A DNA stretch of 64,000 nt from NCBI GenBank assembly GCA_965202785.1, contig OZ241855.1, positions 1,440,001 to 1,504,000 of the forward strand, read 5' to 3'. Of the stretch, positions 1-64,000 are shown piece by piece. The notes beneath the pieces are model-generated. The model was not told the DNA's origin, did no database searches, and saw nothing but the letters and a program-made list of their open reading frames with translations. The translations under genes and the position numbers were made by a program. Within the stretch, counting starts at the first letter, position 1; every line of letters starts with the position of its first letter. This DNA comes from Thermodesulfobacteriota bacterium. GTDB taxonomy: Bacteria > Desulfobacterota_D > UBA1144 > Nemesobacterales > Nemesobacteraceae.

Positions 1-390
1 GGCAATACGCAGAACCCGGTTATAGACATAATGGAATCCCAAAAGAACATAAGTGAAAAGGGCGGAACGATGAGACTCGGGGCCTATCCCTGCGTCATAA
101 AGCCCGAGACCTTGGCTAGCAGCATCTACGAGACTCCTGAGATCTCCGAAAGACACCGCCACCGGTTTGAAGTGAACAACAGCTACAGGGAAGTTCTTGA
201 GTCAAATGGAATGGTTCTTTGCGGTCTCTCACCGGATGGAAGTCTGGTTGAAATCATGGAACTTAAGGATCATCCCTGGTTTGTCGGTTGTCAGTTCCAT
301 CCTGAATTCAAGTCAAAGCCCCTAAGCGCTCATCCCCTGTTCAGGGATTTCGTAAGAGGAGCGCTTTGGTACAAGGATTCTTCTAGCTGA
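1..390 (+). CDS. pyrG: CTP synthase, C-terminal glutaminase part (5' truncated by window edge)
   Basis: Frame open from base 1; [17 protein letters not shown] and CQFHPEF motifs. Confidence 0.96.
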
Positions 391-407
391 TCGAATTGCT
401 CCATTCG

Positions 408-2408
408 ATGAATCTTCCCAGTATAAACGAACTTATTGCCTACAGGAAAAGAAGAGAGCCTGCCCTCGGAGTGGTCCTCTCTGCCCATCCCGACAAACTC
501 TCCCTCTTCTCAGAAGATGGGAAGCGCTACTCGGTTGAACCGAAAAAAGTCGTACTGTTAACCGGAATAACCGTTTCTGAAACCCTTACTGACTCTGAGA
601 AGAAACTCGAAATGAGGAAGTGGAGAAGAGAACTTGAGGAGAAAAAAGACTCCGTTGATGTGGAAACGCTGTGGCAGTGTGTTGTGGAGGAGCAGGAAAC
701 CGTGAGCTTTGAGGAAATACTGGAGCTGTATTCGGGGGCGGAACAGATTTCTTCGGAGCAGAGGTTTTTGCTTTTCTGGGCCGTGGATAAAAACACGGTC
801 TACCTTGCGAGAGGTGAAGATGGCTATCTCGTGCGCTCGCGGGAGGATGTCTCCAAGACACTTCGTACCCTTGAACTCAGAAAAGAAAGGGAACAAAAAG
901 CGCAGGCCGCCGTAAGCTGGGTGCGTTCTGTTATAAGTGGCGAAGTTCCTCCGGTGGTCGATGAAAGCCACGGTGAGTTTCTTGAACTCATCGAGCGGTA
1001 CGTCATTGATCTTGACGGTTACGAGCGGGCTAAGGAAGCCAAGGGCTTTCTCTATGAAGCGGGACTTAAGGAAGTGGAATCGGCGGTTGAATTTCTTATA
1101 AAAACGGGCTTCTGGAAGAAAGACGATGACCCGGAATCAAAAAAAATCGCTTTTCATTTCAGACACTCCCAAAGAGCGCTTGAAGAGGTGGAAGCTATTT
1201 TGAGTGCTGGGGAAAACTTAGGAAACCTTACCGACAGGACGGATCTTGAAGCTTTTTCAGTTGATAGTGAGACAACGCAAGACATTGATGATGCCATTTC
1301 GTTTGAAACGCACGGGGATCAGATCACCCTGGGAGTCCACATTTCGAATGTCGCCCATGTTGTAACCAGGGGAAGTTTTATTGATCAGGGGGCCCTTGAG
1401 CGCGCTGAGACGGTTTATTTTCCTGAGGGACGCGTGGATATGTTTCCCCGGGATCTTGTGAATAAGAAACTCAGCCTTACTGCCGGCGACCTCCGACCTG
1501 CGTTTTCTCTTTTCGCCACTTTTAAAAGAGAGGACTTCACCTTGATCGATTATCGCTTTGAAGCGACGGTCATAAGGATTTCGAAGAATCTTACCTACGC
1601 CGAAACGACTGAAATGTTGCGCAACACACAATGGGGAGAATTCCTTGTGTCTCTCACTGATTCACTCAGAGAAGGGAGAATCAGCAAGGGAGCCCTTATA
1701 GTTCAGCTTCCGGAGCTCAAGATCAGGGTCGGAGACCAAGATGGAATTTCGGTCAGCAAAGATTACATGGATTCTCCCGCCCACAACGTCGTTTCCGAAT
1801 GCATGATACTCATGAACCGGCTTTCAGCAGATTTTTTCGATAAAAACGGAATTCCGGCACTCTTTCGTTCTCAGAGCCAAGATATTGAGCCTGAAGCCAG
1901 AGAACTTGACCCCGAAGACGTCCTTTTTCCGGTAAAGGTAGCAAAGCACTTAAAACCTTCTTTTGTTACCTATGTTCCAGAAACCCACAAGTCTCTGGGA
2001 GTCCCCTGCTACGTGCAGATGACTTCTCCGATAAGAAGGTATACGGATCTTCTTATGCAGCGCCAGCTTATATGTTGGCTTGAGGAACAGAGGATTTGCT
2101 ACTCGGAAAGCGAGCTTGAATCCACAAACACGCATGTGAGTCTTGCCACTAGGGAAATAAAAAACGCGCAGAGGGGCAGACACAGGTACTGGCTTATCCG
2201 TTATCTTCTGGAAAAGGATATAAAAGGGGCGGTAGGCTACGTAAGTTCCAGGGGATATAACGGGTTTAACGTTTATATTCCGGAGTTTCTGATCGAACTT
2301 GCGCTTTCTAACTCAGGCGGCAGGGTTTTTGACATAGGAAGTGAGCTTTCCCTCTCAATCTGGGGTGTCGACCCTCTCAGAAGAAGGATACGCGTAAGTC
2401 CGGCTTAG
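408..2408 (+). CDS. RNB-domain exoribonuclease (RNase II/R family)
   Basis: Catalytic VDSETTQDIDDA and MTSPIRRYTDL motifs, C-terminal S1-like region; ATG at 408 preferred over TTG at 396. Confidence 0.9.
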   Translation: MNLPSINELIAYRKRREPALGVVLSAHPDKLSLFSEDGKRYSVEPKKVVLLTGITVSETLTDSEKKLEMRKWRRELEEKKDSVDVETLWQCVVEEQETVSFEEILELYSGAEQISSEQRFLLFWAVDKNTVYLARGEDGYLVRSREDVSKTLRTLELRKEREQKAQAAVSWVRSVISGEVPPVVDESHGEFLELIERYVIDLDGYERAKEAKGFLYEAGLKEVESAVEFLIKTGFWKKDDDPESKKIAFHFRHSQRALEEVEAILSAGENLGNLTDRTDLEAFSVDSETTQDIDDAISFETHGDQITLGVHISNVAHVVTRGSFIDQGALERAETVYFPEGRVDMFPRDLVNKKLSLTAGDLRPAFSLFATFKREDFTLIDYRFEATVIRISKNLTYAETTEMLRNTQWGEFLVSLTDSLREGRISKGALIVQLPELKIRVGDQDGISVSKDYMDSPAHNVVSECMILMNRLSADFFDKNGIPALFRSQSQDIEPEARELDPEDVLFPVKVAKHLKPSFVTYVPETHKSLGVPCYVQMTSPIRRYTDLLMQRQLICWLEEQRICYSESELESTNTHVSLATREIKNAQRGRHRYWLIRYLLEKDIKGAVGYVSSRGYNGFNVYIPEFLIELALSNSGGRVFDIGSELSLSIWGVDPLRRRIRVSPA

Positions 2409-2474
2409 TGTTCTGTGTGCCGGAACCCAAGTTCAAACAAGCATATGCTGTCGGAGTGGGAAAGACTGCTCTCT

Positions 2475-3854
2475 TCAGTGCTTTTCTTCAAGAATTTCGA
2501 GAATTTCTTCAAGCCTTGTGACCTTCACTCTCGGCCTTCCCTGTTTTTCGCCTTCTTTCTTTTCAAACCAGTCAACCCGCAGCCATTCATTGTAGGAAAT
2601 ATGTTTTTCTTCGAGCAGTTCCTTTGTGCTCTCGTCCGAAGTGAGTTCGGGACGCAGTGTGTTTCCCCTCTCGATGTCCTCGACCATGCAGCTTACGGTT
2701 TCGCCGGAGTCGGCCTTGTTCGTACCGATAACTCCGGTCGGTCCGCGTTTTATCCACCCTGTGGTGTAGAGTCCGGTAATCGGATTGCCGCCCGTTTTGT
2801 CAAGCACTCTTCCTTTTTCGCTGGGGATTACACCTGAACGGTCATCAAACGGTACGTCCCGAAGAGGTATTCCCCGGTACCCGACGGAGCGAAAAACCAG
2901 ATCGGCGGGAATCTCTTCGGTCTCGTCCGTGGGTTTGGGCCGAAGGGACCCGTCATCGGATTTGTAAAGCCTGTTTTTCACGACTTTCACGCTTTTTACC
3001 CTGTTGTTTTCTCCGGCAATTATTTCTATCGGAGAAACCAAGAATCTTATGACTATTTTCTTTGATTTGGAGGGGACCCTCTCGGAAGCTTTTTTTATAA
3101 GTTCTATTTTCGTCTGGGCTGTCCTGTCCGGTTTACGCTCAAGCTCCTCGAGCGTAAGGGAATCGGGCTCCGCTTCGTCCGCCAGGGTAAGGAGATCCGC
3201 GTCCTCAAGATTCTCAAGTTCCCGCAGTTCTGGGTTAGTGAAGGCCGCCTGCGCGGGGCCTCTTCTTCCAAGCATCTGTATTTCCCTTATTCCGCTTTTG
3301 GCCAGCTCCTCAAGCGCGTAGTCTGCGATATCCGTTTTTTCCATTTCGCTTCTTGTGAGGGAAAGAATTCTCGCAACATCCACCGCGACATTCCCGACTC
3401 CGACTATGACGACTCTTTTCCCCGAAAAGTCAAAACCAAGGCCCATGTGATCCGGGTGGGAGTTGTACCAGCCTACAAACTCCGTTGCCGTGTGGCTTCC
3501 GATTATACCCTCTCCCGGTATTCCCATTTTTCTGTCGGTCTGGGCCCCTGTTGCGAAAACTATCTGGTGGTAACGGCTGCGCAGGTCCTCAAGCGTTACG
3601 TGTTTTCCGAACTCTACAAGTCCAAAAAACCTGAATTGAGGGTTGGATGCGATTTTATCATAAACTCTGGCTACGCTCTTTATCTTCTGGTGGTCCGGAG
3701 CTACCCCGCTTCTCACGAGACCGTGGGGAGTCGCAAGTTTCTCGAACATGTCTATGAACACGCGGTCGCCAAGTTTTTTCTGCAGATGGTCGGCTGCGTA
3801 GAAAGCTGCGGGTCCCGATCCAACTATGGCAATTTTTATTTTTTCAAGACTCAT
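2475..3854 (-). CDS. Ferredoxin/adrenodoxin-NADP+ reductase (FprA-like)
   Basis: IVGSGPAAF FAD motif, GLVRSGVAPDH, GVGNVAVD NADPH motif, GWIKRGPTGVIGTN; ATG at 3854 preferred. Confidence 0.92.
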   Translation of the reverse strand: MSLEKIKIAIVGSGPAAFYAADHLQKKLGDRVFIDMFEKLATPHGLVRSGVAPDHQKIKSVARVYDKIASNPQFRFFGLVEFGKHVTLEDLRSRYHQIVFATGAQTDRKMGIPGEGIIGSHTATEFVGWYNSHPDHMGLGFDFSGKRVVIVGVGNVAVDVARILSLTRSEMEKTDIADYALEELAKSGIREIQMLGRRGPAQAAFTNPELRELENLEDADLLTLADEAEPDSLTLEELERKPDRTAQTKIELIKKASERVPSKSKKIVIRFLVSPIEIIAGENNRVKSVKVVKNRLYKSDDGSLRPKPTDETEEIPADLVFRSVGYRGIPLRDVPFDDRSGVIPSEKGRVLDKTGGNPITGLYTTGWIKRGPTGVIGTNKADSGETVSCMVEDIERGNTLRPELTSDESTKELLEEKHISYNEWLRVDWFEKKEGEKQGRPRVKVTRLEEILEILEEKH

Positions 3855-4020
3855 GCCGTGGGAAGTATATATGCAATATTCCATAAATCTATTGCCGAGA
3901 AAGCTTTTTCTTCTTTATCTTTTAGGTTTGTGTGGCGGAGTTCTTAAATCCTCCTTTTTCCGCTAACAGGGCCTGATGGTGGTATAATACTAGTTTCTTT
4001 GTGTGTGGCGGAGTGACCCT

Positions 4021-6315
4021 ATGATTGTTAAAGAGCGTAGTGAACCGGAGCACTTTCATCTCAAGGTGGTTCATGAGATAAGCGACTTGATCAACAAGTC
4101 CGTGGGTCTTAACACCGTTTTGGGGAGGGTGGTCAGAAAAATTTCGTCCTCGCTTCACTACGATGTCGTCTCCATATACGTCTGGGATGATTCAAGAGAG
4201 GTTCTCAGGCTCATGGCTAACAGGGGTCTTCAGGTCAAACCGAAAAGCGATATCTTTCTGCGCTCGGATGAAGGTCTTACCGGGATGGTTCATAAAACGA
4301 AGGTTCCTTTGGTGGCCATGCCGGCTTCTAAGCATCCCAATTACAGATATTTTCCCGAAATAGGCGAAGAGGAATACGAAAGCTACATAGGCGTTCCCAT
4401 AATGCTTCACGATGTATGTGTCGGGGTGCTTGTCGGGCAGAACAAAACCCCCATGCAGATAACCCCGGCCGAGCAGACTCTTTTTCAGATAATAGCACTA
4501 CGACTTGCCGGGGTCCTTGAAGTCGCGAACACCCTGGACCGGCTGAAACCCCCGTCCATGGTGAAACACGAGACGAGGAGCTATCAAGGAAAAGGAGTTT
4601 CTGAAGGAGTGGCTGTGGGCAAAGCGGTTACATTCCGCGGGCTTTTCCGTCGGATGTCCACTATGGAGATGACGGCCCGTACTTCAGGAATCGAAAAGAG
4701 AAGAGTTAGAAACTCTATAAAGAATATATCGCAAGACCTTAAGAACACTATAAAAAAAATGGATTCTGAAGGGAAGCTCTCGAAAAACGAAGTGGATATC
4801 TTCCGTTCACATCTAATGATAGTAGATAGCCGCGACATGGAGAAAGGAACTGGCGAACTCATAGATGAAAAGAGGGTTTCGGCCGAGGCCGCGGTGGTTG
4901 AGTATCTCGAATCCCAGGCATCGCGCTTTGAATCCCTTCCGGATTCCTACATGAGGGAGAGGGCCTACGATTTCAGAGATATAGGTGAGAGGATGCTCCG
5001 GGATCTTACCCGTTCAAAGCACGAGAATATTTCGGCTTCCGACGACGGAGAGCCCTTAATACTTGTGGCAAGAGAGATAGGCGTTTCTTTTGTCACTGCT
5101 GTTGAGGGGGAAGTGGGGGGGATAGTCCTTGAAAAAGGCGGAGAGACTTCGCACGCGGTCATAATAGCGAAATCGCTCGGGATTCCGGTAGTCGTCGGCA
5201 TAGACAACATCGTGAATCTGGTACATCCCGGAGATGATATGATAGTTGACGGGAGAAGCGGTTTCATTTTCACAAACCCCGACCAGGTGCTTAAGGATGA
5301 GTATCTATCCATGCACCAAAAAGCCGTTGAACTCCGCAACTTCATAGAGACTGAAGCCGAAAAAAGTACCAGCACAGGTCTTAACGTCGAAATAACGGCG
5401 AATGTCGGAATTCCGGCCGATGCTGAGATGGCCAAGCGTTACGGCATTAAGAGAGCGGGACTTTTCAGAACGGAGTTTGCCTTCGCGCGGTTTAAGAAAT
5501 GGCCTAGTGTAAGGTCCCAGCTAAAAATATACAAGGAGATCTCAGCTAATTTTGAGGATGGGGTGACCATTAGGACTCTGGACGTGGGTTCTGACAAGAT
5601 ACTTTCCTATATCAACATGCCGAAAGAAGAGAATCCTCTTCTTGGTCTTCGCTCGATCCGCTTTTCAATGGAGTATCTTGATCTTTTCAGGGATCAGGTG
5701 AAATCCATTTTGCTTGCGGCGAAAAAGGGGGGGGATTTCAAGATTCTTCTGCCTATGGTATCAAATGTCTGGGAGGTTGAGACCGCGGCGCAGATAATTG
5801 ACGAACTGTCTGCCGAAGTCAGTCTTCACCGACATGATATGCCGCAGCTCGGAATAATGATGGAGGTTCCGGCACTTGTATATCAGTTCGGTGATTACGC
5901 GGACTTAATAGATTTTGTTTCCATTGGAACAAACGACCTCATACAATACCTGCTCGCGGTGGATAGAAATTCAAACGCAGTTGGACATCTCTATTCGGCT
6001 TTTCATCCTTCCGTGGTGAGAATGCTGGATTTTACAAGAGAGCAGGTTCTCTCAAGCGGAAAAGATCTCTCCATCTGCGGAGAAATAGCGGGAGTCCCTT
6101 CCGGTACACTCCTGATCTTGGCTCTTGGCTACCGTCATCTGAGCGTTTCCCCGCTTCGGTTCCCTTATGTGAAATTTCTTTCGGACAGGCTTTCTGAACG
6201 GATGCTTGAGGAAATCAGGTCCGACGTATTGCTACTCTCAAAGGAGTCTGACATAGAGAGGTACTTAAAGGATATCCTTAACTCCATAAACCCGATGTTG
6301 CTCGAAGTAGAGTAG
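4021..6315 (+). CDS. ptsP: GAF-domain PEP-protein phosphotransferase (enzyme I-Ntr)
   Basis: N-terminal GAF (EGLTG..., YRYFPEIGEEEY), phospho-His motif GGETSHAVIIA, GLFRTEF, SIGTNDLIQY, ICGE; GGAG before ATG 4021. Confidence 0.93.
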   Translation: MIVKERSEPEHFHLKVVHEISDLINKSVGLNTVLGRVVRKISSSLHYDVVSIYVWDDSREVLRLMANRGLQVKPKSDIFLRSDEGLTGMVHKTKVPLVAMPASKHPNYRYFPEIGEEEYESYIGVPIMLHDVCVGVLVGQNKTPMQITPAEQTLFQIIALRLAGVLEVANTLDRLKPPSMVKHETRSYQGKGVSEGVAVGKAVTFRGLFRRMSTMEMTARTSGIEKRRVRNSIKNISQDLKNTIKKMDSEGKLSKNEVDIFRSHLMIVDSRDMEKGTGELIDEKRVSAEAAVVEYLESQASRFESLPDSYMRERAYDFRDIGERMLRDLTRSKHENISASDDGEPLILVAREIGVSFVTAVEGEVGGIVLEKGGETSHAVIIAKSLGIPVVVGIDNIVNLVHPGDDMIVDGRSGFIFTNPDQVLKDEYLSMHQKAVELRNFIETEAEKSTSTGLNVEITANVGIPADAEMAKRYGIKRAGLFRTEFAFARFKKWPSVRSQLKIYKEISANFEDGVTIRTLDVGSDKILSYINMPKEENPLLGLRSIRFSMEYLDLFRDQVKSILLAAKKGGDFKILLPMVSNVWEVETAAQIIDELSAEVSLHRHDMPQLGIMMEVPALVYQFGDYADLIDFVSIGTNDLIQYLLAVDRNSNAVGHLYSAFHPSVVRMLDFTREQVLSSGKDLSICGEIAGVPSGTLLILALGYRHLSVSPLRFPYVKFLSDRLSERMLEEIRSDVLLLSKESDIERYLKDILNSINPMLLEVE

Positions 6316-6317
6316 CC

Positions 6318-7244
6318 ATGATCAAAAGATCTACCCTTATCCCGCTGGTGCTTTTTATCCTTACGGCGGCCACGACTTTTCTTTCCGGCTACATGATAAG
6401 CGGAACCTATACGGGAGGCGTTCTTTTCTCGATTTCTCTGGTCGCTATTCTCGGAGCCCATGAAATGGGCCATTACTTTTACGGTAGGAAATACGGCGTT
6501 TCCATAACTCTTCCCTGGTTTATTCCTGCTCCTCCCTTCCTCTCCCCGATAGGGACGTTCGGGGCGTTTATAAGGATAAAGTCCCGAATACGCGGCCGAA
6601 GGGAGCTTTTCGACATAGGGGTTGCTGGCCCCATAGCCGGAGTGGTGGTAGCTCTTCCGGTTCTGTTTGTCGGACTGCTTTTCTCAGACGTGGTCGCTTT
6701 GGATTCCGAGAGGCTCTCTGAGATGCAGACGGCCATGTCTCTCGGTAATTCTCTCGTGTTTTCCCTTTTCTCAAAAATGGCCATCGGGGATGTCGCCCAG
6801 GGGTACGAAATTTTGCTGCACCCAGTTGCGTTTGCGGGATGGATAGGTCTTTTCGTAACCGTTTTGAATCTCATGCCCGCGGGACAGCTTGACGGAGGAC
6901 ATCTTGTATACTGCATCTTCCCGGCGGAGTGGCATAAAGCTATATCGGCCGCTACGGTTATTTTTCTTGCAATAATGGGAGTGGGAACGGTGCCTCTGAT
7001 GGACTTTGCGGATTATCTGGGGTTGTGGGTGCTTGGCGTTCTTCCTGAGTGGCTTATGTTTGAGGGTTGGGTCGGCTGGCTTTTCTGGGCCATACTGCTT
7101 TTGGTTCTCGGGACATCCCATCCGCCGACCATATCAAGTGATACCGAGATCGGTGCCGGAAGAAAAGCGCTTGCTTTTGTCTCGCTGCTTATTTTCATTT
7201 CCTGTTTTACCCCTGTTCCCATCAGTATCGTGGAATTCGGTTAG
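6318..7244 (+). CDS. Site-2 protease family (M50) membrane metalloprotease
   Basis: HEMGH zinc motif, AGP and NLMPAGQLDGGH motifs, several hydrophobic segments. Confidence 0.93.
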   Translation: MIKRSTLIPLVLFILTAATTFLSGYMISGTYTGGVLFSISLVAILGAHEMGHYFYGRKYGVSITLPWFIPAPPFLSPIGTFGAFIRIKSRIRGRRELFDIGVAGPIAGVVVALPVLFVGLLFSDVVALDSERLSEMQTAMSLGNSLVFSLFSKMAIGDVAQGYEILLHPVAFAGWIGLFVTVLNLMPAGQLDGGHLVYCIFPAEWHKAISAATVIFLAIMGVGTVPLMDFADYLGLWVLGVLPEWLMFEGWVGWLFWAILLLVLGTSHPPTISSDTEIGAGRKALAFVSLLIFISCFTPVPISIVEFG

Positions 7245-7250
7245 ATCGTT

Positions 7251-7279
7251 TTGCGTTTAGTTAAAAAATCTGTTACAAT
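7251..7279 (+). promoter_or_regulatory. Sigma70-type promoter of gltA
   Basis: TTGCGT (7251-7256), 17 nt spacer, TGn-extended TACAAT (7274-7279). Confidence 0.65.
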
Positions 7280-7404
7280 CACTCCGATCGGTTGGATTGA
7301 CTCCGAAGGGTGTTGGAGTGAAAAAGAGGGTGGTTCACATACGGGAATCCGATTCGACCGGTAACTTGATTTAAACAACTTCACTACTGCGAGGAGATTT
7401 ACAA

Positions 7405-8700
7405 ATGTCGAAGAACACTTTGTCTGTAACGGATAACAGGACAGGTAAAACATACGAACTTGCTATAGACAACGATACCATAAAAGCCACTGACCTTCGT
7501 CAGATAAGGGTTAAGGACGAAGATTTTGGCATGATGAGCTATGACCCCGCTTTCGGGAATACGGCTTCGTGCAAAAGCAAGGTTACTTTCATTGATGGAG
7601 AAAAGGGAATCCTGAGGTACAGGGGATACCCGATAGAAGAGCTGGCGAAAAAAAGCAACTTCCTCGAAGTCGCTTACCTGCTTATTCACGGTGAGTTGCC
7701 TAACAAATCGGAATACAACAGCTGGGTTCACGACATAACGCATCACACTTACGTGCATGAAAATATAAGGAAGCTCATGGATGGATTCCGCTACGACGCG
7801 CACCCGATGGGCATGTTGCTTGCTACTGTCGGAGCCCTCTCGACCTTCTATCCGGATGCAAAGGACATATTCGATACCGACGTGCAGAAACTCGAGATAA
7901 GAAGGCTCATAGCGAAGACGCCGACCATAGCCGGATTTTCCTACAGGCATATAATGGGTCTCCCATATGTATATCCTGACAACGAACTCAGCTACGCCGG
8001 AAATTTCCTTTCAATGATGTTCAAGATGACCGAGACCAAGTATGAGCCGAATCCGGCGATAGAGAAGGCTATAGATGTTCTTTTCATCCTTCACGCAGAC
8101 CACGAGCAGAACTGCAGCGCAAGCGCGATGAGAAACGTCGGAAGCTCCCATCCGGATCCGTACTCCGCGGCCGCCGCGGCGATTGCCGCCCTGTACGGCC
8201 CTCTTCACGGTGGAGCGAACGAGGCGGTGCTTGAAATGCTCGCCGACATAGGTTCGATTGACAGAATTCCGCAGTACATAGAAAGGGCCAAGAAAGGAGA
8301 ATTCAGGCTCATGGGCTTCGGACACAGGGTGTACAAGGCTTACGATCCGAGAGCGGCGATAATAAAGGACATAGCCCACGACGTGTTTGAAGTAACCGGG
8401 AAAAATCCTCTGCTTGACATAGCGCTTGAGCTTGAGAGAATAGCCCTTGAAGACGACTACTTCGTAAGAAGAAGGCTTTATCCGAACGTTGATTTCTACT
8501 CCGGACTCATATACCAGAGCATAGGTCTTCCCACGAGCATGTTTACCGTCCTTTTCGCGATAGCGAGGATGGCCGGATGGCTTGCCCAGTGGCTTGAGTT
8601 GATGAACGATCCCGAAACCAGAATCGCAAGGCCTAGACAGGTTTATCTGGGGGAAGATAATAGAAAATATGTGGCGATGAGCAGAAGGCGTAAGAAGTAA
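7405..8700 (+). CDS. gltA: Citrate synthase
   Basis: LHADHEQN, GPLHGGANE, LMGFGHRVY, YPNVDFYSG; GAGGAG RBS. Confidence 0.98.
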   Translation: MSKNTLSVTDNRTGKTYELAIDNDTIKATDLRQIRVKDEDFGMMSYDPAFGNTASCKSKVTFIDGEKGILRYRGYPIEELAKKSNFLEVAYLLIHGELPNKSEYNSWVHDITHHTYVHENIRKLMDGFRYDAHPMGMLLATVGALSTFYPDAKDIFDTDVQKLEIRRLIAKTPTIAGFSYRHIMGLPYVYPDNELSYAGNFLSMMFKMTETKYEPNPAIEKAIDVLFILHADHEQNCSASAMRNVGSSHPDPYSAAAAAIAALYGPLHGGANEAVLEMLADIGSIDRIPQYIERAKKGEFRLMGFGHRVYKAYDPRAAIIKDIAHDVFEVTGKNPLLDIALELERIALEDDYFVRRRLYPNVDFYSGLIYQSIGLPTSMFTVLFAIARMAGWLAQWLELMNDPETRIARPRQVYLGEDNRKYVAMSRRRKK

Positions 8701-8762
8701 CTCTGTAGACGCAAATCACGGCTGAGGAAAAAACGGGGAAAGGGGTGGAGAGACGCTCACGC

Positions 8763-9107
8763 TTAGCTTGCCGAGAAGTGTTTTCCTATTATCGTGTTGT
8801 AATAGTAGTCGATCGTGTGCTCAGTGTTGGCTATCAGAATTGAGATGGCTGCGTTGCGGCCTCTCTCCGATAGAATAAATGCTTTCCCACTGTTTTCACG
8901 CGCTGCTCTTTCCTCAAGCATTTCCAGAAAAGAGTCTTTGAAAGTGTCTCTGTCATCCCGAAGGGCCGTCTCAAGCAGGGCTTCGTCCTGAAGATCGTAT
9001 TTTTTCTTTTTTATCTCCTCGTGAAGCGCTAGAGAGAATTTCTCAAGATCAAGTTCGGGGAAATTTTCCCTGGCGATTTCCTCGAATACGCGGAACAGTT
9101 CTTCCAT
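8763..9107 (-). CDS. Hypothetical acidic helical protein (114 aa)
   Basis: ATG at 9107 overlaps the TAA of the upstream peptidase (TAATG); protein-like composition; family not recognised. Confidence 0.7.
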   Translation of the reverse strand: MEELFRVFEEIARENFPELDLEKFSLALHEEIKKKKYDLQDEALLETALRDDRDTFKDSFLEMLEERAARENSGKAFILSERGRNAAISILIANTEHTIDYYYNTIIGKHFSAS

Positions 9108-10165
9108 TATTGCTGGTGAGCACTCTGGCTCTGATTTGATAGACTGAATTCCCCTATATCCCTGAGCAGACATGACACCAGGTCTATCGTGTGAGCGATA
9201 TCGCTTTTATAGGCAAGGGAGCTCGGGCTGTGAAGATACCTTGTCGGAACCGACAGGACGGCCGCCCTGGTTCCCTTCCCGGTGACCTGCATGGCGGTTG
9301 CGTTTGTACTGCCCGCTTTTTTTACCGTTACCTGGCAGGGGATTTCGTTTTTCCCTGCAAGTTCCTTTATAAAAAAGCTAAACGGTCTGTGCGCCACCAA
9401 GAACCTGTCTGAAAGCCTGATCTCGGGTCCCTTGCCGATATTGGCAAAAGATTTGCTTTCCGAGACCCCCGGTATGTCCATTGCCACGGTGCCTTCAAGT
9501 GCGACGGCGAAGTCCGGTTCGTAAACCGGTGTTATTACCCTCGCCCCGCGAAGTCCGACTTCTTCCTGCACGGTAAAGGTAACTATGAGATTGCAGCCCG
9601 GATTAGGGGTCTTTTTAAGAGCTTCGATTATTACGAAAAGACCCATCCTGTCGTCAAGGGCCTTTGAAATTACGGAATCCTCGGTTTCATCAAGGGAAGT
9701 GTCAAATGAGACCATGTCCCCTACTTTTACTAGGTCGGCGACTTTTTCAGGACTGAGCCCGAGATCGACCGCGCAGTCCTCAATTTCCGGAACTTCCTTG
9801 GCGCCTCCGCTTGCCCTGGTCACGTGGGGCGGAACCGCTGCCACTACCCCTTTTAGGGGTTCTTTCCCCCACACCACGAGGCGCTGCCCGTAGAAAACCC
9901 TGGCGTCCATTCCTCCAAGCGGGGTTACCCTCAAAAACCCCCTGTTATCTATATGATGTACCATGAATCCTACTTCGTCCATGTGAGCGTCAAGAACAAA
10001 AGTGGGACCGTCTCCCGGGATACGGGCGATTATGTTTCCGAGAACATCTTCGGTGATATCTTCTGAAAATTTCTTTATTTCCTCAAGCAGAATCGCCTTA
10101 ACCAAGCCCTCATCACCGGGCATTCCTGGAGTGTCGCAGAGCTTCTTTAAGAGTTTTATATCCAT
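9107..10165 (-). CDS. M42 family (TET-like) aminopeptidase
   Basis: AHMDEVG, KALDDR, QEEVGLRGA and RYLHS metal-binding motifs. Confidence 0.93.
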   Translation of the reverse strand: MDIKLLKKLCDTPGMPGDEGLVKAILLEEIKKFSEDITEDVLGNIIARIPGDGPTFVLDAHMDEVGFMVHHIDNRGFLRVTPLGGMDARVFYGQRLVVWGKEPLKGVVAAVPPHVTRASGGAKEVPEIEDCAVDLGLSPEKVADLVKVGDMVSFDTSLDETEDSVISKALDDRMGLFVIIEALKKTPNPGCNLIVTFTVQEEVGLRGARVITPVYEPDFAVALEGTVAMDIPGVSESKSFANIGKGPEIRLSDRFLVAHRPFSFFIKELAGKNEIPCQVTVKKAGSTNATAMQVTGKGTRAAVLSVPTRYLHSPSSLAYKSDIAHTIDLVSCLLRDIGEFSLSNQSQSAHQQ

Positions 10166-10296
10166 GACGGGCTGATTATAACCAAACAGACCTCTTTTCC
10201 AAAACCGAGAAAAGAAGCGCGAGCTTTCCGAATTGATTTATAAGTCTCAGAGCTTAATCTTTATAACAAAGTGCGAACTGAAGACAGGAGACGGAC

Positions 10297-11607
10297 TTGA
10301 ACCCTGACAACCCCGGTCTTTTCAGACCTAAAAAAGAATCTCTTCCTCTTCCCGAGAGAATGAGACCCGAGAGTATACAAGAAATGGTAGGTCAGGAGCA
10401 TCTGATAGGACCTGAAGGGCTTGTTACGAAAACTCTTGAAGCCGGAGGAGTGCATTCCATGATATTCTGGGGTCCTCCTGGGACGGGTAAAACGACTCTT
10501 TCAAGGCTTATCGCGGGCAGGGCGGGCGCAAGATTCATACAGATAAATGCGATTTCCTCCGGAGTCAGGGAACTTAGGGATATCGTAGCGGACGCGAGGG
10601 ATGCCCTTTACTCCGGGCGCAAGACCGTGCTTTTCATTGACGAGATACACAGATTCAACAAGGCACAGCAGGCGGCGCTTCTAAAAAGCGTCGAAGAAGG
10701 GGTCTTGGTGCTTATAGGGGCTACCACTGAGAATCCTTCGTTTGAAGTCATAAGTCCTCTTCTTTCCCGCTGTCAGGTTTATGTTCTTGATCCGCTTTCG
10801 GCACAGGACCTTGAACACATACTCGAAAAAGCTTTCTCCGAGGAAAAACTTATCGGGGATACCAATATCTCGGTTGAGGCTCGTGGCGAACTCATCGCTC
10901 TTTGCGGTGGAGACGCCAGAGTCATGCTGAACGCTCTTGAAGTCGCCTCTTCCCTTGTTCGTTCAAAGGAACTTTCCGAGATTGATACCGATCTGGTAAA
11001 GGAAATTTTTCAGAAAACCGGCCTTCTCTACGACAGGGCTGGGGAGGAGCACTACAATACGATTTCCGCTTTCATAAAAAGCGTCAGGGGAAGCGACCCC
11101 GACGCGGCGGTCTATTATCTGGCCAGAATGCTTGAGGCGGGAGAGGATCCGAAGTTCATCGCCAGGCGTCTTGTGATACTTGCTTCAGAGGATATTGGAA
11201 ACGCCGAACCTTACGCGCTTACCCTTGCGACCGACTGCTTCACGGCGGTTAATTACGTGGGGATGCCTGAGAGCAGGATAATCCTCTCTCAGGTTACAAC
11301 CTATCTTGCAAGCTGTCCCAAGAGTAACGCTGCATACAGGGCGATAAAGAAGGCCGAAAACGATGTGAGAAAAAATCCGGGACTCCAGATTCCGCTTCAC
11401 CTGAGAAACGCCCCCACGAAACTCATGAAGGATCTCGGCTACAAAAAGGGCTACAAGTACGCCCACGACTACGAAGACCATTTTGTCGAAGACGATTTTC
11501 TTCCCGAGGAGATAAAAGACAGCGTTTACTACGAACCCACGGACAAGGGAAGGGAGGCGAATCTCAAGAAGTATCTGGATGCCAGGTGGAAAAAGAGAAA
11601 AAAGTGA
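10297..11607 (+). CDS. rarA: Replication-associated recombination protein A (AAA+ ATPase)
   Basis: PLPERMRP, GPPGTGKT, FIDEIHRFNKAQQ, GATTENPSF, SEDIGNA, PLHLRNAPT; start uncertain. Confidence 0.96.
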   Translation: MNPDNPGLFRPKKESLPLPERMRPESIQEMVGQEHLIGPEGLVTKTLEAGGVHSMIFWGPPGTGKTTLSRLIAGRAGARFIQINAISSGVRELRDIVADARDALYSGRKTVLFIDEIHRFNKAQQAALLKSVEEGVLVLIGATTENPSFEVISPLLSRCQVYVLDPLSAQDLEHILEKAFSEEKLIGDTNISVEARGELIALCGGDARVMLNALEVASSLVRSKELSEIDTDLVKEIFQKTGLLYDRAGEEHYNTISAFIKSVRGSDPDAAVYYLARMLEAGEDPKFIARRLVILASEDIGNAEPYALTLATDCFTAVNYVGMPESRIILSQVTTYLASCPKSNAAYRAIKKAENDVRKNPGLQIPLHLRNAPTKLMKDLGYKKGYKYAHDYEDHFVEDDFLPEEIKDSVYYEPTDKGREANLKKYLDARWKKRKK

Positions 11608-11616
11608 CTGGGAAGA

Positions 11617-12021
11617 TCAGCCTTTTCTCTCTATAAGTTCGATTTTATAGGAATCGGGATCTTCGACGAAAGCTATCACTGTGGCTCCGTGTTTCATGGG
11701 CCCCGGAGCTCTGGTTACCCGCCCGCCAGCCTGTTCTATTTTCTCGCACGTCGCGTATATGTCCTCGACCCCGAACGCCATGTGTCCGTAGCCCTCTCCA
11801 AGTTCATAATGGGAGGTGCCCCAGTTATATGTAAGTTCAAGAAAAGGCTCCGTATCGCCGCCGTAACCCAGAAAGGCTAGTGTGAAGCGGCCTTCCGGAT
11901 AATCGGTTTTTCTGTGAAATTTAAGACCTATTACCTCAGTATAAAACGCGATTGACTTCTCAAGGTCGCCAACCCTTATCATTGTGTGAAGATATTGGGG
12001 AATTATATGCGATTCTACCAT
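11617..12021 (-). CDS. gloA: Lactoylglutathione lyase (glyoxalase I)
   Basis: [35 protein letters not shown]: all four metal ligands (H,E,H,E) present. Confidence 0.95.
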
Positions 12022-12170
12022 CAGACAGGGAGCCTCGCATCAATTTCACGGTTCACAGGGACTGTACTAATACCAGAACCCTCCCCATGCAGTCGCGCCA
12101 TTCCCAGACGCCGTATGTTCATTGCAGCGTTTGTGTCCGCATTGGAAGCAAACCCGCAATCAACACATAG
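11985..12170 (-). ncRNA. Predicted TnpB omega/reRNA (scaffold overlapping tnpB 3' end, guide in flanking DNA); boundaries inferred
   Basis: Position follows from established TnpB biology; only the terminal hairpin 12007-12040 is seen directly. Confidence 0.4.
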
Positions 12171-13285
12171 GAACCGTGCTTGAGATTTACGGTTCTCTCT
12201 ATCTGTATGCCCGCATTCGGAGCATGTCTGACTCGTATATGCGGGATTTACTTTTATAATCCTCCCGCACTTGTATTCAAGATTCCTTTTGATTTCCCCG
12301 AATGCGGTATCAAGTATTACTCTGTTAAGACCCGCCTTCTTTCTCACGTTCTTCCCCGGATTCTCTACGGTTCCTTTGGCGGAAGCGGTCATGTTGTTTA
12401 CCTTCAGGTCCTCCACTATCGCTGTCCCGCATTTCTCCGCAATTTCCTTTGTGGTCTTGTGAATCCAGCTCTTGCGGATGTTCGCGATCTTCCTGCTTAC
12501 CTTTCGGAGCTTCTTCTTCGTATCCTTCCTTCTATTGGAACCCTTGACCTGCCGGGCCATCCTTCTCTGGTACCGCTTCCGCCTTCTCTCTTTTTTCTCT
12601 AGGTCAGGCAGGAAGTAGAAATGCCCGTCCGAGGTGGCGACCTGCCGTGCATTCATGTCAATGCCTAGGACCTCCCCCACATCGGGTTGTCTCTTTACTT
12701 CCACTTCATAGAAGACAAAGGCTCTCCACCGGTGTCCGTCGTGGCGGAGCACCACCTGCTTGGGCGTGCTATTCTCATAAGGGTTCCCGCCCCTTCGGGT
12801 GAGCTTCATCCAGCCGACCAAGGGAACGCGAAGCAGGGAGTACTTCCCGTCAAGTTTCCTTATCCTGAAATTGCCCGTGTCGGGGAGTGTGAAGCCGGGG
12901 AAGGTCTTTGCCCTGCTCTTGGGTTTCGGGAAGCCTTTGTTGCCCGCTGTCGCTTCTTTAAGTGCGTCCGCAAAATACTTGAGGGAGTATCTGACCGGAG
13001 CAAAGGGAAGTTCTTGAAGCCAGTCCGTCTCATTCCTCAGCTTGGTGAACTCCATGCTGAGACTGAAGAAGCTGATCCACGGTCTCCTCCCTTTGCTGTG
13101 CTTGAATGCTTGATAGTCGGCAAGGTTCTTGTTGCGGAAATGGTTCCAGACGTACCGACAGGCTCCCGCAATCTGGAACATCTTCCTTGCCTTCGCTTTC
13201 GTGGTAGGCAGGACGAGAAACTCCACTGTGCGTATTTCCTTAATCATTACAGTGCATTATACCCGATCCCGGTAGGATTATATAT
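12000..13285 (-). mobile_element. Non-autonomous IS200/IS605-related (IS1341-like) element carrying only tnpB; ends approximate
   Basis: Solo tnpB with no tnpA; ATGCGA/TCGCAT inverted repeat at 12007-12040 near the 3' end; small hairpin around 13260-13278 near the 5' end. Confidence 0.6.
12021..13247 (-). CDS. tnpB: RNA-guided endonuclease TnpB
   Basis: N-terminal HTH (GACRYVWN), RuvC-I LGIDMN, RuvC-II IVEDL, CSECG/CVDCG zinc finger, Ruv[14 protein letters not shown]. Confidence 0.95.
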
Positions 13286-13342
13286 AATTCTTATTATACT
13301 CTTGTGATCTCCTGAGCGATAAATAGACCAGAGGCGTGTGAG

Positions 13343-13483
13343 ATGACCGGAAAGAAAGTCAAAAAACCGAAAACCAGAAAGCCTGTAGCCAAGAAACCCG
13401 GCAAGGTTATCCCCTCGAGAAAAGATGTCGAGACCAAGAAAAGATTCAGGAAACCGGACTGGGAAAAGGAAATCAAGAAATAA
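13343..13483 (+). CDS. Small lysine-rich basic protein (46 aa), not in the ORF track
   Basis: GAGG 8 nt upstream of ATG; MTGKKVKKPKTRKPVAKKPGKVIPSRKDVETKKRFRKPDWEKEIKK; stop 4 nt before the next ATG. Confidence 0.65.
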   Translation: MTGKKVKKPKTRKPVAKKPGKVIPSRKDVETKKRFRKPDWEKEIKK

Positions 13484-13487
13484 GCTC

Positions 13488-14543
13488 ATGGGGACTTCCG
13501 AGAACTTAAAAGCGGGGATAACCGGGGCGACGGGTTTTATCGGCGGCAAGCTCGCTGAAAAACTCGCAGATGACGGCTTTTCAATAAAATGCCTCGTAAG
13601 GGAAACAAGCGATACCGAGAAGCTGCGTTCCCTGGGTGCGGAGCTTGTCCACGGAGACCTTTGCGACTCCAGTTCGCTTCAAGCTTTTCCGGAAGAGTGC
13701 GATTACGTTTTTCATCTTGCTTCCAAAGTTTCTGACTGGGGACCGAGGGATGATTTTTTCAGGCAGAACGTTGAGGCGACGGAAACTCTTCTTGACTCTT
13801 CACGCGAGGCTGGGGTGAAAAGGTTCGTCTACATGAGTTCCTCTACCGTGATCTGGAATGCTTCTTTTCTGGGGACTGTCAACCTCAAGGATATAGATGA
13901 GACTTATCCCTACCCAAAGAGCCACCATAATTTTTATAATGAAACCAAGGCCTTATCCGAAAAACTTGTGAGAGAATATAACGGACGGGGAGGTATGGAA
14001 ACGGTCATATTAAGACCGTCAAACGTCTGGGGAGCCGGCGACACGGTCATACTTCCCAGAATAGCCGATGCCTGCCTGAAGGGGCTTTTGGTTAACATGG
14101 GTTTCAACAAAAAAATCGTTTCTCCATGCCATGTACTTAATCTGGTTCACGCCGCGGTGCTCTCGGCTCTTTCTCCCGCCGGAGCGGGCAATATCTACTT
14201 TGTAAACGATGGGGCGCGGATTGATAACCGCCGTTTTGTCTCAGATCAACTCTCTTCAATAGGAATTAAGTGGGAGACGGGAATCACCATACCTTATACC
14301 CTCGGGTATGCGGTTGCCTTCATTCTTGAGAAAATCTTTGAATTCAGGAAATCAAAAACTCCTCCTGTGCTTACCCGCTTCGGCGTTTCCGCTCTTTCAA
14401 AAAGTAGAACCTACAGCATAGAGAAGGCTAGAGGGGATTTAGGGTATGAACCGGTGTGCGGTTATGAGGAGGGAATGAAAGGGCTTGGGAAGTGGATTTC
14501 AGAGATCGGCGGTTATGAAAAACTCTTGGGAAAAGGGGAATGA
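13488..14543 (+). CDS. NAD-dependent epimerase/dehydratase (extended SDR, 3-beta-HSD-like)
   Basis: ITGATGFIGG, YNETK (YxxxK), LRPSNVWG; ATG at 13488 preferred. Confidence 0.9.
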   Translation: MGTSENLKAGITGATGFIGGKLAEKLADDGFSIKCLVRETSDTEKLRSLGAELVHGDLCDSSSLQAFPEECDYVFHLASKVSDWGPRDDFFRQNVEATETLLDSSREAGVKRFVYMSSSTVIWNASFLGTVNLKDIDETYPYPKSHHNFYNETKALSEKLVREYNGRGGMETVILRPSNVWGAGDTVILPRIADACLKGLLVNMGFNKKIVSPCHVLNLVHAAVLSALSPAGAGNIYFVNDGARIDNRRFVSDQLSSIGIKWETGITIPYTLGYAVAFILEKIFEFRKSKTPPVLTRFGVSALSKSRTYSIEKARGDLGYEPVCGYEEGMKGLGKWISEIGGYEKLLGKGE

Positions 14544-14544
14544 T

Positions 14545-15267
14545 ATGCAGAGCGGCACCTTTGCGATAGAAACCAGAGGACTTGAAAAGCAGTTCGGGTT
14601 TTTCCCCGTGCTTATGGGAGTAGATCTTGCCGTCAAGCAGGGGGAGTTTCTCACAATCTTCGGTCCCAATGGCGCCGGAAAGTCCACCTTGCTTTCTATT
14701 CTTTCGACTTTTATAAAACCCGGAGGTGGAGAGGTCCTTATAGCGGGTTTTGACGTTTCGAGGGAAAAGCAGCGAATAAGGAAGCTGATAGGCTTCATCT
14801 CCCATAACACGATGCTTTATGAAAACCTTACCGCCTTGGAGAACCTCGAATTTATAGGTGCGTTCTATGACGTGACGGATCTTAAGGAGAAATGCTTAGA
14901 TATTCTTCAGAAAGTAGAACTGTATGCTAAAAAGGACGCGCTTGTAAGCACCCTTTCTTTCGGGACGCGCCAGCGTCTTGCTATTGCCAGGACGCTTCTT
15001 CACGACCCGCGGATACTTTTTCTGGATGAACCGTACAGCGGGCTTGATTACGGCGGAGCCGCCATTCTTACTTCGATTCTCGGTTCAATGAAAGCGGACA
15101 AAACCATAGTCATGACGACCCATAATGTCTACGAGGGGCTTTCCCTGTGCGACAAGGTTGCGATTCTTGATCATGGAGAGGTGGTCTATCGGTCTGCACA
15201 GAAACCCGCCCGCGATGAGTTTCAGGATATTTACATGTCTTGCGTCAGAAGCGGTGGCGGGCAGTGA
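14545..15267 (+). CDS. ccmA: Heme exporter ATP-binding protein CcmA
   Basis: GPNGAGKST, LSFGTRQR, LDEP, TTH; first gene of the ccm block. Confidence 0.9.
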   Translation: MQSGTFAIETRGLEKQFGFFPVLMGVDLAVKQGEFLTIFGPNGAGKSTLLSILSTFIKPGGGEVLIAGFDVSREKQRIRKLIGFISHNTMLYENLTALENLEFIGAFYDVTDLKEKCLDILQKVELYAKKDALVSTLSFGTRQRLAIARTLLHDPRILFLDEPYSGLDYGGAAILTSILGSMKADKTIVMTTHNVYEGLSLCDKVAILDHGEVVYRSAQKPARDEFQDIYMSCVRSGGGQ

Positions 15268-15962
15268 AAAAGATACTTCTTATATTCAGAAAGGATTTCT
15301 TGGTGGAGTGGCGTTCAAAGCAGATATTCCCCACGATGTTCGTATTTTCGCTTCTGCTTCTTCTGGTATTCAATGTTGCTTTTGAGTTTCGCTCGGATAT
15401 TGATTTCCGGACTGTATCGGCCGTTATATGGATAACCTTTATTTTTTCGGGCTTGCTGGCTCTTGGAAGATCTTTTTCGCTTGAAAAGGAAAATAATGCC
15501 TTTGCGTTTCTTCTTCTGACTCCTGTAAGCAGAAGCTATATCTATCTTGGAAAACTGCTTTCAAACGTAGTTATGGTCCTTGTATCGGAGCTTTTCATAC
15601 TTCCGCTTTTCCTTCTGTTTTTTCTTTTTGACGCAAAAGGAATTCCACTTTCACTGACGAGTGTCATACTTCCTTTTCTCGGGGTTATGGTGCTTGGAAC
15701 GATAGGATTTGTCTCTCTTGGCACCTTCTTTTCTTCGATGGCTCTTAATACCAAGTTCCGTGATATGATGCTTCCCCTGCTGGTTTTTCCCCTCATCATA
15801 CCTGTTGTTATCACCTCAGTTGGAATATGCTCTTCAATACTGGAAGGAAGACCTCCAAGTTACTACGCTTTTTCTTTGCAGGTGCTGGTTTCCTTCGATA
15901 TAATCTTCATCCTTTTATGCTCTATTCTGTTTGAGTATCTTATTGAGGATAGCGGGGACTGA
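15264..15962 (+). CDS. ccmB: Heme exporter permease CcmB
   Basis: KDFLVEWRSK, SFSLEKEN, LPLLVFPLIIPV; six hydrophobic segments; GTG overlaps ccmA stop. Confidence 0.92.
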   Translation: MKKILLIFRKDFLVEWRSKQIFPTMFVFSLLLLLVFNVAFEFRSDIDFRTVSAVIWITFIFSGLLALGRSFSLEKENNAFAFLLLTPVSRSYIYLGKLLSNVVMVLVSELFILPLFLLFFLFDAKGIPLSLTSVILPFLGVMVLGTIGFVSLGTFFSSMALNTKFRDMMLPLLVFPLIIPVVITSVGICSSILEGRPPSYYAFSLQVLVSFDIIFILLCSILFEYLIEDSGD

Positions 15963-15982
15963 CCCGTTTCCTTTTAAAAAAA

Positions 15983-16642
15983 ATGCGAAACATACTGTTT
16001 TTCCTGACGTTTGCGCTGATGGTTCTTGCTACCTGGATGACGCTTTTTTACGCGCCTACAGAGGTAGTTATGGGTCATGTGCAGAGGATCTTCTATTTCC
16101 ATATGGGTACGGTCTGGGCCGCCACGGTTGCGTTTACGGTGGTTTTCGTGGCGAGCATCTACTACTTGGTAAAAGAGACGGCGAAATGGGATACGCTCGC
16201 CTACTGCTCGGCCGAGATAGGCATGCTGCTTCTTACCCTTACGATCATCACCGGGAGCATATGGGCAAAACCGGTCTGGGGAACCTGGTGGACGTGGGAT
16301 CCGCAGCTGACGACCACGTTTATCCTCTGGGTTCTCTACGCTGTTTATCTGATTTTGCGCTCCGGTGCCGGTGGAGGTGGGAAGAAGGCAAGATACTCGG
16401 CCATATTCGCCATAATAGCCTACGTGGACCTTCCCGTGGTCTATGTCTCGGCCCGTATAAAAAGGGGCATATCGCCCGTGGTCTTCGGACCTGGGGGAGG
16501 GGGCATAGATCCCGCCATGATGCACACCCTTTTGGTCACGCTGCTGGGATTCACGCTTCTTTTCGTTTTACTTCTTGGCGAAAGAACAAGGATAATGAAC
16601 ATGGAAAATTCTCTTTACGCCCGGGGCGGGCAAGGCGGGTAA
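15983..16642 (+). CDS. ccmC: Heme exporter/cytochrome c assembly protein CcmC
   Basis: IFYFH and WWD motif WAKPVWGTWWTWDP. Confidence 0.93.
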   Translation: MRNILFFLTFALMVLATWMTLFYAPTEVVMGHVQRIFYFHMGTVWAATVAFTVVFVASIYYLVKETAKWDTLAYCSAEIGMLLLTLTIITGSIWAKPVWGTWWTWDPQLTTTFILWVLYAVYLILRSGAGGGGKKARYSAIFAIIAYVDLPVVYVSARIKRGISPVVFGPGGGGIDPAMMHTLLVTLLGFTLLFVLLLGERTRIMNMENSLYARGGQGG

Positions 16643-16648
16643 TCTGAG

Positions 16649-16789
16649 ATGGAATATTTTCTCTGGTCAAGCATAGTGGTCTGGGGTTCGCTTATCGCTT
16701 ACGTGCTCTACCTGCGCGCGAAGTCAGATTCGGTAAGGAAAAAGCTGCTCTCAGGCGGGGACGGCCCCGGAAGCGGAGGTGAAGGTTGA
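16649..16789 (+). CDS. ccmD: CcmD small membrane protein (46 aa), not in the ORF track
   Basis: MEYFLWSSIVVWGSLIAYVLYLRAKSDSVRKKL...: one TM helix then basic tail, between ccmC and ccmE; stop overlaps ccmE start. Confidence 0.8.
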   Translation: MEYFLWSSIVVWGSLIAYVLYLRAKSDSVRKKLLSGGDGPGSGGEG

Positions 16790-17196
16790 AGGGTAAGCTC
16801 AAATTCATTCTGCCTCTTTTGGTGATAGTTTCTTTGATTTCCTGGCTTGTCTTCGCGGGAGTCAAGGATTCCATGGTCTACTACATAACGGTTGACGAAC
16901 TGCTGGAGGACGTTCCGGACATCTACGGACAGAAGGTAAGGGTTTCTGGAACCGTGGTTCACGGTTCAATAAAGAATGAGCTAGATGATTCGCTTCGGTT
17001 TACCATAGCGGACGGGAAGGGTGAAATCGACGTCGAGTACGACGGCATAATTCCCGACATATTCACAGACGGGGTTGAGGCGGTCGTTGAGGGCAAGTTC
17101 TCAGCCGATAACGTCTTTGAGGCGGACCTGCTGCTTGCGAAGTGTCCCACCAAGTATGAATCAGAAGAAGCCCCCTACCAGAGAAAAGAAGGTTAA
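16786..17196 (+). CDS. ccmE: Heme chaperone CcmE, CxxxY type
   Basis: N-terminal anchor, VYYITV, YDGIIPDIF, VVEG, LAKCPTKY. Confidence 0.95.
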   Translation: MKGKLKFILPLLVIVSLISWLVFAGVKDSMVYYITVDELLEDVPDIYGQKVRVSGTVVHGSIKNELDDSLRFTIADGKGEIDVEYDGIIPDIFTDGVEAVVEGKFSADNVFEADLLLAKCPTKYESEEAPYQRKEG

Positions 17197-17198
17197 CA

Positions 17199-19157
17199 AT
17201 GTCTGATCTAGGAAGTATAGCCATACTTCTTTCCTTCTTTATCACCATTTACAGTCTTGCTGCCTGCGCTGTTGGTGCGAGAACGGAGAGCCGCGCGTTT
17301 GCTCAAAGCGGCGGAAACGGTATTGTCTCGGCTGCCTTTCTTCTTCTGGTAGCGGTGTGCTGTCTTGTCTATGAGCTTGTGACGCTTGATTTCTCGCTCA
17401 GGTACGTGGCGCTTAACACGAGCACCGACCTTCCCGTGATATACAGGGTGACGGCTCTTTGGGCCGGACAGGCGGGTTCTTTGCTTCTCTGGAGTTTTAT
17501 TCTCTCCCTGTATATGGCCTTCGTAGTCCTAAGGAGCAGAAAAAAGGGCGGGGACCCTTACGTAAACGCCGTTTTGTGCGCCGTTTCCGTTTTCTTCCTT
17601 TTTCTCATCGCCTATGTGGAAGACCCCTTCGAGAAGCTTGGCGTGGCGGTCGGGGAAGGTAGGGGGCTTAATCCGATTCTCCAAAACGGATACATGGCCA
17701 TCCACCCGATCACTTTGTATGTGGGATACGTGGGTATCACGGTGCCTTTTGCTTTCGGCATAGCAGCCCTGCTTAGCGGGCGCCTCGGGGACGAATGGAT
17801 AAGGAACTGCAGAAAATACGCCCTTTTTTCCTGGATGTTTCTCTCCGCGGGGCTTCTTCTCGGGGCGAGGTGGGCTTATCTTGAACTCGGCTGGGGAGGA
17901 TACTGGGCCTGGGACCCGGTTGAGAACGCCGCGTTTATGCCTTGGCTTGCGGGAACTGCGTTTCTTCACTCCGTCATGATTCAGGAGAGAAAGGCGATGC
18001 TTAAGAAATGGAACATGATTCTGCTTATAATCACCTTTTTTCTCTCAATATTCGGCACTTTCATAACCAGAAGCGGCATAGTGTCCTCGGTTCACTCCTT
18101 TGCCCGCTCAGACATAGGCCCGCTTTTTCTCGGCTTCATGGTCTTCATACTGCTTTTTTCCTTCGCTCTTCTCATCTACAGGTCAAAAGAGCTCGAAAGC
18201 GAGGAGAGGTTCGATTCCGTGCTCTCAAGAGAAAGCGCCTTTCTCTTTAACAACCTCCTTTTTCTCGCGGCGGCGTTCTCCGTGTTTCTGGGAACGATTT
18301 TCCCCGTACTCTCGGAGGCTTTCACCGGGAAGAAGATTCTCGTCGGTCCTCCTTATTTCAATGCGGTAGGAGTGCCCATAGGACTTGTTCTTATCCTGCT
18401 GATGGGAATAGGTCCGCTTATATCGTGGAAAAAGGCTTCGACGGCGAACCTCAAGAGAAATTTCGTTTTTCCCGCGGTGGTTTTTGTGGTGGTTCTCTTG
18501 GCACTTCTTGTATTCGGTCTTAGGGAACCCGTGGCGCTTTTAAGTTTCGCGCTCTGCGGATTTGTCGCTGCGACAGTGTTTCTGGAGTATTTCAGGGGCA
18601 TAAGGGTACGCAGCGGCAGGGGGGAGAACCCGGTTTCGGCATTTTTTAACCTCATCTCAAGGAACCGCAGGCGCTACGGAGGGTATATCGTTCATCTGGG
18701 AGTGGTGCTTTTGGTAATAGGAATCACGGCTTCTTCGCTGTTCGTTACTCAGAAAGAAGTTATTTTGGGAAAAGGGGATTCCTTTTCTCTTGGAAGGTAC
18801 GATCTGGTTTTCCATGGAGTGAATTTCATTTCAAACGACGCCAAGGACGGATTTTCGGCGAAACTTTCGATCGAGAACAACGGTAAAAGCGTTGCAACCA
18901 TGTATCCCGAAAAAAATATCTACAAATACGAGGGGAACAGGGAGATAAACCAGGAAACTGAGGTCGCTCTTCGTTCCACTTTCAGAGACGATCTTTATCT
19001 GATACTGTCCGAGGTCGGTGGAGGAGGAAAGGTAAACATAAGGGCTCTTCTTAACCCGATGGTTAACTGGATATGGGCAGGAGGCTTTGTTATCGTCCTT
19101 GGAGCGATTGTCACGATGTGGCCCGAGGGACGAAGAAAAAAGGAGTCTAGCGCGTGA
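17199..19157 (+). CDS. ccmF: Cytochrome c heme lyase CcmF
   Basis: WAGQAGSLLLW, GLNPILQ, IHP, WGGYWAWDPVEN, FLHS, SVHSF, IVHLG. Confidence 0.97.
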   Translation: MSDLGSIAILLSFFITIYSLAACAVGARTESRAFAQSGGNGIVSAAFLLLVAVCCLVYELVTLDFSLRYVALNTSTDLPVIYRVTALWAGQAGSLLLWSFILSLYMAFVVLRSRKKGGDPYVNAVLCAVSVFFLFLIAYVEDPFEKLGVAVGEGRGLNPILQNGYMAIHPITLYVGYVGITVPFAFGIAALLSGRLGDEWIRNCRKYALFSWMFLSAGLLLGARWAYLELGWGGYWAWDPVENAAFMPWLAGTAFLHSVMIQERKAMLKKWNMILLIITFFLSIFGTFITRSGIVSSVHSFARSDIGPLFLGFMVFILLFSFALLIYRSKELESEERFDSVLSRESAFLFNNLLFLAAAFSVFLGTIFPVLSEAFTGKKILVGPPYFNAVGVPIGLVLILLMGIGPLISWKKASTANLKRNFVFPAVVFVVVLLALLVFGLREPVALLSFALCGFVAATVFLEYFRGIRVRSGRGENPVSAFFNLISRNRRRYGGYIVHLGVVLLVIGITASSLFVTQKEVILGKGDSFSLGRYDLVFHGVNFISNDAKDGFSAKLSIENNGKSVATMYPEKNIYKYEGNREINQETEVALRSTFRDDLYLILSEVGGGGKVNIRALLNPMVNWIWAGGFVIVLGAIVTMWPEGRRKKESSA

Positions 19158-19501
19158 GTGAATACGTAATTTCTCTTCTGCTTGTGGTGCTGGTCTCGGT
19201 TTTTACCCTTTACCCTCTTTTTCTGGGTCGCAGGAAGCCGGGCGTAACGGATAGTTCCGAGGTTAGCCGGCTTGAGCAGCTTTACGAGAGAAGAGACCTT
19301 TATTATTCCTCCATAAAGGACATAGAGCTTGACCGTGATATGGGCAAACTCAGCGAGCAGGACTACGCCGAGCTTATATCAAGGTACAAGGAGAAAGCGG
19401 CGAGTGTTACAAAGCTGATATCGGAACTTCAATCGACGGAGAAAAACGAAAAAACCGAAGAGGAAATGAAGACATCTCCTTTTGAGACTCCCGTTTCGTA
19501 A
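19154..19501 (+). CDS. CcmI N-terminal-like membrane-anchored coiled-coil protein
   Basis: TM helix followed by IKDIELDRDMGKLSEQDY pattern; overlaps ccmF stop. Confidence 0.7.
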   Translation: MSEYVISLLLVVLVSVFTLYPLFLGRRKPGVTDSSEVSRLEQLYERRDLYYSSIKDIELDRDMGKLSEQDYAELISRYKEKAASVTKLISELQSTEKNEKTEEEMKTSPFETPVS

Positions 19502-19513
19502 TCTGCTGGAACC

Positions 19514-20788
19514 ATGAGAAAAACGGCATTACATGCTTTTTTAATTTCTTTTTTCTTTTTTTCTTCAGTTGTGGGTTCCTCGGCTACGGCACAGGTGTCG
19601 GGAGAGTCGGTTTTTATCGAGGGCAAATGCGTAAGATGCCATACAATTGGAAAGGGAAGGTTCGTAGGTCCCGATCTTCTGGGTGTAGGGGAGAGGTACT
19701 CAAGAGATGATCTGATCAGATGGGCCAAGAATCCGGAAAGCCTCTATGCTGAAAGAAAGAAAAAACCGATAAACGAAGGCTATCCACCGATGCCTCCCAT
19801 GAATCTTTCAGAAAGCGATGCTCAGAGAGTTACTGACTACCTGCTGGAGTACACGCCTCCCCCAGGCCTTTCCGAAAGCGGGACGATAATGGGTCAGGTA
19901 AGGAACATCACGACAGGGAAGCCGCAGGAGGGCCAGGATGTCGTTTTGATCTCGTACATGGGAGACAGAAAGGAAGAACGGCATTTCGCCAAATCGGATT
20001 CGCTGGGTGTGTTTTCTTTTTCCTCTCTGCGGTGGGACAGAAGCTATGAGATCATGCTTTTTCACGAGGGAGTTCAGTATGTTTCGGGAAAGATGGTCTT
20101 TCTTCCAGGAAAGGACGAGATCACCCTTGATCTCCCGGTCTACGATACCACGAGTTTGGATGAAAACATCTCTTTGCGATCGCTGAACTTGATTGTCTAC
20201 CCGGATAACGGGGGTACCAGCGTGAATGTAACCTCACTTTATGTTTTTGAGAATTCGGGCGACACCGTTTTTACCGGAGAGCAGGCGGGCTCGGATACGA
20301 CGACCCTTGTTTTCTCGATTCCCGAGGAGACTGAGGATGTTACTTTTTCGGACAGTGTCAATCCAGAGGCGGCTGAGAGAAAGGGAGAGAAGCTTTACAG
20401 CAAACTTCCTTTTCTTCCGGGAATGAAAAGAATTGCTCTTGGTTATTCCCTCCCTCTTTCCCAGATCGGGGAGAAGTTCTCGATAGGCTTTGACTATGAA
20501 GTTGCCGATCTTGCGGTGTTTGTAAGGAAAACAGAGCTTGGAATCCGGGTCAAACAGCCCGGGGCGGTTGCAGAAGAGGTCATGATTCACGACGAGGCGT
20601 TTTTGAAATACGTGCTATCCGACTTAGAACCCGGAAGCGTAAAGGTAGTTGTTTCCAATATTTCCTTTCTTAAAAGCAACCTCGGCAAATATCTGCCCGT
20701 GATACTCTTTTTTCTCTTTGCGGTAGCGGGAGTGATGTATTTTTTCTACGGGAAAAACAGGTTTTCAAGTATGAACTCAGACAAATAA
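19514..20788 (+). CDS. Secreted, C-terminally anchored monoheme cytochrome c fused to beta-sandwich (carboxypeptidase-regulatory-like) domains
   Basis: Signal peptide, CVRCH, GPDL, PPMPPM (candidate Met ligand), GTIMGQVRN..TGKP, C-terminal TM helix. Confidence 0.8.
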   Translation: MRKTALHAFLISFFFFSSVVGSSATAQVSGESVFIEGKCVRCHTIGKGRFVGPDLLGVGERYSRDDLIRWAKNPESLYAERKKKPINEGYPPMPPMNLSESDAQRVTDYLLEYTPPPGLSESGTIMGQVRNITTGKPQEGQDVVLISYMGDRKEERHFAKSDSLGVFSFSSLRWDRSYEIMLFHEGVQYVSGKMVFLPGKDEITLDLPVYDTTSLDENISLRSLNLIVYPDNGGTSVNVTSLYVFENSGDTVFTGEQAGSDTTTLVFSIPEETEDVTFSDSVNPEAAERKGEKLYSKLPFLPGMKRIALGYSLPLSQIGEKFSIGFDYEVADLAVFVRKTELGIRVKQPGAVAEEVMIHDEAFLKYVLSDLEPGSVKVVVSNISFLKSNLGKYLPVILFFLFAVAGVMYFFYGKNRFSSMNSDK

Positions 20789-20791
20789 GAA

Positions 20792-21967
20792 ATGAGCGAC
20801 GCGCAGAAAAATCCACCGCCTTTACTTAACAGGAGCTTTGTCCTTGTAACCTTTCTTGGGTGTCTTTACTTCTTTAACTTTCATTCGTTTCTCCTTCTGC
20901 CCATTAGAATTTCTGAGCTGGGAGGAACTGAAAAGATAGTTGGATTCGTGATGGGAATCGCAGGGCTGAGCACCCTTTTTCTTACTCCTTACGCGGGTCA
21001 CATAACCGACAAATATGGAAAAAAGCTGTTTGTGCTGCTCGGGTTTGCACTGCTTGCCGCTTCAACTTTCCCACTGGCCTTCTTAGATAGAGTCGATTAC
21101 CTCTACTACGTTATCAGAATAGTTCACGGCTGTTCCTTTTCCCTTTTCTTCGTAGCGGCTGGGGCGCTTACGGTTGATGTCTCAAGCGAGCAGAGAAGGG
21201 CACAGGCGCTCGGCATATACGGTGTTTTCACGATAATAAACTATGCGATTGCTCCTTACGTTGGCTCCATTCTGATAAAGAATTTCGGTTTTGATTTCTT
21301 TATTTTCTTCCTCACCGCTACGGCGCTTCTGGGTCTTGTAGTTTCCTTTATGATCGGGGATAGAAAAAAAACGCCGGCGCCGGAAGACGAGGGACGAAGC
21401 TATGCGGACTGTCTTCGCGACAAGGCTACCTTCGTGTCTTCCGCCACGCTCTTTATATGCGGGGCGGCGTTTATAACGACATTTAATTTCATCTCTATCT
21501 TTTCACTCTCCATAAACATAGAGAACTTTCACATGTATTTTCTTTCCTACACCGTTTCGGTGCTTGCAATCAGGTTGTTTCTCGGCTGGGTTCCCGACAG
21601 ATACGGAAAGTGGAGAGTCGCCTCCCCGTTTGTTTTCTTTCTGGGACTGAGTGTATTCATGCTGAGTTTTGTGTACGAGGTTAAACTTCTTGTTCTCTGC
21701 GGAATCATATTCGGCTGCGCGCACGGATTTGTGTATCCTTCGATATATTCAATCATAATAGAATCGAATCCTAAGGAGGCTAGGGCGAAGGCTTTTGCCA
21801 TAAGCAGCGTTTCGTTCACAGGCGGCGGAATGTTGGGGTCTTTTGTTTTCGGAGTGGTAGCCGAGCTTTTCGGATTCAGGACGATGTTTGTTTCAATAGC
21901 ACTTATGGTCTTCCTAGGTTTTCTGTTTTTCGCCAGAAGTTCAGCTTTAAAGGAACGCGGAGTATGA
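20792..21967 (+). CDS. MFS transporter
   Basis: About 12 TM helices; motif A in both halves (GHITDKYGKK, GWVPDRYGKW). Confidence 0.93.
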   Translation: MSDAQKNPPPLLNRSFVLVTFLGCLYFFNFHSFLLLPIRISELGGTEKIVGFVMGIAGLSTLFLTPYAGHITDKYGKKLFVLLGFALLAASTFPLAFLDRVDYLYYVIRIVHGCSFSLFFVAAGALTVDVSSEQRRAQALGIYGVFTIINYAIAPYVGSILIKNFGFDFFIFFLTATALLGLVVSFMIGDRKKTPAPEDEGRSYADCLRDKATFVSSATLFICGAAFITTFNFISIFSLSINIENFHMYFLSYTVSVLAIRLFLGWVPDRYGKWRVASPFVFFLGLSVFMLSFVYEVKLLVLCGIIFGCAHGFVYPSIYSIIIESNPKEARAKAFAISSVSFTGGGMLGSFVFGVVAELFGFRTMFVSIALMVFLGFLFFARSSALKERGV

Positions 21968-22356
21968 GCAAAGAACCCATAAGACTTCCTTCCGGTCACC
22001 CGGAGATTTTCGACACGATGAAAATAGAGATCCAACGCATGGAGAACGGGGAGGCAGAGCTCTCCATGCCGTTTCTTGAAGAGTATACGCAGCACTACGG
22101 AATGCTCCACGGCGGCGCCATTTTCACCTTGGCGGATGCGGCCTGCGGAGTCGCGGTTGCCAGTGTCGCAAGAGAAGGGAAAAAGTTCCTTACGTCCGGA
22201 ATGAATATAAATTACCTGGAGCCCATTACAGAAGGTGTTACGGTTTGTCGCGCCAAAGTGCTTAGGCAAGGCAGAATAATGCCCGTTGAGAGCGAGGTTT
22301 GGAATTCGGGTGTTTGCGTGGCCAAGGCTAGTGCTATTTATACTTTAGTTGACTGA
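21964..22356 (+). CDS. PaaI family hotdog thioesterase
   Basis: QHYGMLHGGAIFTLAD, INYLEP. Confidence 0.92.
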   Translation: MSKEPIRLPSGHPEIFDTMKIEIQRMENGEAELSMPFLEEYTQHYGMLHGGAIFTLADAACGVAVASVAREGKKFLTSGMNINYLEPITEGVTVCRAKVLRQGRIMPVESEVWNSGVCVAKASAIYTLVD

Positions 22357-22362
22357 TCTTCA

Positions 22363-23097
22363 CTAAATATCTCCGAAGCGGGACTGAAAAAGCACTAAGC
22401 TTACCACTGAAGCCGTTTCCGCTCTCAGTATTCTTTTTCCAAGCCCGAGGGTTATGTAACCGTTTTCCTTTGCCAGGGTGATTTCTTCTTTCGAAAAACC
22501 CCCTTCGGGACCTATATAAACATTTATGCTGTCTACGGGTTTTGTGAGGGAATCCATGTAGTCCCCGAGCAGTTCACCCTGATTCTCATAAAGTATTATT
22601 TTCATCTCGCTTTGCTTTCTCACTCCAAAGGAATTCCGGAAATCAACCGGCTCGGAAACCAAAGGCGGTGTTGCTCTTCCGCACTGCTTTGTTGATTCCA
22701 GCGCTATCTTGTTCCATCTGTCTATCTTGGAAGTTGATCTTACTTGGGTTCTTTCCGAAATTACCGGAAAAATCTCTGATACGCCGAGCTGCGTTGCCTG
22801 ACTGATTACCCCGTCCATCCTGTTTCCCTTGAGAATCGCCTGGAAGAGATTCAGTTCCAGTTCCGGTTCAGTCTGCAGACGGCGGGTGCTGTGAACCCGG
22901 AGGGCGATGGCTCCAGAAGAGATGTCCGTCAGGATGCCCTCATACTCGGTGGATTCAGTGTCAAAAACGGTTATTCGATCCCCCGCTCCGAGCCTCAATA
23001 CTTTCGTTATATGCGTGTAATCGCTCTCGGATATTGTTCCGCGAAGCATCCCGTCGTCTTCTGTGGATGGTTCTTTTCTGATAGGAAATCTTGGCAT
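22363..23097 (-). CDS. rsmE: 16S rRNA m3U1498 methyltransferase
   Basis: HITKVLRL, ATQLGV, ESTKQCGR, IGPEGGFS, LGKRILRAETA; ATG at 23097 preferred. Confidence 0.95.
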   Translation of the reverse strand: MPRFPIRKEPSTEDDGMLRGTISESDYTHITKVLRLGAGDRITVFDTESTEYEGILTDISSGAIALRVHSTRRLQTEPELELNLFQAILKGNRMDGVISQATQLGVSEIFPVISERTQVRSTSKIDRWNKIALESTKQCGRATPPLVSEPVDFRNSFGVRKQSEMKIILYENQGELLGDYMDSLTKPVDSINVYIGPEGGFSKEEITLAKENGYITLGLGKRILRAETASVVSLVLFQSRFGDI

Positions 23098-23110
23098 TTC
23101 AAGTCGCCTT

Positions 23111-24622
23111 TTATGAGAGGTATAGGTCCAGGACTTTTTCCTTGAGACCACGGGTTGTGTGAATGTCGGCAGTTGCTACGGGGGTAAAACCGCAGCCAAG
23201 CAATGTTGCGGCCGTTATAGGTCCTATGCATGCAAATCCGGTCTTGGCGAAAAGTTTCGGGTCTTTTCCAAGAAGTGAGAAGAAATTCGTTACGGTCGAG
23301 GAGCTTGTGAACGTTACGAGGTCTATCTCTGCGTCGGAGAATCTCATCTTAATCAAGTCAAGTTCTTCCGTTGTATAGTCTGGAACAAGAGTCTCATAAA
23401 CGCAGAGCACTTCCACCATGGCTCCCATCGCCCGCAGGGTTTCAGGGAGAAATTCTCTTGCCACAAGTGCCCTTGGGATAAGTATTTTCTTGCCGTCGAG
23501 GTTTAGTTTCTCTGCAAGCGAAATTATTCCTTCGGCCGTATAGACCGCTGGCATGTAATCCGCCGTAAGATTGTACTTTAGCAATTCTTCCGACGTTTTC
23601 TCTCCTATGGCTATTATCATTTTGCCTTTTAGGTCGCGCGAGTCCTTTCCATGAGAGGTCAGCACCTCAAAATAGTTGCTGACTCCGTTTACGCTTGTGA
23701 ACACCAGAAAGTCGTAGTCTCCGAGGTTCCGTACCGAAAGTTGTTGTTCTCCCGTATCCCTTATGGGCTTTATTTCGATCGTGGGAAATTCGATGGTCTT
23801 TGCTCCGCAGGAGGCGAGGAGTTCTCCGAACTCGGATGAAGCTTCTTTTTCTCTTGTTACCATTATAGTTTTTCCGAAAAGAGGCTTTTTTTCATACCAT
23901 CCTATCGCTTCCGCAAGCGAGGCCACCTCTCCGACCACTATGGTTGCCGGGGTCTGGACGTCAAGAACTCTCGTTTTTTCCGCTATGTCGGAAATGGTTC
24001 CCACAACGGACGCCTGTTCGGGCAGCGTGCCGCAGGATATGATGGCCACGGGAGTAGACGGTTCCTTTCCGAGCTCAAGCAGTTTTTTCATTATGCTCTC
24101 GATGTTGCTTAGTCCCATGAGGAATACCAGTGTTTCTATCTGAGCCGGGTCGTAGTCAAAATCCTCTCCTTGATGATGTCCGGTAAAAACCGCGAAAGAA
24201 GAATTGTATTGTCTGTGAGTAATGGGAATTCCTCCGTAAGCCGGCACCGCGGTAACGGAGCTTACTCCCGGGACAATCTCGATATCGATGCCGTTCTGAA
24301 CTATCGCCTCGGCTTCCTCTCCGCCCCTTCCGAAAACAAAGGGATCGCCCCCTTTTAGTCTGGCTACCGTCTTGCCCTCTTTTGCCTTGCTTATAAGAAG
24401 CTCATTTATCTCTTCTTGGGATATATGGGCCCGCCCAATTGTCTTGCCTGCAAAGAGAAGTTCCGCGTCGGGGCGGCAGAACTTAAGAATCTGTGGATTT
24501 ACCAGAGAGTCATAGATTACCACTTGGGCTTCCCCGAGCAGTTTCTTTCCCTTTAGGGTAAGGAGCCCCGCATCGCCGGGACCCGCGCCGATCAGATAAA
24601 TCCTGCCTTTTTTTTCGCTCAT
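23111..24622 (-). CDS. cobA: Fused uroporphyrinogen-III C-methyltransferase / uroporphyrinogen-III synthase (CobA-HemD)
   Basis: GAGPGD and RLKGGDPFVFGRGGEE, then HemD motifs FTSVNGV, FTSSSTV, CIGPIT. Confidence 0.95.
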   Translation of the reverse strand: MSEKKGRIYLIGAGPGDAGLLTLKGKKLLGEAQVVIYDSLVNPQILKFCRPDAELLFAGKTIGRAHISQEEINELLISKAKEGKTVARLKGGDPFVFGRGGEEAEAIVQNGIDIEIVPGVSSVTAVPAYGGIPITHRQYNSSFAVFTGHHQGEDFDYDPAQIETLVFLMGLSNIESIMKKLLELGKEPSTPVAIISCGTLPEQASVVGTISDIAEKTRVLDVQTPATIVVGEVASLAEAIGWYEKKPLFGKTIMVTREKEASSEFGELLASCGAKTIEFPTIEIKPIRDTGEQQLSVRNLGDYDFLVFTSVNGVSNYFEVLTSHGKDSRDLKGKMIIAIGEKTSEELLKYNLTADYMPAVYTAEGIISLAEKLNLDGKKILIPRALVAREFLPETLRAMGAMVEVLCVYETLVPDYTTEELDLIKMRFSDAEIDLVTFTSSSTVTNFFSLLGKDPKLFAKTGFACIGPITAATLLGCGFTPVATADIHTTRGLKEKVLDLYLS

Positions 24623-24860
24623 GGAACCGTGGATTGCTGGGGGGAGACCCCGGAGAAATTCACCTGTCTGTTTCTTTATACATTACACCTGAAGCGAAAA
24701 ACGGTGTCGCAACGCCGCTTTCCGCCTGTCCTCTGCTCCAAAATTATATTATTTCTCATGGGTCGCCTCCTGTAAAATCACTGAAAGGCTGTTTCTGGGA
24801 CTGCGGTTGAGTCTTTCTTTGTTTATGATGGCCGTACGGGTGGTTAGAATAATCCCCGAA

Positions 24861-26879
24861 ATGGATTCCGGGAAATCTCTGTTTAATCTCAAAAGCCCTT
24901 TTGAACCCAAGGGAGATCAGCCCCGTGCCATTTCCGCATTGGGCAAAGGGCTGAAACTAGGGTGCAAGGATCAGGTTCTCCTTGGAGTTACCGGAAGCGG
25001 CAAGACCTTTACCATAGCCCAGGTTATCCGTGACGCGGGACGTCCAACACTGATACTTGTTCACAACAAGACCTTAGCTGCGCAGATATACGCCGAGTTG
25101 CGCGATTTTTTCCCCGACAACGAAGTTCACTATTTCGTGAGCTACTATGACTACTACCAGCCCGAAGCCTATATCCCCGAGACCGACACGTACATAGAGA
25201 AAGACGCATCCATAAACGAATACATAGACCGCATGCGCCACGCCGCCACCAAGGCTCTTTTCAGACGAAGGGATGTGATAATCGTCTCAAGCGTTTCGGC
25301 TATCTACGGAATCGGAGCGCCCAAGGTTTATTACGGCATGCTTACCGAGATCGAAGTGGGAATGGAGATCTCAAGAAATGATTTCGCCCTCAGGCTTGAG
25401 GAGGTGCGTTACGAAAGGAAGATCGACGAACTTGACAGGGGCACCTACAGGGTTAGGGGGGACGTGGTGGACGTGTTTCCCTCGCATGAGGAATCGACTG
25501 CGCTCAGAGTCGAGTTTTTCGGAGACTCCATAGAGACGATACGCGCTATAGACCCCCTAAGCGGCAGGGTCGCCGGGGAAGTCCGGGAAGTTTCCATTTT
25601 CCCGGGTTCTCATTACGTGGCTCCCAAAAGCATCCTCGAAGAGGCAGTGGAGAGCATAGGCAGGGAGCTTGAGACGAGGCTCGCTGAACTCAAGGAGAGG
25701 GGTATGGGACTTGAGGCTGACCGTCTTGAGGAAAGGACCAAGTTTGATCTTGAGCTGCTAGGTACGATGGGTTTTTGTCCCGGTATCGAGAATTACTCAA
25801 GATACATTTCGGGGCGGCGTCCTGGAGAAGCCCCTTACACGCTTCTTGATTATTTTCCCGAAGATTTTCTATGCGTGATTGATGAAAGTCACCAGATGAT
25901 TCCGCAGCTTCGGGGCATGTACCTCGGTGACAGAAGCAGGAAGCTTTCTCTGGTTGAAAACGGTTTCCGGCTTCCTTCGGCGTTTGATAACCGCCCACTT
26001 AATTTTGAGGAGTTCGAAGCCAAGATCGGACAGGTGATATACGTTTCGGCTACCCCGGGGCCTTACGAATTCGCAGCGGCCCGCGGTAACGTCGTTGAGC
26101 AGATCATACGGCCGACGGGTCTTGCCGATCCCTTGATTGAAACCCGCACCGCCCAGAACCAGGTGGACGATCTGTTTGATGAACTAAGAAAAGTGGCTGC
26201 CGGAGGACAGAGGGCTCTTGTTACCACGCTTACAAAGAAGATGGCGGAAGACCTTACGGACTATTATCGGGAGCTCGGCCTACGGGTTGAATACCTGCAT
26301 TCGGAGATTGACACGCTCGAGAGAATAAAGATCGTAAGGGACTTAAGGGCCGCAAGATTTGACGTTCTGATCGGAATAAATCTTCTCCGGGAAGGACTCG
26401 ACATACCCGAGGTTTCCCTTGTCGCGGTGCTTGATGCCGACAAAGAAGGGTATCTTCGCTCAGAAACGTCGCTTGTTCAGGTTTTCGGCCGGGCAGCCAG
26501 AAATGTTTCGGGCAGGGTGATTCTCTACGCAGACACCATGACGGGGTCTATGCGCGCCGCCATGGCGGAAACCCGCAGAAGAAGAGATATTCAGATGGAG
26601 TACAACGCTAAAAACAATATAGTTCCGAGAAGCATCGAAAAGAACATAACCGACGTACTGGGTTCCATATACGAGTCTGACTACCTCGAGATTTCCGGTA
26701 CGGAGGAGGAAGATCTTCTCGATATCCCCCCGAACAAGATCCCGGGAGCTATAGCCAAGCTTTCAAGGGAGATGAAATCCGCCGCGAAGAAGCTTGAATT
26801 CGAGAAGGCGGCCGAATTCAGAAACAGGATAAAAAAACTGCAGGAACTGGAGCTTAAATACGCCGAAGGGGTCGCGTGA
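24861..26879 (+). CDS. uvrB: Excinuclease ABC subunit B
   Basis: GVTGSGKT, SYYDYYQPEAY, DESH, INLLREGLDIPEV, C-terminal UVR; ATG at 24861 preferred. Confidence 0.98.
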   Translation: MDSGKSLFNLKSPFEPKGDQPRAISALGKGLKLGCKDQVLLGVTGSGKTFTIAQVIRDAGRPTLILVHNKTLAAQIYAELRDFFPDNEVHYFVSYYDYYQPEAYIPETDTYIEKDASINEYIDRMRHAATKALFRRRDVIIVSSVSAIYGIGAPKVYYGMLTEIEVGMEISRNDFALRLEEVRYERKIDELDRGTYRVRGDVVDVFPSHEESTALRVEFFGDSIETIRAIDPLSGRVAGEVREVSIFPGSHYVAPKSILEEAVESIGRELETRLAELKERGMGLEADRLEERTKFDLELLGTMGFCPGIENYSRYISGRRPGEAPYTLLDYFPEDFLCVIDESHQMIPQLRGMYLGDRSRKLSLVENGFRLPSAFDNRPLNFEEFEAKIGQVIYVSATPGPYEFAAARGNVVEQIIRPTGLADPLIETRTAQNQVDDLFDELRKVAAGGQRALVTTLTKKMAEDLTDYYRELGLRVEYLHSEIDTLERIKIVRDLRAARFDVLIGINLLREGLDIPEVSLVAVLDADKEGYLRSETSLVQVFGRAARNVSGRVILYADTMTGSMRAAMAETRRRRDIQMEYNAKNNIVPRSIEKNITDVLGSIYESDYLEISGTEEEDLLDIPPNKIPGAIAKLSREMKSAAKKLEFEKAAEFRNRIKKLQELELKYAEGVA

Positions 26880-26880
26880 C

Positions 26881-26908
26881 AATCGGGTATTTCCTTGCCG
26901 ATTTTTTT
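26881..26908 (+). terminator. Possible intrinsic terminator after uvrB, overlapping the rimP promoter
   Basis: AATCGG/CCGATT stem followed by a T run. Confidence 0.45.
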
Positions 26909-26922
26909 GTTTTATGTAGAAT
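26895..26922 (+). promoter_or_regulatory. Promoter of the rimP-nusA-infB operon
   Basis: TTGCCG, 16 nt spacer, TAGAAT. Confidence 0.5.
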
Positions 26923-26936
26923 TTAAACCGCTTTGG

Positions 26937-26965
26937 AAAGAGTGGGTTTTTGCCCGCTCTTTTTT
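26937..26965 (+). promoter_or_regulatory. rimP leader terminator/attenuator hairpin
   Basis: AAAGAGTGGG-loop-CCCGCTCTTT then T run, resembling the conserved hairpin upstream of rimP. Confidence 0.8.
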
Positions 26966-26997
26966 GTTGAAGGGTTTGAAAGACACGGAGAATTTTT

Positions 26998-27486
26998 GTG
27001 GAAAAGGCTAACGACAAGCTTGAAAAAGCGGTTCTGGAGGTTCTTCACCCGATTGTGGAGGAGAATTCCTGCGAGCTTGTGGATATAAAGTATCTGAGGG
27101 AAAGAGGCGGCAGGATCCTGAGAATATACCTTGACAAGGAGGGCGGGGTCACCGTTGATGACTGCGCTAACGTGAGCAGGGAACTCGGCGTGGTTCTGGA
27201 TGCCTACGACATAATGCCGCAGCATTCTTACACGCTTGAGGTATCTTCTCCCGGTCTCAGGAGGCCCCTTAACAGGCAAAGCGACTACGAGAGGTTCAAG
27301 GGAAGGAAAGTAAAGATAAAGACCACGGATCCGGTCGATGACAGAAGGGTCTTTTCCGGAACGCTTCTCGGAATGGAAGGGGAAATGATTCTGTTGGAAG
27401 TTGATGGCCGTTCCTACAGCGTGCCTTTCGGCTCCGTCAGCAAGGCGAACTTGGAAATTGATTTTGGAAAAGGAGCGAGAAAATGA
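26998..27486 (+). CDS. rimP: Ribosome maturation factor RimP
   Basis: LRIYLDKEGGVTVDDCA, YTLEVSSPGLRRPL. Confidence 0.97.
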   Translation: MEKANDKLEKAVLEVLHPIVEENSCELVDIKYLRERGGRILRIYLDKEGGVTVDDCANVSRELGVVLDAYDIMPQHSYTLEVSSPGLRRPLNRQSDYERFKGRKVKIKTTDPVDDRRVFSGTLLGMEGEMILLEVDGRSYSVPFGSVSKANLEIDFGKGARK

Positions 27487-28838
27487 TTACGGAGCTGACG
27501 AGAGTTATAGATTCCGTAGGGAAGGACAAGGGCATTGACAGGGAACGCATAATAAGCGCGGTTGAGGAAGCGGTTCTGTCCGCCGCCGAGAAGCTTCTCA
27601 AGTCGAAAAATCAGGACAAGGAACTCGACGTTTACTATAATCCCGATGAGGGAGAGGTGGAGCTTTTCGAGTACAAAGAGGTTGTGGAAACCGTAACCGA
27701 TCCCGAAATTGAGATTTCCCTCGCGGAAGCGTCCGAACTCGATCCCGAAACTGAACTTGGAGACATGATAGGCGTCAAGATAAGCCCCGAGTACACCAGG
27801 ATTGCCATTCACAACGCCAAGCAGAAAGTTCTCCAGAAACTCAAGGAGGCCGAAGGCAAGGTTATATATGAGGAATTTATCGGCAGGAAAGGAACCATAA
27901 TCGGCGGCATAGTGAGAAGGGTCGACAGAAGGCACATAATAGTTGATCTCGGAAGAGTTGAGGCCGTTCTGCCCCCGGAACAGCAGGTGCCGAGAGAGTA
28001 CTACAAGATGAAGGAAAGAATACGAGCGGTGCTTCTGGATATAAAGGAGTCCCCCAGGGGGGAACCGAGGCTTATCCTTTCAAGGGCTCACGTGAGTTTC
28101 GTGATGAGGCTTTTTGAATCGGAAGTCCCTGAAATCGCCGAGAATATAGTTGAGATAAAAGCTATCTCAAGAGACCCCGGCGGAAGAACGAAAATAGCCG
28201 TGGCGTCAAACGATTCGGATGTGGACGCGGTTGGTGCCTGCGTGGGAATGAGGGGCTCGAGGGTTCAGAGCATCATCCAGGAGCTCAGGGGCGAGAAGGT
28301 GGATATAGTTCCCTGGTCAGAAGACCCCGCCCGCTACGTCTGTAACGCCCTCTCTCCGGCTGTCGTGAACAAGGTCGTAATTGACGAGAACAGCCGCTCT
28401 ATGGAAGTCATAGTCGATGATGACCAGCTTTCTCTCGCTATCGGGAGAAAGGGACAGAACGTAAGGCTGGCATCGCAGCTTACCGAGTGGAAGATAGATA
28501 TAAAAACTGAGTCCAGAGTCAAGCAGGAACAGCAGGAAGTGCTCTCCCTTCTTACAAGCTTGCCGTCTGTAAGCGAGGTTACAGCAAGTCTTCTTTATAA
28601 TGACGGATTTTACTCTCTTGAACACATAGCTTTTTGCGAGCCGGATGTGCTCATGAAGGTTGGAAGTCTCAACGAAGACGAGGTCTCCACGCTTCAGAAA
28701 GCAGCCCGCGTGGCGCTTATGGAGAAACTTGAGGAAATGCCTGTTGAGACCGGAACGGAGGAGGTTCCGGATGCAGACGAGGTCAAGATATCATCGCCGA
28801 CCGGCGCAGAGGTACAGGATTCGCAAGAAGACAAGTAG
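27483..28838 (+). CDS. nusA: Transcription termination/antitermination factor NusA
   Basis: S1 and KH domains, RDPGGRTKIAV, GACVGMRGSRV, LAIGRKGQNVRLA. Confidence 0.98.
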   Translation: MITELTRVIDSVGKDKGIDRERIISAVEEAVLSAAEKLLKSKNQDKELDVYYNPDEGEVELFEYKEVVETVTDPEIEISLAEASELDPETELGDMIGVKISPEYTRIAIHNAKQKVLQKLKEAEGKVIYEEFIGRKGTIIGGIVRRVDRRHIIVDLGRVEAVLPPEQQVPREYYKMKERIRAVLLDIKESPRGEPRLILSRAHVSFVMRLFESEVPEIAENIVEIKAISRDPGGRTKIAVASNDSDVDAVGACVGMRGSRVQSIIQELRGEKVDIVPWSEDPARYVCNALSPAVVNKVVIDENSRSMEVIVDDDQLSLAIGRKGQNVRLASQLTEWKIDIKTESRVKQEQQEVLSLLTSLPSVSEVTASLLYNDGFYSLEHIAFCEPDVLMKVGSLNEDEVSTLQKAARVALMEKLEEMPVETGTEEVPDADEVKISSPTGAEVQDSQEDK

Positions 28839-28885
28839 CAAAAACCACCGGCCTGTCTCCCCAGGAGAGCGGGTTTTTTGGGAAT

Positions 28886-31453
28886 ATGCCTAAAGTCAGA
28901 ATACATCAGATAGCCAAAGAGCTGGGAATAAGCAGCAAAGAGGTAATAGATCAGAGCGTAAAACTTGGAATGAAAGTTACAAGTCACCAAAACGTAGTCT
29001 CGGATGCGGATGCCGAGAGAATAAAAAAGGCGCTTATTAGCGTTCCGGAGGAGACTTCTTCAGAAACGGCGGAAGAGCAGAAGGAAACCGTAAAGGTTTT
29101 CAAGTCCGAAACCGGTCATGACCTCGTTGAAAGAAGAAAGGGGTCTAGGGTCATCAGAAGAAGGAAGAAGATCGTAAAGCCGGAGCCCGAGCCTGTGCCT
29201 GTTGAAGCAGAAGCCGCTTCGGCCGCCGAGGAACCTGCGGAAATCAAGCCGGGGCCCGAGATTCCTGTTCCGTCCGAGCCCGTGGCAGCTGAAGCGCCCC
29301 AAGTTCCAAGTGCCGAGAGCGAAGCGATGCCCGAGGAGGCGCTTGAAGCTGAGCAATTACCCCAAGCCGAGGTTCCGCAGGAAGATGGTATTGAACTGAG
29401 GTCCGAGCCATCCCCCGAACCTGAAAAGGTCATTGAGGAAGAGGCTGATAAGGAAAAGCCTAAGCAGAAGAAAAAAGCTAAGAAGAGCAAACCCCTTAAA
29501 GAGGAAATACATGATGAAGAGACCTTGGAGCAACTCAAAAGAGCGTTTCGAACCAAGGTTCCCAGCAGAAAGGAATATGTAATACAGAACAAAAAGCCCA
29601 AACTGAGGCAGAATTTTGACGGATCCGGGAAAAACAGGGGGATCTACCCGGCAGATGGCCAGGACGGGAGAGTTGTTCCGGTTTCTCCCACCCACACATC
29701 GAAAAGAAACATCAAGATCGGCGAAACGATAGTGGTTTCCGAACTTGCGAAGATAATGAGCGTAAAGGCGTCGGAAGTCGCTAAAAAACTCATGACCATG
29801 GGTACGGGCGCAACGATCAACCAGTCAATTGACAGCGATACCGCCGAGCTTGTCGCCGATGAATTCGGTTTTAACGTGACCGTTGAGAGGTTTGTTGAAG
29901 AGGACCTGCTTTTTGATCAGGATGAGTCGGGCGATGCGGAGAAAATACCGTGCCCGCCGGTCGTTACAGTAATGGGACATGTTGATCACGGCAAGACCAC
30001 ACTTCTTGACTCTATAAGGGAAACCAATGTTGTCGCGGGAGAGGCCGGTGGAATAACGCAGCACATAGGCGCCTACGCAGTGAACATAAAGGATTCAACC
30101 ATAGTTTTCGTGGATACGCCCGGGCACGAGGCGTTTACTTCAATGAGGGCCCGCGGCGCGAGTATAACGGATATAGTGATTCTGGTAGTGGCGGCGGATG
30201 ACGGAGTAATGCCCCAGACGGTCGAAGCGGTTAACCACGCCAAAGCGGCCGGAGTTCCGATTATAGTAGCTATAAACAAAGTCGACAAGGAAGGTGCCGA
30301 TGTCGAAAAAATCAGGAGGGAACTCTCCGAGATAGATCTCATATCGGAACAGTGGGGAGGAGACACTCTTTTTGCCGAGGTTTCAGCGAAAAAGAAAAAG
30401 GGCATAAGCGAACTCCTTGAACTTGTCCTGCTCCAGGCCGATATACTTGAACTCAAGGCGTCGCCCGATAAAAAAGCAAACGGCGTGGTGGTGGAAGCGG
30501 AGCTTGACAAGGGCAGGGGAGCGGTCTCCACGGTCATAGTCAAGGAGGGAACTCTTCGGGTCGGAGATTGCGTTGTATCAGGGGTTCACAGCGGAAAAAT
30601 AAGGGCCCTTACAGATGACAAGGGCAAAGCGGTAAAAAGCGTAGGTCCTTCAATGCCCGTTAAGATCATGGGTCTCTCGGGAGTTGCCGAAGCCGGGGAA
30701 AAATTCCATGTGGTGAAAGATGAGAAGACAGCCAAGGAGGTAATTTCTCACCGTCTGGATAAGATCAGGTCCCACAAGGTGATCACCACTCCGAAGCTTT
30801 CGCTCGAGGAGCTTTTCAGCTCTATTGAAAACGAGGAAGCCAAGGAGCTGTCCCTCATTATAAAGGCTGATACTCAGGGCTCGGTTGAGGCTCTCAGGGA
30901 ATCTTTGGAAAAGCTTTCTACCGAGAAGTGCAGGGTAAAGATCGTTCACTCAGGGGCCGGAGGCATAAACGAGACGGATGTGGTTCTTGCAAGTGCCTCA
31001 AACGCGGTGGTGATAGGGTTTAACGTTCGCCCGGATGCCAACGCGCTCAGGATTTCTGAGAAGGAAGGGGTCTCTCTTGAACTTCATTCAATAATTTACG
31101 ATGTTGTAAACCGGGTAAAAAGCGCGATGGAGGGGCTTCTCGAGCCCATTAGCAAGGAAGTCGTGGTGGCCCACATGGACGTAAAGGAGCTTTTCCACGT
31201 GTCAAGAGTAGGGACTATCGCCGGATGCATGGTTTCTGACGGCAAGGTAAGCAGGGACAACAGCATCAGAGTGGTTCGGGACGGCACGGTTGTCTTTGAC
31301 GGCAAGGTAAGTTCTCTTAGGCGTTTTAAAGAGGACGTGAAGGAGGTCCCCTCGGGCTACGAATGCGGTATAACGATAGAGAATTTCAACGACGTTAAGC
31401 AGGGAGATGTCTTCGAACTCTACAAGCTTGAGGAGATAAAGCAGGAGCTTTGA
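28886..31453 (+). CDS. infB: Translation initiation factor IF-2
   Basis: GHVDHGKT, DTPGHEAF, NKVD; P/E-rich N-terminal linker. Confidence 0.98.
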   Translation: MPKVRIHQIAKELGISSKEVIDQSVKLGMKVTSHQNVVSDADAERIKKALISVPEETSSETAEEQKETVKVFKSETGHDLVERRKGSRVIRRRKKIVKPEPEPVPVEAEAASAAEEPAEIKPGPEIPVPSEPVAAEAPQVPSAESEAMPEEALEAEQLPQAEVPQEDGIELRSEPSPEPEKVIEEEADKEKPKQKKKAKKSKPLKEEIHDEETLEQLKRAFRTKVPSRKEYVIQNKKPKLRQNFDGSGKNRGIYPADGQDGRVVPVSPTHTSKRNIKIGETIVVSELAKIMSVKASEVAKKLMTMGTGATINQSIDSDTAELVADEFGFNVTVERFVEEDLLFDQDESGDAEKIPCPPVVTVMGHVDHGKTTLLDSIRETNVVAGEAGGITQHIGAYAVNIKDSTIVFVDTPGHEAFTSMRARGASITDIVILVVAADDGVMPQTVEAVNHAKAAGVPIIVAINKVDKEGADVEKIRRELSEIDLISEQWGGDTLFAEVSAKKKKGISELLELVLLQADILELKASPDKKANGVVVEAELDKGRGAVSTVIVKEGTLRVGDCVVSGVHSGKIRALTDDKGKAVKSVGPSMPVKIMGLSGVAEAGEKFHVVKDEKTAKEVISHRLDKIRSHKVITTPKLSLEELFSSIENEEAKELSLIIKADTQGSVEALRESLEKLSTEKCRVKIVHSGAGGINETDVVLASASNAVVIGFNVRPDANALRISEKEGVSLELHSIIYDVVNRVKSAMEGLLEPISKEVVVAHMDVKELFHVSRVGTIAGCMVSDGKVSRDNSIRVVRDGTVVFDGKVSSLRRFKEDVKEVPSGYECGITIENFNDVKQGDVFELYKLEEIKQEL

Positions 31454-31469
31454 TATCTGGATTTTTTAA

Positions 31470-31760
31470 ATGGTAGTGGGCATAGCCAGATTTGAACTCT
31501 ACATGTCGGGCAACAGGTCTTTGAAAGATAAAAGACGCCTGGTAAAAAGCCTTGTGGAAAGGGCGAGGTCAAAATTCCCGAGTCTCTCGCTGACTGAAGT
31601 TGATTCCCTGGACCTAAAAGACAAAGCCACCATAGGGCTTGGGTATGTTTCCAACGATGCTTCTCTTGTAAATTCCGTTCTCGACAAGGTGACTTCCTAT
31701 ATAGAAAGCACGGGAAATTTCCGCATGGGTAAAAAAGAGATGGAAATCATCCATTTCTAA
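31470..31760 (+). CDS. DUF503 (YlxP-like) protein
   Basis: SLKDKRRLVKSL motif; conserved position between infB and rbfA. Confidence 0.88.
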   Translation: MVVGIARFELYMSGNRSLKDKRRLVKSLVERARSKFPSLSLTEVDSLDLKDKATIGLGYVSNDASLVNSVLDKVTSYIESTGNFRMGKKEMEIIHF

Positions 31761-31770
31761 GCGAGCAGAG

Positions 31771-32124
31771 ATGTCTCACAGTTACAAAAGATCCGCGAGG
31801 ATATCCGATCTTCTCATAAAGGAGATATCCGAAATGCTGATACGCGGCAAGATCAAGGACCCCAGAGTGTCATCGGTAAGCATAACTGCTGTGAGGGTTA
31901 CAGAAGACATGGGCTACGCGAAGGTCTTTTTTACTTCTTTTGATGAACGCTCCGATACCCAGGAGATGCTTGAGGGACTGAGGAACGCTACCGGCTACAT
32001 AAAGAGCACCCTCTCAAGGAGATTGAGAATAAAGAAGATTCCCAACATAGAATTCGAGTACGACGGTTTGGTGGAAAAGCGGGCGAGAATTGACGAACTC
32101 ATAAAGGACTTGTCGGATGGATGA
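31771..32124 (+). CDS. rbfA: Ribosome-binding factor A
   Basis: IKDPRV, VRVTEDMGYAKVF, IPNIEFEYD. Confidence 0.96.
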   Translation: MSHSYKRSARISDLLIKEISEMLIRGKIKDPRVSSVSITAVRVTEDMGYAKVFFTSFDERSDTQEMLEGLRNATGYIKSTLSRRLRIKKIPNIEFEYDGLVEKRARIDELIKDLSDG

Positions 32125-33079
32125 GCTTGATAACATCCTCGACCTCATAAGGGAAAACCAAAGCTTTCTTGTGGTTTCCCACGAGAGTCCGGATTGCGAC
32201 GCTCTGGGTTCAACCATAGCCATGGCGCTGGTTCTTCGCGAGCTTGAAAAGGATGTGATCATGTATAACGCAGACGGGGTTCCTGAGCACCTGCGATTTC
32301 TTCCCGAATGCTCCGGTGTTACGGATTCTCTTGATGGCGTTACCAACCCGGTGGATGTGGTTATGCTCCTTGACTGTGCCGATGTTTCGCGACCCGGAAA
32401 AGAGTTTGAGAACTTTATCCTGAAAGACGGTTTCACGTTTGCGTTTGTGGATCACCACGCGACTAACAGCACGGGTTCCGAGTACTGCTTTGTGGATGAA
32501 AACGCATCTTCTACCGGAGTTATTCTCTACAGGATGATAAAACGGCTCGGGATTCCCATAAGCCCGAATGTTGCGGAGTGCCTTTTTTCCACCATAGTCG
32601 GGGATACGGGTTCGTTCCGGTATTCAAACACCTGTTCAGAGACGTTCACGATCGCTGCCGATCTGGTCAACTGTGGAGCCGACCCCGAGAGGATCTCAAG
32701 ATTCATTTATGATAACGAACCTCTTAGAAAGGTTATGCTTAGAACCTTGGCAATGAACACCCTTGAGGTAACCGGGAAAATTGCCTTTCTTCACGTATCG
32801 AGCGAGATGTTCCAGCAGACCGGCACCGAGAAGGAGCATACCGAGGGTCTTGTAAGCATGGCTAGGGCAATTGAAGGGGTTGAGGTCGCGGTTTTTCTCA
32901 GACAGGAATCCGCCATCGGTTGGAAAGTGAGTCTCAGGTCCAAGGAGTACGTAGACGTGGCGCAGATCGCCAGACGGTACGGTGGGGGAGGACACCGCAA
33001 GGCGGCAGGATGTGTGATTCCCGCGCCGCTTGCCACTGTGAAGCGCAGACTTCGCAGTTCGATTGAGGAAGCGATTTGA
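32117..33079 (+). CDS. DHH/DHHA1 phosphoesterase (NrnA-like nanoRNase/pAp phosphatase)
   Basis: HESPDCDALGS, VDHH, DTGSF, GGGGHRKAAG. Confidence 0.93.
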   Translation: MDELDNILDLIRENQSFLVVSHESPDCDALGSTIAMALVLRELEKDVIMYNADGVPEHLRFLPECSGVTDSLDGVTNPVDVVMLLDCADVSRPGKEFENFILKDGFTFAFVDHHATNSTGSEYCFVDENASSTGVILYRMIKRLGIPISPNVAECLFSTIVGDTGSFRYSNTCSETFTIAADLVNCGADPERISRFIYDNEPLRKVMLRTLAMNTLEVTGKIAFLHVSSEMFQQTGTEKEHTEGLVSMARAIEGVEVAVFLRQESAIGWKVSLRSKEYVDVAQIARRYGGGGHRKAAGCVIPAPLATVKRRLRSSIEEAI

Positions 33080-33990
33080 TGGACGGAGTTATGATTCTCG
33101 ATAAGCCCAAGGGATGTACTTCCGCCCAGGCGCTTAACAGGGTGAAAAAAGCCTTGGGGGCAAAAAAGGCGGGTCATACGGGCACTCTGGATCCGTTCGC
33201 GACGGGGGTATTGCCCGTGTGTTTTAATCAGGCGACAAAAGCCATTCCTTACCTCGGAGACGATATAAAGGAATACGAGGCCGAGATGATCTTGGGCGTA
33301 TCAACCGATACCATGGACGAGACCGGTGCTGTCACCGGCCGGGTGGATGCGCGGCATCTGGGTAGGGATGAGATTGAAGAGGTCATTGAAGGGTTTGCGG
33401 GGGAGATAATGCAGGTCCCCCCGATGTATTCTGCCGCCAAGGTCTCAGGTACGAAGCTCTACGCCCTTGCGAGAGCCGGGAAGGAAGTTGAGAGAAAACC
33501 GAAAAGAGTCACCATAGAGGAAATAAGACTTCTTCATTTCTCTTACCCTAAGGCGACTTTTTACGTGAAGTGTTCTCGAGGAACCTACGTAAGGGTGATT
33601 GCCTCGGATGCCGGAAAGAAACTGGGCTGCGGAGCTCATCTTTCCGAGTTGAGAAGGCTCAGGAGCGGCCCCTTCACGCTGAGCGAGGCTAGCAGTATTG
33701 AAGATGTGGAATCCGGAAATTACAATGTTCTTCCTTTGGAGGATGTTCTCGGGAGCTATCCCAGGGTTCATTTGGAAGAGGATCTCTGCGAGAGTGTGCG
33801 CAACGGAATCCCTCTTTGCCGGGAGGTTCTTTCGGGCGTGGAATTGCCCGAATTCAAAAATAGGGATATAATCACCATATTTTGCCGGAAAACGATTCTT
33901 TCCATCTGCGAGGCGAAAGCTGATTCAGATGAATTTGAGTATATGGGAGATAAGGATATAGTGTTTCGGCATTTAAGAGTATTTAACTGA
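33076..33990 (+). CDS. truB: tRNA pseudouridine(55) synthase
   Basis: GHTGTLDPFATGVL, QVPPMYSA, CSRGTYVR. Confidence 0.97.
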   Translation: MMDGVMILDKPKGCTSAQALNRVKKALGAKKAGHTGTLDPFATGVLPVCFNQATKAIPYLGDDIKEYEAEMILGVSTDTMDETGAVTGRVDARHLGRDEIEEVIEGFAGEIMQVPPMYSAAKVSGTKLYALARAGKEVERKPKRVTIEEIRLLHFSYPKATFYVKCSRGTYVRVIASDAGKKLGCGAHLSELRRLRSGPFTLSEASSIEDVESGNYNVLPLEDVLGSYPRVHLEEDLCESVRNGIPLCREVLSGVELPEFKNRDIITIFCRKTILSICEAKADSDEFEYMGDKDIVFRHLRVFN

Positions 33991-34019
33991 TCAGGCAAGG
34001 GTCTAGGAGGAAGTAGTTT

Positions 34020-34289
34020 ATGTCTTTGCAGAAAGAAGAGAAGGCTAGAATCATAAAGGAGTTTCAAAACCATGAGAACGACGTTGGTTCGGCCGAGGTT
34101 CAGATAGGGATTCTGAACGGAAAGATACAGGAACTGTCCGAGCATGTGAAAAGAGCTCCCAAGGATAACCATTCAAGAAAAGGACTGGTTTCAATGGTTG
34201 CCAAGAGAAGGAAGCTGCTCAACTACGTAAAGAGGGTGAGACCGCAGGAGTACGGAAAGCTGATTGAGACCCTTGGGCTAAGGAAGTAA
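34020..34289 (+). CDS. rpsO: 30S ribosomal protein S15
   Basis: DVGSAEVQI, KDNHSRKGL, LGLRK; AGGAGG RBS. Confidence 0.98.
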   Translation: MSLQKEEKARIIKEFQNHENDVGSAEVQIGILNGKIQELSEHVKRAPKDNHSRKGLVSMVAKRRKLLNYVKRVRPQEYGKLIETLGLRK

Positions 34290-34315
34290 GGAAGCAATAT
34301 TTTGGAGGAAATGAA

Positions 34316-36424
34316 TTGACTGAACAAATAAGACAAATGGAAGCGGAGCTGTTCGGAAGCAAGCTGCGTCTTGAAACCGGAAGGCTTGCCAAGCAGGCAA
34401 ACGGTGCTGTGCTCGCTTCCTGCGGAGGAACTACCGTGCTTGCCACGGTCGTTGCCTCGGAAGAAAAAATAGAAGAAGATTTCCTGCCCCTTACGATTAA
34501 CTATCAGGAGAAATCTTACGCGGCCGGGAAAATTCCCGGAGGTTATTTTAAGAGAGAAGGGCGCCCCAGCGAAAAAGAAATTCTTACGTCAAGGCTTATT
34601 GACAGGCCGGTAAGACCGCTTATACCCAAGGGTTTTTCTTACCCGACTCAGGTTATAGTTACGGTTATTTCCGCTGACGGCGAGAACGCCACGGACGTTC
34701 TGTCAGTTATAGCGTCTTCAGCCGCGCTGATGGTTTCGGATATTCCGTTTGCGGGGCCCATAGCGGCTCTCACGGTCGGGAAAGTCGACGGCAACCTTGT
34801 TGTAAATCCCTCTCCCGAGCAGCTTGAAACCAGCACTATGGAGATAACCGTCGCCGGAACCTCGGAGGCCATCGTGATGGTCGAAGGCGGTGCGAAGGAA
34901 GTAAGCGAGGCTGAGGTTGTTGAAGCCCTTATGTTCGCCCACGAGGGAATCAGGGAAATCGTTTCTTTCGAGAATAGTTTCCTTGAAGGAATCGGCAAGG
35001 AAAAAAGACAGATTTCCGTTGTCGAAACGGACGATGCGCTTGAGGGCGAGGTTCGCTCGGCTGCTCTGCCTTTTTTGGATCAGGGGGTAGTTGCTGATTC
35101 AAAGGACGGCAGAAAGGATCTGATAAAACAGACTTATGAAGAAGCGATAAAAAAGCTTGTTGAGGACCGTCCGGAAGACAAATCCAAAATTGACAAGGCG
35201 TTTGACGAGCTGATCAAAGATTCTGTGAGAAGCAAGATAGTGGATGGTACGAGACCCGACGGAAGGGACTACACGACCGTGAGGTCCATATGGGGCGAAG
35301 TGGGACTTCTTGAGAGAACCCACGGTTCGGCGCTTTTTACCCGCGGAGAAACCCAGGCCATAGTTGTCGCGACTCTGGGAACTTCGTACGACGAGCAGAG
35401 GATCGACGCGCTTGAAGGCGACCAGACAAGAAGCTTCATGCTGCATTACAATTTCCCTCCTTATTCCGTTGGAGAGACGAGCAACCGTCTGGGTCCAGGA
35501 AGAAGAGAAATAGGACACGGCGCGCTTGCCGCGAGGGCTATAAAACCCGTCCTGCCGGATAAAGAGGACTTTCCCTACACTATCAGGATCGTTTCCGAGA
35601 TACTTGAGTCAAACGGTTCTTCTTCAATGGCGACCGTGTGCGGTTCCTCGATGTCTCTTATGGACGCGGGCGTGCCCATAAGCGCTTCCGTGGCCGGCAT
35701 AGCCATGGGACTTATAAAGGAAGGGGACAATTTCGTCATTCTCTCCGATATTCTCGGCGATGAGGATCATCTCGGAGACATGGATTTCAAGGTGGCCGGC
35801 ACCAAAGACGGCATCACCGCCTTGCAGATGGATATCAAAATAACCGGCATAACCGAGGATATCCTCACGACCGCGCTTGGTCAGGCAAAAGATGGCAGGA
35901 TGCATATACTCGGGAAAATGGATGAAGTAATCGCCGGACCCAGAGAGGAACTTTCCGACTACGCCCCCAGAATTCTTACGATGCAGCTTAAGCCCGAGAA
36001 GGTGAAGGTCGTGATAGGTTCGGGCGGCAAGACCATAAAGAAGATAGTCGAGGACACGGGAGCGCAGATAGACATACAGGATGACGGTCTTGTGAAGATT
36101 TTCTCCCCCGACTACGAAGCCTGCAAGAAGGCCGAGAGCATCATAAAAAGAATCGTTGAGGACATAGTCGCCGGCAAGCTGTATGTCGGCGTGGTCAAGC
36201 GCATTCTGGATTTCGGAGCGATAGTCGAGCTTGGTCCTGGAAAAGACGGGCTTCTGCATATCTCCGAACTTGAAAACCGCAGGGTTGAAAAGGTAACCGA
36301 TATCCTGAACGAAAAGGACGAGGTTCTCGTAAAGTGTCTCGAAGTTGCGCGTGACGGCAGGGTGAGGCTCAGCAGAAAAGCCGTGCTTGACCAGAACATA
36401 GAAGACTACAGGATTTCCGACTAA
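34316..36424 (+). CDS. pnp: Polyribonucleotide nucleotidyltransferase
   Basis: ETGRLAKQA, RREIGHG, SNGSSSMA, GDMDFKVAG, KH and S1 domains. Confidence 0.98.
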   Translation: MTEQIRQMEAELFGSKLRLETGRLAKQANGAVLASCGGTTVLATVVASEEKIEEDFLPLTINYQEKSYAAGKIPGGYFKREGRPSEKEILTSRLIDRPVRPLIPKGFSYPTQVIVTVISADGENATDVLSVIASSAALMVSDIPFAGPIAALTVGKVDGNLVVNPSPEQLETSTMEITVAGTSEAIVMVEGGAKEVSEAEVVEALMFAHEGIREIVSFENSFLEGIGKEKRQISVVETDDALEGEVRSAALPFLDQGVVADSKDGRKDLIKQTYEEAIKKLVEDRPEDKSKIDKAFDELIKDSVRSKIVDGTRPDGRDYTTVRSIWGEVGLLERTHGSALFTRGETQAIVVATLGTSYDEQRIDALEGDQTRSFMLHYNFPPYSVGETSNRLGPGRREIGHGALAARAIKPVLPDKEDFPYTIRIVSEILESNGSSSMATVCGSSMSLMDAGVPISASVAGIAMGLIKEGDNFVILSDILGDEDHLGDMDFKVAGTKDGITALQMDIKITGITEDILTTALGQAKDGRMHILGKMDEVIAGPREELSDYAPRILTMQLKPEKVKVVIGSGGKTIKKIVEDTGAQIDIQDDGLVKIFSPDYEACKKAESIIKRIVEDIVAGKLYVGVVKRILDFGAIVELGPGKDGLLHISELENRRVEKVTDILNEKDEVLVKCLEVARDGRVRLSRKAVLDQNIEDYRISD

Positions 36425-36433
36425 CCCCCACAG

Positions 36434-37366
36434 TTGAGTCTTTCTCGGGAAAAACCGAAGCTGATAGTTGTCTTAGGACCTACAGCTTCGGGCAAGACCG
36501 AAATGGCGCTGGAAATAGCCCGCAGAACCGGTGCTTGCATAGTGAGCGCCGATTCCGTTCAGGTCTACAGGCATTTCGATATAGGAAGCGCCAAGCCCAC
36601 CCGGGAGCAAAGGCAGGAAATCCCACATTTCTTAATAGATGTCGCGGATCCCGATGAGGATTTTAACGCCGGCACTTATATGAGGCTTGCCCTTGATTGC
36701 ATCAGCAGGCTCGTCGGGGACGGCAGGAAAATAGTTGTAGTCGGGGGAACCTTTCTTTACGTAAAGGCTCTTCTTTACGGGCTTCTCGAAGGTGTTGAAG
36801 TTGATCGGGAGTTCAGAGATAGCCTCGCGCGGGAGAGGGACGCGAAGGGAGCGGCGTCGCTTCACAAAAGGCTTGAATCTGTAGACCCGGTGTCCGCAGG
36901 GCGGATAAATCCGAACGATTACGTGAGAATTGAACGTGCGCTTGAGGTCTATCACACGACGGGCGAGCGCATGTCGGATCATCACCGGCGGCACGGCTTT
37001 GCGGAACAAAGGTTCAACGCCCTTGAGATAGGCCTCCACGGGGAACGGGAGCGCCTTCGCCGCGCTATAGACGAAAGGGTTGACGCGATGATTGACCGCG
37101 GCTGGGTCGAAGAAGTAAAAGCTATAAGGGCCAAGGGATACGGACCGCACTTAAAACCCATGAAGTCCATAGGCTACAAGCGGATAAACGAATTTCTGGA
37201 CGGTCGGCTTGATTTTGAGACGGCGGTTGAAAAAATAAAGACGGACACGAAAAGGTTTTCCAAAAGACAGTCCACCTGGCTTCGCGCGGATGACGGCATA
37301 AAATGGTTTGATCCCGTAGACGGAGATGAGCCGATACTTGAGGAGTGCAGCGGGTTTCTCGGCTGA
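36434..37366 (+). CDS. miaA: tRNA dimethylallyltransferase
   Basis: GPTASGKT, SADSVQVY, DIGSAKP, VGGTFLY, KRQSTW. Confidence 0.97.
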   Translation: MSLSREKPKLIVVLGPTASGKTEMALEIARRTGACIVSADSVQVYRHFDIGSAKPTREQRQEIPHFLIDVADPDEDFNAGTYMRLALDCISRLVGDGRKIVVVGGTFLYVKALLYGLLEGVEVDREFRDSLARERDAKGAASLHKRLESVDPVSAGRINPNDYVRIERALEVYHTTGERMSDHHRRHGFAEQRFNALEIGLHGERERLRRAIDERVDAMIDRGWVEEVKAIRAKGYGPHLKPMKSIGYKRINEFLDGRLDFETAVEKIKTDTKRFSKRQSTWLRADDGIKWFDPVDGDEPILEECSGFLG

Positions 37367-37378
37367 TTGGCCTTCCGG

Positions 37379-37777
37379 CTATTTTTTTTCCTCCACCCTG
37401 TATGAGCGAATGGTTCTCAGGATTATCGCCGCGCCGATTAGTACGGAAAGTACGGGCAGAAGCCATAGTATGGCGCTGAATCCTCTGGGCGGGGGGGATG
37501 CGAGAATTGTTTCTCCGTAGCTCGAGATGAAATAATCTATTATCTCTTCCTTTGAATGCCCTTCAAGCAGCTTTGTTTTTATGATGGCCCTCATGTCCCT
37601 GGCAAGCTGTGCGTTTGATTCCGCGACGCTCTGCCCTTCGCATACGGGACACATGAGTTCTCCCGAGATGTCGGCGATCTGGTCTTCAAGCGTGTCCGCG
37701 TTCACTTGGAAGGCGATAAGAAGGGCCAGGGACAAGACAAGTCCCCCACTCATGATCTTATGAAAAAAACGGTTCAT
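37379..37777 (-). CDS. ccmH: Cytochrome c biogenesis protein CcmH (CcmL type)
   Basis: LMCPVCEGQSVAESN, YGETILASPP, C-terminal TM helix. Confidence 0.93.
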   Translation of the reverse strand: MNRFFHKIMSGGLVLSLALLIAFQVNADTLEDQIADISGELMCPVCEGQSVAESNAQLARDMRAIIKTKLLEGHSKEEIIDYFISSYGETILASPPPRGFSAILWLLPVLSVLIGAAIILRTIRSYRVEEKK

Positions 37778-38337
37778 GGGTTTTCAATCCCCGGGCTCTG
37801 CCCGTTGTAAAGAGTAGCGTTCTCTATATAGGCCATGATCATTCTTTCAGTAAGCGGACCCCTGTGCTTGGCTGTTATAACTCCCTCGGGGTTTACGAAG
37901 AAGGTCTCAGGGACTCCTCCCACTCCGTAATCCAGATGTACCCTGTTTTCCGGGTCGTAAATGTTGACGAAGCTTCCCCCGAACGATTTTACGTATTCCT
38001 CGGCGCTTTTTCTGTCGTCCATTACGTTTATTCCTATGAACTCAACCTGATTGCCTGAAAGAGACATGTAAGCCCTCTCAAGCGCGGGAGCCTCCTCTCT
38101 GCAGGGATGACACCAGGATGCCCAGAAATTCACAAGCAATGTCTTTCCCCGAAAATCAGAAAGCCTTACCTTCTCCCCGTTAAACGATTTCAGCGCGAAC
38201 TCGGGCGCGGGTTTTCCCACAAGCTGCGAGGGATTCTGAAGGTCTCCTTTTTCCGAAAGTCCGTTCCAAAGAGTGTAAGCAAGCAGAGCTATAATAAGGA
38301 CGATAAGAATCTTCGGGACTGCGTTTGATATTTTCAT
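37774..38337 (-). CDS. ccmG: Membrane-anchored thioredoxin (CcmG/DsbE/TlpA family)
   Basis: N-terminal TM, NFWASWCHPC, YGVGGVPETF; overlaps ccmH start. Confidence 0.85.
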   Translation of the reverse strand: MKISNAVPKILIVLIIALLAYTLWNGLSEKGDLQNPSQLVGKPAPEFALKSFNGEKVRLSDFRGKTLLVNFWASWCHPCREEAPALERAYMSLSGNQVEFIGINVMDDRKSAEEYVKSFGGSFVNIYDPENRVHLDYGVGGVPETFFVNPEGVITAKHRGPLTERMIMAYIENATLYNGQSPGIENP

Positions 38338-38419
38338 ACAAGGAACCTGTTCTTTCTAGCCTTAAGTTTTCTTTTGGTTATTATTCCTGCAACTGCCCCG
38401 TTTATTATAATAGGTTTTC

Positions 38420-40654
38420 ATGAAAAAACTCATAATTGTATCCAACAGATTGCCGACGACTGTGCGGGAAGAGGAGGGGAAGCTTTCTTTTGAGCCGAGC
38501 GTTGGAGGTGTCGCTACGGGACTAAGCTCCTTGGATACCGATTACGAAAAATGCTGGATAGGATGGCCGGGGATAGATTACGGGAGTCTGTCCGGGGAAC
38601 AGATTTCGGAAATGGAGCGGCGGCTTGCAGAGGAAAACTTCTATCCCGTGGGTCTGAGCGCAGAAGAGGTAAAAGACTATTACCAAGGGTTTTGCAACGA
38701 AGTAATATGGCCTATCTTTCATTATTTCGTCCAGTACGGAACCTATAAAAAAGAGTTCTGGGAATCATACATCAGTGTGAACACCAAGTTCGCCGGCGCC
38801 ATACTCGATGTGGCGAGTGAAGGGGACTACATCTGGGTCCACGATTATCATCTGATGCTCGTCCCCGAGCTTGTGAAGAAGCAGCTGCCCAAATCAAGCA
38901 TCGGTTTTTTCCTGCACATACCTTTTCCGTCTTCCGAGATTTTCAGACTTATTCCGTGGTGCCGGGAAATAATACAGGGGCTTACTGGGGCTGATCTCAT
39001 AGGTTTTCACACTTTTGACTACGTGAGGCATTTTGCCGAAAGCGTAAGAAGGATACTTGGACACGAGCATTCTCTCGGAAGGTTTATAATCGGAGAAAGA
39101 GAGATAAGAACCGATACTTTTCCTATGGGGATTGATTACGAGAAGTTCTCCTCCGCACCAAAGAAACGAAGCATCCAGAAGAGAAAAGACGAATTCAGAG
39201 ACCTCTTGGGAGATGACCGGAAGGTTATCCTTTCCATAGACCGCCTCGATTACTCAAAGGGAATTCCGGAGAGACTGAGGGCATTTGATTTTTTCCTCGA
39301 GAAAAATCCCGAGCTTAGGGAGAAAGTGGTTCTTTTGCTTGTCGCCGTGCCTTCGAGAACAGAAGTGGTTCACTACAAAATACTGAAGAACGAAGTTGAC
39401 AATCTGGTCGGCGCGATAAACGGCCGCTACGACACTATCGGCTGGAATCCCATTCACTACATGTACAGATCTTTCGGTTTCGAGGACCTGATTTCCCTTT
39501 ACCTGGCGGCGGACATCCTTTTCATTACTCCCCTTCGCGATGGCATGAACCTGATTGCCAAGGAGTATGTTGCAGCAAGGCAGAATAAAGCCGGTGTGCT
39601 AATACTCGGCGAGATGGCGGGAACCGCACAGGAATTGAGCGAAGCAATAATCATAAACCCCAATGATTTAGAGTCCACTTCACGGGCACTCGAAACCGCC
39701 CTTTCCATGACCAAAACGGAGCAGAAAAGAAGGATGAAAGCAATGCAGAGTCGTCTCAGCAGATACGATATCAGGACATGGACGGCGGACTTCATGGAGA
39801 GACTTGATGAAACTAAGGAAAGACAGCTTAAGATGTTTGCCCGAAGATTCAGTCCGGAAATGACAGGCGAACTGATTGAAAAATACAGGGCGAGCAAAAA
39901 GTGTCTTTTCCTGCTTGATTACGACGGTTCACTTGTCTCATTCAAGAATAATCCGCAGGATGCGAAACCTGACCCGGAAATCTATTCCGCGCTTAGGGAA
40001 CTTTCCCTGAGGAAAAAAAACGAACTTGTCATCATAAGCGGCAGAGACAGAAATACTCTTGCCAAATGGCTTGGGGATGTGACAAACGGCCTTGCGGCCG
40101 AACACGGTCTTTGGATAAGGCGCGAAAGGTGGAAGATGTCCGATATCGCTCCGGAGGGATGGAAGGAAGAAATAAGGCCCATACTGGAAGTGTTTGTCGA
40201 CAGGACTCCGGGGTCGCTTATCGAGGAGAAAAATTTTTCCCTGGCCTGGCACTACAGGAAGGTTGACCCGGCACTCTCAATAGTGAGAGTAGGGGAGCTT
40301 AAGGACATGCTGTCGCACATAACCGCGAATCTGGAGGTCGGTGTGTTGGAAGGAAACAAGGTGGTGGAGATCAAAGGTTCCTTCATAAACAAGGGTAAGG
40401 CGGCTACTCAGTGGCTAAAAGCGAAGAAATGGGACCTTATCATATCCATAGGGGACGACTGGACTGATGAGGATATTTTTGAGCAGCTTCCCGAAGATGC
40501 CTATTCCATAAAGGTGGGCTTCGGACCGTCAAAAGCTAAGTACAGGGTCCGCTCAACCACCGAGGCGAGGGACCTTCTGTTTTCGCTGGTGGAGGCAACC
40601 CGCGAGATAGGGGACTTGCCTTCTGAAAGAATAAAGAACGGGAGACGGAAATAA
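38420..40654 (+). CDS. Fused trehalose-6-phosphate synthase/phosphatase
   Basis: VSNRLP, WVHDYHL, FLHIPFP, DRLDYSKG, DGMNL (GT20) followed by HAD motifs LDYDGSL and GDDWTDED. Confidence 0.96.
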   Translation: MKKLIIVSNRLPTTVREEEGKLSFEPSVGGVATGLSSLDTDYEKCWIGWPGIDYGSLSGEQISEMERRLAEENFYPVGLSAEEVKDYYQGFCNEVIWPIFHYFVQYGTYKKEFWESYISVNTKFAGAILDVASEGDYIWVHDYHLMLVPELVKKQLPKSSIGFFLHIPFPSSEIFRLIPWCREIIQGLTGADLIGFHTFDYVRHFAESVRRILGHEHSLGRFIIGEREIRTDTFPMGIDYEKFSSAPKKRSIQKRKDEFRDLLGDDRKVILSIDRLDYSKGIPERLRAFDFFLEKNPELREKVVLLLVAVPSRTEVVHYKILKNEVDNLVGAINGRYDTIGWNPIHYMYRSFGFEDLISLYLAADILFITPLRDGMNLIAKEYVAARQNKAGVLILGEMAGTAQELSEAIIINPNDLESTSRALETALSMTKTEQKRRMKAMQSRLSRYDIRTWTADFMERLDETKERQLKMFARRFSPEMTGELIEKYRASKKCLFLLDYDGSLVSFKNNPQDAKPDPEIYSALRELSLRKKNELVIISGRDRNTLAKWLGDVTNGLAAEHGLWIRRERWKMSDIAPEGWKEEIRPILEVFVDRTPGSLIEEKNFSLAWHYRKVDPALSIVRVGELKDMLSHITANLEVGVLEGNKVVEIKGSFINKGKAATQWLKAKKWDLIISIGDDWTDEDIFEQLPEDAYSIKVGFGPSKAKYRVRSTTEARDLLFSLVEATREIGDLPSERIKNGRRK

Positions 40655-41646
40655 TGGAGTTTGTAGAAATTGCCGGTACGGAAATAAATTCGTCGAGAAT
40701 AGGACTTGGTACTTGGGCGATGGGAGGGTGGCTCTGGGGAGGAAGTGACAGGAAGGAGTGCGTGAGAACGATATACAAGGCGTTTGATAACGGGGTTAAT
40801 CTGATTGACACAGCCCCTATCTACGGCTTTGGTCTTTCAGAAGAAATTGTGGGAGAAGCGGTTTCTGAAAGCGGGATGAGAGATGAACTGATAATCGCGA
40901 CGAAAGTGGGGCTTGAGTGGGAGAGGGGGGGAATATTCAGAAATTCCCTCCCGGAGAGGATACACAAGGAGATTGACGATTCCCTTAGAAGGCTGCGCAC
41001 CGACCGTATAGATCTTTACCAGATTCACTGGCCCGATCCTCTTGTCCCTGTTGAGGAAACCGCGCAAGCCATGGCGGAACTTATTGAAAGCGGAAAGATA
41101 AGAGCTGTCGGAGTAAGCAACTATTCGGTTGAGCAGATGGAGGTTTTCCGTTCCGTGTGCCCGCTTAACTCGAGTCAGCCTCCTTACAATCTTTTCGAGA
41201 GAGGAGTTGAGGATGACGTGCTTCCCTGGTGTGAAGAGCAGGGAGTTACCATGCTTCTCTACGGAGCTTTGTGCAGAGGACTTCTGGGCGGGAAGCTAAA
41301 AACCGACTCCGAGTTCCCGGGAGATGACATAAGAAATTTTGATCCCAAGTTTCGAAGGCCCGTCTACGATAATTACCTCAGTGCGGTTGAAAATCTGGGG
41401 GAGCTTGCCTCCGAGCGTTTCGCAAAGAACGTGCTTGAACTTTCCGTAAGGTGGGTTCTCGATAAATGCAAAAACGATATCACTCTCTGGGGAGCTAGAC
41501 GCCCGGGGCAGCTCGATGACCTTGCGGGCACCGTGGGGTGGACCATAGACGATGACTCTATGAATGAAATAGACGCAATACTCGATAGTTTCGTCCCGAA
41601 TCCCATAGGTCCGGAATTCATGGCTCCCGGCCCGAGACCTTTTTAA
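40654..41646 (+). CDS. Aldo/keto reductase
   Basis: GLGTWAMGG, DTAPIYG, ATKVG, DLYQIHWPD, GVSNY; TAATG coupling to the upstream gene. Confidence 0.94.
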   Translation: MEFVEIAGTEINSSRIGLGTWAMGGWLWGGSDRKECVRTIYKAFDNGVNLIDTAPIYGFGLSEEIVGEAVSESGMRDELIIATKVGLEWERGGIFRNSLPERIHKEIDDSLRRLRTDRIDLYQIHWPDPLVPVEETAQAMAELIESGKIRAVGVSNYSVEQMEVFRSVCPLNSSQPPYNLFERGVEDDVLPWCEEQGVTMLLYGALCRGLLGGKLKTDSEFPGDDIRNFDPKFRRPVYDNYLSAVENLGELASERFAKNVLELSVRWVLDKCKNDITLWGARRPGQLDDLAGTVGWTIDDDSMNEIDAILDSFVPNPIGPEFMAPGPRPF

Positions 41647-42308
41647 GCAAGGCTCTTTATGTCTTCAAGGCGGATTTCCGAAACACTTTTTCTGAACATG
41701 TCGGCCTGAGGATAATCTTCCGGGGCTATTCTCTGGTCGGGCACCCCGATGCAACGCATGCCGGCCTCTTTGGCTGACACTATACCGTTTATGGAATCTT
41801 CAATCGCAACGCATTCTTCGGGACTGACCCCGAGACGCCTTGCGGTTTCAAGGTATATGTCGGGGTGAGGCTTTCCTCTTTCCACGCAGTCTCCGGAGAC
41901 TTTTACTCTGAAAGTGCCAGAAAGAGAGAATTTCTTGAGAACAAACTCTATTACTTTCATCGGGGAGCCTGAAGCGAGAGCCGTTTTTATATGTCTCTCC
42001 GCACTTAGAATTTGAAGGATCTCGGGAATCCCGTCGACGAGTCTGAGTTCCTTTTCGTAAAGTTCGAGAAGGATCTTAAGACGGGTGCGAAGAATTTCCT
42101 CCGGGGATTCATCAAGGCCGAAAGTTTCTTTTAGAAGTTTTACGGAGTCTTTCTGGTTAAGACCCATTATCTTCTTTCTGTATTCCTTTCTGTAACTCTC
42201 GTTACCCGCAAATCCCTTTTGCTTGAGCATAATAGACTCACTTTTCTCCCAGAGGGGTTCGCTGTCTATTATGACTCCATCCATATCAAATATGACTGCT
42301 TTTATCAA
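41643..42308 (-). CDS. HAD family phosphatase (beta-PGM-like)
   Basis: IFDMDGVIIDSE, LASGS, KPHPDIY, IEDS; TTG at 42308 preferred because 42344 lies inside the upstream hairpin. Confidence 0.9.
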   Translation of the reverse strand: MIKAVIFDMDGVIIDSEPLWEKSESIMLKQKGFAGNESYRKEYRKKIMGLNQKDSVKLLKETFGLDESPEEILRTRLKILLELYEKELRLVDGIPEILQILSAERHIKTALASGSPMKVIEFVLKKFSLSGTFRVKVSGDCVERGKPHPDIYLETARRLGVSPEECVAIEDSINGIVSAKEAGMRCIGVPDQRIAPEDYPQADMFRKSVSEIRLEDIKSLA

Positions 42309-42327
42309 TGGACCGGATAGATGTTTG

Positions 42328-42361
42328 AAAACTGCCTTCCGCAAGACGACGGAAGGCAGTT
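42328..42361 (-). terminator. Intrinsic terminator after the malic enzyme gene
   Basis: Perfect 12-bp stem AACTGCCTTCCG/CGGAAGGCAGTT with 8-nt loop, ending in TTTT on the minus strand. Confidence 0.75.
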
Positions 42362-42404
42362 AACCGGAGGGTTGAGGTAATCTCGCAAAACGTTGGTTTT
42401 CTTT

Positions 42405-43673
42405 TTAGACCAGATCTTTTATCTTGTCTTCAAGAGACTTTTTATAATCATCAAGATCGATCTTGATTCTGGAAACGCCGGTTTCCATTGCGGCCTGCGC
42501 GACCGCGGCTGACTCCCATACCAGAACTCTGGGATCAAATGGTTTCGGGACTATGTAGTCCGGACCGAACTCAAATTTCTGGTTTCCGTAGGCCTCGGCC
42601 ACTTTATCCGGCACGGGCTCCTTTGCGAGCGCTGCGAGTGAGTATGCCGCAGCAACTTTCATTTCGTCGTTTATTTTTGTCGCTCTTACGTCAAGCGCTC
42701 CCCTGAAAATAAAGGGAAATCCCAGAACGTTATTCACCTGGTTCGCGAAATCGGACCGGCCCGTGGCGGTTATTACGTCGCTTCTGGCCTCTTTCGCCTC
42801 CGCGGGGAGTATTTCGGGATCGGGATTCGCCATGGCGAATATTATAGGATTTTTCGCCATGTTCTTGACGTCTTCCTGATTGATGGCTCCGCCGTTTGAG
42901 AGTCCGACAAACACATCAGCCCCGACCAGCGCGTCCCCTATGGTTCTTTTGTCCGTCTCGACAAGAAATCTTTCTTTCTGGGGGTTAAGCCCAGCGTTTC
43001 TTCCCTCGTAAATTACGCCCCTGCTGTCGCACATTATGATGTTTTCTCTTTTTGCTCCGAGTGATATGAAGAACTCGGCGCACGCGATTGCGGACGCTCC
43101 GGCGCCGTTAAACGCCATTTTGAGCTCGCTCATCTTTTTCCCGGTAATCTCACAGGCGTTAAGAAGTCCAGCGCCCGATATTATAGCGGTCCCGTGCTGA
43201 TCGTCATGAAAGACGGGTATGTCCATCTCTTCTTTCAGCTTATCTTCTATGTAGAAGCATTCAGGGGCTTTTATATCCTCGAGGTTAATACCGCCGAAAG
43301 TGGGCTCAAGGTATTTTACGGTCTTTATGAATTCATCGGGATCATCGGTATCTATTTCAATGTCGTAGGCGTCAACGTCTGCGAACTTTTTGAAAAGCAC
43401 CCCCTTTCCTTCCATTACGGGTTTCCCCGCTAGGGCGCCCAGATTTCCGAGTCCCAGTATGGCGGTGCCGTTTGAAGCTACCGCGACCAGATTTCCTCTG
43501 TTTGTGTATTCATAAGAGAGATCTTCATCCTTGTCTATTTCCCTGCAGGGCTCAGCGACTCCGGGGGAGTACGCGAGGGAAAGTTCCCAAGCCGTGTCAC
43601 AGGGCTTCGTCGGCAGGACTTCGAGTTTTCCTTTTCTACCGCTCCTATGATATTCAAGGGCGGCTTCCTTCAT
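42405..43673 (-). CDS. Malic enzyme (MaeB-like catalytic domain, no PTA domain)
   Basis: [48 protein letters not shown]; start at 43673 or 43694. Confidence 0.94.
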
Positions 43674-43737
43674 ATTTTTATCGCCTTCGCACATTTTTGG
43701 ACCGATCCTCCATCGGGTGTTTTAAAATGAAGAGTTA

Positions 43738-43765
43738 ATTATATACAGAGATAAATTTTGTGCAA
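43738..43765 (-). promoter_or_regulatory. Promoter of the malic enzyme gene
   Basis: Minus strand TTGCAC, 16 nt spacer, TATAAT. Confidence 0.55.
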
Positions 43766-43778
43766 TTGCGCCGGTAAA

Positions 43779-43994
43779 TCAGCAGCAAGAGCAGGACGAT
43801 TGCGGGCAGCTCCCCGAATCCCCACTCTCGGAAATTTCGAGATTCCCGTTGCTGCTGCCAAGGCCGAAAGTCGAAAACTGCTTTCCGATGTTCTCCGAGT
43901 CGCAAATCGTACATTTTATGATTTCGTCTGAATCAAGCACCAGAACTTCGAATTCCTCGCCGCAATCAGAACATTCATATTCGTATAAGGGCAT
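43779..43994 (-). CDS. FmdB family zinc-ribbon protein
   Basis: MPLYEYECSDCGEEFE...CTICDS, Cys-rich tail; GGAGG RBS. Confidence 0.9.
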   Translation of the reverse strand: MPLYEYECSDCGEEFEVLVLDSDEIIKCTICDSENIGKQFSTFGLGSSNGNLEISESGDSGSCPQSSCSCC

Positions 43995-44025
43995 TTTTAC
44001 CTCCAATTAACCGTAACAGGTATGG

Positions 44026-44068
44026 AATTATATACTTGATTGTACGGAGGGTAATCAAGTATATAATT
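44026..44068. repeat. Perfect 16-bp inverted repeat with 11-nt spacer
   Basis: AATTATATACTTGATT (44026-44041) and AATCAAGTATATAATT (44053-44068). Confidence 0.95.
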
Positions 44069-44198
44069 GCTGTTTTTATGCGAAGTCCAGAAAATATCTT
44101 TTACTTGCCAGCGCCGTAATAGAACATATTTTGATAACGGGGCCACCGCATCCCGTTTTTCCTGAATGCGTATCCCCGTAATTTTATATGGATCTGCC

Positions 44199-45029
44199 AT
44201 GTCGGATATAAATGAAGTTGGAGCAACAGCGTTTGCCGTAGCCTGTTACAGGGAAATGGAAAGAAATCGTGAACACCGCGTGTTCAATGACCCGTACGCC
44301 CACTGGTTTGTTACGGACGATATAAGGGAGAAGGTTGACCGGGTAACAAAAATTCTTCCGGAATCGGTTGAAATTCTCCGTTACCGCTTCTGCATACTGG
44401 ATGAAATCACAAGACGGGAGATTCAAGCCGGCATGAAACAGGTTGTCATACTCGGCTGCGGGTTTGACATGCGTTCCCTGGTCTTTCAGGCCGAGGGAGT
44501 GCGTTTCTGCGACATTGATCAGCAAGCCGTTCTGGAATTCAAGCACAAGGTTCTTGAAAGCCACGGCGTTACGCCATGCGCAAGCATACCATGCAATTAT
44601 CTTGAAGCGGACCTGCCGGAAGAACTAACCAAGGCGGGTTTTGACGTCAACTCTCCGATACTTTTTCTTTGGGAAGGAAACAGCATGTATCTTCCTCTTG
44701 AGCTGATCCACAGTTTCTTTGACAGTCTGTGTGCCAGGATTCCCTCGTTCAAAATCGCTTTTGACTACTATCCATTGAGCGTCATTAACAGGACCTACGA
44801 ATCCCCTGAGGTTGTTAGAGCAACTGATATGTTTCAAGAGACTTTCAAAGTGACCTGGGTGACCGGGTTTGATGACCTAAGCGTTTTTGAGAAGCGCCAC
44901 GGCATGAAGGTAGAGGAATCTAAGGAACTGCTGGAAGTCGGGAAACGAGTCGCCCCGGAAGCCGTAGATTCTGTTGCCGCTCTTGCCGGCGTGTACAGCT
45001 ACGGAGTCCTGGGCTACGGAGATGCGTAA
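44199..45029 (+). CDS. SAM-dependent methyltransferase (LCM/TcmP-like O-methyltransferase)
   Basis: GATAFAVA..R, DPYA, QVVILGCGFDMR, WEGNSMYL, FDY; ATG at 44199 preferred. Confidence 0.88.
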   Translation: MSDINEVGATAFAVACYREMERNREHRVFNDPYAHWFVTDDIREKVDRVTKILPESVEILRYRFCILDEITRREIQAGMKQVVILGCGFDMRSLVFQAEGVRFCDIDQQAVLEFKHKVLESHGVTPCASIPCNYLEADLPEELTKAGFDVNSPILFLWEGNSMYLPLELIHSFFDSLCARIPSFKIAFDYYPLSVINRTYESPEVVRATDMFQETFKVTWVTGFDDLSVFEKRHGMKVEESKELLEVGKRVAPEAVDSVAALAGVYSYGVLGYGDA

Positions 45030-45153
45030 TCCGAGATGTATGCAATCTAGATTTTGGTTGTTTCTGCTCTCTGTGCAGCGCGGGTCAGAAACATGCTGCT
45101 CCTAAAATAATCCGCATACAGAAGCTCTGTTTATGTGTGTTTCCGTAAGGCCC

Positions 45154-45909
45154 TTAAAACCTTTTCCAGAAATCTATTCCAATTGCGTCAAATATTTTCT
45201 GACCGTAGATATTTAAGTAGTGAATCTCGTTTGAAAACATCATTATTCCTATGATTACAAGTCCCGAGCCTATTGCGTACTTATAATACGGGTAATACCT
45301 TCTGACGCTTCTAAAAGATCTCATGGCGCCGTTAAACGCAAGACCGACCAGCATGAACGGTATACCGATCCCGAGTGAATAAACTGCGAGTAGCCCAACC
45401 GCGTTTAGCGTTCCTTCCACTGTGCTTGCGTAAAGGAGTATGGAACCGAGAATAGGTCCTACGCATGGCGTCCAGCCAAAGCCGAACGCCAAGCCGAGAA
45501 TATAAGTTCCGAGGAGATTTCCCCTTTCCCGAGGAAGAGAGATTTTACGTTCTTTCTCAAGAAACGGGATCTTTACGATCTCCATTACGAATATTCCGAA
45601 AAGGATTATGAATATTCCGGCTATTCTGAGTAAAAAAGTCTTGTTGCCAGAGATCATCCCCCCAAGCTGGGAGGAGAATGCGCCTAGGGAAATAAAGACG
45701 GTTGAGAATCCCAGTATGAAGATAAGACTTGGTACGACAACCCTTGAGAATTTGGGCAGGTTCCGAGTGTCTGAAAGATCCTCGTATGAAAGATGCGTTA
45801 CTACCGAAAGGTAGCCTGGCATAAGCGGAAGAATGCAGGGAGAAAGAAACGCAATCACTCCGGCGAAAAAAGAAGCAACTATTCCCACATCCAGAATTTC
45901 GGGATTCAT
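45154..45909 (-). CDS. ccdA: CcdA-type membrane electron transporter
   Basis: FLSPCILPLMPGY and FGWTPCVGPILG. Confidence 0.93.
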   Translation of the reverse strand: MNPEILDVGIVASFFAGVIAFLSPCILPLMPGYLSVVTHLSYEDLSDTRNLPKFSRVVVPSLIFILGFSTVFISLGAFSSQLGGMISGNKTFLLRIAGIFIILFGIFVMEIVKIPFLEKERKISLPRERGNLLGTYILGLAFGFGWTPCVGPILGSILLYASTVEGTLNAVGLLAVYSLGIGIPFMLVGLAFNGAMRSFRSVRRYYPYYKYAIGSGLVIIGIMMFSNEIHYLNIYGQKIFDAIGIDFWKRF

Positions 45910-46619
45910 GCCGGGTTTCTCTCCCCGTTGTTCTCGGTACGGATTTCTTGATCTTTCAAGAGAATTTGCTCCAGTCTGCGCGCGAGTTTGATGTCCCTTG
46001 TCATTATATCCTTTATGTTTATATCTTTTTCCTCATCAATATCCGAAAGTTCTCTCATGACGGCGTGGCGCAACCCATTCTCCCTCATGCGTCTTTCAGT
46101 TTCCTTAAATACTCGGAAAGTGCTCCATTGCACGTCCTGAAAAACCGCGTCCGTTTTTCTGCATAGCCCAAGGAGATAGTATCCCCCGTCAATTGCCGGC
46201 CCCAGGACCGCTTCGAATTTCCCTCCCGAAAGCAGCGAAAACGCGGTTTCCACATCTTCTTCTGTTATCATCACGCAGTCCGTGCCTATGATGACGACAT
46301 TTCTGAACCCAAGTGAAAAACACTTCGCAAACGCTTGGGACATTTTCTGCCCGAGAGATTCTCCATCCTGTACGAAGAAAAGTGCATCCCTGTCGCCTAG
46401 CCACTCAAAAATTTCCTTTTTCCTTTTCCCTGGAGTGTAGAAGAAAAAAGTTTTCCAGTTCTTCTGACCCGAGAAGGAGTCGGCGATGAAACTTGCCGTT
46501 TCACGGTAGAATTCCATGGCCCTCCGGTCACCTATGTCTTTTCCCAGACGCGTCTTTACTTTTTTCGTTTCCGGATACTTAAGAAAAACGATCAGGGCGT
46601 TATCGTTTCTTTGGGACAT
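45906..46619 (-). CDS. DUF2064 / TIGR04282-like arsenosugar-associated glycosyltransferase-like protein
   Basis: KVKTRL, QDGESLGQKM, IIGTDC, VLGPAIDGGYYLLGL, WST, LSDID; ATG at 46619 preferred. Confidence 0.85.
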   Translation of the reverse strand: MSQRNDNALIVFLKYPETKKVKTRLGKDIGDRRAMEFYRETASFIADSFSGQKNWKTFFFYTPGKRKKEIFEWLGDRDALFFVQDGESLGQKMSQAFAKCFSLGFRNVVIIGTDCVMITEEDVETAFSLLSGGKFEAVLGPAIDGGYYLLGLCRKTDAVFQDVQWSTFRVFKETERRMRENGLRHAVMRELSDIDEEKDINIKDIMTRDIKLARRLEQILLKDQEIRTENNGERNPA

Positions 46620-46636
46620 TCCGTAAAGCCTTGGAA

Positions 46637-47638
46637 TCAGGATATCGTCTGGCCGCCGCAACTGCTTCCGCCCCCGGCGGTGCAGCCGAAACAGTGAACA
46701 CCGAATCTTATCTTTCTCTTTGTTGCTTGCCGAAGGTCGAAATTGAATATGGTCAGTCCTCCGTTCCCGTTTCGGGCCTGCATCTCAAGCATCTGGTTAA
46801 AGTCGCAGTCGTAGATTTTTCCGTCGTAACTTACGCTTAGAAGGTTTCGGCACATTATGCCGTCGACCGCTTTGGGGTTGAAGGCGTTTACGAGTTTTTC
46901 AATGTATTCCTCGTAGGCGTTCTGTCTTTTCAGCTCCTTTTCGAACCTGTTGATCGGCATATTGGTAATGGTATATAGGTTATCGAACCGTATCCCGTAG
47001 TTCTTTTTGAGTTTCGCCTTAAAGTCCGCTTCAAGGCTCCTCTGGTCCGGGGGAAGAAAAGTCCCGACGGGGTTGTATACCAGATTTAGCTTAAGCTCTC
47101 CGTCTCCGTAGCCTTCTCGGTTAAGCATCCTGAGTGATTCTATGCTTTTTTCGAAAACCCCTTTCCCCCTCTGCTTGTCCGTGAAGTAGCTGCTGTAATA
47201 TGGAAGCGAGGATATGACCTCGACGCGGTTCTCAGCGAAAAACCTCGGTATGTACGTTTTTTCCTCTCCCGTCCGGGGGTTCCCGTCGAGAGTGACGGTC
47301 AGGTTGTGTCTTACCATCACGTGTTTGCCAAGACTTCTGGCTTCCCTTACGAAGTAGTCAAAATGGGGGTTTAGCTCCGGAGCTCCTCCGGTCAGGTCAA
47401 GGTTTTTTATGCAGTCGTTTTCGCCCAGTATTTCAAGACATCTCTCTACGCCCTCAATGCTCATCTGCTCACTTCTCCAGGGCGAAGCATCCACGTGACA
47501 GTGAGTGCAGGTCTGGTTGCAGAGCTTTGTTATGTTTACCTGCAGGGTTTCAACCGTAATGGGGTCGATATCGAGACCTTGGTCGATCAGTTTGCGGGAA
47601 AAACTATGATTGCTTGTCTTCATTTCTTCTTGGGCCAT
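46637..47638 (-). CDS. arsS: ArsS-like radical SAM protein (arsenosugar biosynthesis family)
   Basis: TLQVN..KLCNQTCTHCHVDA, DLTGGAPE, LVYNP, TNMPI.RF, YDCDFNQ, HCFGCTAGGGSSCGG. Confidence 0.88.
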   Translation of the reverse strand: MAQEEMKTSNHSFSRKLIDQGLDIDPITVETLQVNITKLCNQTCTHCHVDASPWRSEQMSIEGVERCLEILGENDCIKNLDLTGGAPELNPHFDYFVREARSLGKHVMVRHNLTVTLDGNPRTGEEKTYIPRFFAENRVEVISSLPYYSSYFTDKQRGKGVFEKSIESLRMLNREGYGDGELKLNLVYNPVGTFLPPDQRSLEADFKAKLKKNYGIRFDNLYTITNMPINRFEKELKRQNAYEEYIEKLVNAFNPKAVDGIMCRNLLSVSYDGKIYDCDFNQMLEMQARNGNGGLTIFNFDLRQATKRKIRFGVHCFGCTAGGGSSCGGQTIS

Positions 47639-47701
47639 GACGTATCCTTCGAGGGCTTCCGTTAGCTTGTTCCGTGGCAGTTTTTCTTCCCGTTTGTGTC
47701 T

Positions 47702-48037
47702 CTAGAGGGCACGGTTTTTTTTCAGCGTGTTGTGCATCTGGATTGCATGGATGAGCTTTATGCCGGCCGACATTGAGGCGGCGACATGTACGGCTTCAGT
47801 CATCTGCTCCGGGTCCGCTCCCGTCTCTAGGCACTGCGTAGTGTATGCGTCTATGCAGTAAGGACATTTTTCGGTATGAGCCACGGCCAGGGCTATGAGA
47901 GCTTTTTCCCTTTTCGTAAGCGCCCCTTCCTCAGCCGTTGCGGAGTTGTAGTACTCGAAAAACTTGTCCATGAGATCTTCTCTGAACTCCCCGATCTCGG
48001 GAAATCTCTTGAGATCTTCGGGGTTATAATAATCCAT
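47702..48037 (-). CDS. CMD/AhpD-like peroxidase-related protein associated with ArsS
   Basis: YYNPEDLKRF, EGALTKREKALIALAVAH..KCPYCIDAYT. Confidence 0.88.
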   Translation of the reverse strand: MDYYNPEDLKRFPEIGEFREDLMDKFFEYYNSATAEEGALTKREKALIALAVAHTEKCPYCIDAYTTQCLETGADPEQMTEAVHVAASMSAGIKLIHAIQMHNTLKKNRAL

Positions 48038-48135
48038 CTTTCTTTTTCTCCCGTTTGCGTGTTATTCGCAGACTCTTTGTATAGGCTTCTTCCGACAGTA
48101 AAATACCATAATATCTCACGAATCGGGAAAACGGA

Positions 48136-48807
48136 ATGATAAGAGCGGTCATATTCGATTTTGACGGAGTTATAGTCGACAGCGAGCCCCTTCATCTGAG
48201 AGCTTTTCAGAGGACAGTGGAAACCCTGGGGTTAAAGCTCTCGACCACCGACTATTACTTGCGGTACCTTGCCTGCGATGACAAAAGCTTTTTCAGGAGG
48301 TTCCTTGAGGATAACGGACAGCGGTACACGGAGCGGGAAATTGCCCGGCTTGTCAAAGAAAAAGGAATCTGTTTTGAGGAGATGATGGGGGAGGGCATAA
48401 GAGTTTTTCCCGGGGTCGTTGAGTTTCTTGAGGCCATCCGGGGCAAATTTCATGTGGCGATAGGTTCCGGCGCGTTAACCGAGGAAATCAATCTCATACT
48501 AAGGAGCAAAAATCTTTCCGAGTTTTTCGGTTTTGTAATAGGAGCCGATGATACGGAGAACCCGAAGCCCTCCCCCGAGGTCTACCTTAAATGCCTCGAG
48601 AGGATCAGAAGAGATTACGACGGCGCCATAACTGCCGCCCAGTGTGTTGTGTTTGAAGATTCTCCCCACGGCGTTTTAGCGGCCAAGAGGGCCGGAATGA
48701 GATGCGTCGGTATTTCTAACTCGTGTTCCGGCGATGAACTTGGGCTTGCCGACAGAGTTGCGGAAAGCTTTTCTGAAATCATCGACAATTTCCCCGAAAT
48801 GTTCTAG
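48136..48807 (+). CDS. HAD family phosphatase
   Basis: IFDFDGVIVDSEPLH, KPSPEVY, FEDSPHG. Confidence 0.92.
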   Translation: MIRAVIFDFDGVIVDSEPLHLRAFQRTVETLGLKLSTTDYYLRYLACDDKSFFRRFLEDNGQRYTEREIARLVKEKGICFEEMMGEGIRVFPGVVEFLEAIRGKFHVAIGSGALTEEINLILRSKNLSEFFGFVIGADDTENPKPSPEVYLKCLERIRRDYDGAITAAQCVVFEDSPHGVLAAKRAGMRCVGISNSCSGDELGLADRVAESFSEIIDNFPEMF

Positions 48808-48839
48808 ACAGGAACCTGTTCTAATATCGATACACCAAC

Positions 48840-48868
48840 TTGAGACCGTATAGCGGTAGTGGTATATT
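48840..48868 (+). promoter_or_regulatory. Promoter of katG
   Basis: TTGAGA, 17 nt spacer, TGn-extended TATATT. Confidence 0.6.
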
Positions 48869-48947
48869 TTCTGCTCGAATGCGTGGGGCAAACTCGTTAT
48901 TGAGTTCACTGTGTTTCCATGCGTTCACATAAATCCCGATTTCCTAA

Positions 48948-51167
<2,220 letters not shown>

Positions 51168-51249
51168 TCTCGGATCAGGGAAAAATCAAAACTGCAGGGC
51201 AACGGGCGCCGTTTTAATATCGAGGTTTTTGCATTTATAATCTGATACC

Positions 51250-51909
51250 ATGAGCGGGAAGCTGTTTGTGATATCCGGTCCGTCGGGAAGCGGGAAAACA
51301 ACGATTGTCACCCGTGTTCTGTCAAATGTGGAAAACCTCCGTTTCTCTATTTCTTACACAACAAGATCAATGCGCGCGGGGGAGGTCCGCGGAGAGCACT
51401 ACGAGTTTGTTTCCAGAGAAGAATTCCAGGACATGATCGGGCAGGATTTCTTTGCCGAGTGGGCGGAGGTGCACGGAAACTTTTACGGCACGCCGAGGGC
51501 TGAAATAGAAAAATGGATCGAAACGGGTGTTGACGTCATTCTGGACATAGATGTTCAGGGAGCAAGAAGGCTGAGGGGCGTGTTTGACGATGCGGTCTTT
51601 ATATTTGTTGTCCCGCCGTCTCTCGAGATCCTTGAGCAAAGGCTAAGGGACAGAGAATCGGAAGAAGAGGGGGACATTTCCATTCGTCTCGGGATTGCCA
51701 AGGAGGAGGTAGCCTGCTCGAAGTGCTATGATTATATTATAATTAATGATGAGGCCGATATTGCGGCTAGGAGAATCGAGGCTGTTATCCTTTCGCAAAA
51801 ACAAGGGGATAGTGAAGATTCCCGCCAGCGGATGCTCGCCGCTACTCGGGACTCGAGAACGGAAAATGTTTATGGCCCCGTTTTTCTCAGGAAATTCGGC
51901 CTTAAGTGA
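51250..51909 (+). CDS. gmk: Guanylate kinase
   Basis: GPSGSGKT, SYTTR, HGNFYGT, DIDVQGA, PPSL. Confidence 0.97.
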   Translation: MSGKLFVISGPSGSGKTTIVTRVLSNVENLRFSISYTTRSMRAGEVRGEHYEFVSREEFQDMIGQDFFAEWAEVHGNFYGTPRAEIEKWIETGVDVILDIDVQGARRLRGVFDDAVFIFVVPPSLEILEQRLRDRESEEEGDISIRLGIAKEEVACSKCYDYIIINDEADIAARRIEAVILSQKQGDSEDSRQRMLAATRDSRTENVYGPVFLRKFGLK

Positions 51910-51924
51910 GGTGTTCGCGCTGCT

Positions 51925-54105
51925 GTGATCAGGCTAAACGACATCATTGACAAGGTTGCTTCCTACTCGGATATCGAGAACGAAGATCTTGACTTCATAA
52001 AAAAGGCCTACGTGTATTCGGCCAAGGTTCACTCCGGTCAGAAAAGGGTGTCCGGGGAACCGTACCTGAGTCATCCCCTGGAGGTCTCTTCAATACTCGC
52101 GAACTTAAAACTTGACGTTCCCTCCATAGTTACCGGACTTCTTCACGACACGATAGAGGACACTCTTGCGACTCGCGAGGAAATCGAACGGAATTTCGGA
52201 AGCGAGATAGCTTTTCTCGTCGATGCTACCACGAAAATAAGCCGTCTTCCCCATGTCTCCGATGTGGAAAAACAGGCCGAAAGCTTCCGCAAGCTGATAC
52301 TCGCCACGGCTGAGGACATAAGGGTTGTACTGATAAAACTCGCCGACAGGCTGCACAACATGAGGACGCTTCAGTATCTGCCTGAGGAAAAACAGAAGAG
52401 GATCGCTGTTGAAACTATGGAAATTTACGCGCCGCTTGCTCACCGTCTCGGAATGAACTGGATATCGGTTGAGCTGGAGGACCTGGCGTTTAAGTTCTCC
52501 GAGCCGGGTGAATACGAGCGTATTAGCCAAACCGTGTCTGCAAAGAAAGAAGATTGGGAAAAGTACACGACTGAAATCGTCTCGCTCATCAACGGCAAGA
52601 TGAAGGAATTCGGAATTCAAGGAGATGTCTCGTGGAGATTCAAGCATTTATACGGCATCTACAGCAAGATGAAGAAGGGCAATATAAGCCTGCGCAATAT
52701 TTATGACATACTGGGTTTCCGGATCGTTACCGCAGGTGAAAACGAATGCTATCAGGTTCTGGGAGCGGTGCATTCCTTGTGGAAACCGATTCCGGGGAGA
52801 ATAAAAGACTACATAGCCCTTCCAAAGGCCAACAACTACCAGTCCATTCATACTGCCGTGATAGGGCCTTTCGGAGAACAGATGGAGATCCAGATACGAA
52901 CTGAGCGGATGCACCGAATTGCGGAATACGGCGTTGCCGCTCACTGGAGGTACAAGGAGGGAGATTCGCTTGAGAACGGGAATGACAAGATCTACTCAAA
53001 CCTCCGTCATCTTGTTGAGTTAAAAGACATAAAAGACTCGACGGAGTACATAGAAGCCATAAAGGGAGAGCTCATACTGGATGTCGTGTACGTTTACACT
53101 CCCAACGCAGACCTCCTTGAGTTTCCCGTGGGTGCGACTCCGGTTGACTTTGCATATTCAATTCACACAGACATAGGAAATCAATGCTCCCAGGCTTTTG
53201 TTGACCATAAGCTTGTTCCCCTCAACTACAAGCTTAAAACTGGAGACATGGTGGAAGTGGTGACTTCCAAAAACAGAGTTCCTAACAGGCAATGGCTTGA
53301 TTTTGTTGTTACCTCAAAGGCTAAAAACAGAATAAGGAGCTGGCTGAGACAGGAGGAAAACCGCAATGCCGAACAGATTGGAGAGGCAATAGCCCAGAGG
53401 AAGTTCGCCGCGAAAGGACTCAAACTGAGCAACCTGCTCGAGAAGAAAAAACTCGACGAGCCTCTGGCAAAGCTTCAGTTCTCGGGAATAAAGGATTTTT
53501 ACAGGGCGGTCGGATTCGGCAATGCCGCGGTAAACGATCTTCTCAAGGCAATACATCCCAGGAAATTCGCCGAAGGTGCCGAGAAAAGCAAAAGAATAAA
53601 AAGCATAATGAACAGGATATCCAAAGACGAGTACAAGGACGCCGTGCTCGTCAGAAGATATGACAACATACTCATAAAGTTCGGCAAGTGTTGCAACCCG
53701 GTTCCGGGGGAACAGATCATAGGTTTCATAACCAGAGGCAGAGGGATAACCGTGCACGTCTACAATTGCCCCAAATTGCTTGAGGTCGCCCCTGAGAGGA
53801 GAATAGAGGTTGCCTGGAATGACGAGTATTCGGGACGGATGCCGATTGGTCTTTCGGTGAAGTGTGAGAACAGAAAAGGCATACTCTCTGAACTAACAAG
53901 CACGGTTTCGGGACTCAATGTCGACATTGTCAGTGCCGATGTGAGCGAAGATGAGATTGGACAGGGGGATGCGAGGTTTGAGGTAGCGGTGGAAAACATC
54001 AGGCAACTTGAAAAACTCATTGAATCGCTTAAGAATCTTGGGGGAGTTATCTCGGTTGAGAGATTAACGGAAACCACGCCCTCGCAGGCGAATGACCTTA
54101 ACTAA
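51925..54105 (+). CDS. spoT: Bifunctional (p)ppGpp synthetase/hydrolase (long RSH)
   Basis: HD domain (SGEPYLSHP, LHDTIEDT), RIKD synthetase motif, TGS, CC and ACT domains. Confidence 0.96.
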   Translation: MIRLNDIIDKVASYSDIENEDLDFIKKAYVYSAKVHSGQKRVSGEPYLSHPLEVSSILANLKLDVPSIVTGLLHDTIEDTLATREEIERNFGSEIAFLVDATTKISRLPHVSDVEKQAESFRKLILATAEDIRVVLIKLADRLHNMRTLQYLPEEKQKRIAVETMEIYAPLAHRLGMNWISVELEDLAFKFSEPGEYERISQTVSAKKEDWEKYTTEIVSLINGKMKEFGIQGDVSWRFKHLYGIYSKMKKGNISLRNIYDILGFRIVTAGENECYQVLGAVHSLWKPIPGRIKDYIALPKANNYQSIHTAVIGPFGEQMEIQIRTERMHRIAEYGVAAHWRYKEGDSLENGNDKIYSNLRHLVELKDIKDSTEYIEAIKGELILDVVYVYTPNADLLEFPVGATPVDFAYSIHTDIGNQCSQAFVDHKLVPLNYKLKTGDMVEVVTSKNRVPNRQWLDFVVTSKAKNRIRSWLRQEENRNAEQIGEAIAQRKFAAKGLKLSNLLEKKKLDEPLAKLQFSGIKDFYRAVGFGNAAVNDLLKAIHPRKFAEGAEKSKRIKSIMNRISKDEYKDAVLVRRYDNILIKFGKCCNPVPGEQIIGFITRGRGITVHVYNCPKLLEVAPERRIEVAWNDEYSGRMPIGLSVKCENRKGILSELTSTVSGLNVDIVSADVSEDEIGQGDARFEVAVENIRQLEKLIESLKNLGGVISVERLTETTPSQANDLN

Positions 54106-54117
54106 AACGGCATTCGG

Positions 54118-55089
54118 GTGCCTTTGGATATTTTTGCCATGATCATAGCCTGGATCAGAAAAAAGCTTGCCATAAGAAGTTCAAAGAAGCTTGTGCGCAC
54201 CGTAAGGGGCATCATCCGGAAAAAAGGGAGATTCATGGCCCCCAGGGAAGCCGATCATGCCGAAGTAAGGATACTTGCCTGTGAAGAGGCGATAGAGCGG
54301 GGTTCCCTGCACGAAATAAGAACATCAAGGAAAGCCCTTCGGATTTTTTTTGAAGACAATCTAAGGTCCTACGGCAAATCCGCCCTGCGGCAAAACGTAG
54401 AAGCTGTAGTGATAGCGGTAGCTCTTGCTCTGGCCATAAGAGCCTTCGTGATTCAACCTTTTAAGATTCCTTCGGGTTCAATGCTTCCGACGCTTCTTGT
54501 GGGTGACCATATACTGATAAACAAGTTCGTCTACGGAACAAGAGTCCCTTTTACCAACGAGATATTTTTTCCTTTCTCCGAAATTGACCGCGGCGACATT
54601 ATAGTCTTCAAACTCGGCGAAGATAATGCAACAGATTTTCCCATGCCCGGTAAAGGGGCTTTCTACGTAAAAAGAGCCGTGGGTATTGCCGGGGATGAAT
54701 TAGACATAAGCGGCAGGGACATCCTCATAAACGGCAGAGCCGTGGAGCAGACCTACACCGGGAACTACGAGTATCCGGACGAGAAATTTTTTTCTGTTGC
54801 CGACAGGTACGAGCAGTCGCTTTCCGGGAAAAATTTCAGCGTTATATATAAAAAGGGGGACAGTTCCACAACGAGCGGGAAAATGAGCTTTCCCCTTGTT
54901 GTTCCCAAGGGCAGGATTTTCGTCATGGGCGATAACAGGGACAACAGTTACGACAGCAGGTTCTGGGGATTCGTGCCGGTGGAAAATGTTTACGGCAAGG
55001 CATTTATGATTCACTGGTCGTGGAATCTCTCCAACCCGAGTTTTGCGGATAAGGTAAGGTGGCATAGAATTTTTTCGGGAATAGAATGA
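54118..55089 (+). CDS. lepB: Signal peptidase I with N-terminal basic extension
   Basis: IPSGSMLPTL (Ser), YVKRAVG (Lys), GDNRDNSYDSRFWG; start GTG 54118 or ATG 54139. Confidence 0.95.
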   Translation: MPLDIFAMIIAWIRKKLAIRSSKKLVRTVRGIIRKKGRFMAPREADHAEVRILACEEAIERGSLHEIRTSRKALRIFFEDNLRSYGKSALRQNVEAVVIAVALALAIRAFVIQPFKIPSGSMLPTLLVGDHILINKFVYGTRVPFTNEIFFPFSEIDRGDIIVFKLGEDNATDFPMPGKGAFYVKRAVGIAGDELDISGRDILINGRAVEQTYTGNYEYPDEKFFSVADRYEQSLSGKNFSVIYKKGDSSTTSGKMSFPLVVPKGRIFVMGDNRDNSYDSRFWGFVPVENVYGKAFMIHWSWNLSNPSFADKVRWHRIFSGIE

Positions 55090-55215
55090 GCTTGCCGACT
55101 GTTTTCTGGAAAAACGGTGTTAGGGCATTTTCAGCAGGCGTCGTTACGGACAATCCCCGCTATGCGAAAAACCTGTTTTCAATAACTGCTCTACGGTGTA
55201 TCCTCTTTGCGGATT

Positions 55216-55758
55216 ATGGAGACTAAGAAAAAAATAGAGCCGATTGAGGACAGGGCCGAAAGTTTTTTCTCCGGGATCATAGACGACATACCGCCCGAGA
55301 GGCTGAGCAGCATTATTGTCATAGGGATAAAGACAAGAGGGGAATATCTGGGCAAGAGGCTCGTTGAGCGTATAAGCGAGCGGACCGGAAAGGATGTCAC
55401 ATTCGGAACGATCGATATTACTCTCTACAGGGATGATTTCGAGAACAGGAAAAACTGGCCGCAACTGCGCAGAACCAGCATCCCCGACGACGTGCAGGGG
55501 AAAAACATAATACTTGTCGACGATGTCCTCTACACTGGCCGTACCGTGCGGGCCGCCATAAATTCAATCATGGATTACGGAAGGCCGGCTTCGGTCAAGC
55601 TCGCCGTGCTCGTGGACAGGGGAGGAAGGGAACTCCCCGTGCAGCCCGACTATGCGGGAATCAGCATCGAAACCTTAGATGATGAGATGGTCAACGTTTA
55701 CCTGGAAGAAGTGGACGGCAGGGAGGAAATCGAGATAATCAGAAAAAATGCCGTTTAA
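55216..55758 (+). CDS. pyrR: PyrR / uracil phosphoribosyltransferase
   Basis: DITLYRDD, LVDDVLYTGRT, DRGGRELP; ATG at 55216 preferred. Confidence 0.95.
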   Translation: METKKKIEPIEDRAESFFSGIIDDIPPERLSSIIVIGIKTRGEYLGKRLVERISERTGKDVTFGTIDITLYRDDFENRKNWPQLRRTSIPDDVQGKNIILVDDVLYTGRTVRAAINSIMDYGRPASVKLAVLVDRGGRELPVQPDYAGISIETLDDEMVNVYLEEVDGREEIEIIRKNAV

Positions 55759-56674
55759 CAAAAAGCACATACTGGGTCTTGGAGAACTCTCGGCCGAGGA
55801 AATTAAAATCATTCTCGACACTGCGGAGTCCATGAAGGAGATTTCCACCAGGGACGTAAAGAAGGTCCCGACTCTTAAGGGAAGGACCGTAGTGAATCTT
55901 TTTTTCGAACCCAGCACCAGAACCCGCTCGTCATTTGAAATCGCGGAGAAAAGGCTCAGTGCCGATGTTCTGAATTTTTCCGCTTCGCAAAGCAGCGTGG
56001 TAAAAGGTGAGAGCCTTGTGGACACTGCCAGGAATTTCGAGGCCATGGGCGCGAGCATCATGGTCATAAGACACGGGATGTCCGGCGCGCCTTTTGTCCT
56101 TGCCCGCGAGATAGGCGCCTCTGTAATAAACGCCGGAGACGGCTCCCACGAGCATCCGAGCCAGGCTCTTATCGACATTTTTACTATAAGGGAGAAAAAA
56201 GGGAGAGTAGAGGGCCTAAATGTTCTCATTGTCGGTGATATTCTCAACAGCAGGGTCGCCAGATCCAATATCTTCGGGCTCCAGAAACTCGGGGCGAAAG
56301 TAAGAATAGTCGGACCGGCAACCATAGTTCCTGAATATTTCAGCGAGATGGGAGCGGAGATCTTTTATTCGCTTGAACATGCCATTGAGAACGTGGATGT
56401 GGTGATAATGCTGCGGGTTCAGAGCGAGAGAAAGACTCTTGAATACTTCCCGTCGCTTAGGGAATACTCGGGGCTGTACGGACTTACCAGGGAGAAACTC
56501 AGACTCGCGAAAAAAGATGTGATAGTGATGCACCCGGGTCCGATCAACCGGGGAGTTGAACTTACTTCGGAGATAGCCGATGACCCGGACGCCGTTATAC
56601 TTGAACAGGTGGCAAACGGAATTGCCGTGAGAATGGCCATGATATATCTTGTTGGCCTGGGAGAGAGCTTATAG
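55748..56674 (+). CDS. pyrB: Aspartate carbamoyltransferase catalytic subunit
   Basis: FFEPSTRTRSSF, HPSQ, HPGPINRG. Confidence 0.98.
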   Translation: MPFNKKHILGLGELSAEEIKIILDTAESMKEISTRDVKKVPTLKGRTVVNLFFEPSTRTRSSFEIAEKRLSADVLNFSASQSSVVKGESLVDTARNFEAMGASIMVIRHGMSGAPFVLAREIGASVINAGDGSHEHPSQALIDIFTIREKKGRVEGLNVLIVGDILNSRVARSNIFGLQKLGAKVRIVGPATIVPEYFSEMGAEIFYSLEHAIENVDVVIMLRVQSERKTLEYFPSLREYSGLYGLTREKLRLAKKDVIVMHPGPINRGVELTSEIADDPDAVILEQVANGIAVRMAMIYLVGLGESL

Positions 56675-57955
56675 ATGGGAGTGCTCATTAAAAACGGGCG
56701 CGTTATCGATCCTTCACAGTCCCTTGACATGGTCTCGGATGTATATGTCCAGGGAGACAGGGTAAAGGAAATATCAAAGCGCATAGACACCCCGCGCAAG
56801 TCAGACACGGTAATAGACGCCAGCGGGCAGGTCGTGTCTCCCGGCTTCGTAGATATTCACGTACATCTAAGAGAACCGGGCTATGAGCACAAGGAGACGA
56901 TAAAGACGGGTTGTCTTGCCGCCGCCGCGGGCGGTTTCACCTCCATAGTGTGCATGCCCAACACGAACCCCATAAACGACAATGCCTCTGTGACGGAGTA
57001 CATACTCTTAAAAGCGAGAACCGAAGGGATAGTCAACGTGTTTCCTATAGGAGCGATAACCAGGGGGGAGAAGGGAGAGGAACTTGCCGACATAGGCGAG
57101 ATGTGTGAAGCCGGATGCGTGGCGATCTCCGACGACGGGATGCCGGTCACTGACTCGGGACTTATGCGAAAGGCCATGGAATACGTAAGACCTTTCGGGA
57201 TTCCGGTTATCACGCACGCAGAAGACAAAGGACTTTCAGTTGGCGGCGTTATGAACGAGGGTTTCGTTTCAACCGAACTTGGCCTTCGGGGAATTCCCGC
57301 CGCTTCTGAGGAGGTTGGGGTGGTCAGGGACATAATTCTCTGCGAGCTCACGGGCACTCCTCTTCACATCTGCCATGTCTCCACCAAGGGGTCGGTGAGG
57401 CTCGTTCGGGCAGCGAAGAAAAGAGGCGCGAAGGTTACGGCAGAAGCGACTCCTCACCATTTCACTCTTACGGACAAAGAGGTATACGGGTACAACACCA
57501 ATGCCAAGATGAATCCGCCGCTTAGGACCCAGGAAGACGTAGATGCAATAATAGAAGGTATTGCCGATGGAACAATTGACGTAATAGCCACTGATCATGC
57601 TCCTCACAGCCAGGATGAGAAAAACGTTGAATTTGACTTGGCACCTTTCGGCATAGTTGGTCTTGAAACTGCCCTCTCGCTTTCGCTTGAGCTGGTGGAA
57701 AAAGGAATCATCACTCTTGAGGAGATGATAAAAAAACTTACTGTTGTTCCTTCAGAGATAGTGGGGATAGAAAGAGGTACACTTGCCCCGGGTTCAATAG
57801 CCGACCTCGTGGTATTCGATCCCGGCATGAGCCGCACGGTAAACCCTGAGAAATTTTTCTCAAAGAGTAGAAATACTCCGTTTTCCGGGTGGGAACTCAA
57901 AGGGGTGGTGAGCAATACGATAGTTTCGGGAAAGGTTGTTTTCAGTCGCAACTAA
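56675..57955 (+). CDS. pyrC: Dihydroorotase
   Basis: [27 protein letters not shown]. Confidence 0.96.
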
Positions 57956-57998
57956 GTTTTATTTTTGCGATAGCCAACGGAAAAGAGATTCCAACGCA

Positions 57999-59459
57999 AT
58001 GGAAGACAAGCAGTTTGAATTAAGAAAATCAAAGCTGGAAGAGCTAAGGGCAATGGGCATTGACCCTTATGCAAACGGTTTTACACCGGAGCATACCGCC
58101 GGAGAACTGGTCTCCCTGCACGCTTCGAAGTCTCCCGAAGAACTTGAACAGATAGAAGGGCTCTTCAGCTTGGCCGGAAGAGTCGTTTCAAAGAGGGACT
58201 TCGGAAAAAGCGCTTTTTTTCATCTCTCGGACCGCACGGGGCGGATTCAGGGGTTCATACAGAAAAACTCCATTGACGAGAAAACCTTTACGCTGTTTCG
58301 CAAGCTGCTTGACGTAGGAGATTTTGCCGGCGTCCGCGGGGAGCTTTTTAAAACCAAGACCGGAGAGATTACGGTGAGGGTCCGGGAACTTTTTTTCCTC
58401 ACAAAAGCTCTGAGGCCGCTTCCTGAAAAATGGCATGGTCTTCAGGATGTGGAGATAAGATACCGCCAGCGCTACTTGGATCTGATTGCTAACCAGAGAA
58501 CCAAGGAGATTTTCAAGACAAGATCAAAGGTGATAAATCTCATCAGAAGGTTTCTTGACGAAAGGGATTTCCTTGAAGTGGAGACCCCAGTGCTTCACCC
58601 GATCGCCGGAGGGGCAACCGCAAAACCCTTTATTACTCACCACAACGCCCTTGATATGGATCTTTACTTGAGAATAGCTCCCGAGCTTTATCTGAAACGA
58701 CTTGTCGTTGGAGGACTTGAGAGAGTTTACGAACTTGGAAGAACGTTCAGAAATGAGGGAGTTTCCACCAAGCACAATCCGGAATTCACCATGATCGAGT
58801 TCTATCAAGCTTATGCGACTTACGAGGACCTTATGAATCTTATAGAGGAGCTTGTCTGCTACGTGGTGGAAAACACGGCGGGAGGCATGCTGGTTGAGTA
58901 CGAAGATAAGAAGATAGACTTCGAGAGGCCTTGGAAGAGAATTAACATTTATGAGGCCCTGCGGGAGAAATTCGGTTCCGAAATAACGGAAGATGACCAG
59001 TTTCTTTTTGCGAAAGCGGATTCCATGGGAATAAACCATAACGGAATTAAAGGTAAAGCTCTCACGGAGATTTTCGAAGCGCTTTTCGAAGATAATCTCC
59101 TTAACCCGACTTTTGTTTACGGTTTTCCGCTTGATGTCTCCCCGCTTGCCAGAAAAAACGATGATGATCCTGAAGTGGTTGACAGATTCGAGCTTTACGT
59201 TTACGGAAGGGAAATAGCCAACGCTTTTTCTGAGCTTAACGACCCGATTGATCAGAAAAAACGGTTTACGGACCAAGTCGAAATGAAGAAAAAGGGCGAG
59301 GATGAATATCACGAAATGGATAATGACTACGTGTCGGCTCTTGAATACGGAATGCCTCCCACGGCCGGAGCCGGTATAGGGATCGACCGTCTCGTGATGC
59401 TGCTTACCAACTCCCCTTCCATAAGAGAAGTTATTTTCTTCCCTCACCTCAGATCTTAG
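57999..59459 (+). CDS. lysS: Lysine-tRNA ligase (class II)
   Basis: [44 protein letters not shown]; ATG at 57999 preferred. Confidence 0.98.
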
Positions 59460-59460
59460 T

Positions 59461-60756
59461 ATGAGTTACGAATCGTTAATCTCCCTTAGGTATCTGAAGT
59501 CGGGAACTGGGCGTGGTTTTCTCTCCCTAATCGGTCTTATCTCCATTCTGGGCGTTTTCTTGGGCGTGGCTTCGCTTGACGTGGTGCTTTCGGTCATGAA
59601 GGGGTTTGAGGATGAACTCAGGGACAAGATAATCGGCGCGAGTTCTCACGTAGTCGTAATGAGCTACGAAGGAGATTTCGAGGATTTTGCGGAGGTGGAG
59701 AAGAAACTTGAGCACTTTCCCGGTGTAACCTCGACAAGCCCCTTTATTTACAATCAAGGCATGCTTGTCACGGAATATGCTGTCTCAGGTTCCGTGATAA
59801 GGGGGATAGACCCGAATAATTCAGCCTCGGTTGCCACCGTGGCAGAAGCGGTGGGAAAAGGCAGTCTGCCGGAGGAAGGTAAGAACCGTGATGCCCTCTT
59901 TGATGAAGGCGCCCGGATTGTTTCGGGGCTTTTACATAAAACCGCTTCCGGGAACCCTCCGATCATCATAGGCAGGGAACTTTCGAATCTGATTGGCGCG
60001 ACAATCGGGGATACCGTCAATCTTGTTTCTCCTTACGGAAAGATCGGTCCCTTCGGCCCGACTGCCAAGATAAGGAAATTCGGTGTAATAGGAGTTTTTG
60101 ATTACGGCATGATTGAATACGATTCTTCTACCGCCTACGTATCGCTTGAGGATGCCATGAATTTCTTCGAAACCCGAGGCAAGATAACGGGCATAGAAGT
60201 CAGAGTGGATGACATATACCAGGCGCGCGAAACGGGGGATAAGATAGTCGAAACTCTCGGCTATCCTTTTTACGCCAGGAACTGGGAGGACTCGAACAGA
60301 AGCCTTTTCAGAGCGCTTCGCCTTGAGAGAATGGCAATAGGGATATTTCTTGGGTTTATAGTTCTTGTTGCCGCCTTGAATATAGTCAGCACGCTTACAA
60401 TGCTCGTTATGGAGAAAAAAAGGGACATAGCCGTGCTTATATCCATGGGGGCCCGCAAAAGCGGTATCAGAAAAATATTTATCTACGACGGAATGATAAT
60501 AGGGACCGTCGGAACACTTCTTGGCACTCTATTCGGATACCTGATCTGCCGCTTTCTTGAGACCAGTAATTTTATAAAGGAAGCGATTCCGTTCGATGAT
60601 AACGTGTATCCTATTTCCGAATTCCCTGTTAGGATAGAGCCGGTTTATTTTCTCGTGGTAGCGGCATCAAGCCTGCTTATATGCTTTCTTGCGACTCTCT
60701 ACCCGTCTTATAGAGCTTCGAGAGAAAACCCCGTGGAGTCATTAAGATATGAGTGA
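59461..60756 (+). CDS. Lipoprotein-releasing ABC permease LolC/E
   Basis: LSVMKGFE, VAALNIVSTL..EKKRDIAVL..MGA, ATLYPS.RA..NP..SLRYE. Confidence 0.94.
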   Translation: MSYESLISLRYLKSGTGRGFLSLIGLISILGVFLGVASLDVVLSVMKGFEDELRDKIIGASSHVVVMSYEGDFEDFAEVEKKLEHFPGVTSTSPFIYNQGMLVTEYAVSGSVIRGIDPNNSASVATVAEAVGKGSLPEEGKNRDALFDEGARIVSGLLHKTASGNPPIIIGRELSNLIGATIGDTVNLVSPYGKIGPFGPTAKIRKFGVIGVFDYGMIEYDSSTAYVSLEDAMNFFETRGKITGIEVRVDDIYQARETGDKIVETLGYPFYARNWEDSNRSLFRALRLERMAIGIFLGFIVLVAALNIVSTLTMLVMEKKRDIAVLISMGARKSGIRKIFIYDGMIIGTVGTLLGTLFGYLICRFLETSNFIKEAIPFDDNVYPISEFPVRIEPVYFLVVAASSLLICFLATLYPSYRASRENPVESLRYE

Positions 60757-61432
60757 GGCGCTATACAGAGTCAGGGGGCTGGAAAAAGTTTTCAATAAGT
60801 CGGGCAGCAGCGTGTGCGCTCTTGGCGGAGTGGATATGGATATTTCTGCCGGAGAAACCCTCGGAGTCGTGGGGGTGTCGGGTTCGGGGAAAAGCACCCT
60901 TCTTCACATACTTGGCACTCTCGAGCCCCCGACGGAAGGTTCGGTTTTCTACCGGGGAAAGGACCTTTTCAGCCAAAATGAAGAAGAACTCTCGGTTTTC
61001 AGAAACTCGGAAATTGGATTTATTTTTCAATTTCATTACCTTCTTATGGAATTCACGGCACTTGAAAACGTCATGATGCCGTGTCTTATAGAAAGGCAGA
61101 GCCTTGCTGTGGCGAAACAAAAGGCTTGCGATGTGCTTGAGAAAGTGGGGCTTTCCGAGCGTCTCAACCATCTTCCGGGAGAGCTTTCCGGGGGAGAGCA
61201 GCAGAGAGTGGCAATCGCCAGATCAATTGTCAGGGGGCCGAAGGTTATACTTGCCGACGAGCCCACCGGGAATCTTGACAAAAAAACGGGATTTTCGGTT
61301 CTTGATCTGTTCTGCAGGCTTAACGAGGATTACGGGGTTACGGTTGTCATGGTTACGCACAACGACGAATTTGCGAAGAGAATGAAAAAAACTGTTAGAA
61401 TATCGGACGGGATGGTTGCCGATGCAAACTAA
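60749..61432 (+). CDS. lolD: Lipoprotein-releasing ABC ATPase
   Basis: GVSGSGKST, FQFHYLL.EFTALEN, LSGGEQQR, ADEPTGNLD. Confidence 0.93.
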   Translation: MSEALYRVRGLEKVFNKSGSSVCALGGVDMDISAGETLGVVGVSGSGKSTLLHILGTLEPPTEGSVFYRGKDLFSQNEEELSVFRNSEIGFIFQFHYLLMEFTALENVMMPCLIERQSLAVAKQKACDVLEKVGLSERLNHLPGELSGGEQQRVAIARSIVRGPKVILADEPTGNLDKKTGFSVLDLFCRLNEDYGVTVVMVTHNDEFAKRMKKTVRISDGMVADAN

Positions 61433-63746
61433 AGGTCTTGTATTTTACTTGGCTGTCTTTCTTGTCATGGTTACGTTCTCAACCGCGGATTCCATGGCTC
61501 AGAACCCTCCTGCCGGAGAAGAACTTGAGAAGAATCAGTCCTTCAAGGGCACAGTCGCCGAAGTGGTAATTTCTGGCAACAGGAGAACCGAAACCTCCCT
61601 TATAGATCTCAATATAGAGACCAAGCAGGGCGATGAATATTCCCCGCAGACCGTAAAAGAGGATCTCAAAAGGATATACGAGCTTGATTTCTTCCAGCAG
61701 GTTCTTGTTGACGTTAAAACAATTGAAGGTGGTCTCAGCGTTGAATTTATCGTCGAAGAGAACCCGGTGCTCGCGGACCTTAAGCTTTCAGGAAACGACA
61801 AGCTGAAGGAAGATGACATAAAGGAAGCTCTGGCATTTAGAGAAGGACGCATCGTAAGCCTGAGGAAAATAACGGAAGGCAGGGAGATAATACTTGCCCT
61901 TGCTTCCGAGAAAGGCTTGGTTGGAACTGATGTCGAATATGAGATCGAGCCCAGGGGAGATGGAGTCGTTGATGTTGTTTACCGGATTGACGAGGGAGAA
62001 AGAAAGTACATAAAAGAAGTCGAGCTTATCGGAAACAGCAAGGTCGAGACGAAGAAAATCAGAAAAAACATGTATTCAAAGCCCAAATATCTTCTCTCTT
62101 TTATAACGAAGAGGGGGCTTTTCAAAATTGAAGAGATAGAGAGGGATTCCGACAGAATAAAAGCGGTTTACATCGACAATGGATACCTTGACATAAAGGT
62201 CTCTGAACCCGGAATTCGTTACAATGAAGAAAAAGACGGTTATGTGGTGAGTTTCTCAATAGAAGAGGGGCTTCAGTACAAGGTATCCAGGATAACTTTC
62301 TCCGGGGAGCTGGCCGGAGATCAGGATGAAATCCGCCCGAAACTCGAACTCTTGCCGGACTCTGTTTTCAGCAGTTTCGTTCTTCAGTCCGACATCGGGA
62401 AAGTAACCGATTTCTACGGGGACAAGGGATATGCTTTTGCTAACGTAACTCCTGATGTGCGGCTTGATAAGGCAAACAACCTTGTCAGCGTCGATTACTC
62501 GATTGAAAAAGGCAAGGAAGTATACATAAGAAACATAAATATTCTGGATAACACCAGGACTAGAGATCATGTCGTAAGAAGGGAACTTTCACTTCAAGAA
62601 CAAAGCCTGTACAGCGTTTCCAAGCTAAGGGCTGCCCGCTACGAGGCTGCTCGCCTCGGCTACTTTGAGGACAACGTCGAGGTGCTGACCCACAGGGTTG
62701 AGGGAACAGAGGATCTTCTGGACGTCGATGTAAAGGTCGAAGAACGTCCCACCGGATTTTTCAGCTTCGGCGGGGGAGTAAGTTCCGTTGAGAATTTCCT
62801 TTTCTCTGGCCAGATACAGGAATCCAATCTTTTCGGATACGGCAAAACCCTTTCTCTGGACGCCCAGATCGGAGGCGTAACCAAGGCATTGAGTCTTAAC
62901 TACCGGGATCCGTATTTCTTTGGTACCAACTGGCTCTTCGATGTCAGTCTGTATGCTCATGACAGGGATTACAGGGATTTTGAGAGATCAGCCCAAGGTA
63001 TTTCTCTGGGAGTGGGAAGAAGGATAAAGAGATATTTCCAGGTCCGGGTTTTCCAGGAATTCTCGAAACAGGACGTGCACAATGTCCGCGGAGACGCACA
63101 ATTAGTCCTGTCCGAAACGGAGAGAACTATAGTCTCGACCGGGTTAGGGCTGTCTTGGGATAAAAGGAACAATTATCTTGATCCCACAAAGGGTTTTCTT
63201 CTGAGTACGTCGGTTGAGTATGCCGGACTTTTTGCGGGCAACACCGATTTTATAAAGTACAACGCCACGGCCAAATCTTGGATTCCGTTCTGGAAAAGCA
63301 CATATTTCGCCGCAAGGGCAAATTATGGGCTCTTGCATCTTATAGATGCCGGCGATGATCTCGTCGTGGAGGAGAGGTTCTTTCTCGGCGGTCCGAACAC
63401 GCTGAGAGGCTTCCGTTACAGGAGGGTGGGTCCCAGAAGACCTACGGACACGGGGGGTTATGTAATAATTGGTGGCGTTCAGCAGATTCTGGCATCACTT
63501 GACTTTGTTGTTCCATTAAGCAAAACTGTCGGGCTTAAGGCCGTAGCTTTTTTTGATATAGGTAATGCTTTTGACCAAGATGAGTTCAGCCTTAATCCTT
63601 CGAATCTTAGAAAGGATGCCGGTTTCGGTATTAGGTGGATATCTCCTCTGGGACCAATGAAGCTTGATATCGGATTCCCGATAGGCGAAAGGCTTCGTGA
63701 TGAGGCAAAGTATGAAGTACAGTTTACTATTGGCAATTTGTTCTGA
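61422..63746 (+). CDS. bamA: Outer membrane protein assembly factor BamA
   Basis: Signal peptide, POTRA repeats, ERFFLGG..LRGF, SPLGP, terminal Phe; ATG at 61422. Confidence 0.96.
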   Translation: MQTKGLVFYLAVFLVMVTFSTADSMAQNPPAGEELEKNQSFKGTVAEVVISGNRRTETSLIDLNIETKQGDEYSPQTVKEDLKRIYELDFFQQVLVDVKTIEGGLSVEFIVEENPVLADLKLSGNDKLKEDDIKEALAFREGRIVSLRKITEGREIILALASEKGLVGTDVEYEIEPRGDGVVDVVYRIDEGERKYIKEVELIGNSKVETKKIRKNMYSKPKYLLSFITKRGLFKIEEIERDSDRIKAVYIDNGYLDIKVSEPGIRYNEEKDGYVVSFSIEEGLQYKVSRITFSGELAGDQDEIRPKLELLPDSVFSSFVLQSDIGKVTDFYGDKGYAFANVTPDVRLDKANNLVSVDYSIEKGKEVYIRNINILDNTRTRDHVVRRELSLQEQSLYSVSKLRAARYEAARLGYFEDNVEVLTHRVEGTEDLLDVDVKVEERPTGFFSFGGGVSSVENFLFSGQIQESNLFGYGKTLSLDAQIGGVTKALSLNYRDPYFFGTNWLFDVSLYAHDRDYRDFERSAQGISLGVGRRIKRYFQVRVFQEFSKQDVHNVRGDAQLVLSETERTIVSTGLGLSWDKRNNYLDPTKGFLLSTSVEYAGLFAGNTDFIKYNATAKSWIPFWKSTYFAARANYGLLHLIDAGDDLVVEERFFLGGPNTLRGFRYRRVGPRRPTDTGGYVIIGGVQQILASLDFVVPLSKTVGLKAVAFFDIGNAFDQDEFSLNPSNLRKDAGFGIRWISPLGPMKLDIGFPIGERLRDEAKYEVQFTIGNLF

Positions 63747-63781
63747 TCAGGCAATTTATTTTTAAGGAGGCATTGGGTTAA

Positions 63782-64000
63782 ATGAAAAGATGTTTGTTGC
63801 TTGCTACTGGATTTTTCATGTTATTCACGTTTTCTGCTTACGCTCAGCAGAAAATAGCCTACATAGATATTAAGCAGGTTATCAGGGATTCAAAGGCCGG
63901 AAAGGCCGCCAATGTTTCGTTCCAGAAGGAAGTTGAAGCCAAGAGGGCCGTAATAGAGCAGAAGAGAAAGGCTCTTGAGGACATGAGACAGGACGTCATA
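63782..64000 (+). CDS. skp: OmpH/Skp periplasmic chaperone (3' truncated by window edge)
   Basis: AAGGAGG RBS, signal peptide ending AYA, KIAYID..VI.DSKAGK; follows bamA. Confidence 0.88.
   Translation, partial: MKRCLLLATGFFMLFTFSAYAQQKIAYIDIKQVIRDSKAGKAANVSFQKEVEAKRAVIEQKRKALEDMRQDVI

Follow-up and report, generated by a model that had tools for sequence, protein, structure and literature searches.

A tnpB transposon family whose right end probably donates start codons to host genes, gloA among them

The gloA gene of the window (the whole stretch of 64,000 nucleotides that was analyzed) starts inside a mobile element. We found that a 1.29 kb element (13292..11998, minus strand), which carries tnpB as its sole gene, ends within the gloA ORF, and that the ATG opening this ORF is element DNA. 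The best explanation of the locus as a whole, in which we have considerable confidence, is that the element and its family donate start codons to the genes they occupy. All features described here for the window lie on the minus strand. The tnpB ORF (12021..13247; 408 aa, Pfam match) ends with a TGA at 12023–12021, and the ATG of the gloA ORF (11617..12021; 134 aa, Pfam Glyoxalase) lies at 12021–12019; the two codons share bases as TGATG (12023–12019). An earlier sequence-only reading of the window had described this overlap and placed it inside an ATGCGA/TCGCAT hairpin, and both observations were confirmed. The hairpin covers 12007..12040, with ATGCGA at 12040–12035 and TCGCAT at 12012–12007, and the gloA ATG occupies part of the apical loop and of the 3' arm. 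A Shine-Dalgarno-like GAGG (12033..12036), which may function as such, occupies the 5' arm of the same hairpin, 11 nt 5' of the ATG, a spacing longer than ideal.

Genomes of the same genus carry many copies of the element, with 74–83% protein identity. We examined 45 of these sister copies at 42 independent sites, since L038/L040, L107/L112 and L037/L160 are pairs in which one site is shared by two genomes. L169, with a truncated right end, and L046/L162, with a broken tnpB, were excluded from all counts. In an alignment of 22 copies both element ends were sharp, the left one starting with GGGAATTATATAC and the right one finishing with GTATATAATTCCC, and the flanks beyond them were unrelated. 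Homology at the right end stopped abruptly at ...TATAATTCCC; in the window it continued through ...ATATAATTCCC and stopped at 11998. When positions 12200..11850 were compared by BLAST with 36 genomes of the genus, tnpB and right-end matches stopped at query positions 203–216 and gloA matches began at 204–207, that is, at 11997–11994. Across these 36 genomes, no match spanned the right-end/gloA junction except in the genome of the window itself (G000).

Because the multi-copy alignment puts the right end at 11998, past the ATG and not before it, the eight codons that encode MVESHIIP (11998..12021), the start codon and seven more, are element DNA, and CAA at 11997–11995 is the first host codon. 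The host-derived part of gloA, from this codon 2 to the stop (11617..11997), was delimited by the genus BLAST and by the NCBIfam glyox_I profile. The proposal of the sequence-only reading that the gloA start codon comes from the element is borne out by these results. Its estimate of about seven element-derived residues was right about the origin of the leader and one short in number, as there are eight residues, which replace the native Met. It had also placed the hairpin at the apparent right end; the hairpin is indeed near the end, and the true end lies nine bases beyond it.

The chimeric ORF encodes a GloA with the features of the family. It matched the equivalog profile TIGR00068 (glyox_I) with 156.8 bits (cut-off 120), profile position 3 falling at residue 10–11, and it aligned to residues 3–127 of E. 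coli GlxI (1f9z), with chain residue 3 at query residue 10. The translation contains H12, the E of ELTYNWG, the H of GYGHMAF and the E of IELIE, which we take to be the metal ligands, His12 being the N-terminal one. No further in-frame ATG, GTG or TTG occurs between 12021 and the His codon, and in-frame stops lie just upstream. Since no other canonical gloA start retains His12, a GloA with this ligand can now, on the explanation favored above, start only at the ATG of the element.

The sequence-only reading had proposed an alignment with empty gloA alleles, and relatives and metagenome contigs supplied the empty site. A gloA gene was present in 39 of the 41 relatives searched. The N-terminus read M-x-[YF]-LHTM in 28 of 29 loci, with ATT at the start codon in one, and among these 29 loci none had an MVESHII N-terminus and none had tnpB adjacent. 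Neither of the two outcomes named by the sequence-only reading as refuting it, a tnpB-free relative with this N-terminus or a right end ahead of the ATG, was observed. Upstream of gloA, same-genus relatives share ...CACAGAGTATAATAA; the next 41 nt (TTGATAAGC...CATATG) have the native ATG at their end. In the window, the host sequence is intact through GAGTATAATAA (to 13291) and picks up again at CAATATC (11997), without the 41 nt of native leader plus native ATG. In assemblies of four public metagenome runs, contigs with the gloA of co-occurring relatives matched the window up to 11996–11997 and then continued as the reverse complement of ...AATCGGACAAAC(C/T)GCGCGGACAGCTATATG, and the gloA contig of one relative, with native leader and ATG, was identical to the window gloA in 129 of 132 letters. 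The empty site is the native leader, then ATG, then CAATATC.

In the metagenomes, the junction of the left end with host DNA was also recovered in contigs with 94–100% identity from four runs of four studies (records 7, 15, 22 and 31). A contig of 1492 nt crosses the right-end junction with zero differences, with only 30 letters on the gloA side; under a rule of 31 letters, the independent contigs fall short of bridging the right-end/gloA junction, with 30 letters (X2 record 7) and 19 letters (X4 record 11).

The ends of the window copy show how the locus may have arisen. The right-end terminal inverted repeat, GCATATAATTCCC (11998..12010), has 1/13 mismatches to the right-end consensus GTATATAATTCCC, which is the reverse complement of the left-end consensus GGGAATTATATAC, and the left-end repeat, AAGAATTATATAT (13280..13292), is degenerate, with 3/13 mismatches to GGGAATTATATAC. 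Of 35 sister copies with both ends located, 18 have flanking repeats that agree in 8/8 positions and 4 more in 7/8; the window copy agrees in 1/8, that is, it has no target duplication, and its left end is damaged. These two features of the window copy call for an extra deletion step. In the simplest account of the locus, the element would have landed directly after the gloA ATG, duplicating CAATATCT, and a later deletion of about 51 nt would have taken the native leader together with the ATG, and also the left-hand duplicate and two left-end bases. The idea of the sequence-only reading that the element landed in the first gloA codons and rescued the gene fits the in-frame fusion at codon 2, and has to be extended by this deletion, as the 41-nt leader and the ATG are missing. 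The deletion would have placed the conserved TATAAT of the putative gloA promoter (13298–13293) against the element.

A second history, somewhat unlikely in our judgment, has the element first in the gloA promoter at cag|AGTATAAT, with all of its left end present but carrying changes from GG to AA; about 51 nt were then deleted from the very tip of the right end onward, which joined this end to codon 2, and only the in-frame product survived. It agrees with the duplications of the sister copies, which start with A in 24/24 tabulated cases, whereas CAATATCT starts with C, and with the existence of sister left ends that start with AGG, AGA or TGA; deletions beginning exactly at a transposon end are, moreover, a known product of DDE transposases. 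However, this history requires two point changes and a deletion with its far end precisely between codons 1 and 2, and four sister copies with the same right-end length as the window copy follow whole codons, three of them directly after a start codon (L034, L054 and L094) and one after codon 3 (L039). Direct insertion after an ATG is thus a habit of the element family, and we prefer insertion after the gloA ATG followed by deletion. Both histories end in the identical present structure.

The region left of the element is promoter-like. It comprises TTTATC at 13323–13318, a 19-nt spacer and TATAAT at 13298–13293 (together 13293..13323), adjoins the left end, and aligns with the conserved ...TTTACCGCTCAGGAGATCACAGAGTATAATAA... 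found 5' of gloA in relatives, which suggests that it is the gloA promoter. From this retained promoter a transcript could run through the element, and GloA synthesis would then start by probable coupling to tnpB translation. Inside the element, a TATAAT (13256..13261) lies 8 nt 5' of the tnpB ATG, and the arrangement (C/T)ATAAT-ATACTGTA-ATG is kept ahead of tnpB across the sister copies; it may be the −10 box for a near-leaderless tnpB mRNA. A consensus promoter scan called no promoter, the TTTATC/TATAAT region included, and the matches of a terminator scan were not above the shuffled expectation.

The protein encoded by the element is a TnpB by domain content. It scored above the cut-off for OrfB_IS605 (PF01385, 73.9 bits), the RuvC-like core, and for Cas12f1-like_TNB (PF07282, 66.5 bits), the C-terminal zinc ribbon, with a weak match to HTH_OrfB_IS605, and its residues 16–383 aligned by phmmer to the ISDra2 TnpB chains 8bf8, 8exa and 8h1j (E about 3e-27). 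The translation contains GIDMN, IVEDL and a further ten-residue segment, candidate sites of the catalytic Asp-Glu-Asp triad, along with a CxxC...CxxC pattern. The element occurs once in the genome of the window, a single contig of 1.64 Mb, and the only other tnpB there is 28% identical.

The element family is bounded by 13-nt terminal inverted repeats and makes 8-bp target duplications, and it is not classical IS200/IS605. Elements of the latter group have neither terminal inverted repeats nor target duplications (PMC13565253), and both features contradict its architecture (PMC13565253, PMC3119063). Insertion 3' of a 4–5-nt target is a further mark of that group. A search for an IS200-type TnpA in the genus found none: in 35 of the 36 genomes PF01797, the Y1 (HUH) domain, gave one weak match (27–37.5 bits), and the ORF concerned was about 290 aa long. 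End motifs, allowing up to one mismatch, numbered 24–42 per genome versus 0–2 for a reversed control.

IS1595 transposase domains were present in 31 of the 36 genus genomes. One IS1595 element of a relative (L088, 1788 bp) could be delimited, with the inverted repeat GGGAACTACATATTTAGGTTGAC and an 8/8 duplication. A second element, of 2651 bp, in which the IS1595 transposase and a methylase are both broken, is bounded by a 40-nt inverted repeat that starts with GGGAATTATAAAC and likewise has an 8/8 duplication, and its repeat agrees with that of the tnpB family in 12 of 13 bases. An inverted-repeat search at five further IS1595 loci gave no clean ends, and no IS1595 transposase was found in three genomes with sister copies (G014, G015 and G024). 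From the inverted-repeat ends and the 8-bp duplications, we infer that the tnpB elements are most likely non-autonomous passengers moved in trans by a resident IS1595-type DDE transposase. The genome of the window retains as IS1595 only a 44-residue fragment with a stop codon; with this remnant and the damaged left end, the window copy is probably immobile. Two other candidates were rejected. A DDE_3 transposase considered as partner belongs, in L077, to a nested IS630-like element of 1262 bp that also occurs alone in 7 other loci, and pairs resembling terminal inverted repeats that flank thiD (L073–L076; positions 780946–781967 of the G000 genome) are host promoter sequence and not elements.

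The last 97 nt of the element (11998..12094) form a conserved structured region that overlaps the 3' end of tnpB and reaches the right end. Two hairpins were present in every copy folded. The structure was fixed by hand on an alignment of 21 copies (A2), RNAalifold having missed the inner helices owing to indels, and the inner helix of the first hairpin was left outside the count, as two subfamilies are offset there by one column. In this alignment 91.2% of 420 cells are paired, versus 18–33% with a slid partner; compensatory changes occur in 5 of the 20 pairs, and the observed covariation score was reached by 0 of 500 shuffles. The outer stem of the terminal hairpin covaries, and several further columns vary between GC and GU. 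The region would fit an omega RNA. In TnpB systems the guide corresponds to the flanking DNA immediately past the right end of the element. Applied to the mapped right end, this paradigm predicts a guide made of the 16–20 nt past it, CAATATCTTCACACAATGAT (11978..11997), which correspond to gloA codons 2–8. The sequence-only reading had also predicted gloA itself as the guide; the position it gave for the guide start was not upheld, as the predicted guide starts three bases later, at 11997 (CAATATC...).

The right-end structure could instead act at the DNA level, as a transposase-binding end, or as a translational operator, with a TnpB no longer guided by the start of the flanking gene. Such a role would suit DDE-type mobility, in which subterminal DNA sites matter, and the structured region had no family match in Rfam; a fixed TAM is, in addition, hard to square with duplications that differ from copy to copy. 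We nevertheless consider it unlikely. Covariation through G-U intermediates (AU 10, GU 9 and GC 2 at columns 60/90, in the outer stem) fits RNA better than duplex DNA, and the overlap with the 3' end of tnpB is that of ISDra2-type systems. Moreover, a 201-bp derivative of the element retains precisely the structured region between its ends, and the left flank has ATGR at a fixed distance, as a TAM would. A candidate omega RNA with the guide described above is therefore our preferred reading of the region.

Start-codon donation appears to be a trait of the family. With classes assigned by eye after the pattern had been seen, and start-displacing defined as a host start codon left of the element or first codons cut off, the host start was clearly displaced in 15 of the 42 independent sister insertions, and in 15/15 the right-end ATG is in frame and the full host ORF is read. 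The sequence-only reading had asked whether other copies put this ATG in frame with target genes, and these 15 do so. They affect 15 different genes, or 16 with gloA. The right-end ATG lies 24 or 25 nt from the element tip, and these two length variants differ in phase. The 24-nt variant follows whole codons (TTG|, ATG|, ATGCAAGAG| and the ATG| of the window), and its fused ORFs encode an unnamed protein (L034, 276 aa), a BshB-like deacetylase (L039, 226 aa), an MJ1255-family glycosyltransferase (L054, 364 aa) and a GST-like protein (L094, 208 aa). The 25-nt variant lies one base into a codon (ATGA|, ATGG|, GAGG|). Its fused ORFs are those of a GalE-like epimerase (L055, 335 aa), argC (L060, 353 aa), a GspN-like protein (L061, 309 aa), leuS (L096, 825 aa), proC (L099, 278 aa), murJ (L102, 524 aa), an MscS-like channel (L104, 367 aa), a nitrilase (L105, 380 aa), queA (L108, 343 aa), smpB (L165, 158 aa) and recJ (L166, at least 498 aa).

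One more insertion, L100, displaces a start and is out of frame, but its ORF of 77 aa has no family match and is doubtful. At random phase, at least 15 of 16 in frame has p = 33/3^16, about 8e-7, a value that is indicative only, as the classes were set by eye and post hoc. NCBIfam profile positions 1–3 fall at residues 9–12 in most of the fused proteins, so that a leader of 8–9 residues replaces the native Met and sometimes one residue more. No second LeuRS scores above cut-off in the genome with the fused leuS, and the genome with the fused murJ likewise has no second MurJ. Where other genomes of the genus gave a LeuRS match, it begins at residue 5–9 of the fused protein, and the empty leuS site of five relatives reads ATGGAAA(A/G)AGA. 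The predicted N-terminus of the fused LeuRS is MGNKVYSSQKEY-.

The fusions could in principle be functionless accidents, with gloA dead or started elsewhere and the in-frame pattern of the sister copies due only to target motif and element geometry, as gloA is dispensable in many bacteria and a fixed phase after ATG or ATGR would alone frame the right-end ATG at true starts; this is very improbable, however, because the sole LeuRS and sole MurJ genes have no other start, gloA has no other canonical start that preserves His12, frame is also kept off the start codon (L039 after codon 3, L104 after four codons and one base, smpB about ten codons in), and the correspondence of two right-end lengths to two insertion phases points to adaptation. 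Donation of a start codon by the right end remains the preferred explanation.

The other insertions are of several kinds. In four copies the native ATG survives 2–21 nt 3' of the right end, with the right-end ATG in frame (argB, ruvC, an ADH and an unnamed protein). One copy has a right-end mini-ORF that terminates on the native ATG (ATGA), and one has a right end without ATG that adjoins the native fmt ATG. The remaining copies lie upstream of intact starts, within genes or away from genes.

The design of the right end is shared. It contains an ATG in 42 of the 45 copies, no more than 17 nt away from the stop codon of tnpB, and in 41 of 45 no stop interrupts the frame before the tip. Counted from the first base of that tnpB stop codon, the ATG begins at −5 in 26 copies; 9 have it at +2 (TGATG or TAATG), 6 at −8 and one at −17. 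The overlap seen in the window, of the +2 type, is thus not a chance feature of that locus. In most sister copies GAGG is found about 7 nt 5' of the ATG. The right end would in this way be an outward-facing translation start, with GAGG, an ATG 24 or 25 nt from the tip that overlaps or adjoins the tnpB stop, and an open frame. On the left, a short ORF begins at the stranded host start and crosses the inverted repeat; in 5 of 12 cases its stop overlaps the tnpB start as TAATG.

The insertion sites are also alike. The first base past the cut is A in all 24 copies with confirmed duplications, and in the 25-nt group positions −4 to −1 are A in 13/16, T in 11/16, G in 13/16 and R in 16/16. The motif ATGR|A also occurs at two sites off gene starts (L033 and L037), which hints at a sequence preference and not at survival alone. 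The element would thus insert by preference at ATG(R)|A, the usual context of a start codon. Upon same-orientation insertion at the start of a gene, the host start would be stranded on the left, and the in-phase ATG of the right end would restart the protein with a leader of 8–9 residues.

A wider account, to which we give about an even chance, sees in these transposons an adaptation to start codons as their habitat. The target ATGR|A would be the start context and perhaps the TAM of TnpB; the left end would be phased to make its short ORF end on the tnpB start (TAATG), and the last hairpin of the omega RNA would carry the GAGG and the in-phase ATG, making a ribosome relay from the host start through tnpB to the host protein. 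Each copy would take its guide from the initial codons of the occupied gene. An IS1595-type DDE transposase would move the element and TnpB would police empty alleles, so that insertions, even in essential genes, would be harmless and hard to lose.

TnpB is the ancestor of Cas12, and its spread is thought to be through IS200/IS605 or IS607 transposases. The window family resembles the ISDra2-type TnpB/omega RNA systems (IS200/IS605, OMEGA) in the shared domains and the alignment over residues 16–383, in the structured, covarying region that overlaps the 3' end of tnpB up to the right end, and in a short left-flank motif (ATGR) at the location of a TAM. It differs from them in its inverted repeats and duplications, in the absence of any IS200-type TnpA from our searches, and in a right end that doubles as a translation start for host genes. 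With the IS1595 family and its non-autonomous derivatives it shares 8-bp duplications and similar termini (GGGAA(C/T)TA...), but the window element has no DDE transposase gene, its cargo being tnpB and the structured RNA region. Insertion sequences with outward promoters activate neighboring genes, as IS1341 does upstream of an alanine carrier gene. They are alike in that the end of a mobile element gives expression signals to an adjacent host gene; the window family, in contrast, donates an in-frame start codon that replaces the native start, in 16 genes.

Two further systems are relevant. In IStrons, which combine a group I intron with tnpB, tnpB-bearing elements sit in genes without destroying them (PMC4227781). 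The window element likewise lies inside a gene without destroying it, but it would be harmless through translation, by a new in-phase start codon, and not through splicing. An Rfam scan of 11500–13600 (E up to 1) found no intron and gave only two sub-threshold chance matches. Fanzor proteins are TnpB homologues carried in eukaryotic DDE transposons (PMC3627910). The likeness is in a passenger nuclease of TnpB type between inverted repeats with target duplications; the window case is bacterial, has a probable IS1595-type partner, and has a right end fused to host gene starts.

How TnpB elements spare their host is an open theme, for which IStrons use splicing. The family described here suggests a second solution, at the level of translation, in which an element on a start codon donates a new one and even leuS and murJ tolerate the insertion. 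A tnpB and a structured RNA between DDE-type ends would be a bacterial counterpart of Fanzor in eukaryotic transposons. Our literature search, with subscription journals mostly outside its scope, found no description of tnpB between IS1595-type ends or of start codons supplied by the end of a transposon. Host gene expression may become linked to the binding of TnpB to its own RNA, and the right end could act as a compact, portable module for translational coupling. Gene callers will give chimeric N-termini for the occupied genes.

In the genus genomes, several insertions of the main tnpB family, the 1.29-kb tnpB-only elements, have stranded a host start codon at their left end. At loci L034, L039, L054, L094, and L108, the host start, left on the element's left side, begins an ORF of 18–22 codons that runs through the left inverted repeat and ends as TAATG on the tnpB start. 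This overlap may act as a relay of host ribosomes into tnpB. The promoter region beside thiD (G000:C1:780946-781967, in the window's own genome, and L073–L076) is conserved, with TTGAAA, a 16-nt interval, TATAAT, and then TTCCC, and it is alike in sequence to the main-family element end. In sequence, the element ends are mimics of a host −10 region. At L038 and L040, the element is located in the −35 box of a promoter of this kind.

Outside the window, the same genome also has a tnpB of a second family (398 aa; 28% identity), at G000:C1:764930-766183 (approximately 1158-2411 of locus L002). The two ends of this element, GGGATTTATGTATTTAAGTTGAC ... GTCAACTTAAATACATAATTCCC, are very similar to the inverted repeat of the IS1595 element at L088. 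In this copy, the following host gene has its ATG 5 nt beyond the right end, and the tnpB stop codon is placed 5 nt inside that end. At L077/L133, a second-family tnpB element has a 1262-bp IS630-like element (1421-2682) nested 13 nt within its left end. The nested element encodes a DDE_3 transposase of 382 aa, and further copies of it, with 88–100% identity, are present at seven or more other sites in four genomes.

A 201-bp miniature element (L079 101-301), flanked by an 8/8 duplication (AAAAATCT), contains only both ends and the structured 3′ region; by its content, it is a derivative that keeps the predicted guide-RNA region and lacks tnpB. The search of the genus genomes gave, in several other genomes, short matches confined to the right end. 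Within the window, a 49-bp relic (44023-44071) consists of a left end fused to a right end of the main family (TGGAATTATATACTTGATTG...GGGTAATCAAGTATATAATTGCT) and looks like a copy without its core; it is located some 27 nt upstream of a minus-strand zinc-ribbon ORF (start MPLYEYECSDCG). At L080 and L081 (both ~101-133), a right-end repeat stands back to back with a left-end repeat across a 7-nt spacer (GTATATAATTCCC-ATTCAAT-GGGACTTATATAC), an arrangement like that of a circle junction or of two abutting relics.

The 2651-bp transposon at L072 (101-2751) is flanked by an 8/8 duplication, and its 40-nt inverted repeat is perfect. Its cargo is an IS1595 transposase with a frameshift, together with an N6/N4 DNA methylase gene that is split. 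Ends of the same kind bound a 621-bp element (L078 101-721; 7/8 duplication) whose sole cargo is a 130-aa STAS-domain gene.

Near gloA, a small, very basic ORF of about 46 aa (MTGKKVKKPKTRKPVAKKPGK...; window 13343-13483, plus strand) points away from gloA and immediately precedes the epimerase gene, a position conserved among relatives. Finally, in 35 of the 36 genus genomes there is a single conserved ORF, about 290 aa long, that has a weak Y1-transposase domain (for example, G000:C1:939596-939856) and is possibly a domesticated REP-associated transposase.
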